Below are positions 1 through 24,374 of a stretch of 24,374 nt of DNA, piece by piece; position 1 is the stretch's first letter; the number at the start of each line of letters is the position of its first letter. A program made the position numbers and the translations under genes. Source of the DNA: Chiloscyllium plagiosum (lineage: Eukaryota); contig NC_057752.1 in NCBI RefSeq assembly GCF_004010195.1, positions 11,441,160-11,465,533 of the forward strand, read 5' to 3'. The notes under the pieces were generated by a model that was not told the origin of the DNA, made no database searches, and was given only the letters and a program-made list of their open reading frames with translations.

Positions 1-354
1 GAGGTGTTCGGCAAAGCAGTCACTCAGTCTGTGTTTGGTCTCATTAAAGGAGGCCCTGTAAGTTCAAAGAACACGACCTCCTATTCTGCTGATGCACTTT
101 ACAGTCTTGAAGCCTCAATATGGAATGTCATAGCTTTTTTTTCTTGCATTTTTCCCCTAACACCCTCTCAAACATTTTCCTCTTTACTTTGTTGTCAGTG
201 GGGAGGGCCCACTCTTTCCCTTTCACACCCATTTTGCATCTTTCCTTTCACCGCCATTAACAACACTTTTGTCTCTTGCACTGGGCCTTTAATACATTGG
301 TTCCCCATATCTCTCTTTCAAAAGTAAATATAAAACAAAAAAACAGTCATTTCC

Positions 355-480
355 TGTCATCTTTCAGCTCTGAAGAAGAGTTGTGTTGGGTTTGAAACAT
401 TAACTGTGTTTCTTCTGACATAGATACTGAGAGGCCTGCTGAATTTCTCCAGGGTTCTCTGGTTTTGCTCTGCAAATTAT
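355..480 (+). mobile_element. Penelope-type terminal repeat fragment with decayed hammerhead-like motif
   Basis: ctgaaga (370-376)...gaaac (394-398) followed by ...cctgctgaatttctccag; reverse complement of similar copies at ~7725-7820 and ~8705-8810. Confidence 0.5.
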
Positions 481-637
481 ATTGGCATTGAGTTAGAAAT
501 GTAATGCTGAAGGGAATTACGAAGTGGCACATTTAGAGAGACAGAATAAATCCGCTTATCTGAGCAGAAGGACAAGGGCAAGCCTTATTAAACCTGCACA
601 ATATGGACTTCAGGGTCAGAAATACTGTCTCCTAATG

Positions 638-1110
638 AAGTCAAAAAGTATGGCGCTGGAAAATCACAGCAGGTCAGGGAGCATCCTAAGAGCAGGGGAA
701 TCAACATTTCGGGCATAAGCCCTTCATCAAGAAGGGGTCTAAGAGATAAGTAGGAGGATGGGGGTTGGGCTGGGGGTAAGGTAGCTGGGAAGGCATTAGG
801 TAGATGGGAAGTGACAATGATAGGTTGGAGCGGAGGGAGGAGGTGGGTAGGAAGACGGACAGGTCGGACAGTTCAAGACAAAAGTGCCAAGTTGGAGGGT
901 TGGATCTGGGATGAGGTGGGGGGAGGGGAGATGAGGAAACTAGTGAAATCGACTTTGAAGTCATGTGGTTGGAGGGTCCCAAGGTAGAAGATGAGGCATT
1001 CTTCCTCCAGTTGTCGGGTGGCTAGGATTTGGCAGTGGAGGAGGCCCAGTACCAACGCAGAAGATGAGGCGTTCTTCCATGTCTCCTGAAGAAGGTGACT
1101 GAGCACAGAT
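638..1110 (-). mobile_element. 3' end of a Penelope-like retroelement (ORF C-terminus plus terminal repeat with decayed hammerhead)
   Basis: Minus ORF 873-1106 contains VLGLLHCQILATRQLEEECLIFYLGTLQPHDFKVDF, resembling the C-terminus that follows the GIY-YIG domain of Penelope ORFs. Downstream on the minus strand is ttgatga-agggc-ttat-gccc-gaaat (~700-733). Confidence 0.7.
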
Positions 1111-1589
1111 GGACATTAACAATTCCAAATCTAGCTATTAACCAATTACAAAGTATTTGATCAACTTTTCATATCATTTGTCAAAGATTGCCTGTTTAGA
1201 AAGGTGGTACTGATGATTTGATGAATGATGAAGATTAGGGAATTTCAGTGCATGACATTCTGAGTGTCCTGTAAACCCAGTGAGCAGGAAGAATCACTCG
1301 TAATCATCTTCCCTTTGGCTAAAACTGAATTCATGCAAGCTTAAATTTAGTGCACACATCAAGTTTTCATATATCCGAGCAATTTCCACCACCAATAACA
1401 TTAAAGAACTTAAACTTTGAAATGACGCCATTGTATAGGAGAGTCAATGCAGACAATTGAGACCTGTGCTCCAATATGAACCTCTAGTGTATTAATAGGT
1501 AGGGGAACAACTTGCAGGCGTGAATGGTCCCCTACTGCTCCTATCTTTGTACACCATGTTCTTCTGATCAGTTTGCTGGAATAACAGAG

Positions 1590-1670
1590 AAACCAGGAGG
1601 CCTGGGTTCAAGTCCCACCTGTTCCAGAGGTGTGTAATGCCACCTCTGAACAGGTTTATCTGAAATTGTT
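1590..1670 (+). mobile_element. tRNA-derived SINE-like fragment
   Basis: B-box-like ggttcaagtcc followed by hairpin tgttccagaggtg...cacctctgaaca; similar to 2975-3085. Confidence 0.45.
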
Positions 1671-2114
1671 GTAACATCGAGATCAGCAGAAGGCACACCT
1701 GAATGTCCAGTTTCCCAGCAGATGTTAGCAAGAGTAAATCCAGGGATAGAAGTAAATCAAGTTGACGATCTTAAAAGAAATGACTGACTGGTTCCAGTTG
1801 CTTGCTTATGGCAGATAAATTACATTTTGAACTTGATTCCTCTCAGGAAACAACCATAAATCCCTGAGCACAATGAAACCTGTCTGTAATGAATGTTCTT
1901 TGAGTAAAATATGTTTTTGTTATATGATGTGGTTAACTGTGATGAGGATAATGTAGTGAGTTACCAAGTCACCCTGAGAGGTTATTTCGTTCTGATGTAT
2001 ATGACTCTGCCCTTTCAGCTCGTGTACATATCAAACTGATATTTCATTCAACATCCTCCTTGACTTGGCGTTATGCTGATAGTCAAGATTCTTTTTTTGT
2101 TTATTTTGGTTTAG

Positions 2115-2402
2115 ATAAACCCGTGATAATGGCAGGCCCGATCTGCACCATATCTGAGCATTGGATAAATTGCACTTGCACCTCCAAAGCCAATCCACCA
2201 GCCAACATGACATGGGCAACCAATGGGAGAATGATCCGTGGGAACAGCTCAGTTGGAGAAGCCGACACATGGGACGAGAGGACTTCCAGTCTGCACCTCT
2301 CGCTGATGCATGATCATCCAAATCAAACTGGGGATGTGATCGCGTGTGTTGCAACCAATGAGCATGGCAATAGCACGAGCAAGTATCAGCTCCCCTCTGA
2401 TG
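2115..2402 (+). CDS. Exon encoding the membrane-proximal C2-type Ig domain of a Siglec/MAG-like receptor; upstream exons not found in this window
   Basis: Pyrimidine-rich acceptor ...ttttggtttag|AT and donor G|gtacat; 288 bp, phase 1-1 as expected for an Ig exon. Translation KPVIMAGPICTISEHWINCTCTSKANPPANMTW...DVIACVATNEHG has the C-x8-C-x-C...NP...W and C-x-A-x-N-x-x-G pattern of the membrane-proximal domains of MAG and CD33-related Siglecs. Confidence 0.88.
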
Positions 2403-2464
2403 GTACATGTTGAGTTTATCCATTTTTACTACTTCTATGTAAGTTGGTCCATCACTTGTGATAA

Positions 2465-2572
2465 ACCTGTCAAGAAGGCAGCTAACCACCACCCTCTCCA
2501 GGGCAAATAGGGATGGGCTATCAATGCTGGCCAGCCAGTGATGCCCAAATCCCACATATGAATAAAAAAAAC
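2465..2572 (+). mobile_element. LINE/SINE 3' tail fragment ending in aataaaaaaa
   Basis: caagaaggcagctaaccaccaccctctccagggcaaatagggatggg...atgaataaaaaaa; reverse-complement counterpart at ~8003-8150. Confidence 0.6.
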
Positions 2573-2974
2573 TATATATGAACTTTATCAGTGTCAGCAA
2601 ACACCAGCTTCATTCAGCAGGTGTAGACTGAATCCATAGCTTATTATGGACTACTGTCCATTACTTGAACAGCATTAAACAATTTATGTTTCTGTCTTCT
2701 GACATTTTCAAGGGCCATGTGCAATTAAATTGTTTGAACAGCAGTGGTGCTGGAAGATAAAACATTTGCTTTGAATACCTGATGTTATTTCACTGTATGC
2801 TACTTTGTGCAGTCTACCTCGATGGACGTGCTCACGTATCTGTAACCTGCTCAGACTGATGCCCAATCTATCTGGTCACGATCAAAACACCCACTCTGAA
2901 TAGCATTGTCTCAATCTTACGAACGTCTATTAGGCTCTATCGTGAAATTGGACCATGTGTCCTTTGGGCTCAGG

Positions 2975-3085
2975 AGGGTGCTTGTGGCACAATGGTAGTG
3001 TCCGTACCTCTGAGCCAGGAGGCCTGGGTTATAGTCCCACCAGAGGTGGATCACAGCAACCGTGGACAGGTTGATTGAAAAATAT
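2975..3085 (+). mobile_element. tRNA-derived SINE-like element
   Basis: A-box-like tggcacaatggt and B-box-like ggttatagtcc; shares ccaggaggcctgggtt...agtcccacc with 1590-1670. Confidence 0.5.
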
Positions 3086-3388
3086 TGATGCTGCTCAGAA
3101 GAAGGCCATGGTTGATCAAACAGTGCGTTGTCCTGGGGATCATGTTGCAATCCTTGATTTTCTCAGATGTGTTCAGTACATCAGAATGTGGAGATGACAT
3201 TTTGTTGTTTATCTATGTTTTTGCATCCCAGCATAACTCAGTAACAGAAGGAGAAACAGGTTATGACAGGTGAAGTCCCTAATCTATCTTTTGTATCATG
3301 GTGTCATCATGAAGCATAATTTGGTGCAGGATTGTTGATTCACAAAAATTCCTTCCTGTGTAACATTGTTCATTTCTACATATTTTAG

Positions 3389-3482
3389 GTGGGAAGTCTG
3401 TGACAATTATCCTCATGGTTGGAGGAATAACAGTGGGACTCGGTGTTTTCATTGCGATTGCAGCCATCATGAAGTTACGGAT
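3389..3482 (+). CDS. Transmembrane exon of the Siglec-like receptor
   Basis: Acceptor tattttag|GT and donor AT|gtaagt; phase 1 in, phase 2 out. Encodes (G)GKSVTIILMVGGITVGLGVFIAIAAIMKLR, a hydrophobic helix followed by basic stop-transfer residues. Confidence 0.88.
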
Positions 3483-4063
3483 GTAAGTGCTCAACAGAAT
3501 AAGATCTCACTCTCCACCCAAACGTGTGAATAATGTGCTGAGATTATCATCCACAATGAACATTTGGATGAGTTAATGCAGGATGTCTGTGGGACACCAG
3601 TTCCCTGGCCAACTATTTTTATCTACAACATAGAGATGGTGGTGTGTGGTTCAATCAGTTGTCGGTGCATTATAGTTTGCATTTGCATTGTTATCTCTTG
3701 TTTGCATCTGCTCAATGAGCAAATCATCTCTTGCCATTACTGAGTTCTCTCACAGAAGGTTTTATTTTGTCATGTGATGTACATAGCTGGTCTTTAGTGC
3801 TTAAAGGAAGTGCACGGTGACAGAGAATTTGTGTTCTTTACCCTCCTTGTCGTTAGGTCACAGTACAAGCATGAGCAGCAAAGCATTGCAATTCGTAACA
3901 CGATGTGAAAATGATTGAAACAGTTGCAGAATGAAGTACACTGTATGAGAATGAGTACATGACTGCACTAAAGGAAGTCACAGCAGCAGAGCTTACTCTC
4001 GTGATATTCCTCTCTTGTGTGTGTAGGAAGTCATGGACACTTGCAGTGTCTCTGGCCCCCTAT

Positions 4064-4366
4064 ATTAGATTAGATTCCCTGCAGTGTGGAAGCAGACCCT
4101 TTGGCCCAACTAGTCCACACTCCCTCCAAAGAGTAACCCACCCAGACCCATTCCCCCTGACTAACTCTACAGTCAATTTAGCATGATCAATTCACCTAAC
4201 CTGCACATCTTTGGACTGTGGGAGGAAACCGGAGCACCCGGAGGAAACCCACGCAGACACAGGGAGAACGTGCAAACTCCACACAGACCGTCGCCTGAGG
4301 CTGGAATCGAACCCAGGTCCCTGGCGCTGTGAGGCAGCAGTGCTAACCACTGAGCCACCGTGCCGC
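4064..4366 (-). mobile_element. HE1/V-SINE-type SINE inserted in CR1 ORF1
   Basis: Minus strand begins gcggcacggtggctcagtggttagcactgctgcctcacagc (A box), then gggttcgattcc (B box), V-domain-like gggtttcctccgggtgctccggtttcctccc and a (tctaa)n tail. Confidence 0.88.
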
Positions 4367-5314
4367 TCCTATGCGAAGGACGTAAGGATGTACAGCTCCT
4401 GACTGGTCACGTTTCGGAGCTGGAGCTGCAGCTGGATTCACTGAGGGGCATATGCGATGCTGAGGTTGTCATGGACAGCACATTCCATGAGCTGGTCACA
4501 CCGTAGGTAAAAACTGAACAGGCAGAAAGGGTGACCGCTGGGCAGAGTAGAGGAAGGAGTTCCCGTGTGCACCCCCTATCTAACAGAGAAACAAATTTGG
4601 ATACTGTTTAGGAGAGATGACTTTGTAGGGGTTAGTCACAGGATCAAGGCCTATGGGACCGTGGGTGACTCTGCAGGACAGGAGAGGAGGAAGCAGAATG
4701 GTGGGGCTAGAGTGACAGGGGATTCATTAGTAAGGCAAAGGAATTGGTGGTACAACAGCTGCCAAAGAGGCTTCAGGATGGTATGTTACCTCCCTGATGG
4801 ACAGGGTCAAAGTTATCTCGGAGTAGCTAAAGGGCAATCTGCAAGAGGAGAGTGAAGAACCAGTGGTCATGATACGTGTCTGTACCAATGACACAAGTTT
4901 AAAAAATAGATGAGTTCCTATAAGTTGAGTATAAGGAGTTAGGTCATTGATTAAAAAGTAGAACCCCAAAAGGTAGTAATATCGAGATCAGTGCCACATG
5001 CTAGTGAGAGTAAACGTAGCAGGATATAACAGGTGTCTGTTGAAATACTGTCAGTGGAGGGATTCAGATTCCTGGGATTTTGGGAGCAGTTCTGGGGAAG
5101 GTGAGACTGGATGAAGATGTATCCAGTCAGGACTGGGATGAATGTAGGTGGTGGGCTCTTTTCTAATGCTGTTAGGTAAAGTTTAACCTGGAACGGCAGG
5201 GAGCGAGGAACCTCAGGAGTGGCAGGGAGACAGAGAAGGGGAGAACAAGGATAGGGACAAAAGTCAGAAAAGTAAGAAGCAAAAGTGCAAGGCAGAAGAA
5301 AAGAAGGGTGCTGA

Positions 5315-5635
5315 ACAGCACAGTGGCTCAGTGGTTAGTATTGCTGTCTCACAGCACCAGGGACCTGGGTTCAATTCCAGTTTCGGGCAACTGTCTGTGT
5401 GGAGATTGCACATTCTTCCCTGTGCCTGCATGGGTTTCCTCCCACAATCCAAAGATGTGCAGGTTAGGGTGGATTGGCCATGCTAACTTGCCCTGTAGTG
5501 TTCAGGGATGTGTAGGCTAGGTGGGTTAGCCATGGGAAAGGCAAGGTGATAGTGTAGGCGGGTGGGCTGCACTTCAGAGGGGTGATGTGGATTGATGGGC
5601 CGAATAGCCTGTATCCACACTGTGGGGATTCTATG
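5315..5635 (+). mobile_element. HE1/V-SINE-type SINE
   Basis: cagcacagtggctcagtggttag...gggttcaattcc...ccaaagatgtgcaggttagg...ccacactgtggggattctatg. Confidence 0.85.
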
Positions 5636-7444
5636 GCTAGCAAAGGTACAAGTGTAAAGGCAATGTGTCAAACATGAACAATAGACTACATAAATCTCCA
5701 AGGCAAACAAATACACATGGCAACGATCATTTTGGAATTGCAGAGACCTGGCTGCACAATGGCCAAAGGATGGGAACGGAAGTTCCAAGCGAATGTATCA
5801 TTTAGGAAGGGCAGACAAATCAGAAAAGGAGCTGGGGTGGCTCTGTTAATAAAAAGGTGAATTGTAACTAAAGATACTGGCTCTGAAAATTATCATGCAG
5901 ATTTTAACTGGGTGAAGGTAAGAAACACCAAAGGGCAGACAGTTTTGGTTTTCTATCAGCCTCCAAACAGCAGTCAGGATGTCAGGGAAGACAGTCAACG
6001 GAAGATTAAAGATGCATGCACTTAGAATACAACTTTAATCATGGGTGACTTCAATTGACAGAGATTGGATACACCAAAGCAGTAATAATACTGTGGAAGA
6101 GGATTTATTACGGTGTACATGCATGAATCTTTAGACCAATATGTTGTGGAACCAACTGGAGAGCAGGCTATCCTAGACTTGGTCGTGGGCGATGAGAAAG
6201 GGTAAATGAACAATCTTCCTGTATAGGATCTTGGGGAAGAGTGACCATAATGTGATAAAAGTGTTCATTAAGCTGGAGGGTGAAGAAGGTGAATCTGAAA
6301 CGAAGGTCCTGAATCTAAATAAAGGTTGTGATGAATGTTTGAGGCATGAGTTTTTATTGATGGATTGGGGAACCTTACTAAATGGGCCCAGCAATAGATA
6401 AGTAATGGGTAATATTTAAGGAAGGTATGTATGAATTGCAATAATTATTCATTCCTGTCCAGCGCAAGGAAAGGGGACCCAACTATAGTTTACAAAATAA
6501 ATTAGTTCAAGGAAGGAGACAAATATAATTGCCAAAATAATAAATCAGCAAGCCTGAGGACTGGGAACAATTTTGAATTCATTAAAAGAGGACAAAAAGA
6601 TTGTTTAAGAGTGGGGGAAGTAAAGTATGAGATTATGCTTTCAGGAAAAATAACAATGGATTTAAAAGCTTCTACAAATGTGTGAACAGATAACGATCAG
6701 CAAAGGCAATCAGAAAGGTGGGAAATTATAATGGAAACAAAGAAATGTCAGATAATTCAGACACAAATTTGGTTCTGACTTCACAAAAGAGAACACAAAT
6801 ATTTTCCCAGAAAGCTTAGAGAACCAAGGGACTAGTGAGAGGAAGGAATTGAAGAAGATCAGTATGAGTTAAAAGGAAAATGGCCTAAAGAAAAGATTGG
6901 GGTTAAAAGCTGATAAATCACTAGGCCTTAATAATCTCCTTGCAATGAATTTAAGGAGCCGACCCTGGAAATACATTGGTGGCCATCCTGCAGTATTCTA
7001 CTGATACTGGAGCAATTCCTACAGCTTGAGGTGTGATAAGCATAACCCCACTATTTAAAAAGGAGAGAGACAGAAAAAACACCTAGGTAATCACAGACCT
7101 GTTAGCCTAGAAGTGGGGGAAATGCAATTTATTGCTAAAAGACTTCAGCATCATTTGTGGGATTAAACAAAATGAGCATGACCTTATGAAAGGGATATCA
7201 TGCCGAACTAATCTACTGGAGATTTCTGAGGATTTATCCCCTAGAATAGATCAGGGAGAACCAGTGGATGTGGTGTATTTAGATTTGAGGAAGGGTTTTG
7301 ATGAGGTCTCATAACAGAGGCTGGTGGGTAGGATTACTGCACATGAAATGGGGGTGATAGGCTGTCACGGATTGAGAATTGGTTGTCAGACTCAGACCAG
7401 GAACTGGGAATAAGAACAAATGGATCTTTACCACATAGCAGGTA

Positions 7445-7620
7445 GTATTCCCACTTGAGACAGAGCGCTAATGGCAGTTTCAGCTGAGGGTCACCACACC
7501 TCAGGTCAAAAAGGTGAGCACCTTCATGGGGACTTCAGCCGTGGGGTCAGGAGTTAGACCCATGCTATTGGTTCCCTTCCACATCACAAACTAGCTGTCC
7601 AGGCAACTGAACTGACCAAC
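7445..7620 (-). mobile_element. Decayed tRNA-derived SINE
   Basis: Minus strand starts gttggtcagttcagttgcctgg (A-box-like head) and contains the hairpin cctgaggtgtggtgaccctcag. Confidence 0.45.
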
Positions 7621-7724
7621 CTCTCACTTAACAAGCCATTAAATATAGTTGGTATATTTTGTAAGCAAGAAAATCCTTTTCCTGACATTCTGCTGTTCTT
7701 GATCACACCCAGTACATTCTAGAA

Positions 7725-7820
7725 CACACAAAAACTGAAATTTGCTGGAGAAATTCTGGCAGCATCTGTGAATGGAGAAACAGTTAATATTTTGAGTCCA
7801 GTATTCCTTCCCAAAATGTT
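7725..7820 (-). mobile_element. Penelope-type terminal repeat fragment
   Basis: tgctggagaaa...ctggcagcatctgtg...gagaaacagttaa, the same repeat as 8705-8810. Confidence 0.45.
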
Positions 7821-7881
7821 TTATATTTGATTAAGGTTCAAGATGTCATTCTGAGAAATGCATGTATCTGTCTTTATTCAG

Positions 7882-7972
7882 GAAGAAGTCGGAAGAGACC
7901 TCCTTTGACGCCAGAATGAATGATGATGATTTCATAATTTATAGTTCTCTACGATTGTCAACAAACACTGAG
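7882..7972 (+). CDS. Cytoplasmic exon 1 with ITIM (IIYSSL)
   Basis: Acceptor tctttattcag|G and donor GAG|gtaaat; phase 2 in, which matches the TM exon, phase 0 out. Encodes (M)KKSEETSFDARMNDDDFIIYSSLRLSTNTE; ITIM at 7934-7951. Confidence 0.82.
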
Positions 7973-8002
7973 GTAAATGATACTGAGCTTCCTTTTCTTT
8001 TG

Positions 8003-8150
8003 CAGACTGGGTCAATATTTATTGCCCACCCGTAATTACCCCTGAGGAGGTAGTGGTGAGCTGCCTTCTTGAACTGCTACAGTCCTTTTGGGCATGTGCA
8101 CAACCAGATATGGTGATGGGAATTGCAGGGCTTAATTCAGGAACAATTAA
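8003..8150 (-). mobile_element. LINE 3' tail fragment
   Basis: tttattgccca...ggtagtggtgagctgccttcttgaac is the reverse complement of the family at 2465-2572. Confidence 0.55.
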
Positions 8151-8460
8151 CTTGGGGGTAGACGATGGCTAAGAATGGAAGATTTTCTTTTTGTATTAAG
8201 ACAAAGCAATTGCATCTTAATATGTTCGAATCACACTGGCCAAATGTGATCCCATATTGGTGCATTGCCTGTTTGTGTCAATCTACAATGAAAAGTTGAG
8301 TTCAGGCCTCAGTGCCCTGTAGTGGTCATCTCCCAGACAAGGGACATAAGGACATTTATAGGGATAACAGTGTGTTCTGGTCCGCAGAGCACACTATCAC
8401 CACCTTCAGGTCACGTTAAAATTAGCTCCATATCTGAACTCAACTCCTTTAACTTTACAG

Positions 8461-8541
8461 AGTGACTCTCATGCACTTGGCCAGCAATTGACGGAAACTA
8501 CTCAGAATAAGCCCATTGTGTATGCAGCGATCAGACTCTGA
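8461..8541 (+). CDS. Terminal coding exon with distal ITIM-like motif (IVYAAI) and stop codon
   Basis: Acceptor ctcctttaactttacag|, phase 0. Encodes SDSHALGQQLTETTQNKPIVYAAIRL, TGA at 8539-8541; motif at 8515-8532. Confidence 0.82.
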   Translation, partial: SDSHALGQQLTETTQNKPIVYAAIRL

Positions 8542-8704
8542 AAACATCACCAACATCAAAAGTGCGCCGGAGTTGTGCCGTCAGATTTTCTGCTGATGCT
8601 AATGGCCATACCCTAACACATAAATCTGTACCGACACCATCGCCTTGCAGAATGAGAATAGAATACTTAGAACGCTTTATTTTACTGTCACAAACTTCAG
8701 ACTG

Positions 8705-8810
8705 TTGGAACAAACAAAGAATGCTGGAGAAGCTCAGCAGGTCTGGCAGCATCTGCAGAGAGAGAAACAGAGTTAACGTTTCAGGTCTGGTATGACTTCT
8801 TCAGAACTGT
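8705..8810 (-). mobile_element. Penelope-type terminal repeat fragment with near-intact hammerhead core, downstream of the stop codon
   Basis: Minus strand 8808-8771 reads AGTT-CTGAAGA-AGTCATACCAGACCT-GAAAC-GTT-AACT. Confidence 0.55.
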
Positions 8811-9265
8811 TTATTTTATTCCGCATTTCCAGCCTGGTCAGAGTCGGATGTTTGTTGGAGTTCAGTATAAACTCATTTTTGCCAAATCACGTTGAACATT
8901 TTTGTTCCTATTCAGTGAAAAAGAACTTTTTGCTTAAAGAAATCTTATCGTCAAAGCATCATTGTCTGTTAACCTGCTGAAATACATGACTATAGTCCAT
9001 GAACATCCAAACCTACAGCAAAGATTGCAAAGAAAAAACTGGCACAATTTCTACGGTTGTGATATTTTGATTGTTGCTGTCTATTTTAAATCCATTAAAC
9101 CGCAGAGCAAAATGGGAAGCAATGTATGAACCAGACATTCTGGATCAACAGAAAGCAGCAGTTATTCCATTGTACTCCACAGCAGAGTACTCTGACCCTC
9201 TCTGGCAGAGTTCGTTACAAACAAACACTACTTACTGTCCAATGCAGAAAGGTGCATTATGTTTG

Positions 9266-9626
9266 GAATTTTAAGAGGTCTGGATAGAGTGGATATGGTG
9301 AAGATGTTTCCACTAGAAGGAGACATTAGGACCTGAGGGCACAGCCTCAGAGTGAAGGGACGGCTCTTTAGAACTGAGATGAGGAGGAATTTCTTCAGCC
9401 AGAGGGTGGGGAATCTGTGGGACTGATTGCCACAGAGGGCTGTGGAGGCCAAGTCAGTGAGTGTGTTTCAGACAGAGATAGGCAGGCTCTTGATTCTTAA
9501 GGGAATTGAGGGTAACGTGGAGAAGGCAAATGAATGGGGTGGAGAAACATATCAACCATGATCAAGTGGCGGAGCAGACTCGATGGGCCGAATGGCCTAA
9601 TTTTGCTCCTGTATCTTTTGCTCTTA
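9266..9626 (+). mobile_element. CR1 LINE 3' end
   Basis: Encodes GLDRVD...FRTEMRRNFFSQRVGNLW; 3' UTR gatgggccgaatggcctaattttgctcct. Confidence 0.85.
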
Positions 9627-9979
9627 TAGAACTTTCCACATGGAATCACAGAATCGTAGCATTGTTACATTGCAGAAGGAGACAATTCAGTGCATTGTGT
9701 TTACGTGGGATATCAAACGAACATTACGGTTTTTGTGCCATTCCACTGTTTTAATCCTGTACCTTTCACAATTTGTGTTCAATGCTGTTGTGAATGGTTC
9801 AGTTCACTCTGCATCCACTATTGCCGCAGAGCATCCCAGATGCAAGCCATTCTTTGATTGTACAAATAAAAATTGATTTCCTCTCTCATCAGATTTGCTA
9901 CTTTTAAAACTCATTATAAATCTGAGCCCTCTTGCTCTCAATCCTTGTTTAAGAGGGGGAATAGTTTCTCCTTATTGGA

Positions 9980-10070
9980 GACAAAAACAAAAGGTATGAA
10001 GAAACTCAGCAGGTTTGGCAGCATTTGAGGAGCAGGAGAATCGACATTTCGGGGATAAACCCTTCATCTA
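9980..10070 (-). mobile_element. Penelope-type terminal fragment with decayed hammerhead
   Basis: gagcaggagaatcgacatttcggggataaacccttcatc parallels 690-730. Confidence 0.5.
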
Positions 10071-10344
10071 ATCCAGGAGAGCAGCCAGTCCCACAGACCT
10101 ATCCTCATCACTGAAGTTTCTCACTCTTGGACACTTTCTGGTCAACCTCTTCTGCACTCTCTCAACTGCATTTCATTCTTTCCGATAGTGTGATGTCCAG
10201 AATGTACACAATACTTCAGTGGAGGGACAACAAACTAATCGGATGACGCCATGGCAACCTCTTTGCTACTGTGATGCTGCTGTGATGTTGAGAGGTTATT
10301 TTGTCCTGTTTTTTTTGTTGAAGAGAAGTTTTAAGACAGAACTG

Positions 10345-11693
10345 GCAAGTAGTCTACCTGGGTTGACATTCTCAAGGAGGAGTTGTTAGCAATTCTGAAA
10401 AGTGTGAAAATAGATAAGTCCCCTGGGCCAGATGGGATTTATCCTAGGATTCTCTGGGAAGCCAGGGAGGAGATTGCAGAGCCTTTGGCTTTGATCTTTA
10501 TGTCATAATTGTCTACAGGAATAGTGCCAGAAGACTGGAGGATGTTGTCCCCTTGTTCAAGATGGGGAGTAGAGACAACCCTGGTAATTATAGACCAGTG
10601 AGTCTTACTTTGTGTGTGGGTAAAGTGTTGGAAAAGATTATAAGAGATAGGATTTATAATCATCTAGAGAGGAATAATTTAATAAGGGATAGCCAACACG
10701 GTTTTGTGAAGGGTAGGTTGTGCCTCACAAACCTTATTGAGCTCTTTGAGATGCTGACCAAACAGGTGGAAGAGGGTAAAGTGGTTGATGTGGTGTACAT
10801 GGATTTCAGTAAGGCGTTTGATCAGGTTCCCCACGGTAGGCTATTGCACAAAATACGGAGGCATCGGATTGAGGGTGATTTAGCAGTTTGGATCAGAAAT
10901 TGGCTAGCTGAAAGAAGACAGAGGATGGTGATTGATGGGAACTGTTCATCCTGGAGTTCAGTTACAAGTGGTGTACTGCAATGATCTGTTTTGGGGCCAC
11001 TGCTGTTTGTCATTTTCACAAATGACCTGGATGAGGGCGCAGAAGGATGGATTAGTAAATTTGTTGATGACACTAAGGTCGGTGGAGTTGTGGATAGTGC
11101 TGAAGGATGTTGCAGGGGGACTTAGATAAGCTGCAGAGCTGGGCTGAGAGGTGGCAAATGGAGTTTGATGTGGAAAAGTGTGTGATGATTCACTTTGGAA
11201 GGAGCAACAGGAATAAAGAGTACTGGGCTAATAGTAAGGTTCTTGGTAGTGTGGATGAGCAGAGAGATCTCGGCGTCCATGTACACAGATCCCTGAAACT
11301 TGAGGCTGTTTTTGTTAGAGAGAAGAAGGTTGAGAGATGACTTCATAGAGACGTATAAGATAATCAGAGGATTAGATAGGGGGGACAGTAAGAGCCTTTT
11401 TCCTCAAATGGTAATGGCTAGCATGAGGGGACATAGCTTTAAATTGAGGGGTGATAGATACAGGACAGATGTCAGAGGTAGTTTCTTTACTCAGAGAGTA
11501 GTCGGGGCGTCGAATGTGCTGCCTGCAACAGCAGTAGTCTCACCAACTTTAAGGGCATTTAAAAGGTAATTGGATAAACATATGGATGAAAATGGAATAG
11601 TGTAGGATAGATGGGCTGCAGATTGGTTCCACAGGTCGGCGCAACATCGAGGGTCAAAGGGCCTGTACTGTGCTGTAATGTTCTATGTTCTAT
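10345..11693 (+). mobile_element. 5'-truncated CR1 LINE (RT domain to 3' tail) with an internal deletion
   Basis: ORF 10553-10984: PGNYRPVSLT, SQHGFVKGR, VDVVYMDFSKAFDQVPH, SGVLQ; then KFVDDTK. The segment between HRSLK and LRLF (~11298) is missing. Tail (ttctatg)n. Confidence 0.93.
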
Positions 11694-11746
11694 GGAAAGT
11701 CAGTAAAATAAACTGCTCGTTAGGCCTTGGTGTTTTATAAAAGTTG

Positions 11747-12221
11747 GAATGAAAGGCTTAACATATGAGGAACGTTTGAGGTCTCTGGGAACTATACTCG
11801 ATGGAGTTTAGAAGGATGGGGGGGGGGATCTGATTGAAACTTACAGAATATTGAACAACCTGGATAGAGTGGACATTGGGAAGATGTTTCCATTGGCAGG
11901 AGAGATGAGGACCTCATGGAACAGCCTTAGAGTAAAAGGAAGACCCTTTAGAATGGAGATAAGGAGAAACTTCTTTAGCCAGAGAGTGTGGAATTGGTGG
12001 AATTCATTGCCACAGAAGGTTGTGGAGGCCAGGTCATTGAGTATATTTAAAAGAAAGATAGATAAGTTCTTGATTGCCAAGAGGAATCAAAGGTTATGGG
12101 GAGAAAGCAGGAGAATGGGGTTGAAAAACCTATCAGCCATGATTGAACGGCAGAGCAGACTCGATGGGCCAAATTGCCTAATTTCGGCTCCTATGTCTTA
12201 TGGTCTTATGGTCTTATGGTC
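11747..12221 (+). mobile_element. CR1 LINE 3' end
   Basis: ORF 11851: LDRVDIGKMFPL...RRNFFSQRVWNWWNSLPQKVVEA; tail (tcttatgg)3. Confidence 0.9.
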
Positions 12222-13539
12222 AAAACAGCCTGGATGGGTGTGGCCAGCTCTCCTAGACCCAGGATGTCTAGTTTTTGTTAGGTTTTAGGTCTAGCTTTAA
12301 GCAGTTGCTGTTGGAGTCTTAACAGGGCAGAAGCTGCTGGAGTTTGAAGGAGTAGTTGGATCCAGCTGGAAGCTGCTGGGTTCCTGCGAGACCAATCGAT
12401 TTGTCTGAATTTGCCTCTTTTTGCCAAGGGGTGTGTTTATTGGATGTTCCTATATTGGAAGAGTTAATGAATAATAATCACTGAATTTCTTATTCTGTTA
12501 GGTTTTCCAAAAGAGTTAAGTTATTCTAAGTTCTTCTTTCTTTTGTTTGTATTTTAACTAAAGTGTTTAAATAAATTGTGTTTTGTTTCACGCCGAATAG
12601 TTTGACCAATCAAATTGCATCTTGAACACAACACATGATGTTTGCCTTTAAAAGAAGAATAACATTGGTGATAGACTACCTTCCTAAATCATTTGGAAGG
12701 TGTCTTGTCTGGTCTGGTCTATAACACTACTGCACTCCTTGCCATTCTTAATAAAGCAGAGAATACTGTCGGAATTATGATATTCTCCTACCATCTCCAG
12801 CGATCGAGACACCATATCCCTCTGATCCTATACCTTCCTAAGTATTGTGCGTCCATGTCCCTCTGACAACAAAACATCATCTCACACTTCTCCATGTTGA
12901 ACTTCACATGATACCTTTCTGCTCACTTTACTCTGTCCTATTGATGACCTACACTGTCACAGTTTGCAGCTTTGAAGTTTAGTAACAATCAGAACCTTTG
13001 AAATTAGCCCCCTGCTGACTAAAACTCAGATCTTTGATGCATATTGAGAAAAGCAAGGGTTCCAATACTGTCCCCCTGGTGAATTTCATTCCAAATCTTC
13101 CTCTATCCCGGAGAACATCCATTGACCACGACTCCACTATAACTATTCCTCATCAATGTCATGCAAATGTTATTATCCATTTGATTCCATGAGCTATCAC
13201 CTGACTCACAAGTCGTGTTGTGTTTTACTTGGTTGAATGATTTTTGGATGTCCATGAGCATCATTATTCTCATTGACCCATCCTCTTACGTCTTCCTAGA
13301 AATAAAACCTCCATTGACTTATCCTTTTGGATATCTGTGCTGGCTCCTCTAAAACAGCCCACCTTTTCCCATGTGACTACAAACTCTACCTAGAATAAAT
13401 GTTCCAAGAAGCTTCCCCATCATCGAAGTGAAACTGACTCGCTTGTAATTGCTCAGTTTTTCCTTGCAATCTCCTGTGAACAAAGGACTAATGCCCGCCA
13501 TTCCACATTGAATGAAGACCGAGGCATTATGGACGGAAA

Positions 13540-13881
13540 CATAGAATCATACAATCCCTACAGTGTGAAAACAGGCCATTTGGCCCAACGCAGCCACACT
13601 AACCCTCCGAAGAGTAACCCACCCAGACCCATTCCCCTACGCTATTATTCTACATTTCCCCTGACTAATGCACCTAACCTACGCATCCCTGGGTACTATG
13701 GGTAACATAGCATGGCCAATTCACCTAACCTGCACATCTTTGGATTGTGGGAGGAAACTGGAGCACCCTGAGGAAACCCACGCAGAGACGAGGAGAATGT
13801 GCAAACTCCACACAGGCAGTTGCCTGAGGCTGGAATCGAACCCGGGTACCAGGCACTGTGAGGCAGCAGTGCTAACCACTT
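13540..13881 (-). mobile_element. HE1/V-SINE-type SINE
   Basis: Same body as 4064-4366 (...gaggaaacccacgcag...gcagcagtgctaaccact). Confidence 0.88.
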
Positions 13882-14714
13882 TAATTTCCACTCTCATTTC
13901 CTTTAATATCATTGAATGCATCAGATCCGATGCCAGTACCTTCTTAAATTTAAGTAGCACTAGCCTGTCGAACATTTCCTTCTTGTCAGGAACCCTTTTA
14001 GTGACAGTGCTTCATTTTCTGTTACAGATGCCTTGTATCGACCCCCTTTATAAATACAAATGCACAGGATTCATTTAATACCTCAGAATTGTCCATTGCC
14101 TCTCCGTGTAAATTGATCTTTTGATTCAGAATCAGGGCAGGCAATGATCAGTGTCCTCTAACCGAAGACAGAAGCTGTCACTTGTAGGGGCTCGGAAAGG
14201 GGAGCAGTGCATTCTGGGGAAATAGGCCCAATGTTTGGCCAACAGCCAAATCCAAGTGCCAGAGCTCAATTATTGCGCCCATGAGCCAGCACAACTCGAG
14301 CAGCCAACTAGCAAGAACCAGAAATCAAGTTTAAAATCTGGTATTTGATTTAATACCATTGTCATTCAGTACTTCGATTCAGTTGTTGATTGAATCCCTC
14401 TTCCAACTGCTTTTCTGTGGTTCATTACTCAAGGAAATATTTCAACCTGTCAGAGTCAGTGTGCCTGGTTTAAACTTGCACAAGGTCTGCCAGCTAACTA
14501 TCCTTACAACCTACCATTAGATGTGCTATCCATTAGAGACCATTTGCTGAATGGGCTGCTTGTTTCTAGTTGACAATAATAATATGGTGTTGCTCCTTCC
14601 ATTGGTATTATGGCTAATTGACCTGAGAAATTTAACAGTAACAAGCTTGCAGATATCCTGCTGAGAGATTCTGCTGGACAGGGGTGACCTACCGACAAGG
14701 GGCACGAATTTAAA

Positions 14715-15775
14715 GTCAGGGTCAGGGCCAGGGTAAGGGTCAGGGTTAGGGTTATGGTTAAGGTCAGGGTTAGGGTCAGGGTCAGGATCGGGGTTACGGT
14801 TATGATTAAGATCAGGGTTAGGGTCAGGGTTAGGGTCAGGGTTAAGATCATAGTGAGCATCAGGGTTAGGGTCAGGGTCAGGATCAGGGTTAGGGTCATG
14901 ATTAAGATCAGGGTTAGGTTTATGATTAAGATCAGGGTTAGGGCCAGGGTCAGGATCAGGGTTACGGTTATGATTAAGATCAGGGTCTGGGTCAGGGTCA
15001 AGGTTAGTGTCAGGATCAGGTTTAGGGAATTGGTTAAGATCAGGGTTAGGGTCAGGGTTAGGGTTATGATTAAGATCAGGATTAGGGTCAGGATTAGGGT
15101 TAGGGTTACAGTTATGATTAAGATCAGGGTTAGGGCCAGGGTCAGGATCAGGGTTAGGGTCATGATTAAGATCAGGGTTAGGGTCAGGGTTAGGTTTATG
15201 ATTAAGATCAGGGTTAGGGCCAGGGTCAGGATCAGGGTTACGGTTATGATTAAGATCAGGGTTAGGGTCAGGGTTAGGGTTATGATTAAGATCAGGATTA
15301 GGGTCAGGGTTAGGGTTAAGGTTACAGTTATGATTAAGATCAGGGTTAGGGTCAGTTTCAAGATTAGTGTCAGGATCAGGGTTAGGGTTATGATTAAGAT
15401 CAGGGTTAGGGTCAGGGTCAGGATCAGGGTTACGGTTATGAGTAAGATCAGGGTCAGGCTCAGGGTCAAGGTTAGTGTCAGGATCAGTGTTATGGTTAAG
15501 GTCAGGGCTAGGGTCAGGGTTAAGGTTAGGTTAGAGTTAGGGTTATGGTTAAGATCAGAGTTAGGGTCAGGTTTAGGGTCAGGGTTAGGGTTATGGGGGT
15601 CAGGGTTATGGTCAGGTTAGGGTTAGAGTCAGGGTTTGGACCAGGGTCAAGGTCAGGGTTATGGATAGGGTGAGGGTCAGGATTAGGGTTCAGGTTAGGT
15701 TCAGGGCCAGGTTTAGTGTTAGGGTCAGAGTGAGGGATAGGATTTGGGTCAGGGTTATGGGCAGGGTCTGGGTTA
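14715..15775 (+). repeat. Telomere-like hexamer array (TTAGGG/TCAGGG and variants) with higher-order units
   Basis: In-register hexamers TTAGGG, TCAGGG, CCAGGG, TCAGGA, TTACGG, TTATGA, TTAAGA; recurring block ATGATTAAGATCAGG. Confidence 0.92.
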
Positions 15776-16625
15776 TTTTTCTGGCACTTTGCTTCTGTGG
15801 CACTCTGTTTCTTATGCATGCTGTTTCCCTGACACTCTGCTTCTCTGGCACTCTGTTCCTCTGGTAGTATTTTTCTGTCCCGTTCTGTTTCTCGGCTGCT
15901 CTGTTCCACTGGCCCTGAGCTCCTCTGGCACCCTGGTTCTCTTGCATACTATTTCTCAGACACTGGGTTTATCTGGCACTCTAGAGGAGGAGACACTGTG
16001 TTTGTGTCGCTATGACTTTCCTTTTACTATGTACTATCACTGTTTCTCCGACAGTCTGTTTCTCTCATTCTCCATTTCTCTCTCTCTCTGTTTCTGTCGC
16101 AGGCTGTGTCTCTGGCACTCTGTTTATCTCGCAAACTGTTTCCCTTGCCGTATGTTTCTCTCACACTCTGTTTTTCTGCAACTCTGTTTCTCTCACAGTG
16201 TGTTTCCCTTGCACGATGTATCTAAGGGAATCTATTACTCACGTACACTGTTTTTCTACACTCTGTTTCTCTCGCACGCTGTTTCACAGGCACTTTGTTT
16301 CACTGGCCCTTTTTTGTCTGGCACTCTGTTCCTCTGGCGCTCCCTCTTTCTGTTGCAGGTTGTTTCTCAGGCACTGTTTCTGTCCCACAAGCTGGTTCTC
16401 AGGCACTCTGTGTTTCTTTGGCAAACTGTTTCATTCACACTCTGTCTATCTTGCACTGGATTACTCCCACTGGATTTCCCTCTCACAGTGTTTCTCTGGC
16501 ACTCTGTTTCTCTTGCTCTCTTTTTTGTGTGTAACTTATTTCTCTGGCACTCTCTTTTTCAGGCACTCTGTTTCTCTCAATATGTTCCTCTGATAATCTG
16601 CTAATCTCGCACAATGTCTCTCAGT
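15776..16625 (+). repeat. Degenerate pyrimidine-rich satellite
   Basis: Many imperfect copies of (ct)ctggcactctgtttc(tc). Confidence 0.8.
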
Positions 16626-16639
16626 AACTTTGCTTCCTC

Positions 16640-17279
16640 GCAAACATGGAAAAGTAGAGCACAGAACAGTCCCTTAGGCCCACGATATTGTGTCGAGACT
16701 TAATCCTAATATAAAATAGAGTAACTTAACCTACGCACCCCTCAACTCACTGCTATCTATGTGCATGTCCAGCAGTCGCTTAAATGTCCCTAATGACTCA
16801 CTTCCACCATGACAGCTGGCAACGCATTCCATGCATTCACTACTCTCTGTGTAAAGAACCTATCTCTGTCGTCTCCTTTATATCTTCCTCCTAATATCTA
16901 CAAACTATGACCCCTCGTACCAGTCAATCCTGCCCTGTGGAAAAGTCTCTGGCTATTGACTCTATCCATGCCTCTCATTACCTTGTATACTTCGATCAGG
17001 TCACCTCTCTTCCTCCTTCTCTCCAAAGAGAAAAGTCCAAGCTTAGTCAACTTTTCTTCATAAGGCAAGTCCTCCAGTCCAGGCAGCATCCTGGTAAACC
17101 TTCTTTGCACCCTCTCCAAAGCCTCAGTATCTTTCCTATAGTAGGGCGACCAGAACTGGACACAATATTCCAAGTGTGGTCTCACCAGGGACTTGTAGAC
17201 CTGTAGCAAAACCTCGCGGCTCTTAAACTCGATCCCCCTGTTAATGAAAGCCAAAACACCATATGCTTTCTTAACAACC
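16640..17279 (-). mobile_element. CR1 LINE 3' part, cut by the assembly gap
   Basis: Minus translation VVKKAYGVLAFINRGIEFKSREVLLQVYKSLVRPHLEYCVQFWSP...TRGHSL. Confidence 0.92.
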
Positions 17280-18213
17280 NNNNNNNNNNNNNNNNNNNNN
17301 NNNNNNNNNNNNNNNNNNNNNNNNNNNNNNNNNNNNNNNNNNNNNNNNNNNNNNNNNNNNNNNNNNNNNNNNNNNNNNNNNNNNNNNNNNNNNNNNNNNN
17401 NNNNNNNNNNNNNNNNNNNNNNNNNNNNNNNNNNNNNNNNNNNNNNNNNNNNNNNNNNNNNNNNNNNNNNNNNNNNNNNNNNNNNNNNNNNNNNNNNNNN
17501 NNNNNNNNNNNNNNNNNNNNNNNNNNNNNNNNNNNNNNNNNNNNNNNNNNNNNNNNNNNNNNNNNNNNNNNNNNNNNNNNNNNNNNNNNNNNNNNNNNNN
17601 NNNNNNNNNNNNNNNNNNNNNNNNNNNNNNNNNNNNNNNNNNNNNNNNNNNNNNNNNNNNNNNNNNNNNNNNNNNNNNNNNNNNNNNNNNNNNNNNNNNN
17701 NNNNNNNNNNNNNNNNNNNNNNNNNNNNNNNNNNNNNNNNNNNNNNNNNNNNNNNNNNNNNNNNNNNNNNNNNNNNNNNNNNNNNNNNNNNNNNNNNNNN
17801 NNNNNNNNNNNNNNNNNNNNNNNNNNNNNNNNNNNNNNNNNNNNNNNNNNNNNNNNNNNNNNNNNNNNNNNNNNNNNNNNNNNNNNNNNNNNNNNNNNNN
17901 NNNNNNNNNNNNNNNNNNNNNNNNNNNNNNNNNNNNNNNNNNNNNNNNNNNNNNNNNNNNNNNNNNNNNNNNNNNNNNNNNNNNNNNNNNNNNNNNNNNN
18001 NNNNNNNNNNNNNNNNNNNNNNNNNNNNNNNNNNNNNNNNNNNNNNNNNNNNNNNNNNNNNNNNNNNNNNNNNNNNNNNNNNNNNNNNNNNNNNNNNNNN
18101 NNNNNNNNNNNNNNNNNNNNNNNNNNNNNNNNNNNNNNNNNNNNNNNNNNNNNNNNNNNNNNNNNNNNNNNNNNNNNNNNNNNNNNNNNNNNNNNNNNNN
18201 NNNNNNNNNNNNN
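17280..18213. other. Assembly gap (934 N)
   Basis: Run of N. Confidence 1.
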
Positions 18214-18673
18214 ACTGGAACGGGTGCAGAGGATGTTTACCAGGATGTTGCCTGGTATGGTAGGAAGATCGTATGAGGAAAGGCTGAGGCACTTGGGGTT
18301 GTTTTCATTGGAGAAAAGAAGGTGTAGGGGTTACTTGATAGAGGTGTACAAGATGATTAGGGGTTTAGATAGGGTCGACAGTGAGAATCTTTTTCCAAGG
18401 GGGCATAGCTTTAAATTAAGGGGTGGTCGGTATAGGACAGATGTTAGGGGTAGGTTCTTTACTCAGCGAGTCGTGAGATCATGGAATGCTCTGCCAGTAG
18501 CAGTGGTGGACTCTCCCTCTTTATGGGCATTTAAGCGGGCATTGGATAGGCATATGGAGGATAGTGGGCTAGTGTAGGTTAGGTGGGCTTGGATCGGCGC
18601 AACATCGAGGGCCGAAGGGCCTGTACTGCGCTGTATTCTTCTATGTTCTATGTTCTATGTTATATGTTCTATG
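18214..18673 (+). mobile_element. CR1 LINE 3' end
   Basis: ORF 18224: FTRMLPGMVGRSYEERLRHLGLFSLEKRR...FFTQRVVRSWNALP; tail (ttctatg)n; resembles the 3' end of 10345-11693. Confidence 0.92.
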
Positions 18674-18679
18674 TAAGCG

Positions 18680-18775
18680 TTCAGGTTAGAGTTAGGGTTA
18701 GGTTTAGGGTTAGGGTTCGGATTATTGCTATGTTTAGGGTTAGTGTTAGGGTTATTGCTAGAGTCAGGGTCAGGT
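18680..18775 (+). repeat. Short degenerate telomere-like tract
   Basis: gttagggttaggtttagggttagggttcgg...gtcagggtcagg. Confidence 0.75.
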
Positions 18776-18799
18776 TGCTTTCTTTGGAGCAGAGAACTT

Positions 18800-19220
18800 T
18801 GAGGGGGACAAGTTGTCCTAGAGGTGGCTGGAAGGTGTGTCAGGGCAGTCCACAGATTAGATGGTGGATCGGGGTGAGCGAGAGCCCGATGGTACGTAGG
18901 GGCAGACCGATAGTTGGAAGGCAGGTAGGCCATCGTCAGCGCTGTCACACTGAGCAGATACTGGGGCGGGTTGTCCTAGAGGTGGCTGGAAGGTGCAAAG
19001 AGCGGTTAGGGAAGTCGGAAGGTGGGTAGGTTGTCCTGATCGCTGTCGTCTTGGGGTGGGGAGGTTGAAACAAGACGGGCTGTACTAGAGTTGGTTGGAA
19101 GGTATGTCAGGGAGGACAGAGAGCCGGAAGGGGCGTAGGGGTGGGCTCTCTTCGAGTGGCCGGAAGGTAGGAGGGACGGGTGGCTTGCTGGGGGTGGGGG
19201 ACGGGGGGGGGACGGGGTGG
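18800..19220 (+). repeat. Degenerate G-rich repeat region
   Basis: Exact 26-bp repeat gttgtcctagaggtggctggaaggtg at 18812-18837 and 18970-18995, further ggaagg variants, and a G-run block near 19190-19220. Confidence 0.6.
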
Positions 19221-19225
19221 TCTGT

Positions 19226-20260
19226 ACTTTATGCACTGTTTCTTATCTAATTGAACTGTCTGGTATGTATTTGTTACTGTTACTTTTGTGATGACTAAAA
19301 GTGGGATTTGAGGTTTGTCCTCATCTCCCTGAAAACTGGCTGAACAGTGGGGTTTGGGGTCTGGCTTTGCCACTCCTCTGTTAATGTTAATTGTTTGTCA
19401 ACTATACTGTTTAATTTGCTCACTCTGAGAGCTGGCTCTGAGGGAGCTGGATCAATGTCAAGGATTCTCCACGTGCAGATAAAGGGTGACTTGGTGACAG
19501 GATACTGGCCTCCATGGAGTTATTTCAGTGGCGACAAGAGAAAAATATACCCCTGAAGAAATTTGTTCACAACAGTCGTCTTTGAGTTATGATAAGCATT
19601 TCTGGCATCATGCGGCTATTTGGGAAGCTTGACTCGTTCTATCCTGCCATCAAAGACTGGGTTCGGTATGTGGAAAGAATGCGTTATTTTTTTCTGGGCA
19701 GATGAAAAGCAACGAGTAATTCTTCTGACAGTTTGTGGACCTGCAGCTTTTTCAGTTATTAGGAGCCTAACTTTCCCAGAGTCACCAGACACTAAAACCT
19801 TTCAAGAGTTGATGGATTTAGCTAACCAATATTAAGACCTCAGCCTCCTCTAATTCTGAGAGGTTATCGGTTTTTACTCTGCAATTCAAGTATCAGGAGA
19901 ATCCATATTGGGATTTTTGATGAAATTAAAATGACTGGCAGAGGCATCTGACTTTGGTTTAACCTTTAGTGAGATGCTGAGAGACCATTTGGTATATGAG
20001 ATTAATGATGTTTCCATACAAAAGCACTGACTAGCTGAAGCCCAGCTAGACTTCAAACAGGCCCTACAACTGGCTTTACCATTGGAGAATACAGCAAGTG
20101 GAACGTATGAATTGCAGAGTATTCCAATGGAAGTGGGCATCCTCGCCAGTCTGACTGAGCTTGGGGGACACCACTTGAGTGAAGGGAATAGAATAGTCCC
20201 ACTCAGGGCATATCCTGAACCCAGAGGGACTCGAGGTCAGCCCACAGCAAAACCCATCAG
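19226..20260 (+). mobile_element. Gypsy LTR retrotransposon 5' remnant: partial LTR, PBS and disrupted gag
   Basis: LTR-like end ...ttatttCA (19527) followed by PBS-like tggcgacaag (19529-19538). From ATG 19610: MRLFGKLDSF...DWVRYVERMRYFF / QRVILLTVCGPAAFSVIRSLTFPESPDTKTFQEL / EMLRDHLV, typical of Gypsy gag; frameshifts and stops present. Confidence 0.78.
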
Positions 20261-20844
20261 CTAATTATTGAAATTCATATCTTGTCACTGCGGAATCACA
20301 TAATACAATGATATCTCCTGTTCCGGCTCCATCGCTTTACTCAGTCAAGTAGGGCTGCTTTTGTTTGACCTAGTAGGCTCTGTGTCTGAGATCATTTGCT
20401 GCCTCACTTATCTGCTTAGTTTATCCTTGTTTCCTTTCTTTGTCTTATCCATCTAATCCTTTATGATTCCCCAGGTCTTCCACTGATTTCGGCCCCTGTG
20501 GAGTGTAAGGTTAGTCAAGGCAATTGTGTTCCTTTGGCTTTGCTGCAAGCACAGAAATCCCTATTTAACTCTGGCAGCCTCCTTTTAATCAGGAAGGATG
20601 TGATTTGGTCCAAGTGGAGCCACTTGTTGAGTCGAAAGAACTGCATCAGAACCAGGGGATATATTCAAGGAGAGAACAGCAAGAGCACCCTCCCACAACA
20701 ACAAATGTGGGACGATAATTGAATAACCCTGAATGACAAAGACATAAAGGTTAGGATTAATAAAACTAGGGAAGTTTATGGACAGAGCTGATTGTTAAAA
20801 ACAGTACGAATACAATTGTGTTTCTGATTACTTAACGTTGGTCT

Positions 20845-21834
20845 TGAAGACCTTTGACCCGTCAAGAGGGGCCTCTTCATTCGAGATTGGTCAAAAGAAT
20901 CAACGAATACGGTCTGTTCAAAAAGCATGGGTCATTAGTTTATTGAATTAAGATACCTTGGCGCAATTCTATCCAGCAGCAGAGAGGTTAAAGCTTCTGT
21001 GTTCTGTGGTGAAGTTGCGCAATTACATTTGAAAATTACACATTATTTATATGTTTTTTAAGAGATAGCACAGCCTTAACTACAAGAAAGACCAATCACG
21101 TATAATAAGGTGACATGATTTGCAGTGAGTTAATCCAATGATATTTCCTGGGAAAGGGTTCTTAATTTCAAGAAAAGTCCAATCAACTGTAATATGGTGA
21201 CATGATTGACAACAGGCTAATCCAATGGTATTCCTTGGAAAAGAATGATTAGATTAGATTACCTACAGTGTGGAAACAGGCCCTTCAGCCCAACAAGTCC
21301 ACACCGACCCTCCGAAGAGAAACCCACCCACCCCTATATTTACCCCTGACTAATCCACCTAACACTACGAGCAATTTAGCATGGCCAATTCACCTAACCT
21401 GCACATCTTTGGACTGTGGGAGGAAACCCGAGCACCCGGAGGAAACCCACGCAGACACGGGGAGAATGTGCAAACTCCACACAGACAGTCGCCTGAGGCA
21501 GGAATTGAACCCGGGTCTCTGGCACTGTGAGGCAGCAGTGCTAACCACTGAGCCCCATATCTTATTTATGTATTTACATAAATTGTCATGCCATTTATCA
21601 GTTCTAGGTTAGATGGAATGGTCAATTAATGTGGTCAATTTTATGAAAACTCTATTGTTCTCTTATCTTTGAATTTCAGCTTAATTCTGCAAATCAGCAG
21701 TACAGGTTCACAGGGTTCAATCACTATTCTCAGCCATTTTATAGTATTCCTTTAAATTGAAAAACCATTTTGTGGTTAATAAAAATCCACATATACTTGT
21801 TGTCTAAATTCAAATTTTAGATCCTCAGTCTTCA
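20845..21834 (-). mobile_element. Probable LTR of a different family, with a SINE insertion
   Basis: Inverted termini TGAAGAC...GTCTTCA. Minus-strand order: duplicated CCAAT-containing block (21083-21243), TATAAA (21051-21046), AATAAA (20944-20939). No TSD seen. Confidence 0.5.
21247..21555 (-). mobile_element. HE1/V-SINE-type SINE
   Basis: (gatta)n tail side at 21247; body closely matches 4064-4366. Confidence 0.88.
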
Positions 21835-21859
21835 CAAAAGAAAAGGACAATGCAGGTTT

Positions 21860-22499
21860 AGATACCAGGAAGGATATTGTGAAACTTGAAAGGGTTCCAG
21901 GATTGGGGCGGCACGGTGGCTCAGTGGTTAGCACTGCTGCCTCACAGCGCTAGGGACCCAGGTTTGATTCCAGCCTCGGGCGACTGTCTGTGTGGAGTTT
22001 GTGCATTCTCCCTGTGTCTGCGTGGATTTCATCCGGGTGTTTCAGTTTCCTCCCACAATCCAAGATGTGCAGGTTAGGTGAATCGGCCATGCTCAATTGT
22101 CCACAGTGTTTAGGAATGTGTAGACTCAGGGTAAATGGGTTTGAGTGGGTTACTCTTCAGAGGGTTGATATGGACTTGTTGGGCCAAATGGCCTGTTTCC
22201 ACACTGACGCGAATCTATGCCGATTTCCAAGGATGTTGCCAGAGTTATCGGGAGAGGCTGAAGAGGCTGGGGCTCTTTCCCGCGGAGGCTAAGGGGTGAT
22301 CTTGCAGAAGTTTATAAAATCATGAGGGGCATGGATAGAGTGAATATCTAAAGTCTTTTCCCCAGGTTGGAGGAGTCCAAAGCCAGAGGGCATAAGATGA
22401 GAGGGGTAAGATTTAAAAGGGACCCAAGGGGCAACATTTTCACACAAGGTGGGGGGTGCTGCTTGTATGGAATGAGCTGCCAGAGGAAGTGGTGGAGAC
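21860..22499 (+). mobile_element. CR1 3' fragment interrupted by a SINE and cut by an LTR
   Basis: ggaaggatattgtgaaacttgaaaggg...EVYKIMRGMDRV...tggaatgagctgccagaggaagtggtggag (WNELPEEVVE). Confidence 0.72.
21905..22217 (+). mobile_element. HE1/V-SINE-type SINE
   Basis: ggggcggcacggtggctcagtggttagcactgctgcctcacagc...ggcctgtttccacactg. Confidence 0.88.
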
Positions 22500-23176
22500 T
22501 GTTATGGACCAGGCCAGACCCCCTCAAAACATTTCAAGAAAGTAGCCCAGACCTTAACTTTGCTCGTTGTTTTAAGCAGGTGTGAGGTGGATATTCCAGG
22601 AGGGATGCAGCTGGTCAAACCACTTAGTTTTAAACAAAACAGAATTTATTTGCAATATTTCCAAATGAAACACAATAAAAGAGAATATAGAATAACTTAA
22701 CCATTTCAAAAACCCAACAGATTATCCCAACTTAATGATGCTGTTCCAAATACTTGCAACAATCCCCATAAACACCCTTTGGCACAAAAAGGTAAAATCA
22801 AACACAGGGTCTCATAGGAGAGAGAGAGAGAGAGAGATGGCAGCGGGACTCAGCACGGAACCCCTTCTTCCATGTAGCTGTTTCTTGGATCAGCAGCCTC
22901 AAACTGACTGCCTGCTTTCAGAGAATAGCAAGACTGTTGAAACCAAACCAGATCAGAGAAAAGCTGAGCTGGGAGAACTGGCCACTCCCCTTTCACTGGA
23001 CAAGTGTTTTTATTTCAACTTGAAAACCTTTTGCCTGAGGCAGTATCTGTTAGCTGTAATCAAATTGGCCCTAAAATCCTTCAAACCTAGATTTTTCAGA
23101 ATCGCTGCTTTTACGACCTCTTTGAAAGAAAAAGCCAAGGACAGCATAACCTTGTTAAAGGAGCAGCATCGTCACA
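22500..23176 (-). mobile_element. 3' LTR of a Gypsy element
   Basis: TGTTATGG...CGTCACA termini; minus-strand AATAAA at 22650-22645; purine-rich tract (minus ggggtgagg) abuts the LTR at 23177-23185. Confidence 0.75.
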
Positions 23177-23269
23177 CCTCACCCCATAAAAAATGAGCCA
23201 TCAATATCCAATGATGGCTTCATTTAAAACCCCTTAATCCTAAACTGTTAGTCCTCTACAATACACATA

Positions 23270-23368
23270 TACAGAGGAACCTCAATCATCCAGGATTTGA
23301 TTAACCGAATTTCGGATGATCCGAACAAAATCGCAAGGTCCCAATGCGTGGCTAACTATGTTATCCGG
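23270..23368. mobile_element. Possible Tc1/mariner (Tigger/pogo-like) terminal fragment
   Basis: TA followed by CAGAGGAACCTC and repeated ttatccg-like motifs; no second TIR visible. Confidence 0.35.
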
Positions 23369-23387
23369 TATCGAAGGCCTTCGTTTC

Positions 23388-23690
23388 TCATTCAAGTCTC
23401 GACAATGTGTCAGCAATCATGTTTTCTCATCCTGCCACATGCACAACTTTCAAACTGAATGGCTGTAACAAGCTCCATCTAAACAGGCTGGCATTTTTGC
23501 CCTTAAATTTCTCTACAAACGTCAGTGGGTTATGGTCAGTGTATATGATTGTCTCAGATATATTACTGGTAACATAAACATTGAAATGTTGTAACACCAA
23601 CACAAAGCTCAAAATGTCCTTCTCAACTGGCAAATATTTCTGCTGATGAACATTCAACTTCCGGGAGAATAACCCGATAGGTCTTCTTTT
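23388..23690 (-). pseudogene. Gypsy pol RNase H C-terminal remnant
   Basis: RPIGLFSRKLNVHQQKYLPVEKD...YTDHNPLTF...RWSLLQPF...HVAG*ENMIADTLSRLE*; in-frame TGA at 23427-23429. Confidence 0.85.
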
Positions 23691-23932
23691 TGTGCGAAGG
23701 ATTTGTAGCTCGGGTGCTCGTTGTTGTGGTTCTGTTCGCCGAGCTGGAAGTTTTTGTTGCAAACGTTTCGTCCCCTGGCTAGGCGACATCATCAGTGCTG
23801 GGTACCCAATATACCAACCACGACAGCGGACAGCTGAAACTGACAACCGGAAACGGCAGGGACAGACCACTATAAACACCAGAGGAAACATCAAAGAAGC
23901 GCTTCGCAGGAGGCTCCCAAGCACTGATGATG
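23691..23932. mobile_element. Penelope-like pseudo-LTR fragments in inverted arrangement
   Basis: The minus segment 23691-23800 carries a hammerhead. The plus segment ends in agcactgatgatg (23920-23932), the exact reverse complement of catcatcagtgct (23787-23799). Confidence 0.7.
23759..23798 (-). ncRNA. Minimal type I hammerhead ribozyme motif (Penelope-associated)
   Basis: Minus strand: GCA-CUGAUGA-U-GUCGCCU(AGCC)AGGGGAC-GAAAC-GUU^UGC. Core, helix I (GCA/UGC), helix II and a palindromic ACGU helix III are all present. Confidence 0.72.
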
Positions 23933-24022
23933 GTTAGAAGGCAGTTATGGGTCAACAACATTGCGGTTGTTACATGTCAGCCAGACCAGGGAAGGGCGAC
24001 AGATTTGGTTCCCTAAAGAGGA
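23933..24022 (-). mobile_element. Decayed shark SINE fragment (Deu/SacSINE1-like)
   Basis: ggcagttatgggtcaacaacattgc...gccagaccagggaaggg...ttccctaaag resembles the reverse complement of a common shark SINE body, recalled rather than searched. Confidence 0.4.
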
Positions 24023-24374
24023 GCACACCAGTCACATTGTGAAGGAACAGTGGGACATTGTAAGAGGTACATGAGGACTGAACCTTCTACCTCCCAGTCC
24101 AGCATCACTCACAAAATATATCTTACATTATGCTTCAAAATTATATTCTACTTTAAAATGAGAGGAAATCAGTTCCATGCTTATGAAATCTTGCATTAGC
24201 TTTCTGATTTATGGCTATCAGGTGAACCTTTTATGGTCACTAGGGATTCCTTTGGCCTCACAGAAACAACTACCTTCCATCTGCAAAGACCAATGGCATA
24301 GTCAATGTTGCTTGTATCCAACATTTACACCACACACCACTGGACACTGCTTGTATTTCACCTGCGCAGTGATA

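Follow-up and report, generated by a model that had tools for sequence, protein, structure and literature searches.

What receptor do the four forward-strand exons in this part of the Chiloscyllium plagiosum genome belong to, and could that receptor recognize sialic acid? Within the window, i.e. the whole 24,374-nt stretch analysed here, all four exons map to the C-terminus of XP_043537982, a 421-aa RefSeq model named “Siglec 13” and composed of a signal peptide, a V-set domain, a C-type domain, a MAG-Ig5-like domain, a transmembrane (TM) helix, and a tail. RefSeq already includes an annotation of this gene, whose model is not new. The exons and their phases are as described in an earlier note on this DNA: the joined reading frame is open for 183 residues, an AG acceptor follows a pyrimidine-rich tract in all four exons, and a GT donor closes the first three. 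The corresponding features are as follows:

2115-2402, + strand: exon 1 (288 nt, phase 1-1), coding for residues 239-333 of XP_043537982, the membrane-proximal Ig domain
2144..2179, + strand: C-x8-C-x-C motif (C248, C257, C259), with C248 and C257 matching the extra MAG Ig5 disulfide C421-C430
3389-3482, + strand: TM exon (94 nt, phase 1-2)
about 3406-3471, + strand: hydrophobic TM helix containing GxxxG, then a basic stop-transfer segment
7882-7972, + strand: first cytoplasmic exon (91 nt, phase 2-0)
7934..7951, + strand: IIYSSL (Y385), a strict-consensus ITIM matching the membrane-proximal tyrosine motif of the shark and ray family described below
8461-8541, + strand: last coding exon (81 nt, phase 0-stop), ending in a TGA stop
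8515..8532, + strand: IVYAAI (Y416), ITIM-like, aligned to the first of the two CD33-type motifs
9094..9099, + strand: ATTAAA, candidate poly(A) signal read from the sequence
9865..9870, + strand: AATAAA, candidate poly(A) signal read from the sequence

Taken alone, the short motifs are within chance expectation, with C-x8-C-x-C occurring 5 times in the six-frame translation of the window and ITIM-like hexamers 76 times in its 46,874 six-frame codons. The segment nevertheless stands above chance because the exon 1 translation is 100% identical to the named C. plagiosum protein, because all four exons map to its C-terminus, and because the models of C. punctatum (identities of 89/95 for the Ig domain and 54/56 for the tail) and Stegostoma (73/95 and 38/56) keep the same segments along with both tyrosine motifs, which are unchanged across the three carpet-shark species. 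The records backing these exons are computed gene models. The observation of a receptor 3′ end with predicted splicing is confirmed. A tblastn search with 18 proteins detected neither the V-set nor the C-type exon within the window, in line with the original statement that the V-set lies outside it, and likewise no second gene of the family or upstream exon; the V-set considered below lies beyond the window and derives from gene models in databases. The gene may have moved to the X chromosome in carpet sharks, and no Siglec or Gli1 entries were found in the supplements of two shark X-chromosome papers.

Comparisons to known structures supported a Siglec/MAG-type architecture. The attribution to a cartilaginous fish was supported as well. 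For the full protein, the best PDB matches were MAG (5e-23), Siglec-8, Siglec-5, CD33, and CD22, with 11 of the 12 matches being Siglecs, and both V-set and Ig_CD22 Pfam domains scored above cut-off. A fold search also placed MAG and CD22 first, this being the sole use made of a weak AlphaFold model (pLDDT 57, 7 sequences) from which no pocket geometry was obtained. “Nectin-4-like”, the name given to isoform X2, was rejected, with nectins scoring far below Siglecs. The exon 1 Ig domain, which includes five N-glycosylation sequons, is homologous to MAG Ig5, and its C-x8-C-x-C motif is present as previously claimed; besides MAG Ig5, the domain has a counterpart in tetrapod Siglec-10/11-type proteins, namely the one closest to their membrane. 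The extra C-x8-C pair is, however, common to other Siglecs, and hence not diagnostic for MAG.

Given that MAG is the top PDB match for both exon 1 and the full protein, XP_043537982 could be envisioned as a shark MAG or myelin adhesion molecule. The two share a V-set and a second domain with an interdomain cysteine pair (C36/C164 align with the MAG C37-C165 pair between domains 1 and 2, and are predicted to form the same bond) along with the C-x8-C membrane-proximal domain (MAG, or Siglec-4; PDB 5lf5), and an ITIM is present in fish MAG (PMC7226832). Yet this identification is hardly credible, as XP_043537982 is only about 23% identical to MAG, has three Ig domains instead of five and a different tail, lacks the equivalents of R118 and W22 as well as the WxxW motif described as conserved between fish and human MAG (PMC5150538), and belongs to a multigene family. 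When V and C domains are considered alone, Siglec-5 scores higher than MAG, and CD33-related Siglecs (Siglec-5, -8, -10, -11) overall provide an equal or better V plus C match while displaying the same type of membrane-proximal domain.

The intracellular portion of the protein is of an inhibitory type, with a consensus ITIM and an uncharged TM helix. The absence of charged residues in this helix was borne out by a sequence reading of the 3389-3482 exon, and the tail of 60 aa includes, as initially described, IIYSSL and IVYAAI with tyrosines 31 residues apart. IIYSSL fits the strict ITIM consensus, [I/V/L/S]xYxx[L/V] (PMC7226832), while IVYAAI ends in Ile and is thus one conservative change away from it. 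The tail had also been considered CD33-related-like, which does not hold for this gene: the CD33-type pair consists of an ITIM and a distal EYxxI, exactly 23 residues apart in 15 of the 24 tails compared, shark paralogues included, whereas here IVYAAI represents the first motif of the pair and the EYxxI expected 23 residues further is missing. A profile built from 13 family tails identified no remnant of this distal motif in any of the three frames past the stop. The tail of XP_043537982 is thus made of the first tyrosine of a CD33-type pair and a more proximal ITIM.

The earlier note further proposed that this receptor was relevant to the origin of sialic-acid self recognition, which is opposed by the full-length V-set. 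In this domain, the essential Arg (MAG R118) is replaced by Ile117, and the A-strand aromatic (MAG W22) by Cys21. The alignment is gap-free from the E-strand Cys onward and places Ile117 on the Arg of Siglec-5 as well as on MAG R118, while P0019, a paralogue from the same species used as a control, aligns an Arg on R118 and a Trp on W22. The V-set contains C41 (B strand) and C99 (E strand), its F strand reads YQVI without any cysteine, its F-G region is acidic and devoid of Arg or Lys, and its net charge is -4 vs +10 in P0019. Loss of the Arg abolishes sialic-acid binding in both MAG R118A and human Siglec-XII (PMC5150538, PMC6288428). This makes it very unlikely that XP_043537982 is a canonical sialic-acid-binding inhibitory Siglec and the shark counterpart of CD33-related Siglecs, as first proposed, even though its architecture and cysteines, its automatic RefSeq name, and the 23-residue tail pair common to the shark family and tetrapod Siglecs speak for such a reading. 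Beyond the Ile found at the essential Arg in this protein and in all orthologues examined, the distal EYxxI motif is missing and a sister grouping with tetrapod CD33-related sequences was rejected (see below), so that the canonical reading appears largely refuted at the sequence level.

Alternatively, XP_043537982 may bind sialylated or sulfated glycans or glycolipids at a non-canonical, Arg-independent site, and signal via its ITIMs. Siglec-6, MAG, and Siglec-11 are reported to be able to bind gangliosides partly without the Arg, and such a site has been proposed for Siglec-6 (PMC12953582); in addition, the V-set still contains nine basic residues, of which five (R52, K53, K58, K59, and K65) are located near the C strand and C-C' loop. 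We consider this unlikely, although the least so among the alternatives, since free-glycan binding still requires the canonical Arg (PMC12953582), and the A-strand aromatic is lost here too, alongside the acidic F-G region and negative net charge.

Across the 45 V-set domains compared, an Ile at the essential Arg site was found in 10, from 10 genes and eight shark species, which together form a single clade (support 100/97, or 99/97 once five columns surrounding the site had been deleted and the long-branch P0145 dropped; no tree included isoforms). These eight species span four orders. In a tree of the membrane-proximal domain, the 7 clade members tested grouped together with one V-less model (96/85). 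The Ile clade is part of a broader family of sharks and rays, where the Arg is kept in 8 of the 11 other sequences and replaced by Ala, Thr, or Lys in the remaining 3; this family turns over fast, and its domain numbers vary. In Heterodontus P0164, the nearest relative outside of carpet sharks, the proximal tyrosine is lost, and its X2 model is without any tyrosine motif, indicating that not every member of the Ile clade has the two-ITIM layout. Sampling of relatives was thin and limited by name words (at least 13 matches in one listing), and no MAG, Siglec-1, or Siglec-15 was recognized among the 169 proteins collected, leaving the trees without these anchors. On the V-set tree, direct kinship of the Ile clade with tetrapod CD33-related Siglecs was rejected (p-AU 0.006), while placing the wider family as their sister yielded p 0.054, or p 0.119 with longer chondrichthyan Siglec-like sequences included (4 tetrapod sequences; no MAG, Siglec-1, or Siglec-15).

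These features could also be those of a ligand-less or degenerating family member acting as a tonic inhibitor, a decoy, or a dimer partner of paralogues that kept the Arg, along the lines argued for human Siglec-XII. Fast family turnover, variable domain numbers, and the other Arg losses in 3 of 11 sequences are consistent with this scenario, as are the truncated tail and the free cysteines and GxxxG helix that could support dimers. However, the V-set is conserved, with 87 of 118 residues identical to whale and zebra shark and the same F strand in four carpet sharks, and the Ile clade has been retained in eight species, which makes this scenario improbable.

Overall, the reading we favor, with moderate confidence, is that XP_043537982 is a Siglec-derived type I membrane receptor, functioning as an inhibitory immune receptor without canonical sialic-acid binding, and probably sensing something else. 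By analogy with what is known of Siglecs and ITIMs, the receptor would be clustered by its ligand, a Src-family kinase would then phosphorylate Y385 and Y416, SHP-1 or SHP-2 would dock on the phosphorylated tail through their tandem SH2 domains, and adjacent activating signals would be damped as a result. Judging from the remodeled binding face, the ligand would not be a sialoside, and most likely would be a protein, either a marker of self or one exposed on the surface of a pathogen. A similar combination of Siglec architecture and ITIMs with a replaced essential Arg is known from human Siglec-XII and great-ape Siglec-5 (PMC6288428), but these are recent single-lineage losses, whereas the Ile state is common to 10 genes in eight shark species. 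CD33-related Siglecs, for their part, differ from XP_043537982 by their essential Arg and distal motif and are not its sister on the V-set tree, although they share with the wider shark family the same ITIM and EYxxI pair at 23 residues. Within this family, the Arg-bearing elasmobranch “MAG-like / Siglec-like” paralogues (such as XP_043539253, P0019) display the same domain types at about 31-37% identity but kept the Arg, mostly kept the A-strand Trp in sharks, and kept the distal tyrosine motif. These paralogues would be better candidates than XP_043537982 for true shark sialic-acid receptors, and XP_043537982 and XP_043539253 provide a matched pair in one species.

Among the papers listed in searches of the Siglec literature, none dealt with those of sharks, and the automatic names “Siglec 13”, “MAG-like”, and “nectin-4-like” are misleading for genes of this family. 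Fish are said to be without inhibitory CD33-related Siglecs, a claim written of teleosts (PMC7226832), and this claim is touched by the present family, as the 23-residue tyrosine pair already exists in sharks and rays. We see about even chances that sharks harbor an expanded inhibitory Siglec-type family with a CD33-type tail, one branch of which left sialic acid before the sevengill/galeomorph split and was then kept and duplicated for another ligand. To our knowledge, the known Arg-less Siglecs are all recent primate losses. If true, a conserved Arg-less shark clade would mean that the Siglec scaffold took on another ligand early, in an ancient and conserved switch alongside Arg-bearing paralogues.

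The earlier note had proposed four exons with canonical splice sites and matching phases, and all four map to the C-termini of XP_043537982-4 (“Siglec 13 isoform X1”, 421 aa, P0005) and XP_043537985 (“nectin-4-like isoform X2”, 321 aa, without the middle domain). Exon 1 also shows full identity to proteins of Chiloscyllium plagiosum, and on these two grounds the gene model holds, the supporting proteins being computed gene models themselves. The features of the window are:

2115-2402, + strand: exon 1, membrane-proximal Ig domain (AG acceptor, GT donor; phase 1-1)
3389-3482, + strand: exon 2 (AG acceptor, GT donor; phase 1-2)
7882-7972, + strand: exon 3 (AG acceptor, GT donor; phase 2-0)
8461-8541, + strand: exon 4 (AG acceptor; phase 0-stop)
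10448-10984, + strand: retroelement fragment, reverse transcriptase (Pfam RVT_1, 2.5e-18)
about 13560-13880, 21260-21550 and 21910-22210: copies of a short interspersed repeat, identified by eye
14715-15775 and 18684-18774: degenerate GGTTAG/GGTCAG-type hexamer arrays, telomere-repeat-like, at an internal site
15776-16577: pyrimidine-rich 16-bp tandem repeat, ~50 copies
17280-18213: assembly gap, 934 N
23427-23933, − strand: retroelement fragment, RT RNase H (8e-15)

The short interspersed repeat presumably resembles a shark tRNA-derived SINE family, and intron 2 appears, by eye, to be filled with more decayed LINE-like sequence. As the earlier note had read them, the four exons encode an Ig domain, an uncharged transmembrane helix, and a 60-residue tail in which the tyrosines of IIYSSL and IVYAAI lie 31 residues apart; models from C. 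punctatum and Stegostoma contain the same segments and retain both tyrosine motifs. ITIM-like hexamers (76 in 46,874 six-frame codons of the window) and C-x8-C-x-C (five occurrences) are by themselves frequent by chance. The gene is nonetheless real, and RefSeq already has its model, automatically named. The orthologue seems to be split in Rhincodon and Stegostoma (P0007/P0008 and P0004): a V+C model stops before the transmembrane helix, and Stegostoma has a further model for the C-terminus, whose contig is of equal size; this is probably split annotation, and possibly a secreted form.

The full protein comprises a signal peptide, a V-set domain, a C-type domain, the Ig domain of the window, the transmembrane helix, and the tail. 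Siglecs made up 11 of the 12 PDB matches at E ≤ 1e-5, with MAG first, and a fold search with the predicted structure (weak, pLDDT 57) likewise placed MAG and CD22 at the top. The window’s domain corresponds to MAG Ig5 and also has the cysteines that form the additional disulfide there (PMC5150538). Cysteines equivalent to the MAG interdomain pair C37-C165 (here C36 and C164) and to the V-set pair of Siglecs (C41 and C99) are present as well, so that the Siglec/MAG-like architecture first proposed is sustained. That the gene is MAG itself is scarcely credible; taken over its V plus C domains, the whale-shark orthologue scores higher against Siglec-5 than against MAG. In isoform X2 (P0002) the middle Ig domain is skipped, and C36 would then have no partner; C21 and C85 also appear unpaired by homology, and disulfide-linked dimers are conceivable.

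The V-set domain, checked for the essential sialic-acid-binding Arg, lacks it. The alignment is ungapped from the E-strand Cys to the F strand and places Ile117 on the Siglec-5 Arg, while a family profile alignment places the same site on MAG R118. By the same method, the same-species paralogue P0019 has Arg at R118 and Trp at W22, a position held by Cys21 in the gene under study, whose F-G region contains zero basic residues and whose V-set net charge is −4 vs +10 in P0019. Arg loss is reported to abolish sialic-acid binding in MAG R118A (PMC5150538) and human Siglec-XII (PMC6288428). With Ile117 replacing the essential Arg, a canonical Siglec is very unlikely; judged on its residues, the protein would not bind sialic acid as Siglecs do, and Siglec-like would be the proper label. 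Ganglioside binding by Siglec-6, MAG, and Siglec-11 is, however, described as partly Arg-independent in PMC12953582, and Arg loss therefore permits no firm conclusion; non-canonical glycan binding is a lesser possibility.

Searches returned shark and ray proteins labelled MAG-like, Schwann-cell-myelin-protein-like, or Siglec-8/11/13/14. Of 45 V-set domains, one for each gene, picked from a set of 169 proteins, ten carried Ile at the position of the essential Arg (C. plagiosum, C. punctatum, Rhincodon, Stegostoma, Heptranchias, Scyliorhinus canicula, S. torazame, and three Heterodontus genes). These ten formed one clade in the V-set tree (100/97), and again once a long-branch row and five columns around that position were left out (99/97), and the seven members included in a membrane-proximal-domain tree of 32 rows grouped with one V-set-less model (96/85). 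The 11 remaining family rows have Arg (8) or Ala, Thr, or Lys (3), and all four ray rows keep Arg; family sampling is incomplete, with no chimaera protein identified in the set. Because both sevengill and galeomorph sharks carry Ile, the change would predate their split, which occurred over 200 million years ago.

In an older C. punctatum model (P0006, GCC19393), the gene runs into GLI zinc fingers at residues 382-488, probably a joining artefact that suggests an adjacent GLI gene, which, by diagnostic residues, may be GLI1 and not GLI2/GLI3. X-linkage of Gli1 is reported for five elasmobranchs (bioRxiv 2025.03.13.642935), and a second preprint gives 16.4 Mb for the smallest X among its non-stingray species (bioRxiv 2025.02.26.637739; further sources consulted on the X, bioRxiv 2022.10.17.512540 and PMC11406177). 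Given this neighbour and the 16,392,401 bases of the contig that carries the C. plagiosum gene, the gene may be X-linked in carpet sharks. In C. plagiosum and Stegostoma, the paralogues with Arg are found on different contigs. Heterodontus and Heptranchias clade members, on contigs of 44.1 and 15.7 Mb, outside the cited X size range, speak against a general rule.

A Cao and Crocker review and Bornhoefft 2018 may treat fish or shark Siglec-like genes. Among the papers listed by our literature search, none describes shark Siglecs or this Arg-less clade; the genome paper on the whale shark contains a single mention of Siglecs, and PMC7226832 states that inhibitory CD33-related Siglecs are absent from fish genomes. 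The phylogeny called for in the earlier note gave a divided answer: the Ile clade as sister to four tetrapod CD33-related rows was rejected (p-AU 0.006), the whole family with these rows was borderline (0.054), and the family plus four longer chondrichthyan Siglec-likes was not rejected (0.119). In the free V-set tree, it is these longer proteins, not the family, that adjoin the tetrapod rows (94/92, unstarred). The trees are unrooted, span ~120 columns, and contain no recognised MAG, Siglec-1, or Siglec-15 rows, so that any deep placement is provisional. The longer group (P0117 from Heptranchias, P0101 from Pristiophorus, P0058 from Mobula) offers better candidates for CD33-type Siglecs of sharks; P0117 retains the Arg, the A-strand Trp, and a tail with LHYACI...TQYAEI, and its contig has the same length as that of family members in Heptranchias, which points to a single cluster.

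An ITIM and a distal EYxxI-type motif lie exactly 23 residues apart in 15 of 24 tails compared (nine family members, two longer shark Siglec-likes, and four tetrapod Siglec-10/11-type proteins), and 24 apart in one more. In the alignment, IVYAAI falls on the first member of this pair and IIYSSL on a separate proximal motif; within this comparison, the distal motif is absent from the gene under study, two carpet-shark orthologues, and two Heterodontus clade members, and in the nearest Heterodontus gene the proximal tyrosine has been lost. The proposal of a CD33-related-like tail is thus not supported: the CD33-type module is ancient and occurs in the shark and ray family, but the two tyrosines here form a different pair.

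The architecture, the loss of the canonical site and its conservation across the clade, the two conserved tyrosine motifs, and the uncharged transmembrane helix are established. By established ITIM biology, and by analogy with an inhibitory Siglec, receptor clustering would start the signal, a Src-family kinase would phosphorylate Y385 and Y416, the tandem SH2 domains of SHP-1 or SHP-2 would dock on the phosphotyrosines, and activation would be damped. The ligand, the most tentative element, may be a protein bound on the remodelled face; a ligand-less or decoy role is unlikely. On balance, we lean towards an inhibitory, Siglec-descended receptor that has lost the canonical site, would signal through SHP phosphatases, and would recognise a protein ligand.
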